Position numbers and translations under genes: made by a program. DNA of 64,000 bases from Bacteriovoracia bacterium. GTDB lineage: Bacteria; Bdellovibrionota; UBA1018; JBFWNL01. Numbering within the stretch: position 1 is the first letter of the stretch; the number at the start of each line of letters is the position of its first letter. A model generated the notes under the pieces. The model did no database searches and was not told the DNA's origin. It worked only from the letters and a program-made list of their open reading frames with translations. Shown in pieces: positions 1 through 64,000 of this stretch. The stretch is from the NCBI GenBank assembly GCA_050251055.1, contig JBFWNL010000010.1, forward strand, positions 65,833-129,832, written 5' to 3'.

Positions 1-319
1 TCAACGGTACTCCATCGGACCACTTCACGCCGGGACGCAGTTTAAAGGTATAAGTCTTCCCGTCCTGACTGCGCGTCCAGGTCTGGGCGAGCGCCGGCGC
101 CACGCGCATGTCCTGGTCGAAGCTCACCAACCCCTCCATGAGGTTCATGAGCACGTAAGTTTCGATATTGGTATGGGCAAGGTTCCAGTCGAGCGTGGCC
201 GGTTCGCCCGACAAACGGAAAGTAAAAGTATAAGGATTGACCGTGGGCGAAGGAGACGGCGAAGCCGAAACGAAAAGCAAGCCGACGGCCGCGAAGAGAA
301 AGCGGGGCGTGAGTCGCAT
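1..319 (-). CDS. ABC transporter substrate-binding protein, family 5 (OppA/DppA-like), 5' part; runs off the window edge
   Basis: Manual translation from ATG at 319: MRLTPRFLFAAVGLLFVSAS...GEPATLDWN...LMEGLVSFDQDMRVAPALAQTWTRSQDGKTYTFKLRPGVKWSDGVPL, the SBP_bac_5 N-terminal signature. The start overlaps the fdx stop (TAATG). Confidence 0.9.
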   Translation of the reverse strand, partial: MRLTPRFLFAAVGLLFVSASPSPSPTVNPYTFTFRLSGEPATLDWNLAHTNIETYVLMNLMEGLVSFDQDMRVAPALAQTWTRSQDGKTYTFKLRPGVKWSDGVPL

Positions 320-612
320 TATTCCAAATTTACAACTTCGACGACCACATCGCCACGAATTTTAGACTGGCAAGCCAGCCTCGATTGCGGCGTCATGCCC
401 GTGGCGCGATCCATCCGCTCCTCTTCCTCGTCGCCCATGGGTTCCAGATTCTCCGCGCCCTGCTTTACCTGCAGGTGACAGGTCGTGCAGGCGCAAAACC
501 CGCCGCAAGCGTGTTGAATGGGAATGTCATGATTGAGCGCCACTTCGAGGACGGTTTCGCCGGCGGAGGCCTCGCAGACTTGATTCATCGGCATGAAAGT
601 AATTTTAGGCAT
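319..612 (-). CDS. fdx: ISC-type 2Fe-2S ferredoxin
   Basis: HACGGFCACTTCH and SRLACQ motifs; lies after hscA. Confidence 0.95.
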   Translation of the reverse strand: MPKITFMPMNQVCEASAGETVLEVALNHDIPIQHACGGFCACTTCHLQVKQGAENLEPMGDEEEERMDRATGMTPQSRLACQSKIRGDVVVEVVNLE

Positions 613-620
613 ACGCGCTC

Positions 621-2531
621 TCAGATGCTCCTCTTGGTTTCACCCGACTGGGCCTGCTCCGCTTCTCGAATGGCTTCCTGGATCAGCAATTCTGCCAATC
701 GCGTCGTTACTTCACTCACCTTTTCGGAAGCTTGACCGATTTGGGCCGGGGTACCGGCCTCCATCGCGTGCCGTAGCTCCGCGACCCCCTCCTCAATCGC
801 ACGGGCCTGCGTGGCTGGCAATAGCCGATGTGCGTCAGGGAGTTTTTTAGATGCCGCGCGCAACACAGGCTCGTGCTTGTTGCGCGCGTCGACGAGTTCT
901 CGATAGGCCTGGTCTTCCTGCCGGTGCGAGACGGTGTCCTTCAAAATGCGTTCGATTTCAGCGTCGTTCAAGCCGTAGCTCGGGCGGACTTCCACCGCGT
1001 TGATTTTTCCCGTGGCTAAATCTTGAGCCGACACCTGGAGAATGCCGTCGGCGTCGACCATGAACGTGACTTCCACGCGCGGACGCCCCGCGGTCATGGG
1101 CGGGATGCCCGCGAGCTTGAAGCGCGCGAGCGAGCGGTTGTCGGCGACGTTCTCGCGCTCGCCTTGGAGCACGTGAATGTCGACGGCGGTCTGGTGATCG
1201 ACGAAGGTCGTGAACGTTTCACGCGCCGAGGTCGGAATCTTGGTATTGCGTGGAATAAGGGCGGACATCACGCCGCCGTAAGTCTCAATACCCAGCGAGA
1301 GCGGAACCACGTCGAGCAAAAGCAAATCGGGATTGTTGCCAGCTAAAATATCCGCTTGGATAGCCGCACCCTGGGCGACCACTTCGTCGGGATGGAGCGA
1401 AGTATTCGGCGCGCGTCCGAAGATCGCGGCCGCCTTCGCTTGCACAGCCGCGAGCCGGGTCGGCCCGCCCACGAGCACCACGTCGGTCAGGTCTTCCTTA
1501 CGCAGACCCGCGTCGCGTAACGCCTGCTCACAGGGCGCCTGGGTGCGGTCGACGAGCGGCGCGATCAGGCGTTCGAACTCGGCGCGGGACATAGGATATT
1601 CGCAGCGCAAAGTACCGGACTCGCACTTGAACTTTGCCTCCGCCTGCGCGGAAAGCGCGATCTTCAGGCGCTCCGCCGCCCCAAGGACTTCAGCGCGCAA
1701 CTGGGGATCCGCATGCACGTCGATATTTAAATCCTTTTGGATGCGCTGGCCGAAGTGCTTCAGGAGCGCGAAATCAAAGTCGTCGCCGCCGAGCGCTGTA
1801 TCACCGTTGGTCGAGAGCACTTCAAAGACCCCGTCCTGCAGCTTCAGAATGGAAACATCGAAGGTCCCGCCGCCCAAATCGAACACCGCGATCGTGCCTT
1901 CGCGTTTGCGATCCAGGCCGTAAGCGAGCGAAGCCGCAGTCGGTTCGTTCAAAATGCGCAAAACCTCCAAACCGGCGATGCGACCCGCCAGTCGGGTGGC
2001 CTGGCGTTGCGAATCGTTGAAATAGGCTGGCACCGTCACCACGGCCTTGCGCACGGGCTGCTTCAACGCCGCCTCGGCCGCCGCGCGCAGCTCACGCAAG
2101 ATCAGCGCGGAAACTTCCACGGCTGACCGCACCTGGCCACCCACGCGGATGCCCAGGCTGCCGTCGATCGCGCCTATTTCGTACGGAAGCGCTTCGGACT
2201 CCGTGAGATCTTCAAGCTTCCGACCAAGCAGGCGCTTCACGGAAAAAGCCGTTTCCTTCGGATTGATCGTCTTTAGGCGCTTGGCCGCGGCGCCGATTTG
2301 GGCCCCGGCCACGTTCGCCGAACTCCCCAAACTCCCCAAACTCCAAGACACCACGCTCGGTAGCAGGTTTCCCCCGCCGCGAACAGGCAACACGCGCGGT
2401 TCCCCGCTCGCCCCAGGCCCGGTTCGGAAAACATAAGCCACGAGGCTGTTCGTCGTACCGAGATCAATGCCCACGATCGGTTCCTTGTCCTGTTCGGGTC
2501 GGCGGATGTCGCGCTCGAGCTGGATCACCAT
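621..2531 (-). CDS. hscA: Fe-S assembly Hsp70 chaperone HscA
   Basis: [43 protein letters not shown] motifs; isc operon context. Confidence 0.95.
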
Positions 2532-2533
2532 CG

Positions 2534-3175
2534 CTAACGCCCCTTCACCCGCGCGAGATCCCGCGCGAGCGACTCCAGGTAATTTCCGCGATCGCGCACC
2601 CGGGCGATCGCCGCTAAAGCCGGTCGTCCGGGCTGACGATCGTACTCCGTACGCAAGCGCACGATCTCCGCCTGACCCTGCTCACGAAGTGCCGCGAGCT
2701 TCGCCTCGAAAGCCGCCACGTCCGCGCGCGCCGCCGCGGGGTCGTCCATCATTTTTTCCTGCAGCTCAAACCAGGCTTCGGCCAAATCCATGGGAATGTC
2801 CGTGGGACGACCACCGCCGGTGGCCAACAGCCCCTCTCCCTTGAGCAAGTACTCCGTCAGCTTCTCGGGATCTTTTAAAGTCTGGTAGGCTTGGTTCACG
2901 AAGCTCATCCATTCAAGCGAACGTCCCCGCGCCTCCGTGTCCGCCTGGGCGAACCGGTCGGGGTGCAATGCACGCGACAGGCGATAAAATTCTTTCTCGA
3001 GCGCCGGGCGATCCTGGGCGAAAGACCGCGCCACCCCAAACAGCGCGAACGGATCACCGTCTAAGCCACTTAAGGCGGAGGGGCAAGCCCGGGGAAATCC
3101 GCAGGCGCAAACAATGCCGTCGGAAGGCTGGCCGCAGCGCTCGCAATTAAGTGGAGAAACTCGTACCGCAACCAC
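2534..3175 (-). CDS. hscB: J-domain co-chaperone HscB with N-terminal Cys motif; start uncertain
   Basis: LHPDRF J-domain, [11 protein letters not shown]; between iscA and hscA. Confidence 0.9.
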
Positions 3176-3476
3176 ACGTACGCTTCGCGTTCGGATTCGA
3201 GAACACGAACCCGCGGCCTTCGAGACCGTCGGTGAAATCGAGCTCGGTGCCCGCCAGGAACAGGGAGGACTTCGCGTCGATGATGACCTTCACGCCGCCC
3301 TTTTCGATGGTCTTATCGGTTTCCGCGGGAGGCTGTTTGTCGAAACCCAGCTTGTAGCTCATGCCCGAGCAACCGCCGCCCACGACCATAACGCGCAAAT
3401 AGGTATTCTCGGCATCGGGTTCCGCCGCTTGAATGCGCTTGATCTCGCTGACTGCCTTGTCCGTGAGTTGAATCAT
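3147..3476 (-). CDS. iscA: A-type Fe-S carrier IscA
   Basis: GGGCSGMSY and TCGCGTSF motifs; start at ATG 3476 overlapping the iscU stop (ATGA). Confidence 0.93.
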   Translation of the reverse strand: MIQLTDKAVSEIKRIQAAEPDAENTYLRVMVVGGGCSGMSYKLGFDKQPPAETDKTIEKGGVKVIIDAKSSLFLAGTELDFTDGLEGRGFVFSNPNAKRTCGCGTSFST

Positions 3477-3865
3477 GCCGATTCTCCTTTTTTCTTCAGG
3501 TAATCGCCAATGGCCGCCTTGATGGCGTCTTCGGCCAGTACCGAGCAATGAATCTTAATGGGAGGGAGCGCGAGCTCTTCCACGATCTGCGTGTTCTTGA
3601 TGGAAAGCGCTTCTTCGATAGTCTTGCCCTTGATCCACTCAGTGGCGAGCGACGAGCTAGCGATGGCGCTGCCGCAGCCAAAGGTCTTAAACTTCGCGTC
3701 GCGAATGATGTTGGTCTTCTCGTCGACTTCCACTTGAAGTTTCATCACGTCGCCGCACTCCGGCGCCCCGACCAGGCCGGTACCCACGTTGACCTTGCTC
3801 TTGTCGAGCGTGCCGACGTTCTTGGGGTTCTCGTAGTGTTCGATCACTTTGTTGGTGTATGCCAT
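3473..3865 (-). CDS. iscU: Fe-S scaffold IscU
   Basis: GAPECGDVMKLQ, FGCGSAIASSS, LPPIKIHCS. Confidence 0.97.
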   Translation of the reverse strand: MAYTNKVIEHYENPKNVGTLDKSKVNVGTGLVGAPECGDVMKLQVEVDEKTNIIRDAKFKTFGCGSAIASSSLATEWIKGKTIEEALSIKNTQIVEELALPPIKIHCSVLAEDAIKAAIGDYLKKKGESA

Positions 3866-3884
3866 ATACCTATCGCTGCCTCTC

Positions 3885-5099
3885 TTAGTGCTGCGTCCAC
3901 TGGACTGTCTTCAAATCAACGCCCTCTTTGACCATTTCGTAGAGGGGGGAAAGCTCGCGCAATTTCTTCGCCGCTTCCACGGTCCGTTTCACCACGTAAT
4001 CCACTTCTTCGTCCGTCGTAAATCGACCCAGGCTGAAGCGGATGCTGGTATGGGCCAAATCTTCGCCCACGCCGATGTTCCGTAATACGTACGATGGTTC
4101 CAAACTCGCCGATGTACAGGCCGAGCCGCTCGAAACCGCGATGTCCTTGATCCCCATCATCAAGGATTCGCCTTCGACGTAAGCGAAGCTGATGTTGAGG
4201 TTATTGTACAGGCGCTCGGTTGGATGACCATTCAAATAAAGCTCGTCGAGCTCGTTCTGGAAAGCTTTCCACATTTTATCGCGCAGGCCAGTGATGCGCG
4301 CACGGTCACGGTCGGCGTAGGTCATCATCAGTTCCGCGGCTTTGCCAAATCCGACAATCCCCGGCACGTTCAAGGTACCCGAGCGCATGCCGCGCTCGTG
4401 ACCGCCGCCATGAATGATGGGTGATAAACGCACGCGCGGGTTACGACGACGGATGTAGATGCCGCCGATGCCCTTGGGACCGTAAATCTTGTGCGCGGTG
4501 AGCGAGAGCAGGTCGATGCCCATCGCTTCCACATCGACCGGGGTCTTGCCCACGGCCTGCACGGCGTCGGTGTGAAAGATCACGCCGCGCGCTTTGCAAA
4601 GCTTGCCGATCTCGGCGATGCGGTTGATGGTGCCGATCTCGTTGTTGGCGAACATGACGGAGACGAGGATCGTCTTCGGGGTCATGGCCTTCTCCACGGC
4701 TTCCGCGCTGACTTGGCCGAACTTATCCACTGGCAGGTACGTCACTTCAAAACCGTGCGCCTGCAAGGAATGGCAGGTATCCAATACCGACTTATGCTCG
4801 ATGTTGGTGGTGATGATGTGGTTGCCCTTTTCCTTGTACATCTCCGCCACGCCGGTGAGGGCTAAGTTGTTGCTTTCGGTGGCGCCGCTGGTGAAGACGA
4901 TTTCCTTTTCGCTCGCGCCGATGAGCTTGGCGACTTGCGAACGCGCGAGATTGACCGCGGCTTCCGCCTTCCAGCCAAAAGCGTGGTTGCGGCTAGCGGC
5001 GTTGCCGAAATCCTCGAGGAAATAAGGCTTCATGGCCTCGAAAACCTCGGGGTCTACCGGGGTCGTCGCGTGATAATCCATATAGATGGGGAGCTTCAT
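3885..5099 (-). CDS. iscS: Cysteine desulfurase IscS
   Basis: [40 protein letters not shown]; start at 5099 overlaps the iscR stop. Confidence 0.97.
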
Positions 5100-5584
5100 G
5101 CGCCAATGCTCCTTGCTTCGGTGGAGGCTGCCGCGGCCGCCGTAACTCCCGGCGCGGCATCGCGCGTGAGGGAGGCGAGCGTAATGCCCTTCAAGAAATC
5201 TCGAACCTGGGAATTTACCTCCGACAGAAAAGGATGGATGTCGCACTTGGCCGCATACTCGCAGCCTTTGTCGACTTGCTCCCCCGGACCCGGGCAGCAT
5301 TGCACGAGGCGCTGATCGCCTTCCATGAGCGCCAGGTATTCCGCGAGCGAAACCTGCTCCAAATTGCGATGCAACGTGTAGCCTCCGCGCGCGCCGTGGG
5401 CCGAGTTGATGAAGCCCTGCTCCTTCAACCGCTGCAAGGTCTTCGCCGTAATTTCAAAGGGAATGCGATAGGCGTCGGCGATCTCGCGCGCGCTCGTCAC
5501 ACCCTGTGGATCATGCAAGGAGCGTTGGCGAATGTGCTTCAATGCCATGAGGCCGTACTCAGAAGTTCGATTCATCTTCACCAT
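5096..5584 (-). CDS. iscR: Rrf2-family regulator IscR
   Basis: Winged HTH with SAHGARGGY and Cys/His cluster QCC...GC...KCDIH; first gene of the isc operon. Confidence 0.88.
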
Positions 5585-5602
5585 AAAAGTAGACTTCCCA
5601 TT

Positions 5603-5663
5603 TACGACGGCTTGAGTCGTAGTTCAATCTTTATTATATACGATTTTAAAAGTCGTATTTCAA
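5603..5663 (-). promoter_or_regulatory. isc operon sigma70-type promoter with two palindromic Rrf2/IscR-type operators
   Basis: Minus strand TTGAAA (5663-5658) then TATATAAT (5640-5633). Palindromes TACGAC-N7-GTCGTA at 5603-5621 and TACGAT-N7-GTCGTA at 5639-5657. Confidence 0.7.
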
Positions 5664-5799
5664 GGAATTTAACCCCCAAGGGTCCACAAATCTGTATTTA
5701 AGCCGTTGAACTAAAAAGATAAAAGCTCCACTTACTTTATCAATTAATTAAATTGATTCGCTCTCTCAGTCTCTGCCCGGAGAAAACCGAAAAGGAAGC

Positions 5800-7233
5800 G
5801 TGAAGCCGTATCGGATCCACCTCATTTTTTGCCTCTTCGCCGTCATTGGGCTTAGCGAGAAAGCTTGGCCGCAAAACGCCACGACCCAATGCGTGACCGA
5901 CGGCATGAAGCAAGGATTGGGGGAGTTACCCCCCCCTCGCCCATACGCGCCCGTGGAGTTCACCGCGCCAACCCGAGCCTGGATCGAGCACGGCGTCGTC
6001 ATCCGTCCCCCCAATCAATTCGAGCGCGCCTCCAGTCAGGGAGAGTTCTATGCTCTCTGCGCCGAGCAAGGGGTGCCGATTCGGCCGAGCTCCCTCGGTG
6101 GCATCGATCCCGCCCAAGACCTTCGCATCGTGCGGGCGGTATGGAGCACCACCGAGGATTTCGCCGAAGATTTTGGACGCAACCTGGGTTTCGCGCCTAC
6201 GGAAGAAAACTACGCGCGCGTCCGCGGTATCTTGACTAACTTCCGCCAGCGGAACGGCAGCTTCGGCGGGCGCGAGCATCCTTTGCAGGCGAAGCTTCTG
6301 GCGGAATTGGCCGACGCGGGATTTCCAGCCTTTCGCGCGCCCGCGCCGGACGACGAAGTCGAAAGGATGATTTGGGAATCTTTTCTCCCGAGCTGGGTCC
6401 ACGCGCTCGACCCGCTGGCCGAGCTGGATCGAAGCCATGCGCGGTATGGAACGACCCGAACTCACGTGGACAAATTCCGCGAGAAATACGGATTCCCGCC
6501 CACGCGGGAAAACTTCAACCGGCTGGAGAAAATCGCCGAGGGTTTCGGCACCTTCCGGGAGCGGCCACGCGTGTGGCGCTTCCGGCCCTACGAATCGATC
6601 GCGGATTTCCCCGAATTTCCTCCCGAGCTGCCCCGGGAATACGCCGACGCATACCGGGGAATTCATTCGCTCTGGAACGACCCGGCGGCCCTTACTAGCG
6701 GAATGGACGAGATCCGAAAACGCGTTCGCGCCCGCATGGCCACCGGCCAGACCGAGGACCAAGCGATCGAGGCGATCCGCCTGGAGTTCGAGGCCAAGCA
6801 TGGCTTTGGAAAACCTTTGGACATCCAACGCATCCTGACCACCGAGGAGTGGGATCGGCTCGTAAAGGGCGGCAACCCTACCCGGGACGTGGAAGGCAGT
6901 CACAGTTTCGCTGGTAACGCGGGTTTCGGACAAAATGCCCACCGGAACCAATGGCTGCTCATCATGCTGGAGATGGAGCGAAATCCCGCACGCTTCGGTG
7001 GGCAAGCGCCCCTGGCGGGGAACTTGTATAAAAAACTGGCCGACGCGAGCTGGTTTGGAAAAATGAACTTCCCCCCCGATCCCGACATCCAAACCGATGT
7101 CTTCAACACCCAAAACCCGTGGTACCGGTTGTTCGACTACGTGACCCGAGACTCCGGCGTGGCCAACGCAGCCAATCCCTTTTATTTCAACGAGCTCTGG
7201 TGGAAGGCGACTGGCCTTTCGCCAAAAAATTGA
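5800..7233 (+). CDS. Secreted hypothetical protein; C-terminal domain possibly LirA/MavJ (DUF5636)-like
   Basis: 477-aa ORF with signal peptide; FEAKHGF...HRNQW...WYRLFD pattern. Confidence 0.6.
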   Translation: MKPYRIHLIFCLFAVIGLSEKAWPQNATTQCVTDGMKQGLGELPPPRPYAPVEFTAPTRAWIEHGVVIRPPNQFERASSQGEFYALCAEQGVPIRPSSLGGIDPAQDLRIVRAVWSTTEDFAEDFGRNLGFAPTEENYARVRGILTNFRQRNGSFGGREHPLQAKLLAELADAGFPAFRAPAPDDEVERMIWESFLPSWVHALDPLAELDRSHARYGTTRTHVDKFREKYGFPPTRENFNRLEKIAEGFGTFRERPRVWRFRPYESIADFPEFPPELPREYADAYRGIHSLWNDPAALTSGMDEIRKRVRARMATGQTEDQAIEAIRLEFEAKHGFGKPLDIQRILTTEEWDRLVKGGNPTRDVEGSHSFAGNAGFGQNAHRNQWLLIMLEMERNPARFGGQAPLAGNLYKKLADASWFGKMNFPPDPDIQTDVFNTQNPWYRLFDYVTRDSGVANAANPFYFNELWWKATGLSPKN

Positions 7234-7256
7234 CGTGCTCGAATACGCCGGCCGCG

Positions 7257-7284
7257 CGAAGTTTGCGCGGGACTTTGCCGATAA
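7257..7284 (+). promoter_or_regulatory. Putative sigma28 (FliA) promoter
   Basis: CGAAGTTT-N12-GCCGATAA, 20 nt upstream of ATG 7305. Confidence 0.65.
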
Positions 7285-7304
7285 GCCGTTGAAGGGGTCT
7301 ACCT

Positions 7305-7784
7305 ATGCCGACCAATACTCGGAAACGCACCCGGCTGTTCATGTTTCACAAGTTCCAGCACTGGTTCATCGTGAGCTTCACGCTGTATTCGGCGGTGTTT
7401 CTCATGATCCTGGGCGGGGCCCTGGCGCTTTGGTTCAACCTGATCGTGCGCGAGCTCCTGCGGGTTTCGGGCGTCCTAAGCGCCACGTTCACGGCCCAGA
7501 TTGAAAACTCGATGACGAAAGGCGCCTGGTTTATCGCCGGCGTCGTGGTGATCTTGATCGCCATCGCCGCCGGGCAGGCGATCTTATTCAGCCGCCGCAT
7601 CGCGGGCCCGCTTTTCGCGATTACGCGGCATCTAGAAAAATGCGAAGAGGAAGGCAAGCTCACGCCCCTGCACCTGCGCAAGAACGACATCCTTCACGAA
7701 ATCGAGGAACGCTTCAACGGCCTGGTCGCGAAGGTGAACGCGGAATCCCGGCCCTCCGCAACGCGGAGGCGCGGCGCGAAGTAA
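7305..7784 (+). CDS. Two-TM membrane protein with HAMP-like C-terminus
   Basis: Two hydrophobic helices, then SRRIAGPLFAITRHL...LRKNDILHEIEERFN, with no output domain. Confidence 0.8.
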   Translation: MPTNTRKRTRLFMFHKFQHWFIVSFTLYSAVFLMILGGALALWFNLIVRELLRVSGVLSATFTAQIENSMTKGAWFIAGVVVILIAIAAGQAILFSRRIAGPLFAITRHLEKCEEEGKLTPLHLRKNDILHEIEERFNGLVAKVNAESRPSATRRRGAK

Positions 7785-8461
7785 TGAAGAATTTTTTCTT
7801 CCTCGTCATCGTTCTGGGGCTCTTGGGCCTGGCGGCGTTCCGCTGGCTGTACAGCTCCGTCGAGGCCGATTTCGAAGAGGTCCACGAAACGATCGCCAAG
7901 GAATCGCTGCAGAGTGCGCGCAACATCGCGAAGGCAGGCGCGCAAAACAAGGACTCCCACCTCGTGAACAAAAATCTCGCCACTCCGGGAAAAACCGCGC
8001 CCACCCCCGGCCTCGCGCCCGGCCAACGCCACCCCGGATCGTCGCATCTGGGCGGGGAATCCAGCGTGCCCCAATACGTCCCGCCTCCCGGTGATACTGG
8101 CGAGGAGCCGTTCTCGGTCAACGATCACTACGGAAAATCCTATTGGTGCCGCGGGCACATCCCGCCCACCGTACGCGGCGGAAACAAGTGCGTCTACCCG
8201 AACGCGTGCTTCAGCTGCACGGGCTCGGAGATCATCATCCCCGAGGTGCCGGACGCCCACCCGTTCTGCAACGACGCCGAAGGCACGCTATCGGTGGCGT
8301 TTGACCTGCTGTGCTGCCCGCTTGGATTTAATGACGGTAAGCTCAACTGCCCGCGGCAGGCGGAGTGCTTCCAGGACACCGATGTTTCTTCGTGCCCGAT
8401 GCCGCCCGAGATGCAAAGCGTGCTGGATCAACCCAACTCCATTTACGTCGAGCAGGATTAA
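7784..8461 (+). CDS. Membrane-anchored hypothetical protein with Cys-rich C-terminal domain
   Basis: ATG overlaps upstream stop (TAATG); N-terminal TM, Pro/Gly linker, 10 Cys in the last ~105 aa. Confidence 0.75.
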   Translation: MKNFFFLVIVLGLLGLAAFRWLYSSVEADFEEVHETIAKESLQSARNIAKAGAQNKDSHLVNKNLATPGKTAPTPGLAPGQRHPGSSHLGGESSVPQYVPPPGDTGEEPFSVNDHYGKSYWCRGHIPPTVRGGNKCVYPNACFSCTGSEIIIPEVPDAHPFCNDAEGTLSVAFDLLCCPLGFNDGKLNCPRQAECFQDTDVSSCPMPPEMQSVLDQPNSIYVEQD

Positions 8462-8479
8462 TCCGGATCCTGCCGGAAT

Positions 8480-9682
8480 TTATCTTAAGATAGGAGAGGG
8501 ATCCTTCGCCAAATCCCGCGTGATGTTCTTCTGGTGCGCCTCGCTGGTGCCGCCGCCGATTTCAATCAGCTTGGCGTCGCGCCACAGCCGCTCCACCACG
8601 TACTCACCGACGTATCCGTAACCACCCAGCACTTGGATCGCGCGGTCAGCGACGTTTTTCGCCATGGCGGAGGCGACGAGCTTCACGGCGTCGGAATCCA
8701 CGCGATTGCCTTCGGAAGTAAGGGTCAGACGGCGGGCAACGTCGTAGACGTAGGTGCGCGCGGCCTTGTACTCGGCATAGCTCTCGGCGATGTGGCGCTG
8801 CATCTGTCCGAAGTGCGACAACTGCTTTCCAAATGCCGTGCGCTCGCCCGCATAGCGGTTCATCACTTCCAGGCTCCGGCGCGCGATCCCCAAGCTCATC
8901 GCCGCCAGAGTCAGGCGCTCGAGCTCGAGGTTGCGCATCATATGAATCATGGACTCGCCTTCCTTGCCCACGAGATTCGCGACGGGCACTTCGCATTGGT
9001 CAAACACGAGCTCGGCCGTGTTCGACGCGCGCATACCGAGCTTGTCCTTGATCTTTTGCCCCACCGAGTAACCTTTAAATCCTTTTTCCACGATGAACGT
9101 GGACAGCTTCTGGTCGGCGCCCGTCTTGGCGTAGACCCAGACCACGTCGGCCGGAGTGCCCGCTTCGTCGATCGTGCCATTGGTGATCCACATCTTGCGT
9201 CCGCTGAGCTGATAACCCGCGGCGGTCTGGGTCGCGGTGGACTTTAACCCCATCACGTCGGTGCCCACGTGCGGCTCGGACATCGCCATCGCGCCAATCC
9301 ACTCACCGCTGCAAAGTTTCGGGAGCAACCGCGCCTTCTGCGCCTCGCTCGCGTTGACCGAGATATTGTTCACGCAAAGCATCGCGTGCGCGAGGTAAGC
9401 CAGCGCAAAACCCGGATCGGAAGCCGAGATCTCCTCGTGGACGATAACCGCCGCCATCGCGTCCATGCCGGAACCACCGTGCTTCTCCGGCGCCGTAATC
9501 CCCAAAAAACCCAAACCGCCGAGTTTTCTAAACAGCGGTAGATTGAACTTCTCCTCGCGGTCGAACTTCATGGCCTGCGGCTCGATCTCGTTCTGCACGA
9601 ACCCGCGCGCGGTCTCGCGCAGCATGCGGTATTCCTCGGTGGGATTGAACAGGTCAAAACTGTGCAAGCGTACTTCGATCAT
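8480..9682 (-). CDS. ivd: Isovaleryl-CoA dehydrogenase-like acyl-CoA dehydrogenase
   Basis: GAMAMSEPHVGTD, KMWITNG, KLGMRASNTAELVF, QVLGGYGYVGEY, RDAKLIEIGGGTSE. Confidence 0.88.
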   Translation of the reverse strand: MIEVRLHSFDLFNPTEEYRMLRETARGFVQNEIEPQAMKFDREEKFNLPLFRKLGGLGFLGITAPEKHGGSGMDAMAAVIVHEEISASDPGFALAYLAHAMLCVNNISVNASEAQKARLLPKLCSGEWIGAMAMSEPHVGTDVMGLKSTATQTAAGYQLSGRKMWITNGTIDEAGTPADVVWVYAKTGADQKLSTFIVEKGFKGYSVGQKIKDKLGMRASNTAELVFDQCEVPVANLVGKEGESMIHMMRNLELERLTLAAMSLGIARRSLEVMNRYAGERTAFGKQLSHFGQMQRHIAESYAEYKAARTYVYDVARRLTLTSEGNRVDSDAVKLVASAMAKNVADRAIQVLGGYGYVGEYVVERLWRDAKLIEIGGGTSEAHQKNITRDLAKDPSPILR

Positions 9683-9689
9683 AAGTTCC

Positions 9690-10220
9690 TCAGCTCAAAT
9701 AGGGTCCGATTTTCTGTGCCTTACGGATAGCGTCGATCACCTCGCGGACGGCGCCCGCGCCGCCTTCGGACTTCGTGACGTAGTCCACGCGCTTTTTCAC
9801 CTCGTCCACCGCATGCGGCACGGTGGCGGAAAAACCCGCGCGCTCCAGTACCGGGATGTCGAAAAGCTCGTCTCCCATGTAGCCCACGTGCTCGGCCTTG
9901 AGGCCACGCGCAGACAAGATCTTCTCGAGCGCAATGAGCTTGTCTTCATTTCCACAATGATACTCGGTGATGCCGAGCACCTTCATGCGCTCGTGAAGAT
10001 CGTCGGATTCGCCCCCGCTGATGACGGCGATCTCAAACCCATTCTTCACCATGAGGCGGATGCCGTAGCCATCCTTGATGTGAAACACGCGGGTCCAACC
10101 CAGGCCCTTGAGCCAAAACACGCGCGCGTCGGTCATGATGCCGTCGACGTCCAAGATCAGCATCTTGAGCTTCTTCAACTTTTTCTGCATCGCGGGTGAC
10201 TTCAAGCTGCTCGCGGCCAC
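9690..10220 (-). CDS. kdsC: KDO 8-phosphate phosphatase
   Basis: HAD motif DVDGIMTD, YMGDELFD, GGAGAVREV. Confidence 0.93.
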   Translation of the reverse strand: MAASSLKSPAMQKKLKKLKMLILDVDGIMTDARVFWLKGLGWTRVFHIKDGYGIRLMVKNGFEIAVISGGESDDLHERMKVLGITEYHCGNEDKLIALEKILSARGLKAEHVGYMGDELFDIPVLERAGFSATVPHAVDEVKKRVDYVTKSEGGAGAVREVIDAIRKAQKIGPYLS

Positions 10221-10245
10221 GGTGTATTCCCCCCAAGTCCTAACT

Positions 10246-11127
10246 TTATTCCGCCTGCGCCTCGGGCAGGAGTTTCGGCATTCCCCGCGTCAGGGCGCGG
10301 ATCTCAAGTAACTGCTTTAAGAAAGCGCCCGTTTTATCGAGATAAAACGCGTTCGGACCATCGCTCTTGGCTTCCGCCGGCCGCGGATGCACTTCCATGA
10401 AAAGCCCGTCGGCGCCCGCAGCCATCGCCGCCCGCGCGAGCACTTCCAGGTATTCGCGCTTGCCGCCCGTGCTCTTACCACCCGGCGCGGCGCCCGGCAC
10501 CTGGATGGAATGAGTGGCATCGTAAATCACCGGCACGCCAAAGCCTTGCATGCATTGAAACGACGACATATCGACCATGAGGGCATTGTACCCGAAGGAA
10601 ACTCCCCGCTCGGTCAGATAGAACCAATCTTTCACCGGTTTCGCGGCCGACTTCTTTTCCACGGCCCGAACCTTCTCTACGATGTTTTTCGCGTCCCAGG
10701 GGGCCAAGAACTGGCCCTTCTTGATATTGAGCCGGCAACCGTGCTTCAGCGCCGCCTCCGCTCCCGCTACCACGAGATCCGTCTGGCGGCAGAGAAATGC
10801 CGGTATTTGGATGAAATCCACGACCTCGGCGATCGGCTCCGCCTGCTCGGGCGCGTGCATGTCCGTCAGGAGCGCGAATCCGGTGTGTTCGTGGACTTTC
10901 TGCAGGATCTTCAAGCCTTGCTTCATGCCCGGGCCACGAAATCCCTCGATCGACGTGCGATTCGCTTTATCGAAGGAAGCCTTGAAGTAAATGTCCAGCG
11001 GAAGCCCGGCGAGCTGCTTCTTCAGCTCGGTGGCGATCTCCAGGGTCAGCCCCTCGTCTTCGATCACGCAGGGACCAATAATAAGTGGCATGCTGAGCGG
11101 CATTTTATCCAAACTTGGAGCTGACAT
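10246..11127 (-). CDS. kdsA: KDO 8-phosphate synthase
   Basis: GPCVIE, KASFDKANRTS, QIPAFLCRQTDL, KKGQFLAPWD, DATHS; start placed at ATG 11127. Confidence 0.96.
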   Translation of the reverse strand: MSAPSLDKMPLSMPLIIGPCVIEDEGLTLEIATELKKQLAGLPLDIYFKASFDKANRTSIEGFRGPGMKQGLKILQKVHEHTGFALLTDMHAPEQAEPIAEVVDFIQIPAFLCRQTDLVVAGAEAALKHGCRLNIKKGQFLAPWDAKNIVEKVRAVEKKSAAKPVKDWFYLTERGVSFGYNALMVDMSSFQCMQGFGVPVIYDATHSIQVPGAAPGGKSTGGKREYLEVLARAAMAAGADGLFMEVHPRPAEAKSDGPNAFYLDKTGAFLKQLLEIRALTRGMPKLLPEAQAE

Positions 11128-11140
11128 TGCCACTCCCACG

Positions 11141-12781
11141 TTAAGCGCGCGCCCCGCGCTTCGCCTTGGCCGCGCCGATGAACGCCGCGAACAGCGGATG
11201 CGGCTCAAGCGGGCGACTCAAAAACTCCGGGTGAAACTGACAGCCCAGGTACCAAGGATGATTAGGGAGCTCGACCATTTCGACCAGATCCATGCCGGTG
11301 GACGCGTTCACGTGTTTACCACCGATGACCATGCCACCCTCCTCCAAGCGTTTACGGTAGGCGTTGGAAACTTCGTAGCGATGGCGGTGGCGCTCGGAAA
11401 TCACTTCTTTGCCATACGCCTGGAAGGCTTTCGTGGGCTTGCCTTGAAAGGACTTCAAAACCTCGCAGCGGTATGCGCCCAGGCGCATGGTGCCGCCCTT
11501 GTCGGTGACGCCTTTTTGCGACTCCATCAGGTCAATCACCTTATTCGCTCCGCCAGGGGTGAACTCGGCCGAGTTCGCGTCTTTGATCCCGCAAACGTTG
11601 CGCGCGAATTCCACGACCGCGAGCTGCATGCCCAGGCAGATGCCGAAATACGGAACACCCGACGTGCGTGCGTATTCCGCCGCCTTGATCTTGCCTTCGA
11701 TGCCACGCTCTCCGAAACCGCCGGGCACGAGCACCGCGTCGACCTTGCGCAAGGCCTCGAGGTTACCCTTTTCGACTTCTTCCGAATCAATGTACTGCGT
11801 GTTCACGCGCACGTTGTTGGCTACGCCGCCGTGAATAAGTGACTCACTCAGCGATTTATAGCTGTCGCGCCAGTCGGTGTACTTACCCACGATCCCGATC
11901 GTAACCTCACCTTGCGGCTTCTTAATCCGGTCGACCATCGCGCTCCACTTGCTCAGATCCGGACGCCCCGTCCAGATCCCCAGGAGCTCGCCGATTTTTT
12001 CGTCCAGGCCTTCTTCATGATAGCGCAGCGGCGCTTCGTAAATCGTTTCGACGTCGAGCGCGCTGAAAACCTGCTCCGCCGGCACGTTGCAGAAAAGCCC
12101 GATCTTGTTTTTCACATCGGCGGGAAGCGCACGATCGCTGCGGCACAGAAGAATATCCGGCTGGATGCCGATCTCGCGCAACTCCTTCACGCTGTGCTGC
12201 GTGGGCTTCGTTTTCAACTCCGCCGCCGTCGCGATGTAGGGCACGAGCGTCAGGTGCACGAACAGGACGTTTTGGCCTCCCAGTTCGTGTTTCACTTGGC
12301 GGATGGCTTCGAGGAACGGCAAGCTTTCAATATCGCCCACCGTGCCGCCCACTTCGACGATGGCCAGATCCGAATCGGCCGCCGCATCATATATATGTTT
12401 TTTGATTTCGTCGGTGATGTGCGGGATGACCTGCACGGTCTTGCCGAGATAACCGCCTTCGCGTTCGCGCCGAATGACAGCGTCGTAGATACGGCCCGTG
12501 GTGAAGCTGTTCTTGCGCGAGAAACCCGCGCCGCCGACGAAGCGCGAGTAATGGCCTAGATCCAAATCGGTTTCGGCGCCGTCGTCGAGCACGAAAACTT
12601 CGCCGTGCTGATACGGGCTCATGGTTCCCGGATCGACATTCAAATACGGATCCATCTTCACCATCGTGACCTTGATTCCGCGGTGCTCGACCAACATGCC
12701 GATGCTGGATGCGCTGATGCCCTTGCCAATGGAGGAAAGGACGCCGCCCGTCACGAAGATGAATTTTTTGGGTTTGGCCAT
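11141..12781 (-). CDS. pyrG: CTP synthase
   Basis: [54 protein letters not shown]. Confidence 0.98.
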
Positions 12782-12788
12782 CCAGGTT

Positions 12789-13538
12789 TCATACTAGGAG
12801 ACGGCGTACCTTTTCAAGGTCTTCCGCCGTATCCACCGCCACGGTGTCGCGTTCTACTTCCGCGAGACCAATGGGGATTCCATGCTGCATAGCCCTGAGC
12901 TGCTCGAGGCTTTCGGCGACCTCCAGCGGCACTGGGCGCGCCTCGGAAATCTGGAATAAGACTTCCCGCGTATAAACGTAGAGGCCCAGATGCTTATACG
13001 GGATATAGGGGGTCGTACCCGAAGGCGCGGCCGGGGGCTCCTGCCTTCCATAGGGAATGGGTAGCCGCGAAAAAAAAAGAGCCCGACTATTATTATCTAC
13101 AATGACCTTCACCACGTTGCGGCTCAATAGATCCGCCTGAGAACGCAGCGGCGTCATGATCGACGCCATCGTGAACCGCTTGGATGTCACGAGCTCTAGC
13201 GCCTTCTCAATTCCCGTCGGATCGATCATGGGCTCGTCACCTTGTACGTTGATGTAAATGTCAGCCTTCAGCTGGCGGGCCACCGCCGCGATGCGATCCG
13301 TGCCGCTCGTCAAATCAGGCGAGGTCATCATGACTTCGCCGCCGAACTTGCGTACCGCCTGCGTTACCCGATCATCGTCGGTAGCCACGATCACCTGATC
13401 CACGCCGCGGGCTTTCTTCGCCGCTTCGTACACCCATTGGATCATCGGCTTGCCATGAATGTCCGCCAAAGGCTTGCCGGGCAGCCGGGTGGAGGCGTAA
13501 CGCGCGGGTATCACGAGCAGGGTCTTCACCGATTTCAT
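12789..13538 (-). CDS. kdsB: CMP-KDO synthetase
   Basis: [35 protein letters not shown]. Confidence 0.97.
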
Positions 13539-13646
13539 GGGGATTATTTCTCACGATCCAATCATTAACGCAATGAAGCGGAATCTTTCCAATTCCCGAT
13601 GATTTTTGCACTAGCCAAAGGGAGTCGCCAAAGCAAAAATACTCCT

Positions 13647-14345
13647 ATGAAAAAAATCTTAGTTGTTGGGCTCGCTTTGATTTCCCACCCCGTCTTAGCC
13701 GCCGAAACATCGGTGCTCGAGGCGAGCAAACACCGCGATTTCGCCCGCCTCAATCCGGAGCTCGGCGTTTCGCAACTGCACTATCAAGAAACCGGCGTAC
13801 CGAACCATCACCAAACCAGCCTCTACGGCCGGATGCAGTTCGTGGGCGGCGTCGCCCAAACCCCCCTGTATTTCGAGAGCAACTTGTTCGGCAGTCTCGC
13901 TTCCCTCAGCCGCAACCAAACGCAAAACGCGCGCACCTGGGGATTCGACGCCCTGATGAATATCGACGCCACTTCTCCGCACACCGATTGGCTCGCGCAC
14001 TTCGGACTGGGCTACGGCCACCGCAGCATGCGCGTGACCGATAGTGCCTTCGGCTACAACAATCTGAACGGTCCCGTTCTGCAAGCCCGAGTCGGATACC
14101 GCACGAGCACCGGTCAACGCTTCTGGATCGGCCACAAATCCCTCTTCAGTCTGAGCGTCAGCTCGACGTACTCGATGATCAATTCATTGACCTATGACTT
14201 CTCGAATCCGACGGCCGCGGCGCCTTTCGTTAGCCTGTCTTGGCAAACCACCGGCATCACCCTGGTTTCAACGGAGGCGGGAAATGCCGGCCGCTTTTCC
14301 GTACGTGAAAACTCCCTCGCGCTCTCGCTGGGGCACTCGATTTAG
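13647..14345 (+). CDS. Putative outer-membrane beta-barrel protein
   Basis: Signal peptide MKKILVVGLALISHPVLAA; alternating aromatic/hydrophobic strands. Confidence 0.6.
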   Translation: MKKILVVGLALISHPVLAAETSVLEASKHRDFARLNPELGVSQLHYQETGVPNHHQTSLYGRMQFVGGVAQTPLYFESNLFGSLASLSRNQTQNARTWGFDALMNIDATSPHTDWLAHFGLGYGHRSMRVTDSAFGYNNLNGPVLQARVGYRTSTGQRFWIGHKSLFSLSVSSTYSMINSLTYDFSNPTAAAPFVSLSWQTTGITLVSTEAGNAGRFSVRENSLALSLGHSI

Positions 14346-14351
14346 TTTATT

Positions 14352-14385
14352 GGTTCGGGAGAATCGTACGTGATCCTCCCGAACC
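14352..14385. terminator. Hairpin between convergent genes (terminator-like, no clear U tract)
   Basis: GGTTCGGGAG...CTCCCGAACC perfect 10-bp stem. Confidence 0.5.
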
Positions 14386-14399
14386 GAATCATCCTTGAA

Positions 14400-15719
14400 T
14401 TACCACACCAGTATCGGCCACTGTCGATTGAACAATCTCCACACCGCAGGATCAAAGCCGTTTGCTTCCCATTCGTAGCCATCGAGCTGCGAATCGCTTA
14501 ATCCCGTGCCTCCATAGAGATCGGCCATCGGAAAAGTATCCAAATCATAGTAGTTGCCTTGGCCGATTCCGCCTTGGGCAAAGCCGTACAACGGAGATTC
14601 GATGGGCGACGTTCCCGAGATGGTGCCCAGAAACAGGTTTCGCGTGATGCCACCAGAGAACGTGCTCAACGCCTGTCCCGCGATACCCCCCACGAAAGCT
14701 CCCGGCCCCTCCGGATAAAGACCTACCCTCGATACACAATCGCGAACGGCAGTGGACACCCCATAAATGTGCCAAAGCATGCCCGCGAGGCCGCCAATCA
14801 TGCGGCCATGAATCGCGCCCTCCACATTGACTTGGCTTATATTGACCGACGACGCGATACCAATGGCGCCCCCGACGGTAACACCCGAGAGGGAAAGATC
14901 CGTCTCAATCCGATTCAAGCGCGGCCCCCGGGCTTCACCTACGATGCCGCCGGCGACGTTCGCCTCGATCGCGCTACCCAAGACCCGTCCATTCACGATT
15001 TCCCCCGTAGTCGAGCCCCCGAAGAGCGCGCTGAAAATTCCAACCATCCCGCCCGCCCACATCCCTCGCAACTGGACATTCGAAAGAAAGACGCGCTCAA
15101 AACGGGAGGCGACCGCGCGACCGATCACTCCGCCGACTGCGCTAGGATAGCTCGGGATCGCCGCCCAATCGCGCGGGCGATCGGCGGTAACGCGAAAGAC
15201 GATCAGATCGGACACCTCGGCACGGCCAGATCCCGCTAGCGCGCCCGCGTAGTCCCAGCCTTGAACGAGCGCCGACTCGTTTGGCGCGCGCAGAAGCTGA
15301 ATATCAATAATGGAAAGCCGGCGAACCACGGCGGGCTGATCGCCAGACCCGAGCTCCAGGAAAATACCGGCGCCGCCGCGAGGCATGCCGTCTTGCACGC
15401 CGACGTGCGCGCGAATGCGAAGGTTACGCAACACTTTGCCGTTGCCTTCTAAAACCCCTCGAAAAGGCCCGTCGCTCGCCGCGCCGATCGGCGGCATTTC
15501 GACATTCTGGAAATCCAGGTCGTTGCAGAGAAAATAGTTTCCTCCTAGATTTTGCTCGATTGCACGAAACTGCGCGACGGTCTGGATCGGCGTATAACCC
15601 ACGGGAGCCACGCAAAGCGCCGCACTTCGCTTAATGACCACCGGCCGCGCCTCAATGGCTTGGGCCGGAAACGCTATGATCGAAGCCAAGAGAAATAGGT
15701 TAGTTACTTTTCGCATCAT
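14400..15719 (-). CDS. Secreted GLUG-like repeat (beta-helix) protein
   Basis: Signal peptide; NLGGNYFLCNDLDF...PIG...FRGVLEGNGKVLRNL N-cap followed by repeated (V/A)GG(I/L)(V/A)G units. Confidence 0.8.
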   Translation of the reverse strand: MMRKVTNLFLLASIIAFPAQAIEARPVVIKRSAALCVAPVGYTPIQTVAQFRAIEQNLGGNYFLCNDLDFQNVEMPPIGAASDGPFRGVLEGNGKVLRNLRIRAHVGVQDGMPRGGAGIFLELGSGDQPAVVRRLSIIDIQLLRAPNESALVQGWDYAGALAGSGRAEVSDLIVFRVTADRPRDWAAIPSYPSAVGGVIGRAVASRFERVFLSNVQLRGMWAGGMVGIFSALFGGSTTGEIVNGRVLGSAIEANVAGGIVGEARGPRLNRIETDLSLSGVTVGGAIGIASSVNISQVNVEGAIHGRMIGGLAGMLWHIYGVSTAVRDCVSRVGLYPEGPGAFVGGIAGQALSTFSGGITRNLFLGTISGTSPIESPLYGFAQGGIGQGNYYDLDTFPMADLYGGTGLSDSQLDGYEWEANGFDPAVWRLFNRQWPILVW

Positions 15720-15990
15720 CTTCGCCCCCCTCTTTGTTTGAATTCTTGCAGCCGGCTTGACATAACTCGTCCGCCCGCCGCGCATCCGCGATGCACCACC
15801 GGTAACTCACGAGCGTCGGAATGCCGAATGTCGTGTGGTACTCTTCGCAATAGTTCAGGTAGTTTTCAAATCGCTGGCGGCAATCCGCGAAACAGGCCGC
15901 CGAATCCCGGGCCGGATCCGCATTCGCCGCTCCGGCGATCAATCCACAAACCAGCGCTCCCAGCGCGAAGCTGAAGTATCGCATATCCAT
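15700..15990 (-). CDS. Small secreted Cys-rich helical-hairpin protein
   Basis: AGGGGG RBS, signal peptide ending ANA, six symmetric mature Cys. Confidence 0.75.
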   Translation of the reverse strand: MDMRYFSFALGALVCGLIAGAANADPARDSAACFADCRQRFENYLNYCEEYHTTFGIPTLVSYRWCIADARRADELCQAGCKNSNKEGGEDDAKSN

Positions 15991-16034
15991 GCCCCCTTTT
16001 TTATTTTTCGATTTATGGCCAAATCGGTTGATAC

Positions 16035-16322
16035 TTAAGAAGCCACTCCGGCCTTACCCCCTCCGCGCGAAAACGGCGGGCCCTCGATTTCAGGTTCGCC
16101 CGGAACACACCGGCAATCGTACCGATCCCAGCGGCAGTGTCCCTTCAGCTCGAGCTCGAAAGTAGGCCCGCTGGGAACGGTGTTTCGATACGTGACGGTG
16201 CACCGGCCACCACAATATCCGGCCTGATCGAGCTCACAGCTATCGATCACGGTCGACGTATCCGCCTGCACCGAAGCGCCAAAATTCCAGCTCAATAAAA
16301 TCCCAATGACCAACGCCCGCAT
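16035..16322 (-). CDS. Small secreted six-Cys protein
   Basis: GAGGGGG RBS, signal peptide ending VQA, C-x7-C-x3-C-x21-C-x6-C-x-C. Confidence 0.75.
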   Translation of the reverse strand: MRALVIGILLSWNFGASVQADTSTVIDSCELDQAGYCGGRCTVTYRNTVPSGPTFELELKGHCRWDRYDCRCVPGEPEIEGPPFSRGGGKAGVAS

Positions 16323-16500
16323 ACATATGTCCCCCTCGGAACAGATTAATGACTCGGCGCGATAAACTCAAATTGAAACGTATTTTTTGTTAGCGATATT
16401 TTTTTAATATTATAAAAATATAAATAATTTCGATATATTATAACAATACATCAATTTTAAATTCTTATTATTTATATATATTTTGTTAGCAAACTAGAGG

Positions 16501-17589
16501 TTACTTTCGCTCTGGAAACGGTAAAATCCAGGCAAGATCCGGGATGCCGTCCAAGCGCCTCTCGATGGCCGGTGAGTCGGGTGAAAGGGGGTCCCGTACA
16601 GGATGGCTCCGGTAGGAGTGGAGGATTTCCACGACCGCCCACTTTCCAGCGGACCGAGCGGCCCTCACGCTTTCCGATGGAATATTGGTTTGCTGCTTTA
16701 GCCAAGCCTCGAAGTTGGAAACGTACCGATCCTCCGCCTCGTCCAGCCAGGCGCGACGAATCTTTACTCTCTGAGAATGGAATCCCGATTCGCCCAGGAT
16801 CTCACGATAGAAGTCAGCAACCCACGTTTTCACGGAGGCCCGAAATCCCGCCGTCTGGAAAGTCGTGCTCGAAAACGCCTTCATCAGTTCCTTGGCGGGG
16901 GTCTTAGCCGCCGAAGTGAAAAGCTCCCGGACCGCCGCCCGGGCCGTGGAGGTCGGCACCAGGGTTTGCCCACCCGCGAAGCGCAGGACGTCCTCGAGCC
17001 AAATCCCCGCGACATTCAACGCATCCACGGCGTCGCTCTCGAGTAAAACCTCGTCAATCGTCCAAACGACCTTCATGCCGCCGCCCGCGATACTCTGGGA
17101 AGCAAACCTACTGAGCGTCGCCTGGGCGCAACGTTTGAGGCTTTTTAATGGCCCATCTCCCTCCCTCAACTCACTCAAGGGGGCACGGGAAAAAACCAGC
17201 TCGACTTCCACCTTCTTCGCCGAAAGGGACGCCGGCACTTTACCGAGGCGATAGAAATCCAACCAGTCTTTGATGTGCGCACGAACGGGCGCGAGCTCTG
17301 GGCCTAGGCGCGGCATCACCATATCTTCGATCCATTCCCAAGCTCCTGCGCTTTCCCAAGTCGGATAGGTGCGCTTGGCCTTCGTCGCATCCAAGAGCGC
17401 CTCAAAGATCGCGTCCGAATAAATCGTCTTCAAGAGATCGCGATCATAACCCTTCCCTAGGGCGACCTGAGCATTCCGAACTTGATCGTTCTCAAAGCAA
17501 ACGGAGACGGTTCCGGCCGAAGCGGAAAAAGAAAACAATCCCAGCCAAACTATGGCGAAGGTGAATAAAATACCTATAGCTCTGCCCAT
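16501..17589 (-). CDS. Secreted hypothetical protein
   Basis: 362-aa ORF with signal peptide (SASA); no recognised motif. Confidence 0.7.
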   Translation of the reverse strand: MGRAIGILFTFAIVWLGLFSFSASAGTVSVCFENDQVRNAQVALGKGYDRDLLKTIYSDAIFEALLDATKAKRTYPTWESAGAWEWIEDMVMPRLGPELAPVRAHIKDWLDFYRLGKVPASLSAKKVEVELVFSRAPLSELREGDGPLKSLKRCAQATLSRFASQSIAGGGMKVVWTIDEVLLESDAVDALNVAGIWLEDVLRFAGGQTLVPTSTARAAVRELFTSAAKTPAKELMKAFSSTTFQTAGFRASVKTWVADFYREILGESGFHSQRVKIRRAWLDEAEDRYVSNFEAWLKQQTNIPSESVRAARSAGKWAVVEILHSYRSHPVRDPLSPDSPAIERRLDGIPDLAWILPFPERK

Positions 17590-17648
17590 ATGGAGCGCAT
17601 TTAATAGCGGCTTTGACGCTTTAAGTCAATTTAGTTAAATAATTGAAT

Positions 17649-19148
17649 TTACTGTTGTTTGCTGGGTTTTACGGATTTTTTTGGGGCGATCTGGGTAACC
17701 GTCGCTCCCTTTAAGGCCGGAGCACTGTCCCCCACCGCCACGGGCTGGACGGTGTCGGCTCCCGAAACCACGTAAACGCGATTCCGCGAGAGTTTCTTCG
17801 CGTGATACATCGCCTTGTCCGCCATCTCGATGATGTCTTTTTTAGAGGTCGCGTGGTCGGGGAACATGGCGACGCCAATAGAAACCGTGAAGTGGATATT
17901 GAGCCCCTCGCGCGCAAGAAAAGTATTCTTCTCCACCGATTTGCGAATGCGCTCGGCCACGGTCTGCGCCATTGCCAGGTCACAGGGCGTGAGCACGGCC
18001 ACGAACTCGTCGCCACCGTAGCGAAACACCGTATCCGTGTCCCGCACGTGTTTTTTGATGTGGTAGCCCAGCTCGTTTAGGAGCTTCGTCCCCACCAGGT
18101 GGCCGTGATTGTCGTTCACGCCCTTGAACTTGTCGGCATCCGCGAAGAGCACGGCGAACGATAAATTCTCTGCCTTCGCCTGCTTGATCTCCCGGTCGAG
18201 AATGTAGTTTAAATAACGCGTATTATAGAGGCCCGTGGCGTCGTCGACGTACACCAAGTGCTGCACGCCCAGGTACTGCTTGATATTGTTGCCGGTCACC
18301 TCGAGCTGACGACGCAGCAGGTGAATTTGGTTTTCGAATTCCGCCGTGTTCGTGGGCGTCGTCGGCGAGAGACAAACGCAAAAATAATCGCTCTCACCCG
18401 CGCACTTGAAACGAAAAACAAAAAGACCCGGCGTCAGCTTTCCGCGATCGATGAAGCGGTAAACCTCGTCCGCCTCGACCATCTTTGGAAACGGATTCGT
18501 CGCGTAAATCGCGATATCAAGGATTTCTTCCATCGCGCGATCCGTGCGGTTATCGCCCGCGCTCTCGAGCGCGCGGATCGGCTCGTTCTGGTGGAGCGTG
18601 TAGATGCTCGAGTGATTCGAATTGAGCTCCTGGGAAAAGTACCCTTGAACGATGCTGAAAATCTTGCTCTGCTCGAGCGACGCGGAAATCATCTGGCAGC
18701 TGTTAAGCAAATGAAGGAAGCCGGACGCGCCCGTGTTCTCGCCGAAGACGGTTTTTTTATCGAGGCCCCGCTTGATGACCAGCTTCAACGTTTCGAGGTT
18801 AAACGGTTTCTCGAGGAAATCCTCGGCACCCATGCGGATCGCCGCTACCGCGTCGGCTACCTTGGCCCGATCCGATATAATGATCACGCTCGTGTCGGGG
18901 TTATTGCGCTTAATCCGCTCCAATAGGGTGATGCCGTTGAGCTTCCGGGGCGTTCCGCCGAGCTCGAGCGAGCTCAGATCGATTACGATAAGATGATAGT
19001 TGGAGTTCACGAGCCAGTCGAACGTGCTGCGCACGCGGCTCATGACGTCGATCTTGCACTCGCCCACCTCCCGGATCACGTCCGAGTAGATTTCCGCCTC
19101 CTTGGGGTCGGCCTCCATCAGGAGCACGTTATAAACGGGGGGCTTCAT
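17649..19148 (-). CDS. REC-linker-GGDEF dinucleotide cyclase, Hypr (GacA/Bd0367-like) type
   Basis: REC (IVIDLS, KPF); DDATGLYNTRY; DADKFKGVNDNHGHLVGT; RDTD I-site; RYGGDEF. Confidence 0.9.
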   Translation of the reverse strand: MKPPVYNVLLMEADPKEAEIYSDVIREVGECKIDVMSRVRSTFDWLVNSNYHLIVIDLSSLELGGTPRKLNGITLLERIKRNNPDTSVIIISDRAKVADAVAAIRMGAEDFLEKPFNLETLKLVIKRGLDKKTVFGENTGASGFLHLLNSCQMISASLEQSKIFSIVQGYFSQELNSNHSSIYTLHQNEPIRALESAGDNRTDRAMEEILDIAIYATNPFPKMVEADEVYRFIDRGKLTPGLFVFRFKCAGESDYFCVCLSPTTPTNTAEFENQIHLLRRQLEVTGNNIKQYLGVQHLVYVDDATGLYNTRYLNYILDREIKQAKAENLSFAVLFADADKFKGVNDNHGHLVGTKLLNELGYHIKKHVRDTDTVFRYGGDEFVAVLTPCDLAMAQTVAERIRKSVEKNTFLAREGLNIHFTVSIGVAMFPDHATSKKDIIEMADKAMYHAKKLSRNRVYVVSGADTVQPVAVGDSAPALKGATVTQIAPKKSVKPSKQQ

Positions 19149-19157
19149 CTCGGTATC

Positions 19158-20837
19158 TTAACCCCCGACGGCTTCGCGATCATCTGGATTCGAAGGCGAG
19201 GGATCGGCGGCGTCTCCGTCTTTTTCGCTCAGGAAGCCACCCGCCACGCGCATGGCGCGGGAGGCCTTCTCGAGGCGTTCCTTGAGATAGCTGGAATGTT
19301 CTTTTTCCTTGGCGTAGCGATCTTGGAGGAGATCGATGTTGAACTCCACGAGGTCGAGCTTCCGCTTTAAGTCGATAATCTTATTTTCCCGCGCGGTGAT
19401 CAGGACTTCGGAATCTTTTTTGAGGATTTCCAGACGATTTTCGAGATCTTTCTCGCGCACGCGAATCTTGCGGATGTCCGCGCGCACCCGCTCCTTTAAC
19501 GCCTCGATCTCGTTCGTAGCCTCGAGCACCCGGCTCTCCAGCAGCTTCACCTTGTCGTTCTTGCTCTTAAGCTGGAACCGCAGCTCGGACACTTCCGCTT
19601 CCACGGAGTGCACCGCCACCGATTTCTCGCGTTCAAAGCCCTGCACGCGGCGATCGCGTTCTTCCACCTGGCGTTGCAGCTCAACCGTGGCGGCACGCGC
19701 GCCCCGCAGGTCTTCTTCCAGCTTCGCGTTTTGTTCCTTCGTCGTCTTTAGCTGGGCCGACAACGCCACCACGTCTTGCTCACGCAGCAGCAGGTACTTC
19801 TTCAGCACCTCGGTGTCGGGGGATTGCGCCGCGCCGCCAGGTACGACGGCATCGCCCAAGGGGGTACCGCCGAAAAAGGAGGCCAGGCCGCTTGCCGCGG
19901 ATTTGAGCTTCGAGCTCATGCCATCGAAAAGATAGGGCATCTGTTCGCGTAGCTCGGGATCGGTGGGCATGGGCGCCGAGTATTCCGGTTCGGGCTCGCC
20001 GCGCTCGACGTCAATCGCCGAGTCGGAGGCATCCCCAAATGACGATTCGCCGTCTTCGGTGGACGACAAATCAATCGCCGCGCCCTCGGAAATAGCAGCG
20101 GACGCTTCCGCATCCAGCTGGATTGAGAACGCCGTCGCATTCACCGGGCCCTCGGGCGCAGCCGGAGCTTCCGCGGAATTACCGATATCGACTACCTCGA
20201 TCTCGGAAACCTCGAGACCAGGCTCGGACGGCGGAGCGGCCGACGGAATCATCATGCTCGGGTTCGTGGGCTCGTCCAGATGGATCGAGCTCTTCTGGCT
20301 ACGCGTCTCGAGAAAAATCGAGCCCGCGTCTTCCAAGATCAGGTCGGAATCTTCTTCTCCCCCGTGCGACGCACGCGGTTTACGGCGGGGCGGGGCGGGC
20401 GGGCGGGCCGCCTTAGGGGGCGCTGCGGGAATCGGCGACGCCTTCACCGCGCTTTCCTCGCCCAACACCGCGCGCACGAGCGCGACGAGATCGGCAGGCG
20501 GGAATGGATGTTTCAAGTACGCGTTCGCACCATTCGGCGTGTCCTGGTGCTTGGCGCATTCGGCATCCGACCACTTCTCCGTCGTGATCACGTAAGGCAG
20601 ATCCTTGAACTTCGCGGCGGCCTTGAATTTCTGGATGAAGGCAAGCCCCGGCTCGCCCGCGCCATTCGGGCCTTCGCGATGCACGATCGCCAAGTCGACG
20701 CTCGCGCCTTGCAATTGCAGCATCTGCATGCCTTCGTCGCCGTCCTTGCAAATGAGCACGGCCCAGCCCTTCGCGCTCAATCCTTGGACGATCGCGTGGC
20801 TAGAATTGACGAAGGGGTTTAAAAGCAGGATCTTCAT
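19158..20837 (-). CDS. Pseudo-receiver plus acidic linker plus long coiled coil (AglZ/FrzS-like)
   Basis: REC-like N-terminus (DLAIVHREG, GANAYLKHPF), Pro/Glu-rich linker, ~200-aa heptad C-terminus; start ATG 20837. Confidence 0.8.
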   Translation of the reverse strand: MKILLLNPFVNSSHAIVQGLSAKGWAVLICKDGDEGMQMLQLQGASVDLAIVHREGPNGAGEPGLAFIQKFKAAAKFKDLPYVITTEKWSDAECAKHQDTPNGANAYLKHPFPPADLVALVRAVLGEESAVKASPIPAAPPKAARPPAPPRRKPRASHGGEEDSDLILEDAGSIFLETRSQKSSIHLDEPTNPSMMIPSAAPPSEPGLEVSEIEVVDIGNSAEAPAAPEGPVNATAFSIQLDAEASAAISEGAAIDLSSTEDGESSFGDASDSAIDVERGEPEPEYSAPMPTDPELREQMPYLFDGMSSKLKSAASGLASFFGGTPLGDAVVPGGAAQSPDTEVLKKYLLLREQDVVALSAQLKTTKEQNAKLEEDLRGARAATVELQRQVEERDRRVQGFEREKSVAVHSVEAEVSELRFQLKSKNDKVKLLESRVLEATNEIEALKERVRADIRKIRVREKDLENRLEILKKDSEVLITARENKIIDLKRKLDLVEFNIDLLQDRYAKEKEHSSYLKERLEKASRAMRVAGGFLSEKDGDAADPSPSNPDDREAVGG

Positions 20838-20950
20838 CCCTTTCCTGATCGGCGGAAAACCCAAGAAAGATAAGAGAAAGCGGCCATCTAGCGGTGGATT
20901 ACCCGGCAAATCCAAGCGGGTTATCGTCACGATTTTGGCGCCCCTTCAAA

Positions 20951-20979
20951 TTGACACCCCTTTCCCGAAAAGCTAGACT
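20951..20979 (+). promoter_or_regulatory. sigma70-type promoter
   Basis: TTGACA-N17-TAGACT, 10 nt before ATG 20990. Confidence 0.7.
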
Positions 20980-20989
20980 TTTCAGATCC

Positions 20990-21877
20990 ATGGCCAAGCC
21001 GGCGGCAAAAAAACAGGGCAATCTTACCCTGCTCATTTTCAAAGATGACTTGGTCGCCCGTACCTTCTCCATCCCGATGCGTTGGTTCACCCAGCTCGGT
21101 ATGTCCGTCGGCGCGATCGCGGCCGTGATCTTGGTGCTGCTTTTCTTTTCCGTGAAGTACTACCGCATCTCCCTGAAGTCCGACCCTTCCCGGATCCTGG
21201 ATCTGGAACGGGAGCTGACGGATTTGCGTCAATCTTATGCCACTTTGCAGGACCAGCTCGCAAAACGGCCGAAGGCGGCCGAGCAAGGCCCCGGCTTGCC
21301 AGAATCGACCGATACGGTAGCCCGAACCGAAACTCCTACGACCCAGATTCCGAGCGTGCCCTCCGGCGTGACCGCCACCCCCGTGGCCTCGGCTAGCCCG
21401 GCTGCGTCTTCGCCCGACGGGGCCTCGGAAATCCCCATCCAGCTGGGCGGCTTCGAGACTTCCTGGGTCGGCACGCACCTCATCGTGCGCTTTCACATCT
21501 CTTACATCAATAAGGACGGCGGTAACCAACAGGGCCGCATCGGAGTCTTGCTGAAGAATGACCGGATCGCCATGGCGTATCCACGGGCCGTGCTAAAAAA
21601 CGCCGAAACTCAGGCGCTTGCGCCCGAACGTGGCGAGTTTTTCTCGGTTAGCCGCTACCGCGAGGTGCGCGCCGAGTTTGAATCGGTGCCGGCCGGACAG
21701 AGCTTCAAGGAAATCCAGGTCCTGATTTTCGACAAAGGCGGAGAGGTCCTGATCGAAAAGCAACTGAAGGTCCCCGCCTACGTTCCGACCAGCCAGAGTG
21801 GCGAGGAAGATCCGGAGCCGGAAACGACGGCGCCCACGGAAGAATCGACGCGCGGAGACCGCAGCAACCGGGGATAG
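20990..21877 (+). CDS. Bitopic membrane protein with coiled coil and C-terminal beta-rich domain
   Basis: Cytoplasmic beta segment, TM, DLERELTDLRQSYATLQDQL coiled coil, Pro/Thr linker, beta-rich domain. Confidence 0.8.
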   Translation: MAKPAAKKQGNLTLLIFKDDLVARTFSIPMRWFTQLGMSVGAIAAVILVLLFFSVKYYRISLKSDPSRILDLERELTDLRQSYATLQDQLAKRPKAAEQGPGLPESTDTVARTETPTTQIPSVPSGVTATPVASASPAASSPDGASEIPIQLGGFETSWVGTHLIVRFHISYINKDGGNQQGRIGVLLKNDRIAMAYPRAVLKNAETQALAPERGEFFSVSRYREVRAEFESVPAGQSFKEIQVLIFDKGGEVLIEKQLKVPAYVPTSQSGEEDPEPETTAPTEESTRGDRSNRG

Positions 21878-21880
21878 CAC

Positions 21881-22252
21881 ATGGAAAGAATCGAAGAATC
21901 CCGCATCAACATCATCTCCCAGGACACCCGTATCGACGGCAAGTCCCACTTCACGGACGTTTCCCGTGTCTACGGCACCCTCACGGGAGAAGTGCACGCG
22001 GTCGAGGGCAGCAAGCTCATTATCGGCGAGACCGGCGTGATCGAAGGCGTGGTACGTGCCGACACGCTTTTCGTGGACGGATTTATTCGCGGCGACGTTT
22101 ACGCCAAAACGCTCGTGCAGATCTCGGGTACCGGACGCGTGATCGGAAACATCTACGCGGGCAAGCTGAAGCTTGAGTTCGGATCTTACTTCGAGGGCCG
22201 ATGCCGCATGGAAGAGCCCATTACAGCAGATCTGCAGCCCGCACCGGCTTGA
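21881..22252 (+). CDS. Bactofilin (polymer-forming cytoskeletal protein)
   Basis: IISQDTRIDG, IIGETGVIEG, VDGFIRGDV, GRVIGNI, FEGRCRM. Confidence 0.92.
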   Translation: MERIEESRINIISQDTRIDGKSHFTDVSRVYGTLTGEVHAVEGSKLIIGETGVIEGVVRADTLFVDGFIRGDVYAKTLVQISGTGRVIGNIYAGKLKLEFGSYFEGRCRMEEPITADLQPAPA

Positions 22253-23699
22253 ATTTCGGCAGCTTCTCGGCCGCCAAGCTCTTATTGATTTCCGCCGTAT
22301 CCCCGCCCACGACGATCAGCAGCTCCTTGCCCATGAAGTGCTTCTTCATCGCCGCTTTTACCTGGGCCAAGGTCACCGCGTTCACGCGCGGAATGAACTC
22401 GTTTAAGTATTCCGGCCCGAGCTCGTGGATATAGCCCGCGAGCCAGCGCGAGGCGACCGCGCCGAGCGTGCCCATCTCGATCGGGAAGCCCCCGACCAAA
22501 TACTCGCGCGCTTGCCTCACTTCCTCTTCCGTTACCTCGCCCTTTATCGTGGCCTGAAAAAGCTCGCGCGTGCGTTTGATCACCTTGCCCACGGTTTCGT
22601 TCTGGGTCGAAGTATTGATAGAGAACGCCCCCAGCTCGCGGCTGTACGAGAATATGCTATTGATCCCGTAAGTCAGGCCCATCTCGTCGCGGATTTTCGC
22701 GTTGAGCTTGCTCTGGAAAAACCCGCCCAAAATGGTGTTAGCGACGAGCAGCGGATAGTGATCCGGCGAAGAAATAAGCGGCGCCTGAAACCCCATGCGG
22801 ATCTGCGCCTGGGTCAGCTCCGGGCGCCCCACCACCACGCCCGCGCCCTTCGGCGGAAACAGCTTCGCGTGCGCAAGCTTCACGATCGTGCGTTTCGGAG
22901 CCTTTCCCTGCCAGGAGCCAAACCGAGCCTCGATCAATTTACGAAAGCTCGCGGGATCCACGCGACCGACGACCATGAGCACGGCATTCGAAGGCACGAA
23001 ATGGTGTTGATGGAACGCGACGACGTCGGCGCGAGCCACGCGCGAGAACTCCTGGATGCCCAAAAACCCACCGCGCGAATAAGGGGTGCTCGCGCAGACG
23101 AGCCGGTGAAAAACCAGGGATACGAGGCTCTGGCTCGTATCGGCGACGTGGCGCCACCGATCCAATATGCGAGAAGACTCTTGCTTAACTTCCGTATCCG
23201 GGAAAGTAGGTTCGCGCGTGATTTTACCCAGGAGCTCGAGCAAGCGCTCGGCGTCCTCCGAGAGTCCGTGCATGCCCACCGTAATGGTGTCGTCCTCCGC
23301 GGAAACGTAGCGGCTAGCGCCCAATGAATCCACCGCGCGGGCGATCTGCTGGCTCGTCATACCGGCCGCGCCGCGATCCAGCACCGAGGAAAGCAGCTGC
23401 ACGGTGCCAGTCTTTCCCGCGGCATCGTCGCGATTTCCCGATTTGATCATGAGCGCTAGGTCCACCACGGGCAAAGTCGGGTCCACGAACCACACGACCT
23501 CGAGCCCGTTGGCGAGTTTTTCGATTTTCGGCACCGGCAGCTTCGCCTGGCTCACCCAGTCCGGGACGGACTGATTCGTCGCGGTGGCAGACGCTATCGG
23601 GCTAGGCGTTGCCTCGGGAGCGGCCGCCCAAGTCACGGCCCCCGAAATGCTCCAAGCCAATCCCACGCCTATAGTGATGAATTTTCGCGCCCGGATCAT
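22221..23699 (-). CDS. M16B peptidase, non-catalytic subunit
   Basis: LANGLEVV, ILGGFFQSKLNAKIRDEMGLTYG; lacks HxxEH. Confidence 0.9.
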   Translation of the reverse strand: MIRARKFITIGVGLAWSISGAVTWAAAPEATPSPIASATATNQSVPDWVSQAKLPVPKIEKLANGLEVVWFVDPTLPVVDLALMIKSGNRDDAAGKTGTVQLLSSVLDRGAAGMTSQQIARAVDSLGASRYVSAEDDTITVGMHGLSEDAERLLELLGKITREPTFPDTEVKQESSRILDRWRHVADTSQSLVSLVFHRLVCASTPYSRGGFLGIQEFSRVARADVVAFHQHHFVPSNAVLMVVGRVDPASFRKLIEARFGSWQGKAPKRTIVKLAHAKLFPPKGAGVVVGRPELTQAQIRMGFQAPLISSPDHYPLLVANTILGGFFQSKLNAKIRDEMGLTYGINSIFSYSRELGAFSINTSTQNETVGKVIKRTRELFQATIKGEVTEEEVRQAREYLVGGFPIEMGTLGAVASRWLAGYIHELGPEYLNEFIPRVNAVTLAQVKAAMKKHFMGKELLIVVGGDTAEINKSLAAEKLPKFKPVRAADLL

Positions 23700-25054
23700 T
23701 TTGCGTCTCCCGTCGCTTTCGCTTTCTTCAGCACAACCACCGTTCGGTTGTTTGGATGCAGGTACTCGTTCGCCACGCGCTTCACGTCCGCGGGTTTGAT
23801 CTTCAGGTACTTCTCGAGGTCCTCGTTGTAACGGCGGGCATCGCCCAGGATCGCGTGCACCGTACCCAAGAGGTTGGCTAAGCCCTGCGGCGTCCGCACG
23901 CTATCGATGAGCATCACGGTCAGCTGCTTCACCGCGACCTGCACTTCCTCTTCGGTCACTCCCTTTTTTTGAACCTCCCGGATCACCTCGGCGAGCAGGG
24001 CTTCCGCCTCGGCGGCCGGCCGGTCGCCCTTCATCATGGCCGACATGATGAAGAGTCCGGGAAAGGTCGGAGTAAACGCCATGCCGTTCACGCTCAGGGC
24101 GACGTTCTTTTGCTCGACGATCAAGCGATGTGCGCGCGAGCTCGTTCCCTGAAAGAGGATATTCGCCAGTACGTCGAGCGCATACGAATCATCGTCCTGC
24201 GCGCTCGAGACGTGGTAGCCCCACGAAAACTGCTCGGATGCTACGTGATCCGTCATCTGGAGACGCCGTTCGGAACTTTGCTCGGGCTCCTTCGGGATGT
24301 CTCGCGCCGGCACCTCGCCCGCCGGAATCTTTTCGTAATATTTTCGAATCAGGGCGAGCGTCGGCTCGGACTGGATGTCGCCCACGACGACGATCGCCGC
24401 GTTCTTAGGCGCGTAGTGCCGCTTGAAAAAATCCTGCAGGTCTTTCACCGTCAACCGGAATAGATCTTCGGGATACCCGATGATGGGCCATTGGTACGGA
24501 TGGGCCTGAAAGGCCATCTGCCAGAGCGCTTCCTGCATGCGTCCCGAGGGGGAATTATCGGTACGCAGACGACGCTCTTCGAGCACCACCTGCCGCTCGC
24601 TCAGGAGCGCCGCCTCATCGAGCTTTAGATTGGCCATGCGATCGGACTCGAGATCGATGGTCTTTTCCAGCAGCCCCGGCGTGATGTTCGCGTAGTAAGC
24701 CGTGTAATCACGGGTCGTAAACGCGTTCACCTCCGCGCCCTTCGCCTCCAAATGCGTGAAGAAGCTTTTGGCCGGATATTTTTCCGTGCCCTTGAACATC
24801 AAGTGCTCGAATAAGTGCGCGATGCCCGTAGAGCCCAACTTCTCGTCGGCCGAGCCCACGCGAAACCAAGTCTGATAGGAAATGATCGGTACCGCGTGGT
24901 TTTCCACGAAGTAAACCGTGAGCCCATTCGAGAGCGTGTGTTTCTCGAGCTTCAACTGGACGCCGAGTTTTCCCGGCGTGGCCAACGGGATCGTCGCCAA
25001 GAAAGCAAATAAAACCAAAGTCAGAAATCGCCAATTCCACGGTGAAGTTCGCAT
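23696..25054 (-). CDS. M16B zinc peptidase, catalytic subunit
   Basis: GIAHLFEHLMFKGT, NAFTTRDYT, ERQVVLEERR. Confidence 0.93.
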   Translation of the reverse strand: MRTSPWNWRFLTLVLFAFLATIPLATPGKLGVQLKLEKHTLSNGLTVYFVENHAVPIISYQTWFRVGSADEKLGSTGIAHLFEHLMFKGTEKYPAKSFFTHLEAKGAEVNAFTTRDYTAYYANITPGLLEKTIDLESDRMANLKLDEAALLSERQVVLEERRLRTDNSPSGRMQEALWQMAFQAHPYQWPIIGYPEDLFRLTVKDLQDFFKRHYAPKNAAIVVVGDIQSEPTLALIRKYYEKIPAGEVPARDIPKEPEQSSERRLQMTDHVASEQFSWGYHVSSAQDDDSYALDVLANILFQGTSSRAHRLIVEQKNVALSVNGMAFTPTFPGLFIMSAMMKGDRPAAEAEALLAEVIREVQKKGVTEEEVQVAVKQLTVMLIDSVRTPQGLANLLGTVHAILGDARRYNEDLEKYLKIKPADVKRVANEYLHPNNRTVVVLKKAKATGDAK

Positions 25055-25155
25055 CGGAAACCTCAGCCTAGCACGGGTTGGTCCCGGCCTGGGAACTCTT
25101 TAAACCTGAGCAAATTCCTGGTTCGCTGATTCGTCGCTGGTTCGAATGATCCGAA

Positions 25156-25896
25156 TTATTTTTCCGAGCGCCCCGTGACGCGGCTTAACTGCAGAGTGCT
25201 GGACCAAGTCATATGCGCCACGCCTCGCTGATCCACGAGGAACGCGAATTGGAATATATTCGAATATTCGTTCATCCAACTACTCGCCGAACCGCGGTCC
25301 GGCGGAGAATAGTGGGTGGGCTTGGCGTCGCCCATCGCCGTTCGTAAATTTCGACGCGGATCCCCCGGCGCCATCGAGGGGCCACTCATTTCAAAGGTGT
25401 GATAAATGACCACTGGCTTTTCGCAGTACCCTTCGTTGAGCACGCGAGTAAGATACTTGCCCCACTCCGCTTCCCCATCTTTTACCGCCGCGATAAACTT
25501 ATCCAAAGTCGCCGGCGTGGGCGCGTCGTACCATGCGAGTTCATAAGGAGCGAAAACCCGCGTTTCGATTCCGGAAACTTCTTCGCGAATCTCCGACAAT
25601 CGGTTGGGACCGTCGCAGCCAAGATGACCGTGATAAAAGTCCTTCACGTTGATGCCTTCGGTGCTCGAGGGAGCAAGCTTCGGATCGAGCACGTAATTCA
25701 GGGTGTTGAGTAGATTTTCCCGCAGCTCGACCGGCGCCCATTCGCTGTCGGCTTCGAATTTCAGGCTACCGCCAGCTTCCATCAGTGTTTGGTAATCCTT
25801 TGGGGTGAAGTCCCAGTCCTCTTCCACGGCAAGGGCCGAAGCCGCGCCCAGGAAAAGACCCAAGCCCGCGGCGAACGCGTAAAGACACGCCTTCAT
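25156..25896 (-). CDS. Secreted hypothetical protein
   Basis: GGAGG RBS, signal peptide ending ALA; DFYHGHL and IYHTFE motifs. Confidence 0.75.
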   Translation of the reverse strand: MKACLYAFAAGLGLFLGAASALAVEEDWDFTPKDYQTLMEAGGSLKFEADSEWAPVELRENLLNTLNYVLDPKLAPSSTEGINVKDFYHGHLGCDGPNRLSEIREEVSGIETRVFAPYELAWYDAPTPATLDKFIAAVKDGEAEWGKYLTRVLNEGYCEKPVVIYHTFEMSGPSMAPGDPRRNLRTAMGDAKPTHYSPPDRGSASSWMNEYSNIFQFAFLVDQRGVAHMTWSSTLQLSRVTGRSEK

Positions 25897-26014
25897 CCAT
25901 CCTCCTATCTTCGCTATCCAAACAACCCATCGACTGCTTACAATGATTGACGCATTATGTCAAATTTGTGCCCCACCTCGCTTTTCCGGAAAAACGTGCT
26001 AAAAACCTGGGGTA

Positions 26015-26800
26015 ATGGCGTCCACGACGATCACCATCTTGGGCTGCGGCACCTCCACCGGAGTCCCGCTACTGCACTGTCCGTGCAAGGTCTGCACGTC
26101 GAAAGATCCACGTAACCAACGCCTGCGCGCTTCGGCTTGGGTTCAGTCCGGAGGGAAGAGCATTCTCATCGACACCGCAACCGACCTTCGCCAGCAAGCC
26201 TTGCGCGAAAAAATCCCCCGGGTGGACGCAGTTCTCTACACGCATCCCCACTCGGACCATGTCTCCGGCGTCGATGAGCTGCGCAGCTTTAACTTCCTTC
26301 AAAAATCGAGCATCCCCATCTACGGGAACGATTGGACGATCCGGGAGCTGACTCACCGCTACCAATACATTTTCGAAGATCGCCCGCTCAAGGGGGGTGG
26401 CAAGCCCAGCCTCATCCCACACCTCGTGGCAGCCGACGCGGCCGAGCTCGATATCCAAGGCCTAAAAGTAATCCCCATCCCGCTCCGCCACGGAGGCGAG
26501 CCCTGCTTTGGCTATCGGATCGGGAGCGTGGCTTACCTAACCGATCTTAATGAAATCCCTGAGAAATCCTATGACCGCCTCCGTGGCCTCTCTATCCTTA
26601 TACTGGATTGTTTACGTATCGGAGCTCACGACACCCACCTCAGCCTCGACCGAGCGCTGGAGATCGCCTCACGCATCGCAGCAGAAAAAACCGTCTTGAC
26701 GCATTTAGGGCATGACTTTGATTTCGGGGAGTGGGAAAAGAAGCTTCCTAATAACATCACGTTGGCTTACGACGGCCTGAAACTAGAGGTCACATCATGA
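26015..26800 (+). CDS. MBL-fold hydrolase, PhnP-like phosphodiesterase
   Basis: [31 protein letters not shown]. Confidence 0.92.
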
Positions 26801-27903
26801 TCATTGGCGTTCCAAAAGAGATTAAGAACAAAGAAAATCGCGTCGGCATGGTGATCGCGGGCGTCCGCGCGCTGACCCAAGGCGGCCACACGGTTTTGAT
26901 CGAAACCGAAGCCGGCAGCGGCGTCGGCATCTCCGACCAAGATTACGAAAAAGCCGGCGCGAAGATCGCCGAATCCGCCAAGAAAGTTTACGAAAAGGCG
27001 GACATGATCGTGAAGGTCAAGGAACCCCTTCCCGAAGAATACCCGCTGCTGCGCGAAGGCCAGATCCTCTACACCTACCTGCACCTGGCGGCCGATGAGC
27101 GCCTGACCAAAGCTTTGATGGACCGCAAAATCGTGGGTATCGCCTACGAAACCATTCAGCCCGCCGACGGCTCGCTCCCGTTGCTTGCGCCCATGAGCGC
27201 GGTAGCGGGGCGCATGGCGACCCAAATCGGCGCGACTTACCTCCAGCGCGATCACGGCGGCAAGGGCATGCTCTTGGGCGGCGTGACTGGCGTGGATCGC
27301 GCGAACGTCGTCGTCATCGGCGGCGGCGTCGTGGGCATCAACGCCGCAAAAATGGCCGTGGGTCTCGGCGCGAAAGTCACCATTTTCGACGTGAACGTAC
27401 ACCGCTTGGATTATCTCTCGGACATCTTCGGTAACGAACTCTCGACCCTGTACTCCAACAGCGAGCAAATCGAGAAGGCCGTAACCGCTTCCGACCTCGT
27501 GATCGGCGCCGTGCTGGTGCCGGGCGCGAAGGCGCCGAAGCTCGTCACCCGCGAAATGATCTCCCAAATGCAGCCGGGCGGCGTCGTGGTCGACGTGGCC
27601 GTGGATCAAGGCGGTTCGGTTGAAACCTGTCGCCCCACCTCGCACGAACACCCGACCTATACCGTCGATGGCGTCATTCACTACGCCGTGCCGAACATGC
27701 CGGGCGCCGTACCGCGCACTTCCACCTACGCGCTGACCAACGTGACCATGAAGTACGCCGTCATGCTGGCCAACCTGGGCTGGAAGGAAGCCGTGATGAA
27801 GGATCCTGCCCTCTATAAAGGCGTGAACCTTTGCCTGGGTAAGCTCACGTACCAAGCCGTGGCGGATGACCTCGGCCTGCCTTACGAGAAGCTGAAGATC
27901 TAG
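26797..27903 (+). CDS. ald: Alanine dehydrogenase
   Basis: [55 protein letters not shown]. Confidence 0.97.
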
Positions 27904-27944
27904 CAGCGTCGGGGCTGCCTGCGGGCGAGCCCACGAAACATTTC

Positions 27945-27979
27945 AAGGCCGGTCGCTCCGTTGGGCGTCCGGCCTTTTT
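27945..27979 (+). terminator. Rho-independent terminator after ald
   Basis: AAGGCCGG...CCGGCCTT stem plus T tract. Confidence 0.85.
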
Positions 27980-28016
27980 AGTTTACTAGCCGGTTTTAGT
28001 CGGTAGACTAAAGGGA

Positions 28017-28553
28017 GTGTCAGACGCAGCTCCCGCCGAAGGCGCCGCAGCCAAACCCCCCAAAGGCCCACTCCCGATCGGGATGATCTTGGCCCTCGTG
28101 AATACCCTCGCGATCCTGGGCGCGCTGGGGATGGCCGTCTACACGAAAATGCTATTTAAGCGTCCGCCCATTACGGAAGAGGGCGAGCGCGCGAAGCTTC
28201 AAGAAAAAAAGAACAAGCCTGCGGTCGCGACCCAGCGGGGTACGATCGAAATCCCGAGTCTCACTTTCAATATCGCCTCATCCAAGGCAACGGCGGGCCG
28301 GAGCAAGCTGCATTACGGCTCGGCCGCGATCACCATCGAGATCGCCAACATCGACGAGCAGGCCGACTTCGATGCCATCAAGCCCGTTTTCATGGACAAG
28401 ATGCTCCAGCTCTTCGGCAAGAAGACTTTCGACGAGCTCACGACCGTGCAAGGGCGTTACGTGCTGCGCATGGAGCTTCTGGAGATGATCAACGCGCTCA
28501 TGAAGCGCAACTACGTGACGAATATTTTCTTCACGAAGTTCATCATTCAATAG
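28017..28553 (+). CDS. fliL: Flagellar basal-body protein FliL (orphan copy)
   Basis: N-terminal TM; LTFNI, ELTTVQGRYVLR, VTNIFFTKFIIQ. Confidence 0.85.
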   Translation: MSDAAPAEGAAAKPPKGPLPIGMILALVNTLAILGALGMAVYTKMLFKRPPITEEGERAKLQEKKNKPAVATQRGTIEIPSLTFNIASSKATAGRSKLHYGSAAITIEIANIDEQADFDAIKPVFMDKMLQLFGKKTFDELTTVQGRYVLRMELLEMINALMKRNYVTNIFFTKFIIQ

Positions 28554-28564
28554 CGCGGCCGCTT

Positions 28565-28957
28565 GTGATGAGCGCGTCCGCTTCCGCCAAACACCTGATC
28601 TTCCTCGATACCGACTGCATGCTTTGCTCGGCCGAAGCCCGCTTCATCCGCAAGCACGACTTGAAAAGCGCCGTAGGATTCATCGACATCGCCGCCCCGG
28701 ACTTCTCGCCGGAGAAATGGGGCGTGGATCCAGAGCACGTGCGGCTTTACATGCACATGCGGACGCCCGAAGGCAAAATCGTCATTGGAGTACCCGCGTT
28801 CATCCGAATCTGGAGCCTAGTGCCGGGTTTGCGCGGGGTGGCCCGCTTGCTTTCGCTACCGGTGATGTTCCAGCTCGCGCAGATCGGCTACTTTGTTTTC
28901 GCGCGCGTGCGCCCTTGGTTGCCGAAGCGTAAATCCGGGATCAACTGCGAATTCTGA
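28565..28957 (+). CDS. DCC1-like (DUF393) thiol-disulfide oxidoreductase
   Basis: DTDCMLC (DxxCxxC), GVPAFIRIW, GYFVFARVR. Confidence 0.88.
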   Translation: MMSASASAKHLIFLDTDCMLCSAEARFIRKHDLKSAVGFIDIAAPDFSPEKWGVDPEHVRLYMHMRTPEGKIVIGVPAFIRIWSLVPGLRGVARLLSLPVMFQLAQIGYFVFARVRPWLPKRKSGINCEF

Positions 28958-29242
28958 GCCCTCGCCAGCGAGGCTCATACGTGGACTCGACGCTCTTCAC
29001 TTCGCCTTCCGCTTAGCGTCCGTTCTTTTCTTCGCAGACGGCCAAGCGCTGCCGCAAAGAATGGACCTCTTGCCAGGACTGAAACACTTGCTGCTTAAGA
29101 CGCAGATTCTCCGTTTCAAGATCCGCCGGTTGTGGGATTTAACGGAATCGATCACGGCCCGATACTGGTGCGCGTAATCCCGGGCACGTTCGGTCGAAGT
29201 TTCGTCGTTATAGACGCCACGATCGTAATCGACGAAAGGCGG

Positions 29243-30766
29243 CTAGAAGTTCACGCCGACTTTGAACGAGATACCAAATACGGAGGTCGTGCCGTTTTCC
29301 AGCGCCGTGTTGGAGAAGCGATAGAAGTCGCCGGGGAACCACCAGCCCAGATCGAAGTCGAAGCGAAGATTGTCGTCCCAGAAGAAGGACGTCCCGTAAT
29401 CCATTTCCCAGCCCAGGTTCGAGGCCTGGGTGGCGTTCGCCAAGACCGTGTTGCGATTCCAAGTGTTGAAATAATACGTACCGGCGACCGCGGTCTCCAG
29501 CGCGCTGGCGAAAACCCAGTTCGTGCGAAGCTGCCACTTGCTCACGCGAAAACCGCCGCCGAAAGCGAAGTACTGCGCGTTGGTGATCGGGTTGTCAAAC
29601 GGCGAACGAAGCGATCCACCGCCGACGGCGGGATCGTTCTGGCTGTTTGGGCCCGCGAAATTCGCGAACTGGTAGTTGAACATGATCAAGCCGACTTTGT
29701 AGCCGGGGTGAAAGAAAAAGCCGCGGTATTCGCCCGGCGTGGCGGTCGCGCTGTTGGTTTGTCCGCCCGCACGGCCCGCCTTGAAGGCGACATCCCAAAT
29801 CGGGTTGATCTTCCACTGACTTTCGAAGCCGAGCGAAAAAGCCTTATACGCCGAACCGCCGATTTCACCCTGGGTGATCGGGATTTCCGCCGCGAACGAA
29901 ACCGGGCCTAACGTCTTCTTCCCGTAGATGTCCCAAATGTTGTAGTTCATGCCGGCGCCGGTACCCGTGATGCCTTGGTAGCCCGCGGTCGTGTTCTGAG
30001 CAGAGCCGCCGATGCGCTTCACGAAGTTGACGCCCATTTCGACGTCTTCGTCCATGTTTTCGTACTTGAACATGAGCGAGTAATCGACGACGGAGCCATT
30101 GCCGTCGTTGATCACGCCGCCGCCGGCCGCTGTGCAACCCGCGGTCGGATTCGGGCAGGCACCGCCCAGGTTATTGCCCATCGTGTATTTGATGAAAGCG
30201 GGCGCGAAGGAGAACGAGCCGAACTTCGATTGCAGGCGAATCATGTCACCCGTGGATTGGTAACGATCATACACGCCGTCGCCGTTGTTCCACACCAGGC
30301 CCAAACCCCAATGCAAAGGTGCCCGGCCGATCTGTACGGTACCCACGTCGCTCAGGATTTCGCCCCACATCCGTTGGGCGGAGACGGTCGAACCGCGTGA
30401 CTGGTTGGAGTAATACTGACGCTGATCCATCGTGTAGGGAGCGCCCGATCCGAAGAAACCGAAGATGGGGTCACCGAGCCAAAGTTCCGACTTGATGTAG
30501 ATGTTGTCGTTGACGATGACGGAAGGGCGAAGCCGGAGAAACGCGCTCTGAAAAGCGGCGTTGGAAGATCCGCCGCCCGGGATGTAATAACCTTGTCCGA
30601 CGCGACTCGCATCGGGCACTGTATTTCCGCGATCGAGCGTGTAATTATAGAGCCAGTGATTTTCGACTTTGAACTGGCCAGACCAATCCAAGTCCAAGGC
30701 GTGGGATGAGGCGTTAGAAAGAACTACTCCGACCAAGCACAGCAGAAAAATCCGTATGTTTCTCAT
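29243..30766 (-). CDS. Outer-membrane beta-barrel/porin
   Basis: Signal peptide, QIGRAPLHWGLGLVWN, LGWEMD, C-terminal FKVGVNF beta-signal. Confidence 0.85.
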   Translation of the reverse strand: MRNIRIFLLCLVGVVLSNASSHALDLDWSGQFKVENHWLYNYTLDRGNTVPDASRVGQGYYIPGGGSSNAAFQSAFLRLRPSVIVNDNIYIKSELWLGDPIFGFFGSGAPYTMDQRQYYSNQSRGSTVSAQRMWGEILSDVGTVQIGRAPLHWGLGLVWNNGDGVYDRYQSTGDMIRLQSKFGSFSFAPAFIKYTMGNNLGGACPNPTAGCTAAGGGVINDGNGSVVDYSLMFKYENMDEDVEMGVNFVKRIGGSAQNTTAGYQGITGTGAGMNYNIWDIYGKKTLGPVSFAAEIPITQGEIGGSAYKAFSLGFESQWKINPIWDVAFKAGRAGGQTNSATATPGEYRGFFFHPGYKVGLIMFNYQFANFAGPNSQNDPAVGGGSLRSPFDNPITNAQYFAFGGGFRVSKWQLRTNWVFASALETAVAGTYYFNTWNRNTVLANATQASNLGWEMDYGTSFFWDDNLRFDFDLGWWFPGDFYRFSNTALENGTTSVFGISFKVGVNF

Positions 30767-30791
30767 GATATAAAAGGTGTTATTGCCGGAT

Positions 30792-33197
30792 ATGCAGGCT
30801 CAGTCAAGCAAACATTGGAACTGGCGGCGGTGGAACTGGAAGCGAATTCGACGCGTCGCAGCTATTTCTTTCGTCGTTTTTTCCGTGGGCTTCGCCCTCT
30901 ACATCAAGAGCCTATTCAATCAGCTAGAAACGCTTTTCAACCAGCAGAACGAGTTCATCCCCACCCAAATTTACTCCGACGTGGTGAAGCTCACCGCGCC
31001 ACAGCCACGCGCCTACGTCGAGCAGGCGCTCAAACGCTTGAGTTACACTCCCCAGACGGAAGCCGAAAGCCTGACGTTCACGCTCCACTCCATCAACTAT
31101 CCGCATTACTTGGTCCCCGACGATCACCCCACGCTTAGCTGGGGCGGGCAGCCAGTGAAGCTCATCTTTGATAGCCCGGATAGCGGCGATCAAAACGCGC
31201 TCCTGCAATCGATCGAAGTCGACGGACAGGAAGTCCCCGAAGTCTATCTCGAGCCCGAGCTGGTGGCGACGCTTTCGCGTGGCGTCCAGGATTCCCCCGC
31301 CGACAAACAGATCCGCACCATCGTCAAGTTCCAGGATTTTCCCGCGCCCGTCTGGCAGGCGATCATCTCCATCGAAGACCAGCACTTCCTCGACCACAAG
31401 GGGTTCGACCCCCGAGGGCTCCTGCGCGCGGTCTTCGTGAACCTTAAAACACTCTCGCTCGCGCAAGGCGGCAGTACGCTCACCCAGCAGCTCGTGAAGA
31501 ACCTGATGGCGCGCCACACGAAAAACGTCTTCCGAAAAATCAACGAGCTCTTCCTCGCCATTATTTTAGAGACCCGCTTCGATAAGGAAAAAATTCTGGA
31601 GCGCTACCTCAACGAAGTCTACCTCGGGCAGATCGGGACGTTTGAAATCCACGGGGTGGCCGAAGGCGCGAAGTACTTTTTCGGCAAGCGCATCGAAGAC
31701 CTGAACCTGGGCGAGATCGCGATGATGGCGGGTCTGATCCGCGGGCCCGCGTACTATTCCCCGTACCGGCACTGGGAGCGCGCGAAGGGTCGCCAAGAGC
31801 TGGTGCTGAAAAAAATGGCCGAGACCGGGCAGATCGCCGAAGAAGAAGCGGCCGAAGCGGCGAAGTTGCCGGTGCGCTTGGCGCCCCCGCCATCGGGCGG
31901 AAACCGCGCGCCGTACTTCACGGATTTCGTGAAAGCCGAGCTCATTCGCTTCACCAAGGATAAGTTGAGCGAGGAAGAAGTGAGCGACGCGGGATTCCGG
32001 GTCTATACTACCCTTGACACCTACTTGAACGGCGCCGCCCAAAAGGCCGTGGAAGAAGGCGTCGAACGCGTACAGAAAACGATCGCCACGGACCCCAATC
32101 CCGCGAAGAAACTCGTGATCGAAGGCGCGCTCGCCTCCGTGGAACAGAAAACGGGCTACGTGCGGGCGCTCATCGGCGGCAGCAACTACACGCGCTCAAA
32201 CTTCAACCGCATCCTAAACATGAAGCGCCAGGTGGGCTCGACCTTCAAACCCGTCGTCTATTTGGCCGCTTTCGACAAGGGCCGGGACGCCGATGGCAAG
32301 CGCTACGGACCGGGTTATCCCATGGAGGACGCGCCCTGGAAGCTGACTTTTGACCGCGGCAAGCAGACCTGGGAGCCGCGCAATTATGAAAAGGAATATC
32401 TAGGCTGGATTCCGCTGCGGACGGCGCTCGCGCACTCGGTCAACACCGTCACCGCGCGGCTAGCGGCTGAAGTCGGCATCGATCGCGTGGTGGAAACGGC
32501 GAAAAAGCTCGGCATCCAGTCGGAGTTGCCGGCGGTGCCCTCGCTCGCGCTGGGCGTGAACGAGCTTTCGCCGGTGGAGCTGGTGAAGCTCTACACGACG
32601 ATCGCCAACCGCGGCATGCAGGACGAGCTGACCGTCATTCGCGGCATCACCAACGAGGACGGCAGCGAGTACGCGCGCTTCGTCTACGCCCCCCAGCCGG
32701 TCTATGATCCGGCGCTCTGCGATCTCGTCACGGAGATGCTGCAGGAAGTTTTCACGGAAGGCACCGCGCGCCGCGCGCGCGAAATGGGTTTCGATCGCCA
32801 GGCCGCCGGCAAAACCGGCACGACGAGCAACTATCGCGACAGCTGGTTCGCGGGCTTTAATCCACAGCTCACGACGGTGGTGTGGGTGGGCCTCGACCAA
32901 GGCAGTGGCGTCGACGAAAAAGGCAAGGCGCGCCTGAAGCTCACCGGCGCGAGTGCGGCGCTACCCATCTGGATCACCTATATGAAGCGTGCGACAGAGC
33001 TTTCCCCGCCCGCGACCTTCCCCGTGAGCGATCTGCTCACCGGGGTGAAGATCGATAAACGCTCGGGCCATCTGGCCACTTCCAGCTGCTCGGAAGCGCA
33101 GGTCTCGGTCGAAAAATATCCCACCGATCGCTCACCCACGCAGGAGACCTGCATGTCCACCTGGCCTGAGTCGGTACGCGAAACGAAACTCGATTAA
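30792..33197 (+). CDS. mrcB: Class A penicillin-binding protein, PBP1B-like
   Basis: EDQHFLDHKG, QGGSTLTQQLVKN, YLNEVYLG; transpeptidase STFK, SVN, KTG; UB2H-like insert; alternative start 30777. Confidence 0.88.
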   Translation: MQAQSSKHWNWRRWNWKRIRRVAAISFVVFSVGFALYIKSLFNQLETLFNQQNEFIPTQIYSDVVKLTAPQPRAYVEQALKRLSYTPQTEAESLTFTLHSINYPHYLVPDDHPTLSWGGQPVKLIFDSPDSGDQNALLQSIEVDGQEVPEVYLEPELVATLSRGVQDSPADKQIRTIVKFQDFPAPVWQAIISIEDQHFLDHKGFDPRGLLRAVFVNLKTLSLAQGGSTLTQQLVKNLMARHTKNVFRKINELFLAIILETRFDKEKILERYLNEVYLGQIGTFEIHGVAEGAKYFFGKRIEDLNLGEIAMMAGLIRGPAYYSPYRHWERAKGRQELVLKKMAETGQIAEEEAAEAAKLPVRLAPPPSGGNRAPYFTDFVKAELIRFTKDKLSEEEVSDAGFRVYTTLDTYLNGAAQKAVEEGVERVQKTIATDPNPAKKLVIEGALASVEQKTGYVRALIGGSNYTRSNFNRILNMKRQVGSTFKPVVYLAAFDKGRDADGKRYGPGYPMEDAPWKLTFDRGKQTWEPRNYEKEYLGWIPLRTALAHSVNTVTARLAAEVGIDRVVETAKKLGIQSELPAVPSLALGVNELSPVELVKLYTTIANRGMQDELTVIRGITNEDGSEYARFVYAPQPVYDPALCDLVTEMLQEVFTEGTARRAREMGFDRQAAGKTGTTSNYRDSWFAGFNPQLTTVVWVGLDQGSGVDEKGKARLKLTGASAALPIWITYMKRATELSPPATFPVSDLLTGVKIDKRSGHLATSSCSEAQVSVEKYPTDRSPTQETCMSTWPESVRETKLD

Positions 33198-33201
33198 CTC
33201 G

Positions 33202-33606
33202 TTAAATGCGGATCGTCGCCGTCACGTAGCAGCTAAACACATCCATGCCTTCGCCATTTTTGTAGTTCATGATCGGCGGCATCCGTCGGCAGGTCGGATT
33301 GCGCGTGGTCGCGATGCACTCGTTACGCGCTTGGGCGATCACAGATTCCGCGGCGTCCTTCACTTCCTGCTTCTTGGTGGCTGCCGTGCAATCGATCGGC
33401 AACGCGTTCACCTTTACGGTCGAAGTGAAGTCCATGCGGGCCGGCGCGTCCGCGACTAGTTGCTGTTCGATGGACTCCAAGCGCTGATACAGACGGGACG
33501 CATCGGCTTTCGCCGCGCGGACATCGTCCAACATGGTCGAGGCATGCGCAGCGACCGTGGTGGCGATAAGAACAAGACCTAATACAGAGAGGACGGAAGT
33601 TTTCAT
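33202..33606 (-). CDS. Small secreted protein (coiled coil plus 4-Cys domain)
   Basis: AAGGAG RBS, signal peptide ending AHA. Confidence 0.8.
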   Translation of the reverse strand: MKTSVLSVLGLVLIATTVAAHASTMLDDVRAAKADASRLYQRLESIEQQLVADAPARMDFTSTVKVNALPIDCTAATKKQEVKDAAESVIAQARNECIATTRNPTCRRMPPIMNYKNGEGMDVFSCYVTATIRI

Positions 33607-33707
33607 GCTAGCTCCTTGCGTAATAAATAACGCAATGCGTTAATGCATGCGACTTAATTTCCGCTTAAATCTTAATGGGTTCGAACGACAAAACGGCGAT
33701 GAGCGGT

Positions 33708-33735
33708 CAAAGTTCGCACGCACGTTTGCCGATAA
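33708..33735 (+). promoter_or_regulatory. Putative sigma28 (FliA) promoter
   Basis: CAAAGTTC-N12-GCCGATAA, 4-7 nt before ATGATG at 33740. Confidence 0.7.
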
Positions 33736-33739
33736 GCAC

Positions 33740-34948
33740 ATGATGGCTTTGCGTTTCCTCCCAGCCGCCTGGTTAATCACCTCCCTCGTCATCTCCGGTG
33801 CGCGCGCGGAGGCTGGTCCGCCGGAAAATTACCGTATGAGCGCCGACGTGGAAAACTCACGTCGCGAAGTTGCGGGGCGCTTCGAAATTCGTCTCGATCC
33901 GGGTACGGGCAAGTTCGAGTTCACCCTCATCCCCAAGGAAGGGCTTTGGAACAAGGTCATCTTAAAAGACGTTTCCGAGGAGCACTTGAGATCCCACCTT
34001 CCTGAAATGATCGCGCAAATGGAGCAGCTGCTGCCCACCGATACCGCCCCTTTTGCCTCGAGCCGCACCCGGGAGCGGCAAGCCGCGCTCGACGCCGCGA
34101 AAGACAAACTGCCACGGCTGCAAGCCTGGGCGACCGAATCGACGAATCTAATCATCCGGAATTTTTTTCGCGATAGCCTGGAGCAACCCGCCGAGATCGA
34201 GCACGCCCTGCAGGTGCTCGATCCCCCGGAGTACTACTGCGAATTGCGCAAAGAAGGATTTCCGGCACGGCGCCAGTATCCTACCCAGCGCGTACCCGAA
34301 GCGGAAACCAAGACCGACGTATCCGTGCTCACGCCGGAAGAAGCGGCGGGTCTATTTCGCGCGCTCCAAAATGATCCGGCCATCCCCTATCGATTCACAT
34401 TGGACGGGTGCTACGCGCGAGCGCACGAAATGGCCCGAAACATGGAAGCCCTGGGCATACAGGCGGGGAAAGTCTGGCTGACTAATTTCAAATTCAACCG
34501 CGATGGAAAACCCGAACCCCAAGGAGTGACGCTGTCCGTGCCCAATCCGCAATATCCCACTTGCACCATCGAGTGGTCCTACCATGTCGCTCCGGTTGTT
34601 TACGTGAAGGCGTCCGACCAGCGCGCGCCGGTCTTGATGGTGCTCGACCCCAGTCTATTCCACGAACCTGTGCCGGTTTCGAAATGGATGACGGCCCAGA
34701 CTTCCAAGGGTGAGCCCACAAAGTTCGGTCTCTACGTGACCGAGCGCTATCCCTACAACCCGGGTCAAATCCAACAGGACTTCAATCGCCCACCCAAAGG
34801 AGCCGACGCCGAGGCGGAACGCGTGTTAGGGGCCTATCGGGAGGCGCTCAAACATGCCGACGCATTGACTGGATTGAAGCCTTCCCCAGCCACCGGCTCC
34901 CCCACGAATACCGTGCCTCCAGAGCCATCGCCCATCCCAGAGCCCTAG
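33740..34948 (+). CDS. Secreted protein-glutamine glutaminase (deamidase) domain protein
   Basis: DGCYARAHEM, WSYHVAP, VLDPSLF giving a Cys-His-Asp triad; signal peptide. Confidence 0.85.
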   Translation: MMALRFLPAAWLITSLVISGARAEAGPPENYRMSADVENSRREVAGRFEIRLDPGTGKFEFTLIPKEGLWNKVILKDVSEEHLRSHLPEMIAQMEQLLPTDTAPFASSRTRERQAALDAAKDKLPRLQAWATESTNLIIRNFFRDSLEQPAEIEHALQVLDPPEYYCELRKEGFPARRQYPTQRVPEAETKTDVSVLTPEEAAGLFRALQNDPAIPYRFTLDGCYARAHEMARNMEALGIQAGKVWLTNFKFNRDGKPEPQGVTLSVPNPQYPTCTIEWSYHVAPVVYVKASDQRAPVLMVLDPSLFHEPVPVSKWMTAQTSKGEPTKFGLYVTERYPYNPGQIQQDFNRPPKGADAEAERVLGAYREALKHADALTGLKPSPATGSPTNTVPPEPSPIPEP

Positions 34949-35066
34949 CCGCCCGTCTACTCCTTAGACAATTCGGGGGGTTAGAAGGTCATAATGCACC
35001 GCCCCGATTTTCTTGATTTCCCCTTTAAAATCAATTATTCACATCTGGACGCAAAGCGTCACCACT

Positions 35067-35082
35067 TGGTACAGCGGTTGCT
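35067..35082 (+). promoter_or_regulatory. sigma54 -24/-12 promoter
   Basis: TGGTAC-AGCGG-TTGCT versus consensus TGGCAC-N5-TTGCW; upstream of a kinase/sigma54-activator pair. Confidence 0.75.
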
Positions 35083-35157
35083 TAGTAAGAAACTGCGGAA
35101 AGCTGTATCGGCCTCCAATCGGGCCTAAGTTGTGACTGCTGAGTGGAAGAAGAAGTG

Positions 35158-37206
35158 ATGTTGAAGTTTTGGAAGAAAAACCCGCAATTCAAATCCGTCG
35201 TGGAGAAGTTCCTAGGGATCTCCATCGGCGCCGCCATCATCACCGCGATCCTCGTCAATTTAGAGTTCAATTTCCTGGAAGCGAGCCTCTACGACTTCCG
35301 GATGACCCGTTCCATCCAAGCCCCGGCCGACCCCGGCATCGTGCTCATTTCCCTCGACGACCAGACCACGCGCGCGTTGAACGACTTCGCCCCCTTGGCG
35401 ATCGACCAGCACACGCGCCTGCTCGAAGCCTTGAACCGCCAAAACCCCAAGGCCGTGGGTTATCTCGTCAACATGAACTACGTGCACCAGGTCGATCCGG
35501 CGCTGTTTCAAGGAAACGGCGGGACTCGGTTCGTGGAGCTCGCGACCGCGCTCGAGAACCGCGGCATTCCGTTTTTGATCGGCACGCCCTTCGACGTGAA
35601 TGGCGAAGTGCTGCCTCCGTTCCCCCTCAGCTCCCTGCGCCACTCGATCGCGGTCGTGCACAAGGACGGAAACGTGTTTTCCGAGGACAAAGTCACGCGA
35701 CGCGCGCTGCTCACCTTGTATGGGAAGTCGGCGTTCCACCTGCAGCTCGCCCGCGACGCGCAGCTGGACACGACCGAAACTCTCCCCCGCGGAAGCTTCT
35801 ACGTGCGGGAAGCCGAGGGTGATTACTTTTTCTTCCGCTACCACGGAAATCCCAACGTGACGTTCGGCGCCGGCGGCGTAGCCGACCGGCCGCACTCCCT
35901 GCCCTACACCCGTTACTCGTTCGTCGACGTGATCGAAGGCCGCATCCCCCCGAAAGCCCTCGAAGGGAAAGTCGTGCTCGTCGGCACGCTCGTGAAGGAA
36001 AACCCAGGTGACTTCGCCCGTACCCCGTATTCGAAAATTTCATCGGTGAGCCCAAACCTCGCCGTGCACGCCAACATCATCGACTCCATCGCGCACGACG
36101 ATGGCCTCGTCATGGCGCCGGCTTGGCTGAATTGGCTCACGACGTTCCTCGCCGTCGGCTTCATCCTCTGGTCCATCCTGGGATTCACGCCGATGCAGGG
36201 CGTGCTCGCCACCTTGGGGCTGGCCGCGTCGCTGATGCTGATCGCGCACGTACTGTTTCATGGTCTATCCGGGAATCGCGGCCTGTGGCTCAATCTCAGC
36301 CAGCCACTCATCGGGATTTTCCTAGGCTACTACCTCGCGGTCCCCTACCGCCTGATCCGTGAATACAAGAAGCGCTGGGACTACCAGCGCAAGAACGAGA
36401 TCCTCACCCAGGTGGAAGAGCTGAAGACGAACTTCCTCCAGCTCGTGACCCACGACCTGAAAACCCCGGTCGCGCGCATTCAGGGCTTAAGCGAGGTCCT
36501 CCTCAGCAAGGCCGCCGCCAATCTCGAACCGAAAGACCGCGAAACCCTCAATAGCATCATCGTGTCCACCGACGAGCTTAATCACTTCATCACGACCATC
36601 CTGGAGCTCACGAAGGTCGAGTCCAACGAATTGAACGTGTCGTTGCAGAGCAAGGACGTGAATCAGCTACTGGAAGGCGTGATCCAGCGTTTCCGCGCCG
36701 CCGCGCGCGCGAAGGAGATCGACATCGTGGCGAGCCTCGAGCCGCTCTTCCCCATCAAGCTCGACCCCACCTTGATTTCCAAGGTCTTCAGCAACCTCAT
36801 CGACAACGCCGTGAAGTATTCGCCACCCGGGTCGAAGGTGGAAATCTCGTCGCAAGAGCGGGACGGCCACATCGAGGTGCAGGTCAAAGATCACGGCATC
36901 GGCCTGTCCCGCGAGGAGCTCGAAAACCTCTTTACCAAATTCTACCGCGCAAAAAACGACACCACGACCAAGATCGCCGGTACGGGCTTAGGCTTGTACC
37001 TAACGAAGTACTTCGTGGAATCCCACGCCGGCGAAGTCCGCGTGGAAAGCCAAGAGGGGCAAGGCAGCACGTTCATCATCCGCCTGCCCATCGATCTCAA
37101 AGCGGTCACCTTTAGCGGAAACGCCCGGCCGGGGCTCACGAACAAAAAGTCCGGCAAAAATTCAGGTAAGCCAGCCCATGTGGAAGAAGGAGTAGAAAAT
37201 GTTTAA
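35158..37206 (+). CDS. CHASE2 sensor histidine kinase
   Basis: CHASE2-like periplasmic region, 3 TMs, THDLKTPV H-box, NLIDNAVKYS, DHGIG, GTGLGL. Confidence 0.92.
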   Translation: MLKFWKKNPQFKSVVEKFLGISIGAAIITAILVNLEFNFLEASLYDFRMTRSIQAPADPGIVLISLDDQTTRALNDFAPLAIDQHTRLLEALNRQNPKAVGYLVNMNYVHQVDPALFQGNGGTRFVELATALENRGIPFLIGTPFDVNGEVLPPFPLSSLRHSIAVVHKDGNVFSEDKVTRRALLTLYGKSAFHLQLARDAQLDTTETLPRGSFYVREAEGDYFFFRYHGNPNVTFGAGGVADRPHSLPYTRYSFVDVIEGRIPPKALEGKVVLVGTLVKENPGDFARTPYSKISSVSPNLAVHANIIDSIAHDDGLVMAPAWLNWLTTFLAVGFILWSILGFTPMQGVLATLGLAASLMLIAHVLFHGLSGNRGLWLNLSQPLIGIFLGYYLAVPYRLIREYKKRWDYQRKNEILTQVEELKTNFLQLVTHDLKTPVARIQGLSEVLLSKAAANLEPKDRETLNSIIVSTDELNHFITTILELTKVESNELNVSLQSKDVNQLLEGVIQRFRAAARAKEIDIVASLEPLFPIKLDPTLISKVFSNLIDNAVKYSPPGSKVEISSQERDGHIEVQVKDHGIGLSREELENLFTKFYRAKNDTTTKIAGTGLGLYLTKYFVESHAGEVRVESQEGQGSTFIIRLPIDLKAVTFSGNARPGLTNKKSGKNSGKPAHVEEGVENV

Positions 37207-38710
37207 AGTCCTAGTGGTAGATGACGACGCGGATCTCAGACTTTCGGTATCCTCGGCCCTCTCCGAGAACCACTTTCACGTGGACCAGGCGAAGGACGGC
37301 GAAGAAGCCGTCAACCGCGTGCGCGCGGGCAAGTACAACCTCGTGCTGCTCGACGTGAACATGCCCCGCCTCACGGGTCTCCAGGCCCTGAAAGAGATCA
37401 AGGCGCACGATCCCTCGATCATCGCCATCATGCTGACCGCGTTCTCCAACGTGCGCGACGCCGTGGAAGCCACGAAGGAAGGCGCTTACAACTACCTAGA
37501 GAAGCCGATCAAGGCCGAAAACCTCGTCTACATCGTCGAGAAAGCGCTCAAGGCCCACAGCATGGTCAAGAGCATGAGCTACTCGGCGCCCGTCATCAAG
37601 CTGCCGAACAGTACCGAGTTCGTTGGCCAGAGCTCCGAGATGAAGAAGGTGTTTTCGGTCATCGACAAGCTCGCGCGCGTGGAAACCGCCGTGCTCATCC
37701 GCGGCGAAAGCGGCACCGGCAAGGAGCTCGTCGCCAAGGCCCTGCACTTCAACGGTCCCCGCAAAGATAACCGCTTCGTCACCGTGAACTGCTCGGCGAT
37801 TCCGGAAAATCTCATCGAAAGCGAATTCTTCGGTCACGAAAAAGGGTCTTTCACCGGCGCTGACTCGCGCAAAATCGGCAAGTTCCAGTACGCCGACGGC
37901 GGCACCCTGTTCCTCGACGAAATTGGCGACATCACGCCGGCCATGCAGGTGAAGTTGCTTCGCGTTTTACAAGAAAAACGCTTCACCCCCGTGGGTGCCA
38001 ACCGCGAGATCGAAGTGAACGTGCGCATCGTCGCGGCCACGAACCGGAATCTGGAAGAGATGATCAAGCAGAACCAGTTCCGCGAAGACCTATTCTATCG
38101 CCTGAACGTCCTGCCGATCAACCTGCCGCCGCTCCGCGAGCGCAAGAACGACGTGGAAGCCCTCGTGCAGTACTTCATCGAGAAGTTCAACCAGGAGTAC
38201 CAGAAAAAGATCACCGGCTTCAGCCCCGAAGCGCAAGAGCTGCTGCGCGGCTATACCTGGCCAGGGAACATCCGCGAGCTTGAAAACGTCGTGGAGCACG
38301 CGTTCGTCATGACCGGCGAAAACCAAATTGGCGCAGACTGCCTGCCGGGCGCGATCCTCAATGGCTCGCTCGCCAAGGCGCCGTCGTCGACTTCGTTGGC
38401 CGCGCTCAACACCGGCGACGAAGATCACCACGACGGGGACACCGATGTGGCCATCGACATCGCCACGATCAACCTCGAGGCCGGCGCGGTAGCCTCCGTC
38501 ATCGACGGCAAGGGCTTCAAGCTCAACATCAATAAGCTCGACTTCCAGGCCAACAAGGAAGAGTTCGAACGGCAGTTCCTGATTAGCGCCCTGAAGGCTT
38601 TCAAGGGCCGTATCAATCAGACCGCGCTGCACGCGAACATCCCAAAGAAGACGCTCCTGCGTAAGCTCGAGAAGTACGGGATCACCGCGCGCGATTACAC
38701 GAATGCCTGA
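37199..38710 (+). CDS. sigma54-dependent response regulator (NtrC family)
   Basis: REC (VVDDD, LLDVNMP), GESGTGKE, GSFTGA, LFLDEIG, WPGNIRELEN, C-terminal HTH. Confidence 0.95.
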   Translation: MFKVLVVDDDADLRLSVSSALSENHFHVDQAKDGEEAVNRVRAGKYNLVLLDVNMPRLTGLQALKEIKAHDPSIIAIMLTAFSNVRDAVEATKEGAYNYLEKPIKAENLVYIVEKALKAHSMVKSMSYSAPVIKLPNSTEFVGQSSEMKKVFSVIDKLARVETAVLIRGESGTGKELVAKALHFNGPRKDNRFVTVNCSAIPENLIESEFFGHEKGSFTGADSRKIGKFQYADGGTLFLDEIGDITPAMQVKLLRVLQEKRFTPVGANREIEVNVRIVAATNRNLEEMIKQNQFREDLFYRLNVLPINLPPLRERKNDVEALVQYFIEKFNQEYQKKITGFSPEAQELLRGYTWPGNIRELENVVEHAFVMTGENQIGADCLPGAILNGSLAKAPSSTSLAALNTGDEDHHDGDTDVAIDIATINLEAGAVASVIDGKGFKLNINKLDFQANKEEFERQFLISALKAFKGRINQTALHANIPKKTLLRKLEKYGITARDYTNA

Positions 38711-38823
38711 TGTTTAAAATCAGACACTCAGCTTAATTGACGCGCATAGTCTTTTTTTCTGGTTTCCGCTCGACTTTCGGGCTAAAAACGGCGAGGGATT
38801 GGGCCCATCAGAAAGGGTCCAAA

Positions 38824-39213
38824 ATGAAAGTCGCTTCTTTTTTACCTCAATTCGCGCTTCTGGCCGGAGCCATCGGCCTTAGCCTGAACGCTGCGGCCGA
38901 GCCGGCCAAAGCCATCCCCCTGGGGCAGGCCGCCGACGATCTCGCCACGGTTCTCATCGCGAACCCGAAAGCCGTCGCCGAATTTTCGACCATCGCCAAC
39001 ACGGTCCACGGTTCGGCCGTGGAAACGACGAAGCTTCCGGTGACGCCCGAAGGCGCCAGCACGGAAATCAACGTCTACACGCTTCGGGGCATGAATATCC
39101 GCGGCGACATCGTCGACATGAGCGGTACGCTCACGATCACCGAAAAGCGACGCTGCCACGGTCGCGGCGGCTGCTTCTCGACCTTTGAAACGAAAGTAGA
39201 AAAGGATCGCTAA
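38824..39213 (+). CDS. Small secreted hypothetical protein
   Basis: Signal peptide ending AAA; start ATG 38824. Confidence 0.7.
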   Translation: MKVASFLPQFALLAGAIGLSLNAAAEPAKAIPLGQAADDLATVLIANPKAVAEFSTIANTVHGSAVETTKLPVTPEGASTEINVYTLRGMNIRGDIVDMSGTLTITEKRRCHGRGGCFSTFETKVEKDR

Positions 39214-39238
39214 AAGTTCCCGAGTTACTGGGCAAAGC

Positions 39239-39274
39239 AAAAAGGCCACCCGGTTTTCGCCGGGTGGCCTTTTT
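39239..39274. terminator. Bidirectional Rho-independent terminator
   Basis: AAAAAGGCCACCCGG-TTTTCG-CCGGGTGGCCTTTTT between convergent genes. Confidence 0.92.
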
Positions 39275-39294
39275 CGTTTTTAAAATCCGAAAAC

Positions 39295-40089
39295 TTACTG
39301 GGTAACGGTGATCTTCGCCTTCGCGCGCAGATCGCTGACCATCGCGCGAATCAATTTCTGCCGAAGATCCGCCTTCACGCGGAGCTCGACCTCGTCGTAA
39401 CCCAAGGTGTTGCCGTTCTTTTTGTCCACGACCTTGATCACGTGATAGCCGTATGCGGTCTTCACGGGGCCGACGATGTCGCCCTTCTTCGCGGCGAAGG
39501 CGGCGTCCGTGAACTCGGCCACCATGCGGTCGCGGGTGAAATACCCCAGGTCGCCGCGGTTATTCTTCGCGGAAGGATCCTGAGAAATTTTTTCCGCCAG
39601 CTCCTGGAAATCCGTGTCCTTCTGCTTGGTTTGCTGCATGACCTTGCGCGCCTCTTCCTCCGTTTTCACGAGGATGTGCTGCGCATGCACCTGCGCCGTG
39701 GAGTAGTTGTTTTTGTTATCCTTATAGAAGTCCTTCGCCGCGCCTTCGCTCATCTTCGGACCGAGCTGCTTTTGCACGAGCATGTTCGCGATGTACTGTT
39801 TCGAAAACGCATCCATCGCTTCCTTGAACTCTTCCGTCTTCTCGAGCCCCTGCTTACGCCCCTCCTGCGACAGCAGCTCCTGGTCGATCAGGTTTTGTAA
39901 CACCTGATTACGCGTATTCGCGTCGCTCATGATGTCTTTTTGTTGCTGCTCGTTGAATCCGCTGATGGCCTTCTTCAGATCGCCGTCCGTGATCTTGGCC
40001 GAATTCACCGTCGCCAGGTCCTTCGCGGCCAACGCCACGATTGAAGACAACGCCACTACTCCCACCACTGCAACGATTTGCTTCTTCAC
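39295..40089 (-). CDS. Periplasmic parvulin (PpiC-type) peptidyl-prolyl isomerase
   Basis: HAQHILV, FQELAEKISQDPS, GDLGYF, PVKTAYGYHVIKV. Confidence 0.93.
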   Translation of the reverse strand: MKKQIVAVVGVVALSSIVALAAKDLATVNSAKITDGDLKKAISGFNEQQQKDIMSDANTRNQVLQNLIDQELLSQEGRKQGLEKTEEFKEAMDAFSKQYIANMLVQKQLGPKMSEGAAKDFYKDNKNNYSTAQVHAQHILVKTEEEARKVMQQTKQKDTDFQELAEKISQDPSAKNNRGDLGYFTRDRMVAEFTDAAFAAKKGDIVGPVKTAYGYHVIKVVDKKNGNTLGYDEVELRVKADLRQKLIRAMVSDLRAKAKITVTQ

Positions 40090-40250
40090 CGATATTCTCC
40101 TTTGACCTGATGACTAGGGTCTAAAACAGAATTATGCCGTGAGTTTCCAATAGATACAATGAACAGGTGCAGTTCCTTTTGTTAGTTAACCCAAGGCGTC
40201 ATAATGATTCGATTGTTTTCTTTCAGATTCGGCCTTAGCCTGGGCCGGCT

Positions 40251-40532
40251 ATGCGTCGTTGGATCAACGGTATTCTCATCGCCACTTGCCTGCTGCAAGC
40301 ATTGGCGTTGCCCCGACATCTCGTCGAGCACGCATTCTCGGTCGGAGGGGCCGTCGATGCTCCTTGCGAAACATGCAGGGTGTATAGCCACCAAGCTGCG
40401 GAAGCCGTACCGGTTCTCGCTTCCCTCCTCCGCCCCGATGTGATTTCCGTCAATCGATTGACGCCTCCGGCGCGTGTTTGCGCGCGGGGGTTCGCCCACG
40501 CCGATGCTCGCGCGCCCCCGTTTTCCGCTTAG
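40251..40532 (+). CDS. DUF2946/CruR/CutF-like leader protein with CxxC and RAPP arrest motif
   Basis: Hydrophobic N-terminus, HLVEH, CETC, Pro-rich spacer, ARAPP three codons before stop; directly upstream of an OM barrel gene. Confidence 0.8.
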   Translation: MRRWINGILIATCLLQALALPRHLVEHAFSVGGAVDAPCETCRVYSHQAAEAVPVLASLLRPDVISVNRLTPPARVCARGFAHADARAPPFSA

Positions 40533-40596
40533 TCCGACCTTAAGCGCGAAATCAATTACTTAGAAACGTTCAAACCCTATCCATTGAGGTATCTCC

Positions 40597-41718
40597 ATGT
40601 CTTACGTACTTTCGGCACGGGCCAGTGCGCTCGTGCTCACCCTATGTGTCTGCGCCTTCCCCTCTCCGGCTCGTTCAGAAACGGCGATAAATTCTATCGG
40701 CGTGCCCGGACCCTCCCGTGGCAAATCCTTCAACCCAGATATCAGCGCCAACTTCTTAGGTCTTTTGCAGAGAAGCACCGCGATCTCGGACGACCGCACA
40801 CAGGTTCCTCACAACGGCCTATCCCTGCAAGAGGCAGAGTTACAGCTTGCCGCCGACGTCGACCCCTATCTGCGTGCCTCCGTACTACTTTCCCTGCACC
40901 AAGAAGGAGGCGGTACTGAATTCGGAATCGATCCGGAAGAAGTGTTCTTGGAAACCTTGAGCCTTCCTTCCCTGAGCTTGCGGGCAGGAAAGTTCAAGCT
41001 CGCCCTGGGAAAGCATAATCTGCTCCACACCCACGCTTATCCGTTCATTGATGCTCCCTTGATTCACCAAAATCTATTAGGCGACGAAGGCTTAAATGAG
41101 GTTGCGATTTCAGCCGCGATCCTCATTCCCGCGGCTTGGTACTCGGAGATTATCCTGCAAGGTTTTAATCCCGCGAATGAAGAGCTCTTCGCCAGTCCCC
41201 GCTCGGGGGACTGGGGCGGTCTCGCCCGATTCAAAAACCTTTTCGATCTAAGTGACTCGCTGACCATGGAAGTCGGCGCTTCGGGCGTAATGGGAACAAA
41301 CCAATTCGATAAAACCAGCTCCACGCTAGGGGCGGACTTGACGTTCAAATGGCGTCCGGCCGAGGGAGGGAAGTACCGAGCCTTGATCTGGGCGACGGAA
41401 TATCTCTACGGGCAAAGGCCGGGACGACTGGACGATGCCGGACAAGATATCGCCACGCTCGGAGGTTTCGCGACCTGGCTGCAGTTTCAGTTTGCCCAAC
41501 GCTGGTGGATCCAGGGCCGCTACGAGGCCGTGGGAATCCCCAAAGCGTCGGCCCTACCAGACCAGGTCAAGCAAAGCGCGCTGCTGGGATTTTTCCCCTC
41601 GGAGTTTTCGGGAATACGCCTGCAATACGACCACTTGCTCACGGATAACCGACACGACCACGCATTGGCCCTTCAGTACAACGTAAGCATTGGCGCGCAT
41701 CCGGCGCATGCTTACTAA
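40597..41718 (+). CDS. Plug-less outer-membrane barrel of the family often annotated zinc-regulated OM receptor
   Basis: FNPDIS, QEAELQLAADVDPY, RAGKF...GKHNLLHTHAYPF, C-terminal IGAHPAHAY. Confidence 0.82.
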   Translation: MSYVLSARASALVLTLCVCAFPSPARSETAINSIGVPGPSRGKSFNPDISANFLGLLQRSTAISDDRTQVPHNGLSLQEAELQLAADVDPYLRASVLLSLHQEGGGTEFGIDPEEVFLETLSLPSLSLRAGKFKLALGKHNLLHTHAYPFIDAPLIHQNLLGDEGLNEVAISAAILIPAAWYSEIILQGFNPANEELFASPRSGDWGGLARFKNLFDLSDSLTMEVGASGVMGTNQFDKTSSTLGADLTFKWRPAEGGKYRALIWATEYLYGQRPGRLDDAGQDIATLGGFATWLQFQFAQRWWIQGRYEAVGIPKASALPDQVKQSALLGFFPSEFSGIRLQYDHLLTDNRHDHALALQYNVSIGAHPAHAY

Positions 41719-41766
41719 GCCTTTTTATCGAAACGCAGTTAAACCCAAAACCGAAGGAAAGAAGAA

Positions 41767-42246
41767 ATGAAAAGAACCTGGATGATTTGCCACCTCGCCA
41801 CGGCGCTCGTTGTCTCCGCGGGAGCGGCGCGTACGCAGGCCCATGACGAAACCAAGGAGAAGGAAGAACATGCGGCCTGGCAGCAGGAACATGAAAAGTG
41901 GGAAGCGGAGCATGCCGCCTGGGAAAAAGAACATCAACGGGCCCAAGCGGCCGTGCGGCGGTTTCAATCCCTCACCCAAGGCCACGGCAAGGCTTTGCGG
42001 AAGCACGACGCCGAGATTCGCCGACATGCGAAGTTCATCCGCGAACATGAAACGGCATTAGCCGCCGGCCAAGGCTCCGAAAAAGGGGAAAAGCAGCGCG
42101 ACCAGCGGCACGCCAAAGATCAGGCGGAACATGATCGCTTCCGAGAAAGTCATGCGGCCTCCTCTAAACGCCACGCTGAATACATGGGTGTGATTGAGCA
42201 AATAGAACGCCTAAACCAAGCCCCGGTGGATAGCCACGCGGAGTAG
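41767..42246 (+). CDS. Secreted His-heptad helical protein (putative metal binder)
   Basis: Signal peptide ending TQA|H; His at 35/42/49/56, 73/80/87/94, 115/122/129/136. Confidence 0.82.
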   Translation: MKRTWMICHLATALVVSAGAARTQAHDETKEKEEHAAWQQEHEKWEAEHAAWEKEHQRAQAAVRRFQSLTQGHGKALRKHDAEIRRHAKFIREHETALAAGQGSEKGEKQRDQRHAKDQAEHDRFRESHAASSKRHAEYMGVIEQIERLNQAPVDSHAE

Positions 42247-42253
42247 CGGTCGC

Positions 42254-42291
42254 AAAAAAAAAGCCCCGGTGGAAATTCTCCACCGGGGCTT
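42254..42291 (-). terminator. Rho-independent terminator of rplM-rpsI (may also act on the + strand)
   Basis: A9-GCCCCGGTGGA-AATTC-TCCACCGGGGC. Confidence 0.92.
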
Positions 42292-42304
42292 CGTACAAAA
42301 GCGA

Positions 42305-42712
42305 TTAACGTTTCGAGTACTGGTAGCGACGGCGGGCGCCGGACAGACCGTACTTCTTACGCTCGACTTCGCGCGAATCGCGGGTGAGGTGGCCACCCTT
42401 CTTGAGCGGCGGACGATGAGCCGAATCGACTTCGAGCAGAGCGCGGGCAATCCCGTGCTTCACGGCGCCGGCCTGTCCCGAGAGTCCTCCGCCCTTCACG
42501 TTGATGGTGATGTCGTAGCGACCGACCATCTGCACGAGCTCGAGCGGTTGCATGATCAAGCGGCGAGCGCTGTCACGCGGGAAATAATCTTCAAAGGCGC
42601 GGCGATTAATGCGAATCTTACCATCGCCCGTTTTCGACGGACGCATGTACACACGGGCGATCGCCGTCTTTCTTTTTCCTACACGGTGAATCTGATTACC
42701 TGCTACGGCCAT
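42305..42712 (-). CDS. rpsI: 30S ribosomal protein S9
   Basis: GKRKTAIARV, VKGGGLSGQAGAV, LTRDSREVERKKYG, QYSKR. Confidence 0.98.
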   Translation of the reverse strand: MAVAGNQIHRVGKRKTAIARVYMRPSKTGDGKIRINRRAFEDYFPRDSARRLIMQPLELVQMVGRYDITINVKGGGLSGQAGAVKHGIARALLEVDSAHRPPLKKGGHLTRDSREVERKKYGLSGARRRYQYSKR

Positions 42713-42727
42713 TGGTCCCTAAACTCC

Positions 42728-43258
42728 TTATGCTTTCTTCAAATTCTTGGCGAGTACCTTAGGGTCCAGGCCGGTCTTGCGAATCACGTGCGCCGGAAGC
42801 GGCTGCGGATTCTGCGCGCCGTGGGGATGCTTGTCGCCCACGATGAGCTTCATTTTCTTGATCTGGCGGTCGGCCAAGATGGACTTGTTGGTCATGCCCC
42901 AGACGGCGCGGCGGAGAATTTCCGTCGGCTCATGCTCGAGCTGTTCCTTCGCGGTGCGGACGTGCAAGCCGCTGATGTAACCGGAGTGCCGGTAATACTT
43001 CTTGTCGTCCCACTTGTTGCGGGTGAAATTGATCTTGTCGGCGTTGATCACGACCACGAAATCGCCCACGTCCGCGTGCTTCGTGTACGTCGGCTTGTGC
43101 TTGCCGGTGATCACGCGCGCAAGAGTGGTGGCCAGGCGGCCTACGACTTGGTCTTTAGCATCGACGATGTACCATTTCGGCGCATTCGGGCCTTCGGTTG
43201 CAAAGGCATGCGGGCCATCATGGTTGGCGGTATAAGTTTTCTGTTGCAGCATAGACAT
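42728..43258 (-). CDS. rplM: 50S ribosomal protein L13 (extended); start 43258 or 43252
   Basis: WYIVDA, GRLAT, GKHKPTYT, GDFVVVINA, YYRHSGY, HPHGAQNP. Confidence 0.96.
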   Translation of the reverse strand: MSMLQQKTYTANHDGPHAFATEGPNAPKWYIVDAKDQVVGRLATTLARVITGKHKPTYTKHADVGDFVVVINADKINFTRNKWDDKKYYRHSGYISGLHVRTAKEQLEHEPTEILRRAVWGMTNKSILADRQIKKMKLIVGDKHPHGAQNPQPLPAHVIRKTGLDPKVLAKNLKKA

Positions 43259-43302
43259 GACGGGATACAAGAGGCATAGTTCGAAGTCAACGGAGAATAC
43301 GA

Positions 43303-44247
43303 TTGAAAAATCAGGATTTTAGGCCGTTAAACCCCTTGGAACACCCGCGCTTCGGCTCGATCGCGACATTTAACCGCCTTCCGCATGTAGCTAATATTAA
43401 AGGGAAAAAAGTAGACGTCGCCATTATGGGCGTCCCCTACGACGGCGCCGCGTCTTTTAGGCCGGGAACCCGCTTCGGCCCCCGGGCCATCCGGGAGGCT
43501 TCCGTCCTCTGCCGCAACTATAACCCCGCCCAGGCAGTGCATGTATATGATGCCCTGAACGTCGTGGACGCGGGGGATATCAGCATCAATCCCCTCAATA
43601 TCCAGAAGACCTATAAGGCCATCGAAAGCCGCTTAGGCGAGATTCATGACGGAGGCGCCCGGGCCATCTGCGTGGGAGGCGATCACTCAATCTCCCTTCC
43701 TTGCTTCCGGGCCGTGCATAAAAAGTACGGCGACTTCGTTTTGGTCCACTTCGACGCCCACACCGACACGGCTGACCAGGCCTGGGGCGAGAAGCTTCAC
43801 CACGGGACTTGGGTCCGGCGCGCGATCGAGGAGAAAATCCTCACCGGGCCACGCATCTTCCAGATCGGCATCCGCGGGCCTCTGACTGCCGCCGACCAAG
43901 AAAAGTACTCGACGGATCAAGGCATCAACACTTTGGACATCGACTCGTTCTTCGACAAGCATACGCGCACGGCGTTCTTCGCGAAGATCAAGAAGGTCGC
44001 CGGCAAGAAGCCCGTTTACCTCACCTTCGACATCGATGCGGTGGACCCGGCCTACGCACCCGGCACCGGCACGCCGGTGGTGGGCGGCATGACCAGCTAT
44101 GAGGCGCTGCAAGCGGTACGCGCGCTCAAAGGGGTGAACCTGGTCGGCGCGGACCTCGTGGAAGTCTCCCCGCCCTACGATCAATCGGACATCACCTCGC
44201 TCCTGGGAGCGGCGATCGTGTTCGAAATGCTGAGCCTCATGGCCTAA
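43303..44247 (+). CDS. speB: Agmatinase (ureohydrolase)
   Basis: RPGTRFGPRAIR, GGDHS, FDAHTD, DIDAVDPAYAPGTGTP, EVSPPYD. Confidence 0.9.
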   Translation: MKNQDFRPLNPLEHPRFGSIATFNRLPHVANIKGKKVDVAIMGVPYDGAASFRPGTRFGPRAIREASVLCRNYNPAQAVHVYDALNVVDAGDISINPLNIQKTYKAIESRLGEIHDGGARAICVGGDHSISLPCFRAVHKKYGDFVLVHFDAHTDTADQAWGEKLHHGTWVRRAIEEKILTGPRIFQIGIRGPLTAADQEKYSTDQGINTLDIDSFFDKHTRTAFFAKIKKVAGKKPVYLTFDIDAVDPAYAPGTGTPVVGGMTSYEALQAVRALKGVNLVGADLVEVSPPYDQSDITSLLGAAIVFEMLSLMA

Positions 44248-44266
44248 AAAATACCCCGAGACTTTT

Positions 44267-46897
44267 TTAAAGCAAGCCAACCGAGAAGTGGAAGCGGTAG
44301 GTGTCCTCGCCCGGCTGGGGATCGAGCTTGAAGCCCCAATCGAAATTCACCGGACCCACCGGAGTTTGGTAGTGCAGCCCCACGCCCGCGCCGTAACGAA
44401 GGATCCCGAAGGAGAACCGGTCGACCAGGAGGTTCGCGGCGTCCAGGAACGGGCCGGCGCGCATGGAGCCGAAAATCGGAAAATCGATCTGGGTGCGGTA
44501 GTTCACGTAACTTAACGTACCAAGAATGGCTTTGCTCTGCTTGTTCAGCTCCTGCAGCCCGAATCCGCGCAAACTTCCCGGCCCACCCAAGGCGAACTGT
44601 TTGATCAGCGGAATGGAATAGCGCTGATCGGTGGAATCGGGGGGAGCCACATTGTTGCGCGCGTAGCCGCTACGGAAGCTCAGAAACCAGGTGACCCCCT
44701 TTCCGAGCGGTACGATTCCGTCCGAGCGGAACTGAAAACGATAGTAGCCAATCGGGAAGGGGTCTCTTTGCGATCCAAAGAGGGAATCCGCGAGCTCGAG
44801 CGAGGCCCAAGCAAAAAAACCGCGCGTAGGAGCCAGGGGGCTGTCGCGAAGATCCAGACGCAGCGAAGGCGTCAACGCACCGATGGTCAACTGGTTGTTG
44901 TCGACCGCGAACTGGGCGTTGGATTGGTCGACCCGCTCAAGGCTGTAGGTCAAGGCCGCCACCAAATTCAGCTTTTTCCAGATCTGCCGGTCGAAAGTGG
45001 CGCTAAAAGCGGTCGTTTCGGCGTCGAAAAGCTTAAATTGTTTTTTCTCACGCCCCAGCTCGGGCCGGAAGTAAACCTCGCTGACCAAGAACCAGGGCCA
45101 GACGTAGCCGACTTTTAGATCGTACTCGTGAAACCGAAATTCCTCGAAGCGGCGATTGATACTGCCCGACAACGAAGCCGTGTGGTTGCGGCCACCGACG
45201 TTCGTATAGGCCAATTCCCCGAACGCGCGCGCGCCCAGGTCGTTTCGTACGCCGACGCCCAGGGCCCACCGACCGGGCGTACCCTCGCTGATGGAGAGCT
45301 TCACCTGCTTGTAACCGGGTTTACTCGGATCATCCCGCATCTGGGTCCGCACGGACGAAAAGATGCCCAAACGTCGCAAATTGGCTTCGCTCTCGGACAA
45401 CTTTGTTTCCTCAAGCACGTCCCCTTCGCGGTACTCCAACTCCCGCTGGACCACTTCGGGCTTGGTCTTGCCCAAGCCCTCGATTCCAATCGAGCTCGCG
45501 CGATATTGCGGTCCTTCGGAAATATCAATCTGGATGTCCGCGATCCGGTTTTTTCGGGAATACTTCACCACCGAGTCATCGTCCTCGTTGACGATTTGCA
45601 CAGAGAGGTAGCCGCGCTGCCGATAGGCAGTCTTCAAGTTCTCAATGCCTTCACTGAAGGCGAAGAGATTGAGCGGATTATCAGGACGCACCGCCAGTAG
45701 CTCCAGGATTTCGGGCTCCTTCAACACGGTCGCGCCCTTGATGGCAACCTCCCGAACCATGGTTTGCTCGCCTTCATAGATATAAATCAGCAACCGAACG
45801 GAATTCTTCTGGTTCAGGAAGGTGCGGTTTACCGCCACAAGCTTCGCCGAGAGGTAGCCTTGGGATTTGATCCAATCCACGAGCAGCTGGGCGGCGCTCT
45901 CCACGTCGGATTCCACGTAGTATCCTCGCTGTACGAGCTGCGAAGCGCGCTCCAGGAACTCGCGTTTCAAATCCTCGCCTGTGAAAGCGGTGTTACCGTC
46001 GAAATCGAGCGAGTCAACGAGCGTCCGTTCGCCTTCATTGATGAAAAAAGTAACGTGCCGCTCTTGCCGCCCCGGTTTTTCATAAGTCTGCGACCTCACC
46101 ACCACGTTGGCGTAGGCCAGGGAGCGGTACTTGTCCTCGATCGCACGTTCGATGACCTTCACGTAGTCGCGCCCGAACCCAATGCTGCGCCGTTCTTCGA
46201 TAACCGCGCTCAAATCATTGTAGGACAGTCGCTGATTGCCGCGGTAACCGAAGGTGACTCGGTCTCCCAAGTCCACGTGAAACTCGAGAGTCACCCAACG
46301 TCCATCCTTCCCTTTAGGAGTGGCGGACGACTCGGCGCTAGGCGCCGGGGTCGTAACGAATCGCACGTCGGTGACCTTCCCCCCCACGAACTCCTCGGCG
46401 ACCAGCGCTTCCTCGAGCTTACGGGTGATTTCGGTGATTTTCTCCTGGTCGAATAGGTCGCCCGGGGAGATCTGGACCACGCCGCGCAGCTTGCCCTCGA
46501 ACCGCTGCCAAAATGCCTGCCGGTCCGCGGAAAGCGCGCCAATCGGCAAAACCTTAAACCCCGCGATGCGCGTGGCCGTGCCTTCTTTTACCTGGATGCG
46601 CAGCACGGTCCTTTGCCCCGCGCGGCGATTCAGCTCCGTACTCACCTCGATCTCCGAGTAGCCTTTGAGCTCGTACAACGCTTGGATGTTCTTCGCCGTA
46701 CGGGAGACCGCGCGCCGATCGAGCGGCTCTCCCACCTGCACTTCGATGGCGCTCTGGATTTCCTCGGTCGGGATACGCGTGACGCCTTCGATCTCGATCT
46801 CGTCGACGACAAGGACTCCAGGCGCAGAAAAACCGGAGGGCACCGCCCCCAGCATCAACATGAGTATGGAAAAAGCCCTATTTAAACTTTTTCTCAT
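44267..46897 (-). CDS. Omp85-family protein (TamA/BamA-like, about 6 POTRA domains) paired with TamB
   Basis: Repeated POTRA motifs (IEG..., Y..KGY), SLRGF, GVGLHYQTPVGPV. Confidence 0.9.
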   Translation of the reverse strand: MRKSLNRAFSILMLMLGAVPSGFSAPGVLVVDEIEIEGVTRIPTEEIQSAIEVQVGEPLDRRAVSRTAKNIQALYELKGYSEIEVSTELNRRAGQRTVLRIQVKEGTATRIAGFKVLPIGALSADRQAFWQRFEGKLRGVVQISPGDLFDQEKITEITRKLEEALVAEEFVGGKVTDVRFVTTPAPSAESSATPKGKDGRWVTLEFHVDLGDRVTFGYRGNQRLSYNDLSAVIEERRSIGFGRDYVKVIERAIEDKYRSLAYANVVVRSQTYEKPGRQERHVTFFINEGERTLVDSLDFDGNTAFTGEDLKREFLERASQLVQRGYYVESDVESAAQLLVDWIKSQGYLSAKLVAVNRTFLNQKNSVRLLIYIYEGEQTMVREVAIKGATVLKEPEILELLAVRPDNPLNLFAFSEGIENLKTAYRQRGYLSVQIVNEDDDSVVKYSRKNRIADIQIDISEGPQYRASSIGIEGLGKTKPEVVQRELEYREGDVLEETKLSESEANLRRLGIFSSVRTQMRDDPSKPGYKQVKLSISEGTPGRWALGVGVRNDLGARAFGELAYTNVGGRNHTASLSGSINRRFEEFRFHEYDLKVGYVWPWFLVSEVYFRPELGREKKQFKLFDAETTAFSATFDRQIWKKLNLVAALTYSLERVDQSNAQFAVDNNQLTIGALTPSLRLDLRDSPLAPTRGFFAWASLELADSLFGSQRDPFPIGYYRFQFRSDGIVPLGKGVTWFLSFRSGYARNNVAPPDSTDQRYSIPLIKQFALGGPGSLRGFGLQELNKQSKAILGTLSYVNYRTQIDFPIFGSMRAGPFLDAANLLVDRFSFGILRYGAGVGLHYQTPVGPVNFDWGFKLDPQPGEDTYRFHFSVGLL

Positions 46898-49800
46898 ATT
46901 TGAGGTCGATCCCGTAAGAATCCTTATCCTTCGTGTTCGCGTCTTCGAACGTGGTCCAAATACCGATTACCGACACTCCCGGCACGACATCGTGAACTTC
47001 CACTTTGCCTTCTTGCGAAGAGCCCGTGCCCACGCCCACGGTGCTACCATAGGAGACATCCAACTGCTTGCCAATGCGCCGCTTGATCACGATCTTAGGG
47101 GACGCACCCGCCTCCGCCTCCGAGCTGCGTCGAAAAATACTAGTTCCTTCCTGAGTACTGACCGCCTGGTCGAGCTGGATTTCAAATCCCGTTTTATTCT
47201 TTACGTCGCGGTTGAATCCGAAAGAATCGAGCAAGAGCGACGCACCCTGGCCCTGCTGAAGCGTGGCTTGATCGCCCGCGCGGAAGCGCTGCATATCTTC
47301 GGTCGTGAAGCCCAGCGCCAGCAACGAAAGGATTTCCGCCTGTGGAAGTACAGGATCGGAGGTAAGCTCGATCGTCATCTTCGACGAGGTGCCCGAGGCA
47401 TACATTTTAATCTTCGTGCTCTTCACCTCCGTGCGCGCGGTCAGGCTAAACTTCGGATCGAGCACCGTGGGATTATCGAAGTCGACGCGACCGGAATCGA
47501 TTTGAAAGCTGCGGTCCTTGAAATTCAACGTACCGCGAATCACATCGGCGCTGCCCAGCAGGCGCGGCACGTCCGTGGTGTTGACGATCTTCACCTTCGC
47601 TTTCAACTCGGCGTCGAATAGGTCATTTTTAACTACCACCTCGTCCTCGGCGTTCACGTTAATATTAAGTTTGAACGTGGGATAGTCGCTGTCACGCAAC
47701 GTGCCGGGAGGCGGCGTGAACTTAGCTGACTTGCGAATGCCACCGGTTTTCTTGTCCAAGATGTTTTCGTGGGAAACGGCCGACATGAGGTGAATATTCC
47801 CGTCCACCTGGTACGGGAGCCTATCGCCGAACACTCCGAGCGTACCCTCGACCTTGGCTACCTGAAAGGGATAGATCTTCAGCCGGTTTTCCTGTAACTG
47901 GGCGTCGAGCTTCAGCTTGGGCATACGATCGGGATAGAGCTCAATTTCCCCGTTGACCAAGACGGATCCGCCGGCGAGCTTGGCGCGTAGATCTTTTACA
48001 CTCACGACGTTTTGCTTGAACTTAAAGGCGCCGTTAATGGCTTCGAAAGGGTTGTCTAGCGAAGGGATCTGCAACTGGGCCCCCTTCAGAATGGCCACGC
48101 CCACGAAAACCGGTTCCTTGAGTTTGCCCGAAAGCTGGATATCCAGGTCGGCGTTCCCGTTGGCGCGGGTGATGCTCGAGGTGAGAAACTCGGCGATGCG
48201 GATATCCAGCTCGCCTCCCAGGCTGCCCACGAGCTTCTCGGCCGTGCCACGCACGGAAGCCCGGACCGTGCCATCTCCCCCGGTGATCCGAACGTCGCCG
48301 AGGTCGAACTGGCCGCGAACGATCCGGGAGCCAACGGGTTTCACGAGCTGGAATCGGCTGCCGGACTTACCTAACACCCATTCCGTGAATTCGACCTTCC
48401 CATCCCCGTGCTCCAACCGATTGGATTCGAAATCAAGGTCAATAGATCCCGTGACCGTGCCCACCAGCTCCGCGTCTTGGATTAGCTTCGGATTGAGCAG
48501 TAGCAACACGGGCGAGAAATCCAACTTCCGCAACGACGCATGAATACGGCTCGGGGTTCCTGGCTTGAAGCCATAGCTCGCCTTGACCTCGGCCTGTCCC
48601 CCGTTCAAGACACCGTTCAACTTCATGAGTCCGCGCTCGGTGTCGAGCTGTAGGTGCGAGGACGGGATACGCACGCCCCGCACGGTGGGATCGTTTAGTT
48701 GAACCAGGCTGCGCGACGTGATGAACCCTTTCTGCATTTCCCCGTTGCTGCTGATCTCGACTTCGCCTTTCAACGGGACATCCAAGCGAGCGACGTGATC
48801 GAGATCAGAGAGCGTGAGAGCCGACGTTTTTAGGTTCCACTTTAATTGCTCTTCGGACTTTCCGTCGCCCCGGTAGGAGATCGATCCGTGAATCTCGCCC
48901 CGGTTCTTGACCGCGCGCAGATCGCTAATATGGTAACGACCTCGGTCATAGCCCCCCTTGATGGAGACGGACGAAAACTTCTCTCCCAGATAGTCCCAGT
49001 CCTTGCCGATGAGCTGGCTGTCGATGACCATCTCTGCATTGGATACCCCGCCGCTCAACTCCACTTTGCCGTAGAACCCCCCGGTGAGGGAGGAAGGAAA
49101 CCAGGAGATCGGTTCGACGAGCCGATTGAAGATAAAGAAGAAATCCTGCAGGTCTCCCCGCACGATGCTAAATCCTAGCCCCAGGCGTTCAACGTCACCA
49201 AGCTCGATTTTACCGTCGGCGATATAAGCGGTCTGACCTTGCTTGGCGTTGACCTTGTCGAAGAGCAGCTCCTCCGGTCCGTCGTCCCAGGTAATGCGCC
49301 CATTGAGATCTCCCAAATTCAGCCCGAGATACTGCGCGTCTTTCACGGCCGTATCGAAATCGATATAGACGTGGCTCGAAGGTCCATGGACATGGACTTT
49401 GAGTTCCCCCACGCCGCGCACGGGGTTTTCGGAAATCGTCCCCACATCCGCGAGATCCACCTTACCTTGGGCGCGCAGGCCATAACCGGTTTTGAAATCA
49501 ATGCTACCGCCGACCTGAAAATTCGTCTGGGACCCCATCGACATCTGCAAGCCATCTGGCCGCAGTTCGCGGGCATTCACCCGAACGCCGCCATCCAGTC
49601 GGAGCCTACCTATCTTGAGCAGGTGCCGCAGCGGTTTCTCTACTCCGAACCGCTGGTTATCGTAACGAAAGTCGGGAATATCCAGGTGCAGCTCCGTCGC
49701 CAGTTCCCACTTCGGACCAGGTCGATATTCCACCTTCGCGATCCCGGAAACCCGGAAATTGAGCGGATAAACGTCCTTCATGGCGTCCGGCAGAAACCAG

Positions 49801-50987
49801 TGCAGGTGCGCACGCTCAAACTTAACGGGCACCGTGATGGGTGTCGTAGGATTCCGGGGATTGATGCGGAAAGAGCCGATTTCTAGCTTCCCACCGTGCG
49901 CGGGCGACCGGGAACCCTGGCGATCGATTTCCTTTGACTGCAACTCCACGCGCGTGACGACGATCTCGCGGGTCGGCGCCCACTCCGCCTCGGCCATCAG
50001 GAAGTCCGTTTTCCACTGACGAAACGCGAAGTCCTTGCCGGTAACCAATCCCTTGGCTTGCACGGTCCGGTCGAAGTCCGTGAGATCTGCCACGATACTG
50101 CCTTTGAAACCCAGCTGTCCCGCCGCCTTCTCCTGCAAGCGAAAGAAATCGAGAAAGTTATCGCATTCGCCGAAAATATCGACCGTGGAATCAAGCAGCA
50201 ATCGCTTGGGCTCCAGCAGATTTCCCTTCAGGCCACCCGTGACGGAAGCGGAAAGGCCGCTGCTTTTGAGCTTAAACTGCCGGATCTGCACGCCCTGCGA
50301 GCTGACGTTCACCACCGCCTTTAGATTCTCGATACCGGCCGGGACCTTCCACTTCTCCGGGAAACGTCCGGCGATGCGCTCAAGCTCCAAGGCCAGCTCG
50401 ACGCCCGCGCCTCCCCGCCCGCGCCACTGCGCGATCCGCAGATCCTTCGCCAAAAACCCCGCCTCGATATGCGGATCGACCCACTCAAAATCCACCTTGG
50501 TGTTTTGGAAGGCCAGGGCGTCGGCCTGCACCCGTACCAAATCTTCCCATCGGAAACTTAAACCGGCACCGCGCTCCTTGGGCTTCGTCTTCCCTAGCTG
50601 CTTGGGGTCGATGCTTACCGAGATGTTGCCATCCACGACCAGCACCTCGTGCACGCGAATCTTGCCCGATAGCATTTGCAGGGGAAAGAAAAGCAGATCG
50701 ATGCGACGGGCATCGACGCGGATACCGGGCGGTAGGTCCAGTACGTTTCCTTCCGCAAGTCTCACCTTCGGCTCCGTCACGGATAGTCCGGGCGGAAAGA
50801 AATGCACACGAAATTCCTTGAAGTCGCCGGAGATTCCCCATTCCTTGGGCACGTGCTTGGCGAGCGCGCGCTTCACCGTCTCGGCGAACCGGGCGCTCTG
50901 CACCAGTAAGATCGCGCCCACGACCAATCCACCGACCGTGGCCAGGAAAACGTACAGAATTCGCTTGGGCTGCCGTGACTGGCGCAT
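46878..50987 (-). CDS. tamB: Translocation and assembly module TamB
   Basis: 1369 aa, N-terminal TM, beta-taco repeats, LTSDPVLPQAEILSLLALG, GIDLKYEKKFK. Confidence 0.9.
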   Translation of the reverse strand: MRQSRQPKRILYVFLATVGGLVVGAILLVQSARFAETVKRALAKHVPKEWGISGDFKEFRVHFFPPGLSVTEPKVRLAEGNVLDLPPGIRVDARRIDLLFFPLQMLSGKIRVHEVLVVDGNISVSIDPKQLGKTKPKERGAGLSFRWEDLVRVQADALAFQNTKVDFEWVDPHIEAGFLAKDLRIAQWRGRGGAGVELALELERIAGRFPEKWKVPAGIENLKAVVNVSSQGVQIRQFKLKSSGLSASVTGGLKGNLLEPKRLLLDSTVDIFGECDNFLDFFRLQEKAAGQLGFKGSIVADLTDFDRTVQAKGLVTGKDFAFRQWKTDFLMAEAEWAPTREIVVTRVELQSKEIDRQGSRSPAHGGKLEIGSFRINPRNPTTPITVPVKFERAHLHWFLPDAMKDVYPLNFRVSGIAKVEYRPGPKWELATELHLDIPDFRYDNQRFGVEKPLRHLLKIGRLRLDGGVRVNARELRPDGLQMSMGSQTNFQVGGSIDFKTGYGLRAQGKVDLADVGTISENPVRGVGELKVHVHGPSSHVYIDFDTAVKDAQYLGLNLGDLNGRITWDDGPEELLFDKVNAKQGQTAYIADGKIELGDVERLGLGFSIVRGDLQDFFFIFNRLVEPISWFPSSLTGGFYGKVELSGGVSNAEMVIDSQLIGKDWDYLGEKFSSVSIKGGYDRGRYHISDLRAVKNRGEIHGSISYRGDGKSEEQLKWNLKTSALTLSDLDHVARLDVPLKGEVEISSNGEMQKGFITSRSLVQLNDPTVRGVRIPSSHLQLDTERGLMKLNGVLNGGQAEVKASYGFKPGTPSRIHASLRKLDFSPVLLLLNPKLIQDAELVGTVTGSIDLDFESNRLEHGDGKVEFTEWVLGKSGSRFQLVKPVGSRIVRGQFDLGDVRITGGDGTVRASVRGTAEKLVGSLGGELDIRIAEFLTSSITRANGNADLDIQLSGKLKEPVFVGVAILKGAQLQIPSLDNPFEAINGAFKFKQNVVSVKDLRAKLAGGSVLVNGEIELYPDRMPKLKLDAQLQENRLKIYPFQVAKVEGTLGVFGDRLPYQVDGNIHLMSAVSHENILDKKTGGIRKSAKFTPPPGTLRDSDYPTFKLNINVNAEDEVVVKNDLFDAELKAKVKIVNTTDVPRLLGSADVIRGTLNFKDRSFQIDSGRVDFDNPTVLDPKFSLTARTEVKSTKIKMYASGTSSKMTIELTSDPVLPQAEILSLLALGFTTEDMQRFRAGDQATLQQGQGASLLLDSFGFNRDVKNKTGFEIQLDQAVSTQEGTSIFRRSSEAEAGASPKIVIKRRIGKQLDVSYGSTVGVGTGSSQEGKVEVHDVVPGVSVIGIWTTFEDANTKDKDSYGIDLKYEKKFK

Positions 50988-51008
50988 TTTCTGGACTTCC
51001 GGCCTCGC

Positions 51009-51881
51009 TTAAGAACGGGGCCGATTCCCCCGTAATTGGTTCAACCGATCTTGGACATCGCGGTACCGTGGATCCGCGTGAGCGACCCATTCGAAACAAC
51101 TCATGGCTTCGGGCGCACTCCCGATCTGCTGATGCGCCACGCCCATGAGGTAGTACAGGTTCAGCTTCTGATCCGAGCTCAAATCGGAGCTCCCCAGAAA
51201 AGCCTCGAGACTCACCAAAGCCTCGAAAGGCTTGCGCATCGCCAGCTGCGCCTGAGCGACCAGCGTAGTGGAAATATAAATTAAATCCCCATCGGTCGAG
51301 GTTTTTCTTACGGCGTCAAATTGCGCAAAAGCGATGTCAGGAAGTCCCATTTGAAAATAAGCGATACCGACATCCAGACGCTCAGGCGCCGCGAGCGACG
51401 CCAAATCTTCGTCCAGGCGCCGTTTAAACTCCCGCACGTCCCGGTCATCCTTGAAAAGCTGCGCCAGCAGAGTGTCCCCACCATCGTCCAGCTGTAGGCC
51501 AAGGCTCTCATCCAGCTCGGCGATGATGGACTCGGTGTCCCAGTGCTCGGGCTCCCCACGGCGGCGGCCGCGACGCTCGCGACGCGGCGAATTTTCGTCA
51601 AAGAGCTGCTTGAGTTCCAATTCGTGAATTTCTTCCAGGAGTTCGCGCGCGACCACATGGCTCGCGTCGTCGCGCAGGATCCGCCAAAGCGTGCGCTTAG
51701 CCTCCTCGATCAACCCTTCGTTCACGAGAATGCGCGCGCTCTGGACGCTGTCGTCGAGATCGATCTGCTTAGTCGTGGAGGAAGGTGTGGCGCCGAGCGA
51801 TGGACTCGTGCGCAGAAGGTCCTCCGCCAAGTCGACGCGCGTGCCTTCGTTCAGATTTTCGTCGTCGTCACGTGGGGCCAA
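51009..51881 (-). CDS. TPR protein resembling the C-terminus of SgmX / Bdellovibrio Bd2492
   Basis: DVGIAYFQMGL, YYLMGVAHQQIG, DPRYRDVQDRL; between accC and tamB. Confidence 0.75.
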   Translation of the reverse strand: MAPRDDDENLNEGTRVDLAEDLLRTSPSLGATPSSTTKQIDLDDSVQSARILVNEGLIEEAKRTLWRILRDDASHVVARELLEEIHELELKQLFDENSPRRERRGRRRGEPEHWDTESIIAELDESLGLQLDDGGDTLLAQLFKDDRDVREFKRRLDEDLASLAAPERLDVGIAYFQMGLPDIAFAQFDAVRKTSTDGDLIYISTTLVAQAQLAMRKPFEALVSLEAFLGSSDLSSDQKLNLYYLMGVAHQQIGSAPEAMSCFEWVAHADPRYRDVQDRLNQLRGNRPRS

Positions 51882-51892
51882 TCCCCTTAATT

Positions 51893-53251
51893 TTACTCGT
51901 ATTTTGGCAGGAACTCTTCCAAAAAGTGGGTGTCAAATTCCCCGTCACAGAACTTCTTACTCGCGAGAATTTTTTTATGAAAAGGGATATTGGTCTGAAT
52001 TCCTTCGATCACGAATTCGTCAAGTGCTTGGCGCATCTTCGCGATCGCTTCCGCGCGCGTGGGCGCGTGCACGATTAACTTGCCCAACATCGAATCGTAA
52101 AACGGAACCACTTTGTACTGCGCGTACACGAAGCTGTCCACGCGCACGCCGTATCCACCCGGCACATGGAGCGCCGTTATTTTGCCGGGCGACGGGGCAA
52201 AAGTTTCCGGGTGCTCGGCGTTGATCCGGCATTCGATGGAATGCGACTCGATGCTCACGTCTTCCTGTCGAAACGACAGGGGCCGGCCGGCGGCGAGGCG
52301 GATCTGCTCCTTGATCAAATCGAATCCGGTGACCATCTCGGTAACCGGGTGTTCGACCTGGATGCGCGTATTCATCTCCATGAAGTAGAAGCTTTTATCT
52401 TCGTCGAGCAGGAATTCCACCGTACCCACGTTCTCGTAGTTCACGTGCGCGCAGAGCTTCAGCGCGGCTTCGCCCATCTTTTGCCGAAGCGCCGAATCGA
52501 GCGCGGGACTCGGAGCTTCCTCAAGGATCTTCTGGTGGCGGCGCTGGATCGTACAGTCACGTTCGCCTAAAAAAATGCGGCCGCCTTGCTTGTCGCAGGC
52601 GACTTGGATCTCCACGTGCCGGGGCTTCTCGCAGTACTTTTCGATGTACATGGCGCCATTGCCGAACGCGGCCTTGGCTTCCTCGCTCACGCGGGCAAAC
52701 GACGACTGCAGCTGCTGCTGGTTATAGACGACGTAAATGCCGCGACCGCCGCCACCCGCCGCCGCCTTCAAGATCACGGGGTAACGAATGCGTTCGGCTT
52801 CGCGCATAGCGTCCTCGACCGTCGGCACCGGATCGAGCGTGCCGGGCAACATCGGGATACCCGCTTCTTTCGCCATCTTCCGGGCCATGGTCTTCTCGCC
52901 CATGACCGTGATGTTATCGGGCGACGGACCGATGAACGTAATATCGCATTCGCGGCAGAGGCGCGCGAACTCGGCGTTCTCGGACAAGAAACCGTAGCCC
53001 GGATGGATCGCATCCGCGTTGGTGATGTCGGCCGCCGAAAGCAGCGCCGCGATGTTGAGGTAACTGAGCTTCGAGGGCGCCGGGCCGATGCAGACGGCCT
53101 CGTCGGCGAGTTTTACGTGCAAGGAGTTTTCATCGGCTTTGGAATAGACCGCGACCGTGTTGATCCCCAACTCCTTGCAGGCGCGGATCACGCGCAGGGC
53201 GATTTCCCCGCGATTGGCAATGAGTACTTTCTGGAACAGCGGCGCGTTCAT
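51893..53251 (-). CDS. accC: Acetyl-CoA carboxylase biotin carboxylase
   Basis: IANRGEIA, HPGYGFLSEN, GGGGRG, EMNTRIQVEHPVTE, YDSMLGKL. Confidence 0.97.
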   Translation of the reverse strand: MNAPLFQKVLIANRGEIALRVIRACKELGINTVAVYSKADENSLHVKLADEAVCIGPAPSKLSYLNIAALLSAADITNADAIHPGYGFLSENAEFARLCRECDITFIGPSPDNITVMGEKTMARKMAKEAGIPMLPGTLDPVPTVEDAMREAERIRYPVILKAAAGGGGRGIYVVYNQQQLQSSFARVSEEAKAAFGNGAMYIEKYCEKPRHVEIQVACDKQGGRIFLGERDCTIQRRHQKILEEAPSPALDSALRQKMGEAALKLCAHVNYENVGTVEFLLDEDKSFYFMEMNTRIQVEHPVTEMVTGFDLIKEQIRLAAGRPLSFRQEDVSIESHSIECRINAEHPETFAPSPGKITALHVPGGYGVRVDSFVYAQYKVVPFYDSMLGKLIVHAPTRAEAIAKMRQALDEFVIEGIQTNIPFHKKILASKKFCDGEFDTHFLEEFLPKYE

Positions 53252-53263
53252 CGGGAGGCGGTT

Positions 53264-53803
53264 TTAGGTTTCCACGACGAAGAGCGGCTCGCCGAATTCG
53301 ACGGGCTGGCCGTTCTCCACCAGAATCGACACGATTTTACCCGAAATTTCGGCTTCGATTTCGTTCATGAGCTTCATCGCTTCCACGATGCAAAGCACGT
53401 CGCCACGCTTCACGCTCTGGCCTTCCTTCACGTACGGGTCTTGATCGGGGGACGGGGAACGATAGAAGGTGCCCACGAAGGGGGAAAGGATCTGCTTCTG
53501 GTTCGTGGGCAATCCCCCCACAGGCTTCGCGTCGCCGCCGGACAATGCCGAGACCGGCGCGGGCATGCGCTCCACGACGGTTTCCCGAGCCACGGCAGCG
53601 GTCGAAACCAGGTTCGCCGGCTGGGCCTGGGCACCGGCCAAAGTGCGCAGGCTCAATCGCTCGCCGTTTTTTTCCCATTCGAAATCAGCAATGCCGTTGT
53701 CGTTCAGGAGCTTGAAGAGTTTCTCGAGATGATCGTAATCGAACGCGCCGCCGGACTTGGCCTTGGGCGCGGTCGTCTTGCCAGTTTTGGATTTCGCCGC
53801 CAT
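53264..53803 (-). CDS. accB: Biotin carboxyl carrier protein
   Basis: [30 protein letters not shown]. Confidence 0.97.
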
Positions 53804-53808
53804 GGTCG

Positions 53809-54372
53809 TTACTTATTCACTTTTTCCGAATACGTTCCGTCGCGAGTATCGACCTTCAGCAAGTCGCCTTCCTTAATATGCATGGGCACCATGATGCGGG
53901 CGCCGCTCTCGAGCGTGCAGTACTTGGAGGCGCCGGAAACCGTATCGCCCTTCACCGCCGGATCGGCTTCCTTCACGTAAAGCTCGACGAAGGTCGGGAA
54001 CTCCACGCCGATGGGGCGCTCGTTGAAGTAGGTGATCTGCAAGACGAGATTTTCCTTCAGGTAACCTACCTGCTCGCCCAGCTGGTCTTTCGAAAGCACC
54101 ACCTGGTCGTAGGTGGCGTTGTTCATGAAGTGAAACCCTTCGGCATCGCCGTAGAGATACTGCATCTCGCGCTCTTCCGTGTCCGCGCGGTCGACCTTGT
54201 CGCCCGACTTGAACGTGCGCTCGATGACGTTCTGGTTCAACATGTTGCGGATCTTGGTGCGCGTGAACGCGGCGCCCTTACCCGGGCTGACGTGTTGAAA
54301 ATCGACAATCTGAAAGGGGACGCCTTCAATCTCGATCTTGAGACCTTTGCGAAACTGGTTGGTTGCGTACAT
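53809..54372 (-). CDS. efp: Elongation factor P
   Basis: [34 protein letters not shown]; start ATG 54372. Confidence 0.97.
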
Positions 54373-54439
54373 ATGTCCGAGCTTCGTATCAAAGCCCATG
54401 GCCAGGGTCAATCGTCTTAGTGTAATTCTGGCTGTGATT

Positions 54440-55054
54440 CTAGCGACTTGACGCAGCGGGTCTTCGGCGCTCGAGTTTCAGCAGAAGGGCTTGAAGAAAC
54501 TCGATTTTTTTCATCCACGCCTGTCGCGCTCCCGAAGGGGAAGACGCTTTTCCCACCTCTTCCGCCTCGGAGAGCCCGTAAACCACCGCCGCTTCGGAAG
54601 CCGCCTCGCGGGCGGGCTCGCGCTTCACCACGAGGGCCCCCCCCTCGTACGCCTGCGCCTCGAGTTCCCAAACCATGCGCGTGACTTCGGTGTCGTCCGG
54701 CATGAAGTAAAGCAACATCTTATAATGATTCAACGCATCCGCGACCTGACCCAACATCAAGTGGCTCTCGGCGAGCAATCTCTGCGCGGCGATATTGTCC
54801 GGCACGTCCTGAACCACGGGGGTGAGTTCTAAAATCACCTCCTGATACATCTGCTTATCGAAGAGGGCTCGCGAGAGCGCGACCTTCCCTCCGATGAAAT
54901 TCGGGTGCACCTGCAACCCTTCGCGCGCGATTTCGATAGCTTCGTCAGCCAGGCCCGCCTTGCGATAAGCCTCCGCCAGCGGCGCGAAAACGCGTGACTG
55001 CGGATTCTCTTGGTATCGCTTCAAGTAGGTGTAAATGAGCGAGGACGAATCCAT
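54440..55054 (-). CDS. TPR protein downstream of pilQ
   Basis: YQENPQSRVFAPLAEAYRKAG TPR run; start ATG 55054. Confidence 0.85.
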   Translation of the reverse strand: MDSSSLIYTYLKRYQENPQSRVFAPLAEAYRKAGLADEAIEIAREGLQVHPNFIGGKVALSRALFDKQMYQEVILELTPVVQDVPDNIAAQRLLAESHLMLGQVADALNHYKMLLYFMPDDTEVTRMVWELEAQAYEGGALVVKREPAREAASEAAVVYGLSEAEEVGKASSPSGARQAWMKKIEFLQALLLKLERRRPAASSR

Positions 55055-55055
55055 G

Positions 55056-57014
55056 CTAGGTCCCGGTGGACTCCCCTTCCTCGAGCGGCGGGAGAGGCTC
55101 GACATCGAAGCCGTCTCCTTCGGCCGGGGGAGGCGGCGGGGCGGCCTCGGGGAATTCCTCCGATGGCGCGGTCGCCGTCGGCGGCACGGGCGCGGGCTTG
55201 ATCGGCGGTGAGCCCGTCGGGGCGCCAACGCGGCCGGCGCCTAAGCCGGCTTTCTTCACGTTGAGAATCCGGGGTGTAACGAAGATGAAGAGCTCGGTCC
55301 GCGTCACGTTGTCCACGGAGTTGCCAAAGAACATACCCAAGATCGGAATCTTGCGGAAAAACGGCAGCCCTTCCTCCGTATGATCTTGATCGACCGTGAA
55401 TAAACCCCCGATGACGAGGGTGTTTCCGCTTTCCACGAGCACCTGGGTATTCAGGTTACGATGCCCGACGCCCTGGGCCTCGCCCAGCTTCACGGGGTTA
55501 TCCTTGGAAAGCTTCAGATCCAGCAGCACGCCTTCGTCGTTGGTGATGGTCGGCGTGACGTCCAAGCTGATATTGGCGTCCTGGAACGACGTGGTCTTCT
55601 GCTCTACCCCGTTCTGGGTGGTAATCACGGTGTTAGCCACCGGCGTGGACTGCAGGAGTTTCGCGGAGCGTTTGTTCAAAACCACCACGCGCGGCGCAGA
55701 TACGACGCGGATCTTTTTCTCGCTCTCGAGCATCTGCAAGTTCATATTCAAACGGCTGAGCACGTTGCCCGGAATGAAGTTCATATTCGGCGAGATATTG
55801 GCCGAAACCCCGCCCGCGCCCCCCGCGGGAGGATAAAGCGGTTGCAGGCCCATGTCGTTGAAATTGGCTCCGTAGTTCGCGAAGCTGGGCGTTCCGCGCA
55901 GGGACAAGGCCCCCTTGATGAAGTTGTTGTTGCCCTCGCTGACTTCCACCACTTTCGACTCGACGATGACCTGCGGAGTCTGCGTGTCGAGCAGCTCCAC
56001 GAGCTTCGTCATGCGGTCGATGTTCTCGGCGATGTCCTGCACGATGATGCTGTTCGTGCGGGCGTCGACCTCGACCGTGCCTTGGGCCGCGGCATTCGCC
56101 GCGTTCGCGCCGCCTAGGCCACTCTTGCCGAACGTGCGCAAGATCTTCATCAGTTCGTTGGGATCGGCGTAGCTGATCGGGTAGACGCGCGTGATGCGGG
56201 GAGCGTTGGCCTCCGAAGCCTGCTTGGCCTGCAGCTCGGTCTGCTTCTCACGGGTCAGGTTGTCCAAGGTGAGGATGCGCAGGATGTTCTTGTTGCGCTC
56301 GGCGCCGAGCTTCATCGTTTGCAGCACGACATCCAGCGCCTGATCCCATGGCACTTCCTCGAGCGATAGCGTGATCTTCCCCTGGACTTCGGAGGAAATG
56401 ACCATATTAAAGCCACTGGTGTCGCCAATGAGACGAAGCACGTCGCGCACGTCGGCGTCGCGCACCTTCAAGGTGATGGGCGTACCGCTGAACGTTTGGG
56501 CTTTTAAATTACTTTCGAACTGCACCAGCTCGGGGTTCTCGGGGGGAGGAGTGCGTCCCAAGGCTCCGGTGCCGCCCCCGGTGGATCCCGTGACATTTGC
56601 GGCGCCCCCCGCGGAGTCGTCGTTGGGGATGCGAATCTGCAACTGATTGCCATTTTCAGTAACGTCGACGTTAGCCGGTCGACGCAGCTGGATCACCACG
56701 CGGCTTTGCCCGCCGGAAGTATACGGGCTCACCAGCGATACGGCGCTATTAAAGGAGGAGGTATCGAGCTTGCGTTTCGCGCCGGCGCGCAGGCGCGTAT
56801 TGCCCAAATCAATCACGACCTGGTTGTCCGCGGGATTGTCCTGGCGACTATAGGAAAGCGGCCCGCTGCCTCGGATGCTGACGACGCTCATGCCGTCCTT
56901 GACTTCGAAGTCGATTGAGCTCACATCGGCGGCCAGGGCCGGCATCACCACGAGCATGAGGCAAAGGATTGCGCTCATGAAAGCGCTCCTGCGACGCGAA
57001 TTGGCTTGAATCAT
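55056..57014 (-). CDS. pilQ: Type IV pilus secretin PilQ
   Basis: AMIN domain, DADVRDVLR, VPWDQALD, VDARTNSIIV, LDTQTPQV, ELFIFVTPRI. Confidence 0.95.
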   Translation of the reverse strand: MIQANSRRRSAFMSAILCLMLVVMPALAADVSSIDFEVKDGMSVVSIRGSGPLSYSRQDNPADNQVVIDLGNTRLRAGAKRKLDTSSFNSAVSLVSPYTSGGQSRVVIQLRRPANVDVTENGNQLQIRIPNDDSAGGAANVTGSTGGGTGALGRTPPPENPELVQFESNLKAQTFSGTPITLKVRDADVRDVLRLIGDTSGFNMVISSEVQGKITLSLEEVPWDQALDVVLQTMKLGAERNKNILRILTLDNLTREKQTELQAKQASEANAPRITRVYPISYADPNELMKILRTFGKSGLGGANAANAAAQGTVEVDARTNSIIVQDIAENIDRMTKLVELLDTQTPQVIVESKVVEVSEGNNNFIKGALSLRGTPSFANYGANFNDMGLQPLYPPAGGAGGVSANISPNMNFIPGNVLSRLNMNLQMLESEKKIRVVSAPRVVVLNKRSAKLLQSTPVANTVITTQNGVEQKTTSFQDANISLDVTPTITNDEGVLLDLKLSKDNPVKLGEAQGVGHRNLNTQVLVESGNTLVIGGLFTVDQDHTEEGLPFFRKIPILGMFFGNSVDNVTRTELFIFVTPRILNVKKAGLGAGRVGAPTGSPPIKPAPVPPTATAPSEEFPEAAPPPPPAEGDGFDVEPLPPLEEGESTGT

Positions 57015-57760
57015 CTTGACCCTCCTGGTCCGTCCGGTGGAGCCGGATTTCCGGTGGCCCCCCCGTTCATGTTGCCGTTGAAATTCGAGCTGCCTCCCGG
57101 AACCAGGTTCTCCGGCAGCGGCGCGCGATTGGTGGCATTCCGATCGCGACGCAAATAAATTTCCTCGTTGGCGTTCTGTGCCTGCACTTCTTGGGCGGCG
57201 CTCGCGACCCCTAGGGCGGTATCGGGCGGAAGCTGGATCAACGTCACCACGTCATCGAACTTACCCAAAATGTTCGGCACTTTTTCGGAAACCTCCACGT
57301 GCTGAGGCGTGATCGCCGTGATGGTGCCTTGCTGAAGGCCAATCTTATCCGAACGCTTCACGAAGTAGGTCCCGCCGTCCGGAGCCAAAATCATCGCGCG
57401 GGTCGGTCCCTTGCCTTTGATTACCCCGACCATCTTGTATTCGTTGGTGGCGAATTTGAGCAAAGGGTGCCGAGGCGCATTGGCGGCCGGAGCCAAAACC
57501 GGGCGCTTGAACGGATCGCGAATCTTCAAAACGTCGTCCACGGACCGCTCCTCGGGTTTGCGGTCCCGATTCGGATCGACGTTCCCCAGAATGCCGCGAA
57601 GGTTTTCCATGTTCAGCGTGGGCGAAGGAGACGGCACCGGAGCCGCCGTGGTCACGGGCGGGCTGGTCGCCGGAACAGTGGAAGGAGGCGCTCCCACCAC
57701 GGGAGTCCCGGATTCAGCTGCAGCCAAACTTAGTCCAATTCCCAACCAAAGGGCGATCAT
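57011..57760 (-). CDS. pilP: Type IV pilus protein PilP
   Basis: RDPF, YKMVGVI, AMILAPDG, KIG...GTITAI; position in pilMNOPQ. Confidence 0.88.
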   Translation of the reverse strand: MIALWLGIGLSLAAAESGTPVVGAPPSTVPATSPPVTTAAPVPSPSPTLNMENLRGILGNVDPNRDRKPEERSVDDVLKIRDPFKRPVLAPAANAPRHPLLKFATNEYKMVGVIKGKGPTRAMILAPDGGTYFVKRSDKIGLQQGTITAITPQHVEVSEKVPNILGKFDDVVTLIQLPPDTALGVASAAQEVQAQNANEEIYLRRDRNATNRAPLPENLVPGGSSNFNGNMNGGATGNPAPPDGPGGSR

Positions 57761-58440
57761 CGGCTACCTCCCGCAGGGGAAGTAGCGGCGCCCGAGGAAG
57801 TCGCGGTCTGCGCCGTGCGCGCCACCTCGTCGGCCTTCGATGCATTATAGCGGTAGACCTTGATCTTCAGATCCCCCTGGAGCTCCACGAAGCGCCCCAC
57901 GGAAAGACCCGATTTATTCACCGGCTCCACGTTGAGCTCGTCCACGCGAACGATGCGATTCACCTTGGAGAGCCGCTCCAGGAAAACGACCACCTGGGCG
58001 TAAATGCCTTTGAATGCGACCACGAAGGTATTTTCAAAATAAAACTCGTCTTGTGATTTCTTCTCGCCTGCCGGGCGGATCCCGCCGATGCGCAACCCCA
58101 CCTTCTTAGCCTCGGTGTCGACCATCTTCACGAACGAGGCGACATCGAGCTCCTCGGACAACGTTGTTTTCATCTCGCCAAGCTGGGTAGCCAGCGCGCG
58201 GATTTCCGTGCGCTTCTCCTCCAGCTTTCGGTAAAAGTCCTCCGCGTCTTGGGCCTTCTTTTCGAGCCCGATATTATCGTTACGAATACGCTCTACGTCC
58301 GCCTGCTTCTGCAGGTACTCGGACTGCGTGGGATCATTCATGAAGGTGTAATATCCGAAGTAGCCGATGTACACCCCGAGGTACAAAAGCAGCGCCGGGA
58401 TCCAGGGAATTTTCGCGAGGATGTTTTTCAGCTGCTCCAT
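57757..58440 (-). CDS. pilO: Type IV pilus protein PilO
   Basis: TM, coiled coil, GIYAQVVVFLERLSKVNRIV, VYRY. Confidence 0.9.
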   Translation of the reverse strand: MEQLKNILAKIPWIPALLLYLGVYIGYFGYYTFMNDPTQSEYLQKQADVERIRNDNIGLEKKAQDAEDFYRKLEEKRTEIRALATQLGEMKTTLSEELDVASFVKMVDTEAKKVGLRIGGIRPAGEKKSQDEFYFENTFVVAFKGIYAQVVVFLERLSKVNRIVRVDELNVEPVNKSGLSVGRFVELQGDLKIKVYRYNASKADEVARTAQTATSSGAATSPAGGSR

Positions 58441-59081
58441 CAGCGCTTCCTCACCTTAGCCGTCAGCGAAAAACTCGCCAGATCGACGTTGTCGACTTTC
58501 CGTTGTTCGGTCGAACTCAGGTTCAGCCCCTCAAAGAGCGCGCTTTCACTTAAGCTTTTCATGAAGTCCGAGATCAAATTCAGATCCATGGAGTTCCCGG
58601 ACACGCTGACACTGTCACCGCCCACCGTGAATCTCTCGAGCCATACATTAGGCGGAATCACGTCCGAAAGAAGCATGAGCATATTGATCGTGCCTCGGCG
58701 ATCAGTCATGAGGCTATGGATAGTGTCGATCTTGGTCTTGATGACGATTTCGTCGGCGTCCAGCTGCTTCTTGATCGCCTCATAACCTGAAGTCTTGGCG
58801 ATACGCGCCTTCAATTCCGCTTGTCGGCGGTTTTCCTCGGTGACGAGCTTGCCCACTTCCTCCATTTTTTCCGCTTGGAAGCCGTCCCACCACCAGTTGG
58901 CCGCGAGCGCGACCACGATGCAGACGACGATTTGGACGATTACCCCGCGCAGCTCCTGAACGTCCTCGAGATTGAACTTCACGCGGTTCATGCGGCTGGC
59001 GGTGGTCGCGGAGGTGCCGGTGCCGCCTTCGGAACTTGCGAACGCCGCCTGTTTTTTCTGGGCGAGATTGATTTTGATCAT
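58440..59081 (-). CDS. pilN: Type IV pilus protein PilN
   Basis: MIKINL, TM, IPPNVWL, ISDFMKSL. Confidence 0.92.
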   Translation of the reverse strand: MIKINLAQKKQAAFASSEGGTGTSATTASRMNRVKFNLEDVQELRGVIVQIVVCIVVALAANWWWDGFQAEKMEEVGKLVTEENRRQAELKARIAKTSGYEAIKKQLDADEIVIKTKIDTIHSLMTDRRGTINMLMLLSDVIPPNVWLERFTVGGDSVSVSGNSMDLNLISDFMKSLSESALFEGLNLSSTEQRKVDNVDLASFSLTAKVRKR

Positions 59082-60172
59082 TTCGCTCCCGCTCCCATCC
59101 GCAAGGCCAAGCCGATGGGAATCGCGGCCACGGGTGCGATCGCCGAGATGTAATCCTGCGTGAAGACACTCGGATCATAGGAAATAGCGTTAAACGGATT
59201 GATGATCTGGGTGGGTAATCCCACCGCCTCCTCCACGGTGCGGGAAAGATCGCGCATCTTCGCTCCGCCGCCGGCCAATAATACGTACGTGACCGGCGCA
59301 CCGGACGAGGAAGCGTCGTAGAAATCCAGCGCGCGCTTGATCTCGGAAGCGAAGTTCTCGGCGGAGATATGCATGAGCTCGCTCACCTCTTGGGGCATGC
59401 CAGTGGTTTGGCCGCCGACTTTGAGCGTTTCCGCATCTTCGAACGATAGATTGAGGTGTTTCTGGATTTCGGCCGTGAGGTTCTTTCCGCCGATCGCCGT
59501 ATCCTTCGTGAATACCGGGATATTATTGTGCACGACCACGATCTTGGTACTGCTCGCACCGATATCGACGATCGCCACCGCTTCCGTGGGCTTGGGTGGG
59601 TAGTTGGCCTCAAAAAGATTCTGAAGCGCGAAAAAATCCACGTCGACAATTTTCGGCTTCAACCCCGAATCATCCACGCAGGTCATGTAGCTATCGAGCA
59701 CGGTCTTTTTCACGGCGACCAACATGATGTCGGCCTGCTTGTCTTTCGACTTTGACAAGACTTCGTAATCCATCACGACTTCGGAAACATCGAACGGGAG
59801 ATACTGCTCCGCCTCCCAAAAAACCTGATCTTGCAGCTCGCGCGCATTTTGCACTTCGACGCCCATGCGCTTAACGATGACTGAAGTACCCGAAAGCGAG
59901 GTGCAGACCTGCTTCGATTTCAAGCGAAGCTGATTCACCAAGGTTTTGATGCTTTCCACCACGGCGATGTGATTGACGATCTCCCGGTTGACGATCGCGT
60001 CTTCGGGAAGCTGGATCATGCCGAAGTGCACGAGCTTCCATGACTTGCGATTCTTCACCAGTTCAACGATTTTAACTGATGACGTGCCGACGCTTAGCCC
60101 AACCGCGCTACCGCTTCCGCCAAACGCAAAAGCCCCTGAAATTTTTGCAATTAAATCAGACACGCCCGCCAT
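59078..60172 (-). CDS. pilM: Type IV pilus protein PilM
   Basis: GTSSVKIVEL, EAEQYLPF, VDIGASST, LAGGGA, IGLALR. Confidence 0.95.
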   Translation of the reverse strand: MAGVSDLIAKISGAFAFGGSGSAVGLSVGTSSVKIVELVKNRKSWKLVHFGMIQLPEDAIVNREIVNHIAVVESIKTLVNQLRLKSKQVCTSLSGTSVIVKRMGVEVQNARELQDQVFWEAEQYLPFDVSEVVMDYEVLSKSKDKQADIMLVAVKKTVLDSYMTCVDDSGLKPKIVDVDFFALQNLFEANYPPKPTEAVAIVDIGASSTKIVVVHNNIPVFTKDTAIGGKNLTAEIQKHLNLSFEDAETLKVGGQTTGMPQEVSELMHISAENFASEIKRALDFYDASSSGAPVTYVLLAGGGAKMRDLSRTVEEAVGLPTQIINPFNAISYDPSVFTQDYISAIAPVAAIPIGLALRMGAGAK

Positions 60173-60197
60173 GTAAGGTGCTCCACCCCGTCTCCTA

Positions 60198-60225
60198 AGT
60201 GTACAACGCGAATAGGAAAGATCAA
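60198..60225 (-). promoter_or_regulatory. Putative internal sigma70 promoter for pilM
   Basis: TTGATC-N16-TACACT in the 65-bp gap upstream of pilM. Confidence 0.5.
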
Positions 60226-60237
60226 CCTAGTGGAGCG

Positions 60238-60858
60238 CTAGTAAAAGGAAGTTTCTGCCGAGAGTTCCTGGACCATGACGAGCGTGATGCGATCCATCCG
60301 AATCTCCGTCAAGTCTTTGACGGGGATTAGGCCAAAGGCCACGAGTTCTTTGCCGTCCGTCGGGCGCTGAGTGAAAACCGCGCCGCCTTGGAAGTCGTAG
60401 CAAAGCTCTTTGACCAAGCCGGGAATGCCGAGCTGCTCCCCTTGGTCGAATCCCAGAATTGAATAGTCACCCGCCTGGGCGTCGGGAAGTAGCGACCCTT
60501 CCCGAATTTTCTGACCGCTCGGGTCTGCACAAGTTTTAAGCATCTCGATCTCAAAACGCAGACCCACGGCCTGCGTGAAGCGAAGCCGATAGGAGAAATG
60601 CTCGAGCGCGGCTTCCCGCTTCAGCTGGTTGAGCTCCTGGGAAAGTTGGCGCGCGGCCGTGAGCGTCCGCCACTTTGGCAAGCGATCCATCACGACCGGA
60701 ATGGAGGACAGGATCAGGAAGACGAGGATCGCGGCCAGGATCCAGTTGCGTTTCGTTTTTTTGAGCTGCTGTTCGATGCGCTCCCAAAGCTCGAAAGTCC
60801 GCCAGCTGGCCTGCGACCATCTCTCTTCGGCTACGTCAGTATCGTGAACGGGAACCAT
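60238..60858 (-). CDS. FimT/GspH-like pilin-fold protein lacking a class III cleavage motif
   Basis: TM ending SSIP, then TLTAARQLSQELNQLKREAA, like pilin alpha1; no G|FTLxE. Confidence 0.6.
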   Translation of the reverse strand: MVPVHDTDVAEERWSQASWRTFELWERIEQQLKKTKRNWILAAILVFLILSSIPVVMDRLPKWRTLTAARQLSQELNQLKREAALEHFSYRLRFTQAVGLRFEIEMLKTCADPSGQKIREGSLLPDAQAGDYSILGFDQGEQLGIPGLVKELCYDFQGGAVFTQRPTDGKELVAFGLIPVKDLTEIRMDRITLVMVQELSAETSFY

Positions 60859-61664
60859 AGCAGATCTCGAAAATAGTAGGTGTAAAGCGCCCCAAACACA
60901 AGGAATGGTCCGTAGGGAATCGCCACCGACATCACGTCACGTTTACGGTTAATGAGCGCCCACCCCACCCCGATGACGCTACCGGCGATGGAGCTGAGTA
61001 AAATCGTCGAAAGCACGCCCGAAAATCCCACGTAAGCACCCAACATGGCCAAGAGCTTCACGTCCCCGCCGCCCAGGCCCACCCGCTTGGCGTAGAGGTA
61101 ATAGAGCCAGGAAAAGCCGTAAAAAATTCCGAAGCCCGCCGCGGCTCCGATGAAGGCCCGTAGCAACCCGAGGTCCTGGGTCAGCCACGCGGTGGCCAAC
61201 CCCCACACCAGGCCCCCGAGGCTGAGCTGATCCGGGATGATCCGGTGCTCGAGATCGATGAACGTCACGGCGATGAGGCTCGCTACGAGCGGCAGATCGC
61301 GCACGATCACGAGCGGGGTAAGTCCAAAGCGGATGACGGTGAACAGGAAGAGCAAAGCGGTGAGTAACTCGACGACTGGGTACTGCAAGGAGATTTTTTT
61401 TTCGCAGCCCCGACATTTACCTCGCAGCGCTAGGTAGCTGACGACGGGCAGGTTTTCGTACCAACGAATAGGCCGTTGGCACTGCGGACAGCGGCTCGCG
61501 GGCCACGCCACCGATTCGTCGCGGGGCAGCCGATAGATTACGACGTTCAGAAAGCTCCCGACGACTAGGCCGAAGGCGAGTACGACCGAATAAATGAACC
61601 AATCGGGGGCGGGGTTCCCACCACTACCCATAAACGCGAGCGGGGTATTGAACCATTCGATCAT
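60831..61664 (-). CDS. pilD: Prepilin peptidase / N-methyltransferase
   Basis: GSFLNVVIYRLP, CPQC and CRGC, IDLEHRIIPD, GGGDVKL, PYGPFL. Confidence 0.96.
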   Translation of the reverse strand: MIEWFNTPLAFMGSGGNPAPDWFIYSVVLAFGLVVGSFLNVVIYRLPRDESVAWPASRCPQCQRPIRWYENLPVVSYLALRGKCRGCEKKISLQYPVVELLTALLFLFTVIRFGLTPLVIVRDLPLVASLIAVTFIDLEHRIIPDQLSLGGLVWGLATAWLTQDLGLLRAFIGAAAGFGIFYGFSWLYYLYAKRVGLGGGDVKLLAMLGAYVGFSGVLSTILLSSIAGSVIGVGWALINRKRDVMSVAIPYGPFLVFGALYTYYFRDLLWFPFTILT

Positions 61665-62468
61665 TTAGATTTCCCTACGTTGGATGAGATAGCCAGAAAG
61701 AAGGAGAAAAAACCCACCCAAGAACAGGGAATAGAGAACGGCGGAGACGCCGAACCGAAGACTCACCGGCAATTCGTAAATGACCTTGCTCCCTAGTTGA
61801 AAGTGCTCAAAATCCGGAAATACTCGCGCTAAACCCTGGAGAACGGCCCTGCCGATCGTCGATTCCACCTTAGTAGCGAGAAACTGGACCTGGGAAATAC
61901 TACTACCCACCGCGAAAACCCCTAAAGAAATCATGACCGAAAGCGACGTGGTAGAAAAGGTTGAAAAGAAAACGGTGATCGCGGCCACTAACCAGCTTTG
62001 CAGCAATGCAAGCACCAACCCCCAGCTCAAGGTCACGCTCGCCGTCCCGCCGACGCTATACAAAATCACCAGGAAAACCGCGCTCAAGATCGCCCAATTC
62101 GCCGTAAGCACCATGAGCAGACCGGTGAACTTACCCAACAAGAAATCAAAACGAGAAATAGGCTTCGCTAGCGCGACGAAGATCGTGCGGCGCTCGAACT
62201 CCCTGATCAAAAGGGGGGCGCCAATTAGGATCGCAATAATGGCGGAAGCCAAACTCACCGAAGAAAGACCGAAATCGAGCACCACCCGCTCGGGACGCAC
62301 ATAAGTGAGTTTCGAAGCCAAGAACGCCACCCCCAATAGCAACAAGGCGCACAGTAGAGAGTTATAGAGGATTTTGTCGCGTACGATCTCGCGAAAGCTG
62401 ACTCGCCCTACCGCCCGCAGAACGATAAATTTTCTTCTCAATCCTGAGACCAGAACCTTGAAAATCAT
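61665..62468 (-). CDS. pilI: ABC permease, myxobacterial PilI-like
   Basis: FREIVRDKILY, EFERRTIFVALAKPISR, LGKF; start ATG 62468 overlapping the upstream stop. Confidence 0.8.
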   Translation of the reverse strand: MIFKVLVSGLRRKFIVLRAVGRVSFREIVRDKILYNSLLCALLLLGVAFLASKLTYVRPERVVLDFGLSSVSLASAIIAILIGAPLLIREFERRTIFVALAKPISRFDFLLGKFTGLLMVLTANWAILSAVFLVILYSVGGTASVTLSWGLVLALLQSWLVAAITVFFSTFSTTSLSVMISLGVFAVGSSISQVQFLATKVESTIGRAVLQGLARVFPDFEHFQLGSKVIYELPVSLRFGVSAVLYSLFLGGFFLLLSGYLIQRREI

Positions 62469-63385
62469 CGCCGGAACATCTCCTCTAAAGAAGGACGTAG
62501 CGGGCGTACCCACATCACTTTTAGCTCCTGGTCGATCATCGACTTCAGCAACGGATTCAGATTGTCGGACCCCATGCAGGTCAGCTTCCAACCTTCCGGG
62601 ATCTTTTCCAAGGAAGCGCCCGGAAAGCGATGGTCGAAGTTGGGATCCAATCGCTTCGCGGAAAATCCGATTTCCACCGCGGTTTTGTCCGGGGTCATGA
62701 ATTCGCCGCTAGGACCATATCCTACCAGCTTGCCTTTTTGCAGGACCGCGATCTCCTGACAGATCGATTCCACGTCCTCGATGAGATGCGTGCTAAAAAA
62801 AACCGTGCGCCCTTGCTTACCCAAGCCTAGGATCAGGTCTCGGATCTCGCGGCGGCCGATGGGATCCAGCCCGCTCATGGGTTCGTCGAAAACTAAAAGC
62901 TGCGGATCCGGTAAAATCGCCTGCGCTATACCAATTCGCTGCAGCATCCCCTTGGAATAGGCCCGCAGCTCCTTATGCCGCCCGTGCTCCATATTCACGG
63001 TGGCCAGTACTTCCGGAATACGCGCGGCGATTTGATCCCGGGTAAGCCCAGACAAAGTACCCATGTAGTACAATAGCTGCTCTCCCGTGAGATGCTCGTG
63101 AAAATACGGCCGCTCCGGTGTGTAGCCCAAAACCTTGCGCGCGGTCGGGGTAGAAGCGGGACTCCCGTCAATCTTGACGCTTCCCCGATTGGGTGGACGA
63201 ATTCCCGCCACGAGTTGAATCAAGGTAGTTTTTCCGGCACCATTATGTCCCAATAATCCGAAGACCGAGTTTCGCTTCACGGAGAAAGTGATGTTTTGCA
63301 GCACTTGAACCCGCTTGAGCCAAAACCCCACGCGAAACGACCGGTCCACTTCGTTGATTTCGAGGATATTGGCGTTCACGTTCAT
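62465..63385 (-). CDS. pilH: ABC ATPase, myxobacterial PilH-like
   Basis: GHNGAGKTT, PERPYF, YSKGMLQRIG, DEPMSGLDPIGR. Confidence 0.82.
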   Translation of the reverse strand: MNVNANILEINEVDRSFRVGFWLKRVQVLQNITFSVKRNSVFGLLGHNGAGKTTLIQLVAGIRPPNRGSVKIDGSPASTPTARKVLGYTPERPYFHEHLTGEQLLYYMGTLSGLTRDQIAARIPEVLATVNMEHGRHKELRAYSKGMLQRIGIAQAILPDPQLLVFDEPMSGLDPIGRREIRDLILGLGKQGRTVFFSTHLIEDVESICQEIAVLQKGKLVGYGPSGEFMTPDKTAVEIGFSAKRLDPNFDHRFPGASLEKIPEGWKLTCMGSDNLNPLLKSMIDQELKVMWVRPLRPSLEEMFRR

Positions 63386-63393
63386 GAGGGTCT

Positions 63394-63981
63394 CTATTTT
63401 ATCTGATCGCCCGGGTTTAACAAGGCGTCATCCCCACAAAATTCCGGCAAATTGGCACGAAAGAAACGGGAGTCGGGCACCGCCGGAAGCTTCATATTTT
63501 CCGGGCGAAAAGTGCGGCAAAATTTACTATAGGTTTCGGCATCCCGGCGGCATTCGTCGATCGGCCAGCGCGGATTCTCAAGACAAGCCAAAACTCCAAG
63601 CGCGGTCCGGGTTCCCATGAGCACCTTGAGGGCGCTCTCCGAGGAAGATTCGTCCCCCAACACGAGCGACGCACGATGGCCGTAAAACAATGTCTCCAGC
63701 CACTGACTTCGGGACGCTTGACTATACGCTAAGGAATCGACCGGGATCATCTGGTGCGCATGATGCAAATCGACGACTACTTTGTCGCTCTGGCCACGTT
63801 GTTCATGCAAACGCGCCAGCGTACGGTAGGTAATCGGCGAGTCTTTGCCACCCCAATTCAATTCGTAGCGGATAAAGTTCTCGAGAGTGGAGTAATGCAG
63901 GCCAGCATGTAAGGCGAATGCCAGCAAAACATAAACGGGCATCCCCTTACGAATCCCCCCCCATAACCCTTTCGTCGCCAT
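63394..63981 (-). CDS. Membrane-anchored hypothetical protein
   Basis: 195-aa ORF with N-terminal TM and 4 Cys; 8 bp upstream of pilH. Confidence 0.65.
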   Translation of the reverse strand: MATKGLWGGIRKGMPVYVLLAFALHAGLHYSTLENFIRYELNWGGKDSPITYRTLARLHEQRGQSDKVVVDLHHAHQMIPVDSLAYSQASRSQWLETLFYGHRASLVLGDESSSESALKVLMGTRTALGVLACLENPRWPIDECRRDAETYSKFCRTFRPENMKLPAVPDSRFFRANLPEFCGDDALLNPGDQIK

Positions 63982-64000
63982 TCGCCGGCGCGCCTCGACC

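Follow-up and report, generated by a model that had tools for sequence, protein, structure and literature searches.

What could be the role of a small, apparently secreted protein that carries a regular ladder of histidines and is encoded directly behind a porin gene? This question is raised by the ORF at 41767..42246 (plus strand) of the window, the stretch of 64,000 nucleotides from a Bacteriovoracia bacterium contig (JBFWNL010000010.1) that we analyzed. The ORF encodes a protein of 159 amino acids (P0001, the His-ladder protein) and is the sole long frame at the site, the others being shadows of another frame. A Shine-Dalgarno-like GAAGGAA (41753..41759, plus strand) lies 7 nt 5' of the ATG, and a GC-rich hairpin with a 15 bp stem (42260..42292), which has a T-run on the minus strand, is found 3' of the stop codon, between the convergent His-ladder and rpsI genes.

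P0001 has histidines at positions 9, 26, 35, 42, 49, 56, 73, 80, 87, 94, 115, 122, 129, 136, and 157. Twelve of these form the ladder at i+7 spacing, arranged in run 1 (H35/42/49/56; 41869..41934), run 2 (H73/80/87/94; 41983..42048), and run 3 (H115/122/129/136; 42109..42174), all on the plus strand. In the mature protein (residues 26-159; 41842..42246 on the plus strand, including the stop codon), which contains 14 histidines, nine pairs are spaced by seven residues and none by 1-6, 8, or 10-13 residues. Nine such pairs were not reached in any of 100,000 shuffles, the shuffle maximum being eight. Runs 2 and 3 share a single heptad phase with H157; run 1 is set in a different phase, and its heptads read H-x-x-W-x-x-E three times (W38/45/52; E41/48/55). 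The ORF, its three runs of four histidines, and the tryptophan-containing heptads of run 1 were found exactly as the initial annotation had described them.

The N-terminus, judged by eye, consists of MKR, a hydrophobic stretch, and TQA|HD. We infer from this sequence that residues 1-25 (41767..41841, plus strand) form a signal peptide that is cleaved at TQA|HD, and the A-H-D junction is present in five of the eight sequences closest to P0001. The first residue of the mature protein may be a histidine, and the single cysteine of P0001 is located in the signal peptide.

The His-ladder gene is a real gene of an unannotated family. An exhaustive HMMER search with P0001 retrieved 76 cluster representatives at E≤1e-3 (15 at E≤1e-10), with the best homolog sharing 44% identity (E 4e-28). 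We aligned 71 of the 76, leaving out a low-complexity false match (P0044), two sequences with an odd insert (P0018 and P0020), and two fragments (P0053 and P0067). Comparison of P0001 with Pfam and NCBIfam gave nothing usable, none of the 22 Pfam families listed for the 71 members (E≤0.01) is common to them, and source names describe the members as hypothetical or generic coiled-coil proteins. A word-index search returned only P0001 itself when queried with that protein, and 45 proteins when queried with the family alignment. The one named record in a cluster look-up is a hypothetical protein from Stieleria mannarensis; the protein-atlas cluster closest to P0001 has no name (score 0.93), and the atlas entries for structures are generic. 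Within the phylum, the family is sporadic, occurring in 11 of 401 sampled genomes. By a crude test, an N-terminal hydrophobic segment is present in 26 of the 71 members, including all six that carry the full set of 12 histidines. In two longer members (P0050 and P0060, ~260 amino acids), an N-terminal extension matches DUF1451, a 'zinc-ribbon containing domain' (best E 2.9e-13).

Conservation of the histidines among homologs, a check named in the initial annotation, bears out the ladder: 11 of its 12 positions are conserved in the alignment. Run 3 contains the best-conserved histidines, with H115 retained in 67, H122 in 64, and both H129 and H136 in 63 of the 71 homologs. In run 2, histidine is present at H73 in 52, at H80 in 58, at H87 in 56, and at H94 in 57 members; the corresponding numbers for run 1 are 62 (H35), 56 (H42), 18 (H49), and 45 (H56). 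The variable position is H49, which is isoleucine (24 members) or valine in most of the family, so that one of the layers considered below would often be His2. The tryptophans of run 1 are similarly retained (W38 in 57, W45 in 67, and W52 in 62 of 71), and positions 41, 48, and 55 are occupied by glutamate or aspartate in 60-64 of the 71 sequences. Since the query itself is rich in histidine, the matches are biased towards this residue; the His and Trp columns are the best conserved of the alignment despite this bias. Among the eight closest sequences, nine of the 12 ladder histidines are invariant.

How would such a ladder fold? The AlphaFold2 model of P0001, built from the 71-row alignment (pLDDT 86.9), comprises a long helix of 72 residues (28-99) followed by a return helix (105-151). 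Because the long helix is continuous, runs 1 and 2 lie on one helix, in its N-terminal and C-terminal half, respectively, and the GQGSEKG segment between runs 2 and 3 (residues 101-107; 42067..42087, plus strand) marks the sole predicted turn (loop residues 100-104), in keeping with the Gly-rich turn noted at the outset. In heptad notation, positions a and d are taken by His and Trp in the first half of the long helix, and by Leu/Ile (L77/I84/I91/L98 around run 2) and His in the second half; in the return helix, position a is His and position d is mostly hydrophobic.

When two copies of residues 27-155 were predicted together, the pair reached an ipSAE of 0.76, with the best control at 0.00; in calibration, the ipSAE mark was attained by 20 of the 30 proteins solved as one-chain pairs and by one of the 23 solved as single chains. 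At least 96% of contacts coincide between runs, and the partner pLDDT is at least 88. We note that the dimer score could in part reflect the model's memory of solved His-zipper dimers. The two chains are predicted to form an antiparallel, swapped homodimer, in which the dyad lies near residue 65, residue i of one long helix meets partner residues near 129-i, and each return helix has the same direction as the N-terminal half of the partner's long helix. The inter-chain contacts include 56'-73, 63'-66, 59'-70, 136-56', 136-W52', 129-W45', 122-W38', and 143-59'/62'/63'. This predicted contact list suggests three-His layers rather than a two-helix zipper and is consistent with four His3 layers per three-helix bundle. 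Monomer and oligomer prediction had been proposed in the initial annotation as a way to see whether the histidines converge, and all 12 ladder histidines indeed appear in the predicted helix-helix interface. The His-lined core that it envisaged is likely, as far as prediction goes, and the chain is predicted to form an antiparallel swapped homodimer, not a three-helix monomer or a parallel trimer. Searches with the monomer model gave no Foldseek match at E≤0.001, and VIA wide and VIA returned generic helical hairpins only (Z≤8.6, below the noise level for helical models).

A His-lined bundle has precedent, most closely in the histidine-zipper coiled coils, which are His-rich alpha-helical hairpins that form antiparallel homodimers with histidines at the intra- and/or inter-chain interfaces; the members described by Hartmann and Lupas in CASP14 come from Methylobacter tundripaludum (T1087), Nitrosococcus oceani (T1083), and Meiothermus silvanus (T1084), and the first structure was that of fungal Dld1 (PDB 5LOS; Nostadt 2020, as cited in PMC8616854). 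The known members share 15-23% identity, HHpred links them inconsistently, and with regard to function, the authors "only speculate", proposing metal ion scavenging (PMC8616854). P0001 resembles them in its repetitive histidines (12 at i+7, conserved in the family) and, by prediction, in its alpha-helical hairpin and its antiparallel homodimer with histidines at the interface. It differs in being longer, with an extra N-terminal H-x-x-W-x-x-E half-helix that adds a predicted third helix, and in having predicted three-His layers and a Trp ladder, whereas the known members form a two-helix zipper. In searches against PDB sequences at E≤10, neither Dld1 (5LOS) nor the CASP14 chains appear among the best 60 of the 65 matches of the family profile or the two matches of the mature protein. 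The initial annotation had also drawn a parallel to copper storage proteins. Csp1 and Csp3 are Cys-lined four-helix bundles that bind Cu(I) through one kind of ligand at regular spacing; this likeness holds as an analogy only, as P0001 has no Cys-lined core, no DUF326-type match, and a predicted hairpin dimer.

Clues to function come from the genomic context. The His-ladder gene starts 48 nt 3' of a gene for a porin-like outer-membrane beta-barrel of 373 amino acids (P0002; 40597..41718, plus strand), whose AlphaFold2 model (pLDDT 88.4) is an all-beta barrel that Foldseek relates to general porins (E about 1e-9, TM 0.5-0.6). P0002 has 746 homologs at E≤1e-5, all unannotated or hypothetical, the named ones being from Bdellovibrionota. 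Nine of 41 relatives have the family, and this genome has two copies, P0002 and its paralog, the porin encoded ahead of ZnuA-ZnuB at another site. At all nine other loci (L031-L039), including this second copy, a ZnuA homolog is encoded directly 3' of the porin (tblastn E≤5e-40), and the ZnuA homolog of this genome lies at 780314-781252 of contig C1; in the window, the His-ladder gene occupies ZnuA's place. The Pfam ZnuA model matched all four porin-linked proteins tested, and an ABC-3 permease follows ZnuA in L039, the one locus tested by Pfam. In NCBIfam, the zinc binding protein AztC ranks first, below its cut-off, for two of the porin-linked binding proteins, and zinc- and manganese-type matches to these ZnuA-type proteins are all far below cut-offs. 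In Bdellovibrionota, zinc (or manganese) may cross the outer membrane through this porin family. The porins share invariant histidines (H144, H146, H368, and H371) and a conserved C-terminal ...GAHPAHAY.

Upstream of the porin gene, a small ORF (40251..40532, plus strand) encodes 93 amino acids with a hydrophobic N-terminal segment, HLVEH and CETC motifs, and a C-terminal ...ARAPPFSA; this putative gene, which has no match in Pfam or NCBIfam, is possibly the first of the operon. Similar small ORFs ending in RAPP motifs are found 5' of the porin-ZnuA operons in L033, L034, L035, and L039, and may represent the counterpart of the small membrane protein ZrgD. The small upstream ORFs at these loci (L033 2671-3111, L034 2632-2970, L035 1053-1373, and L039 2860-3246) have a hydrophobic N-terminus as well as His and Cys motifs.

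Homologs of the His-ladder gene in other genomes are also found near zinc importers. The Zur-regulated importer zrgABCDE has ZrgA as its zinc-binding protein, and its component ZrgE corresponds to DUF3299 (PMC9820375, PMC9817125). In G031, whose homolog is 44% identical, the gene order is Fur-family, three DUF3299, ZrgA (E 4.8e-40), ABC ATPase, and FtsX/MacB permease, followed after 34 nt by the His-ladder gene; in G272, it is ZrgA, His-ladder, DUF3299, ABC ATPase, and permease, and in G178, ZrgA is followed by the His-ladder gene. The homologs of G178 (L025 6146-6586) and G272 (L028 6063-6494) lie directly 3' of zrgA and encode proteins that start with a lipoprotein-type signal peptide (..LSC) and are rich in His in their N- and C-terminal tails. 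In G009, the His-ladder gene stands between a DsrE-like gene and genes for a membrane protein and a ZIP transporter (E 2.7e-33), and in G335, it has DsrE and thioredoxin genes beside it. Overall, homologs are located beside zinc importers at 4 of the 10 loci of the phylum outside this genome, and no metal genes are found at five: by Pfam in G247, G216, G008, and G326, and by ORF map only in G208 (L029, a weak match). A gene for 332 amino acids 5' of the G326 homolog, considered as a possible porin relative, is unrelated to the porin.

ZrgA is present in 94 and the His-ladder gene in 11 of the 401 genomes; three have both, and in all three the genes are clustered together. Because 91 of the 94 ZrgA genomes have no His-ladder gene, the His-ladder protein is dispensable for the Zrg system. 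The ZrgA (PF10986) and DUF3299 models do not match P0001, these families being neighbours of the homologs. In the genome studied here, ZrgA and DUF3299 genes were not found, and the Fur and ZIP proteins of a relative had no tblastn match.

Several further features of these neighbourhoods may be recorded. The zrg cluster of G031 (L020 823-3379) contains three DUF3299 (ZrgE-like) paralogs together with a gene for an M14 zinc carboxypeptidase, and adjoins a Fur-family regulator with a 100-residue N-terminal extension. In two genera (L026 and L027), the His-ladder gene is accompanied by genes for a secreted DsrE-like protein and for a membrane protein of 177 amino acids without a family assignment. 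In Planctomycetota, where loci were located with a single-protein query (P0054), the homologs without a signal peptide are encoded among ABC1 kinase, Usp, Hsp20, FMN reductase, and FtsH genes, with no zinc genes. Rhodopirellula-like genomes carry the His-ladder gene beside ABC1 kinase, Usp, FMN reductase, and Hsp20 genes, and Stieleria beside FtsH (L043-L048); one Planctomycetota contig has two signal-less copies ~14.5 kb apart (L041 and L042).

The porin/ZnuA, zrgA/DUF3299/ABC, and ZIP neighbours favour a helper function in the uptake of zinc. Weighing against it are the five loci with no metal genes, the DsrE and thioredoxin neighbours in G335, the stress-gene surroundings of the signal-less homologs in Planctomycetota, the lack of ZrgA and DUF3299 genes in this genome, the zinc- and manganese-type matches of the ZnuA-type proteins below cut-offs, and the lack of an established Zur box. 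In the reading that we prefer, and to which we would assign about an even chance of being correct, the protein is a dimeric coiled coil of the periplasm that would bind Zn2+ in its His3(+carboxylate) layers and would serve zinc uptake by buffering or chaperoning the metal on its way from the porin to the importers; here metal binding, the preference for zinc, and the buffer or chaperone role are all inferred. The protein would be secreted, all-helical, about 15 kDa in size, and of the same kind as the histidine zippers. The half-helix of run 1 (H35-H56), with its Trp ladder, would pack onto the hairpin of the other chain, so that the swapped dimer would consist of two three-helix bundles and a central four-helix joining segment. 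Every second core layer would then be made of three histidines (35'/94/115, 42'/87/122, 49'/80/129, and 56'/73/136), alternating with Trp/Leu/Ile layers and flanked by conserved Glu/Asp. Such His3(+carboxylate) layers might bind a divalent metal, most likely Zn2+, at up to eight sites per dimer, and zinc that has entered through the porin, whose gene would be co-transcribed, could be taken up and held, or passed to binding proteins of the ZnuA/ZrgA type.

Known periplasmic zinc helpers, namely the His-rich loops of ZnuA and ZrgA, ZinT, and AztD, bind through histidines in disordered loops or on beta folds. Like them, the His-ladder protein would provide accessory zinc binding near an ABC importer, with an unrelated fold. 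The His-rich segments of ZnuA/ZrgA-type proteins add low-affinity zinc sites (PMC9820375). What is new is the genomic link of the His-ladder family to zinc uptake: a link to zinc-importer operons is absent from the histidine-zipper passages of PMC8616854, and a literature search conducted mostly outside subscription journals returned nothing that describes the family or places a His-lined coiled coil in operons for zinc import. This link to Znu-, Zrg-, and ZIP-type importers provides a direct, testable hypothesis for the His-lined coiled-coil fold class, and should the stacked His3 layers bind metal, the protein would offer a compact scaffold for metal binding and a natural example on which metallo-coiled coils with several sites could be modelled.

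A more far-reaching version, which we consider doubtful, holds that eight mononuclear His3(+Glu) sites are stacked in the dimer, that zinc triggers folding or dimerization, and that the protein is a periplasmic reservoir or relay from porin to importer, representing a new class of zinc storage proteins or chaperones. We know of no bacteria with a dedicated periplasmic zinc store. Designed His3 coiled coils (the TRI and alpha3D series) are man-made and have one site each, whereas P0001 is natural and has four consecutive predicted His3 layers per bundle. In the designs, three histidines take the place of a hydrophobic layer in the core of three helices (PMC13262294), as they are predicted to do here. 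Were the eight-site version true, the His-ladder protein would be a natural counterpart of these designs, possibly hydrolytic.

Unlikely, in our assessment, is a role as a general sponge in the periplasm, of the kind proposed for SmbP, ZraP, or SilE, which would bind any soft or borderline metal at hand, guard against copper, nickel, zinc, or cadmium in excess, and take no part in uptake. The high histidine content, the secretion, and a mature N-terminus that may start with histidine would suit a sponge, and a P-type ATPase gene adjoins the His-ladder gene of G031 on the opposite strand. SmbP is a monomer. As a small, all-helical protein of the periplasm, it is rich in histidines set in heptad-like repeats, as in P0001, and binds a number of divalent ions, including Cu(II) and Ni(II), but it has four helices and, in the printed piece of its sequence, histidines at i, i+3/4, and i+7 (PMC12955753). 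Against the sponge, the conserved partners of the family are importers (ZnuA-type, ZrgA-type, and ZIP), with no efflux pumps or resistance regulators, and P0001 has no match to the corresponding families. The SMBP model (PF16785) does not match P0001 at E≤1 or any protein of the whole genome at E≤10, and gave one chance-level match (E 0.0098) among the 71 family members; likewise, Spy/CpxP/ZraP (LTXXQ) is absent from the 22 families listed for these members at E≤0.01, and P0001 itself has no match to it.

Less probable again is a pH- or stress-responsive coiled coil, in which a buried histidine network would keep the dimer together at neutral pH and open on protonation, and the protein would be a switch or chaperone-like, with no function as a metalloprotein. 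The best matches of the family profile to PDB sequences are designed helical proteins, including the filaments DpHF7 (8ub3, E 5.6e-4) and DpHF18 as well as pRO-2.3, some of which we take to be pH-responsive His-network designs, and the cytoplasmic homologs stand beside Usp, Hsp20, FtsH, and ABC1 kinase genes. However, these matches are weak and driven by heptad composition; designed three-helix bundles are also matched weakly (6ds9, E 0.0018; 2a3d, E 0.02). A switch of this kind would, moreover, leave the placement within zinc-importer operons unexplained, and the Glu/Asp next to each histidine and the His-rich tails of the lipoprotein homologs fit metal ligation better. Finally, a cofactor bundle, for example with bis-His haem, or a His3-metal site with catalytic activity like that of a carbonic anhydrase, esterase, or nitrite reductase is very improbable: designed His3 three-stranded coiled coils do serve as carbonic-anhydrase analogues (PMC13262294), and haem might in principle be ligated by pairs of histidines from antiparallel helices, but the seven-residue spacing (about 10 A) is too tight for a haem in every layer of a three-helix core, the prediction shows no substrate pocket, haem or redox genes are absent nearby, and four identical layers suggest capacity over a single active site.

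If the His-ladder protein is a buffer or chaperone of zinc uptake, as we prefer to read it, might its gene be under zinc-responsive control? A hunt for a Zur box found no shared operator among the upstream regions, and no Zur box was established; this genome has two Fur-family genes, neither assignable as Zur. Of the read sets listed for the locus, none is RNA, and the two DNA sets probably come from the source sample. The pattern TGTTANTNAACC occurs in three copies in the genome, one inside a gene and two upstream of the two paralogous porin operons (window about 40180-40191, C10:106012; and C1:782997); as the pattern was derived from those two sites, it is only a lead towards a shared operator. 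In relatives, a perfect 7-1-7 palindrome, TGCAAAC-T-GTTTGCA, and TTGCAA/TTGCAT repeats are found upstream of a porin-ZnuA operon and of a DUF3299 gene (L038 about 1260-1320, L032 about 1420-1445, and L020 about 2230-2260), and could represent a Fur-family (Zur) box.
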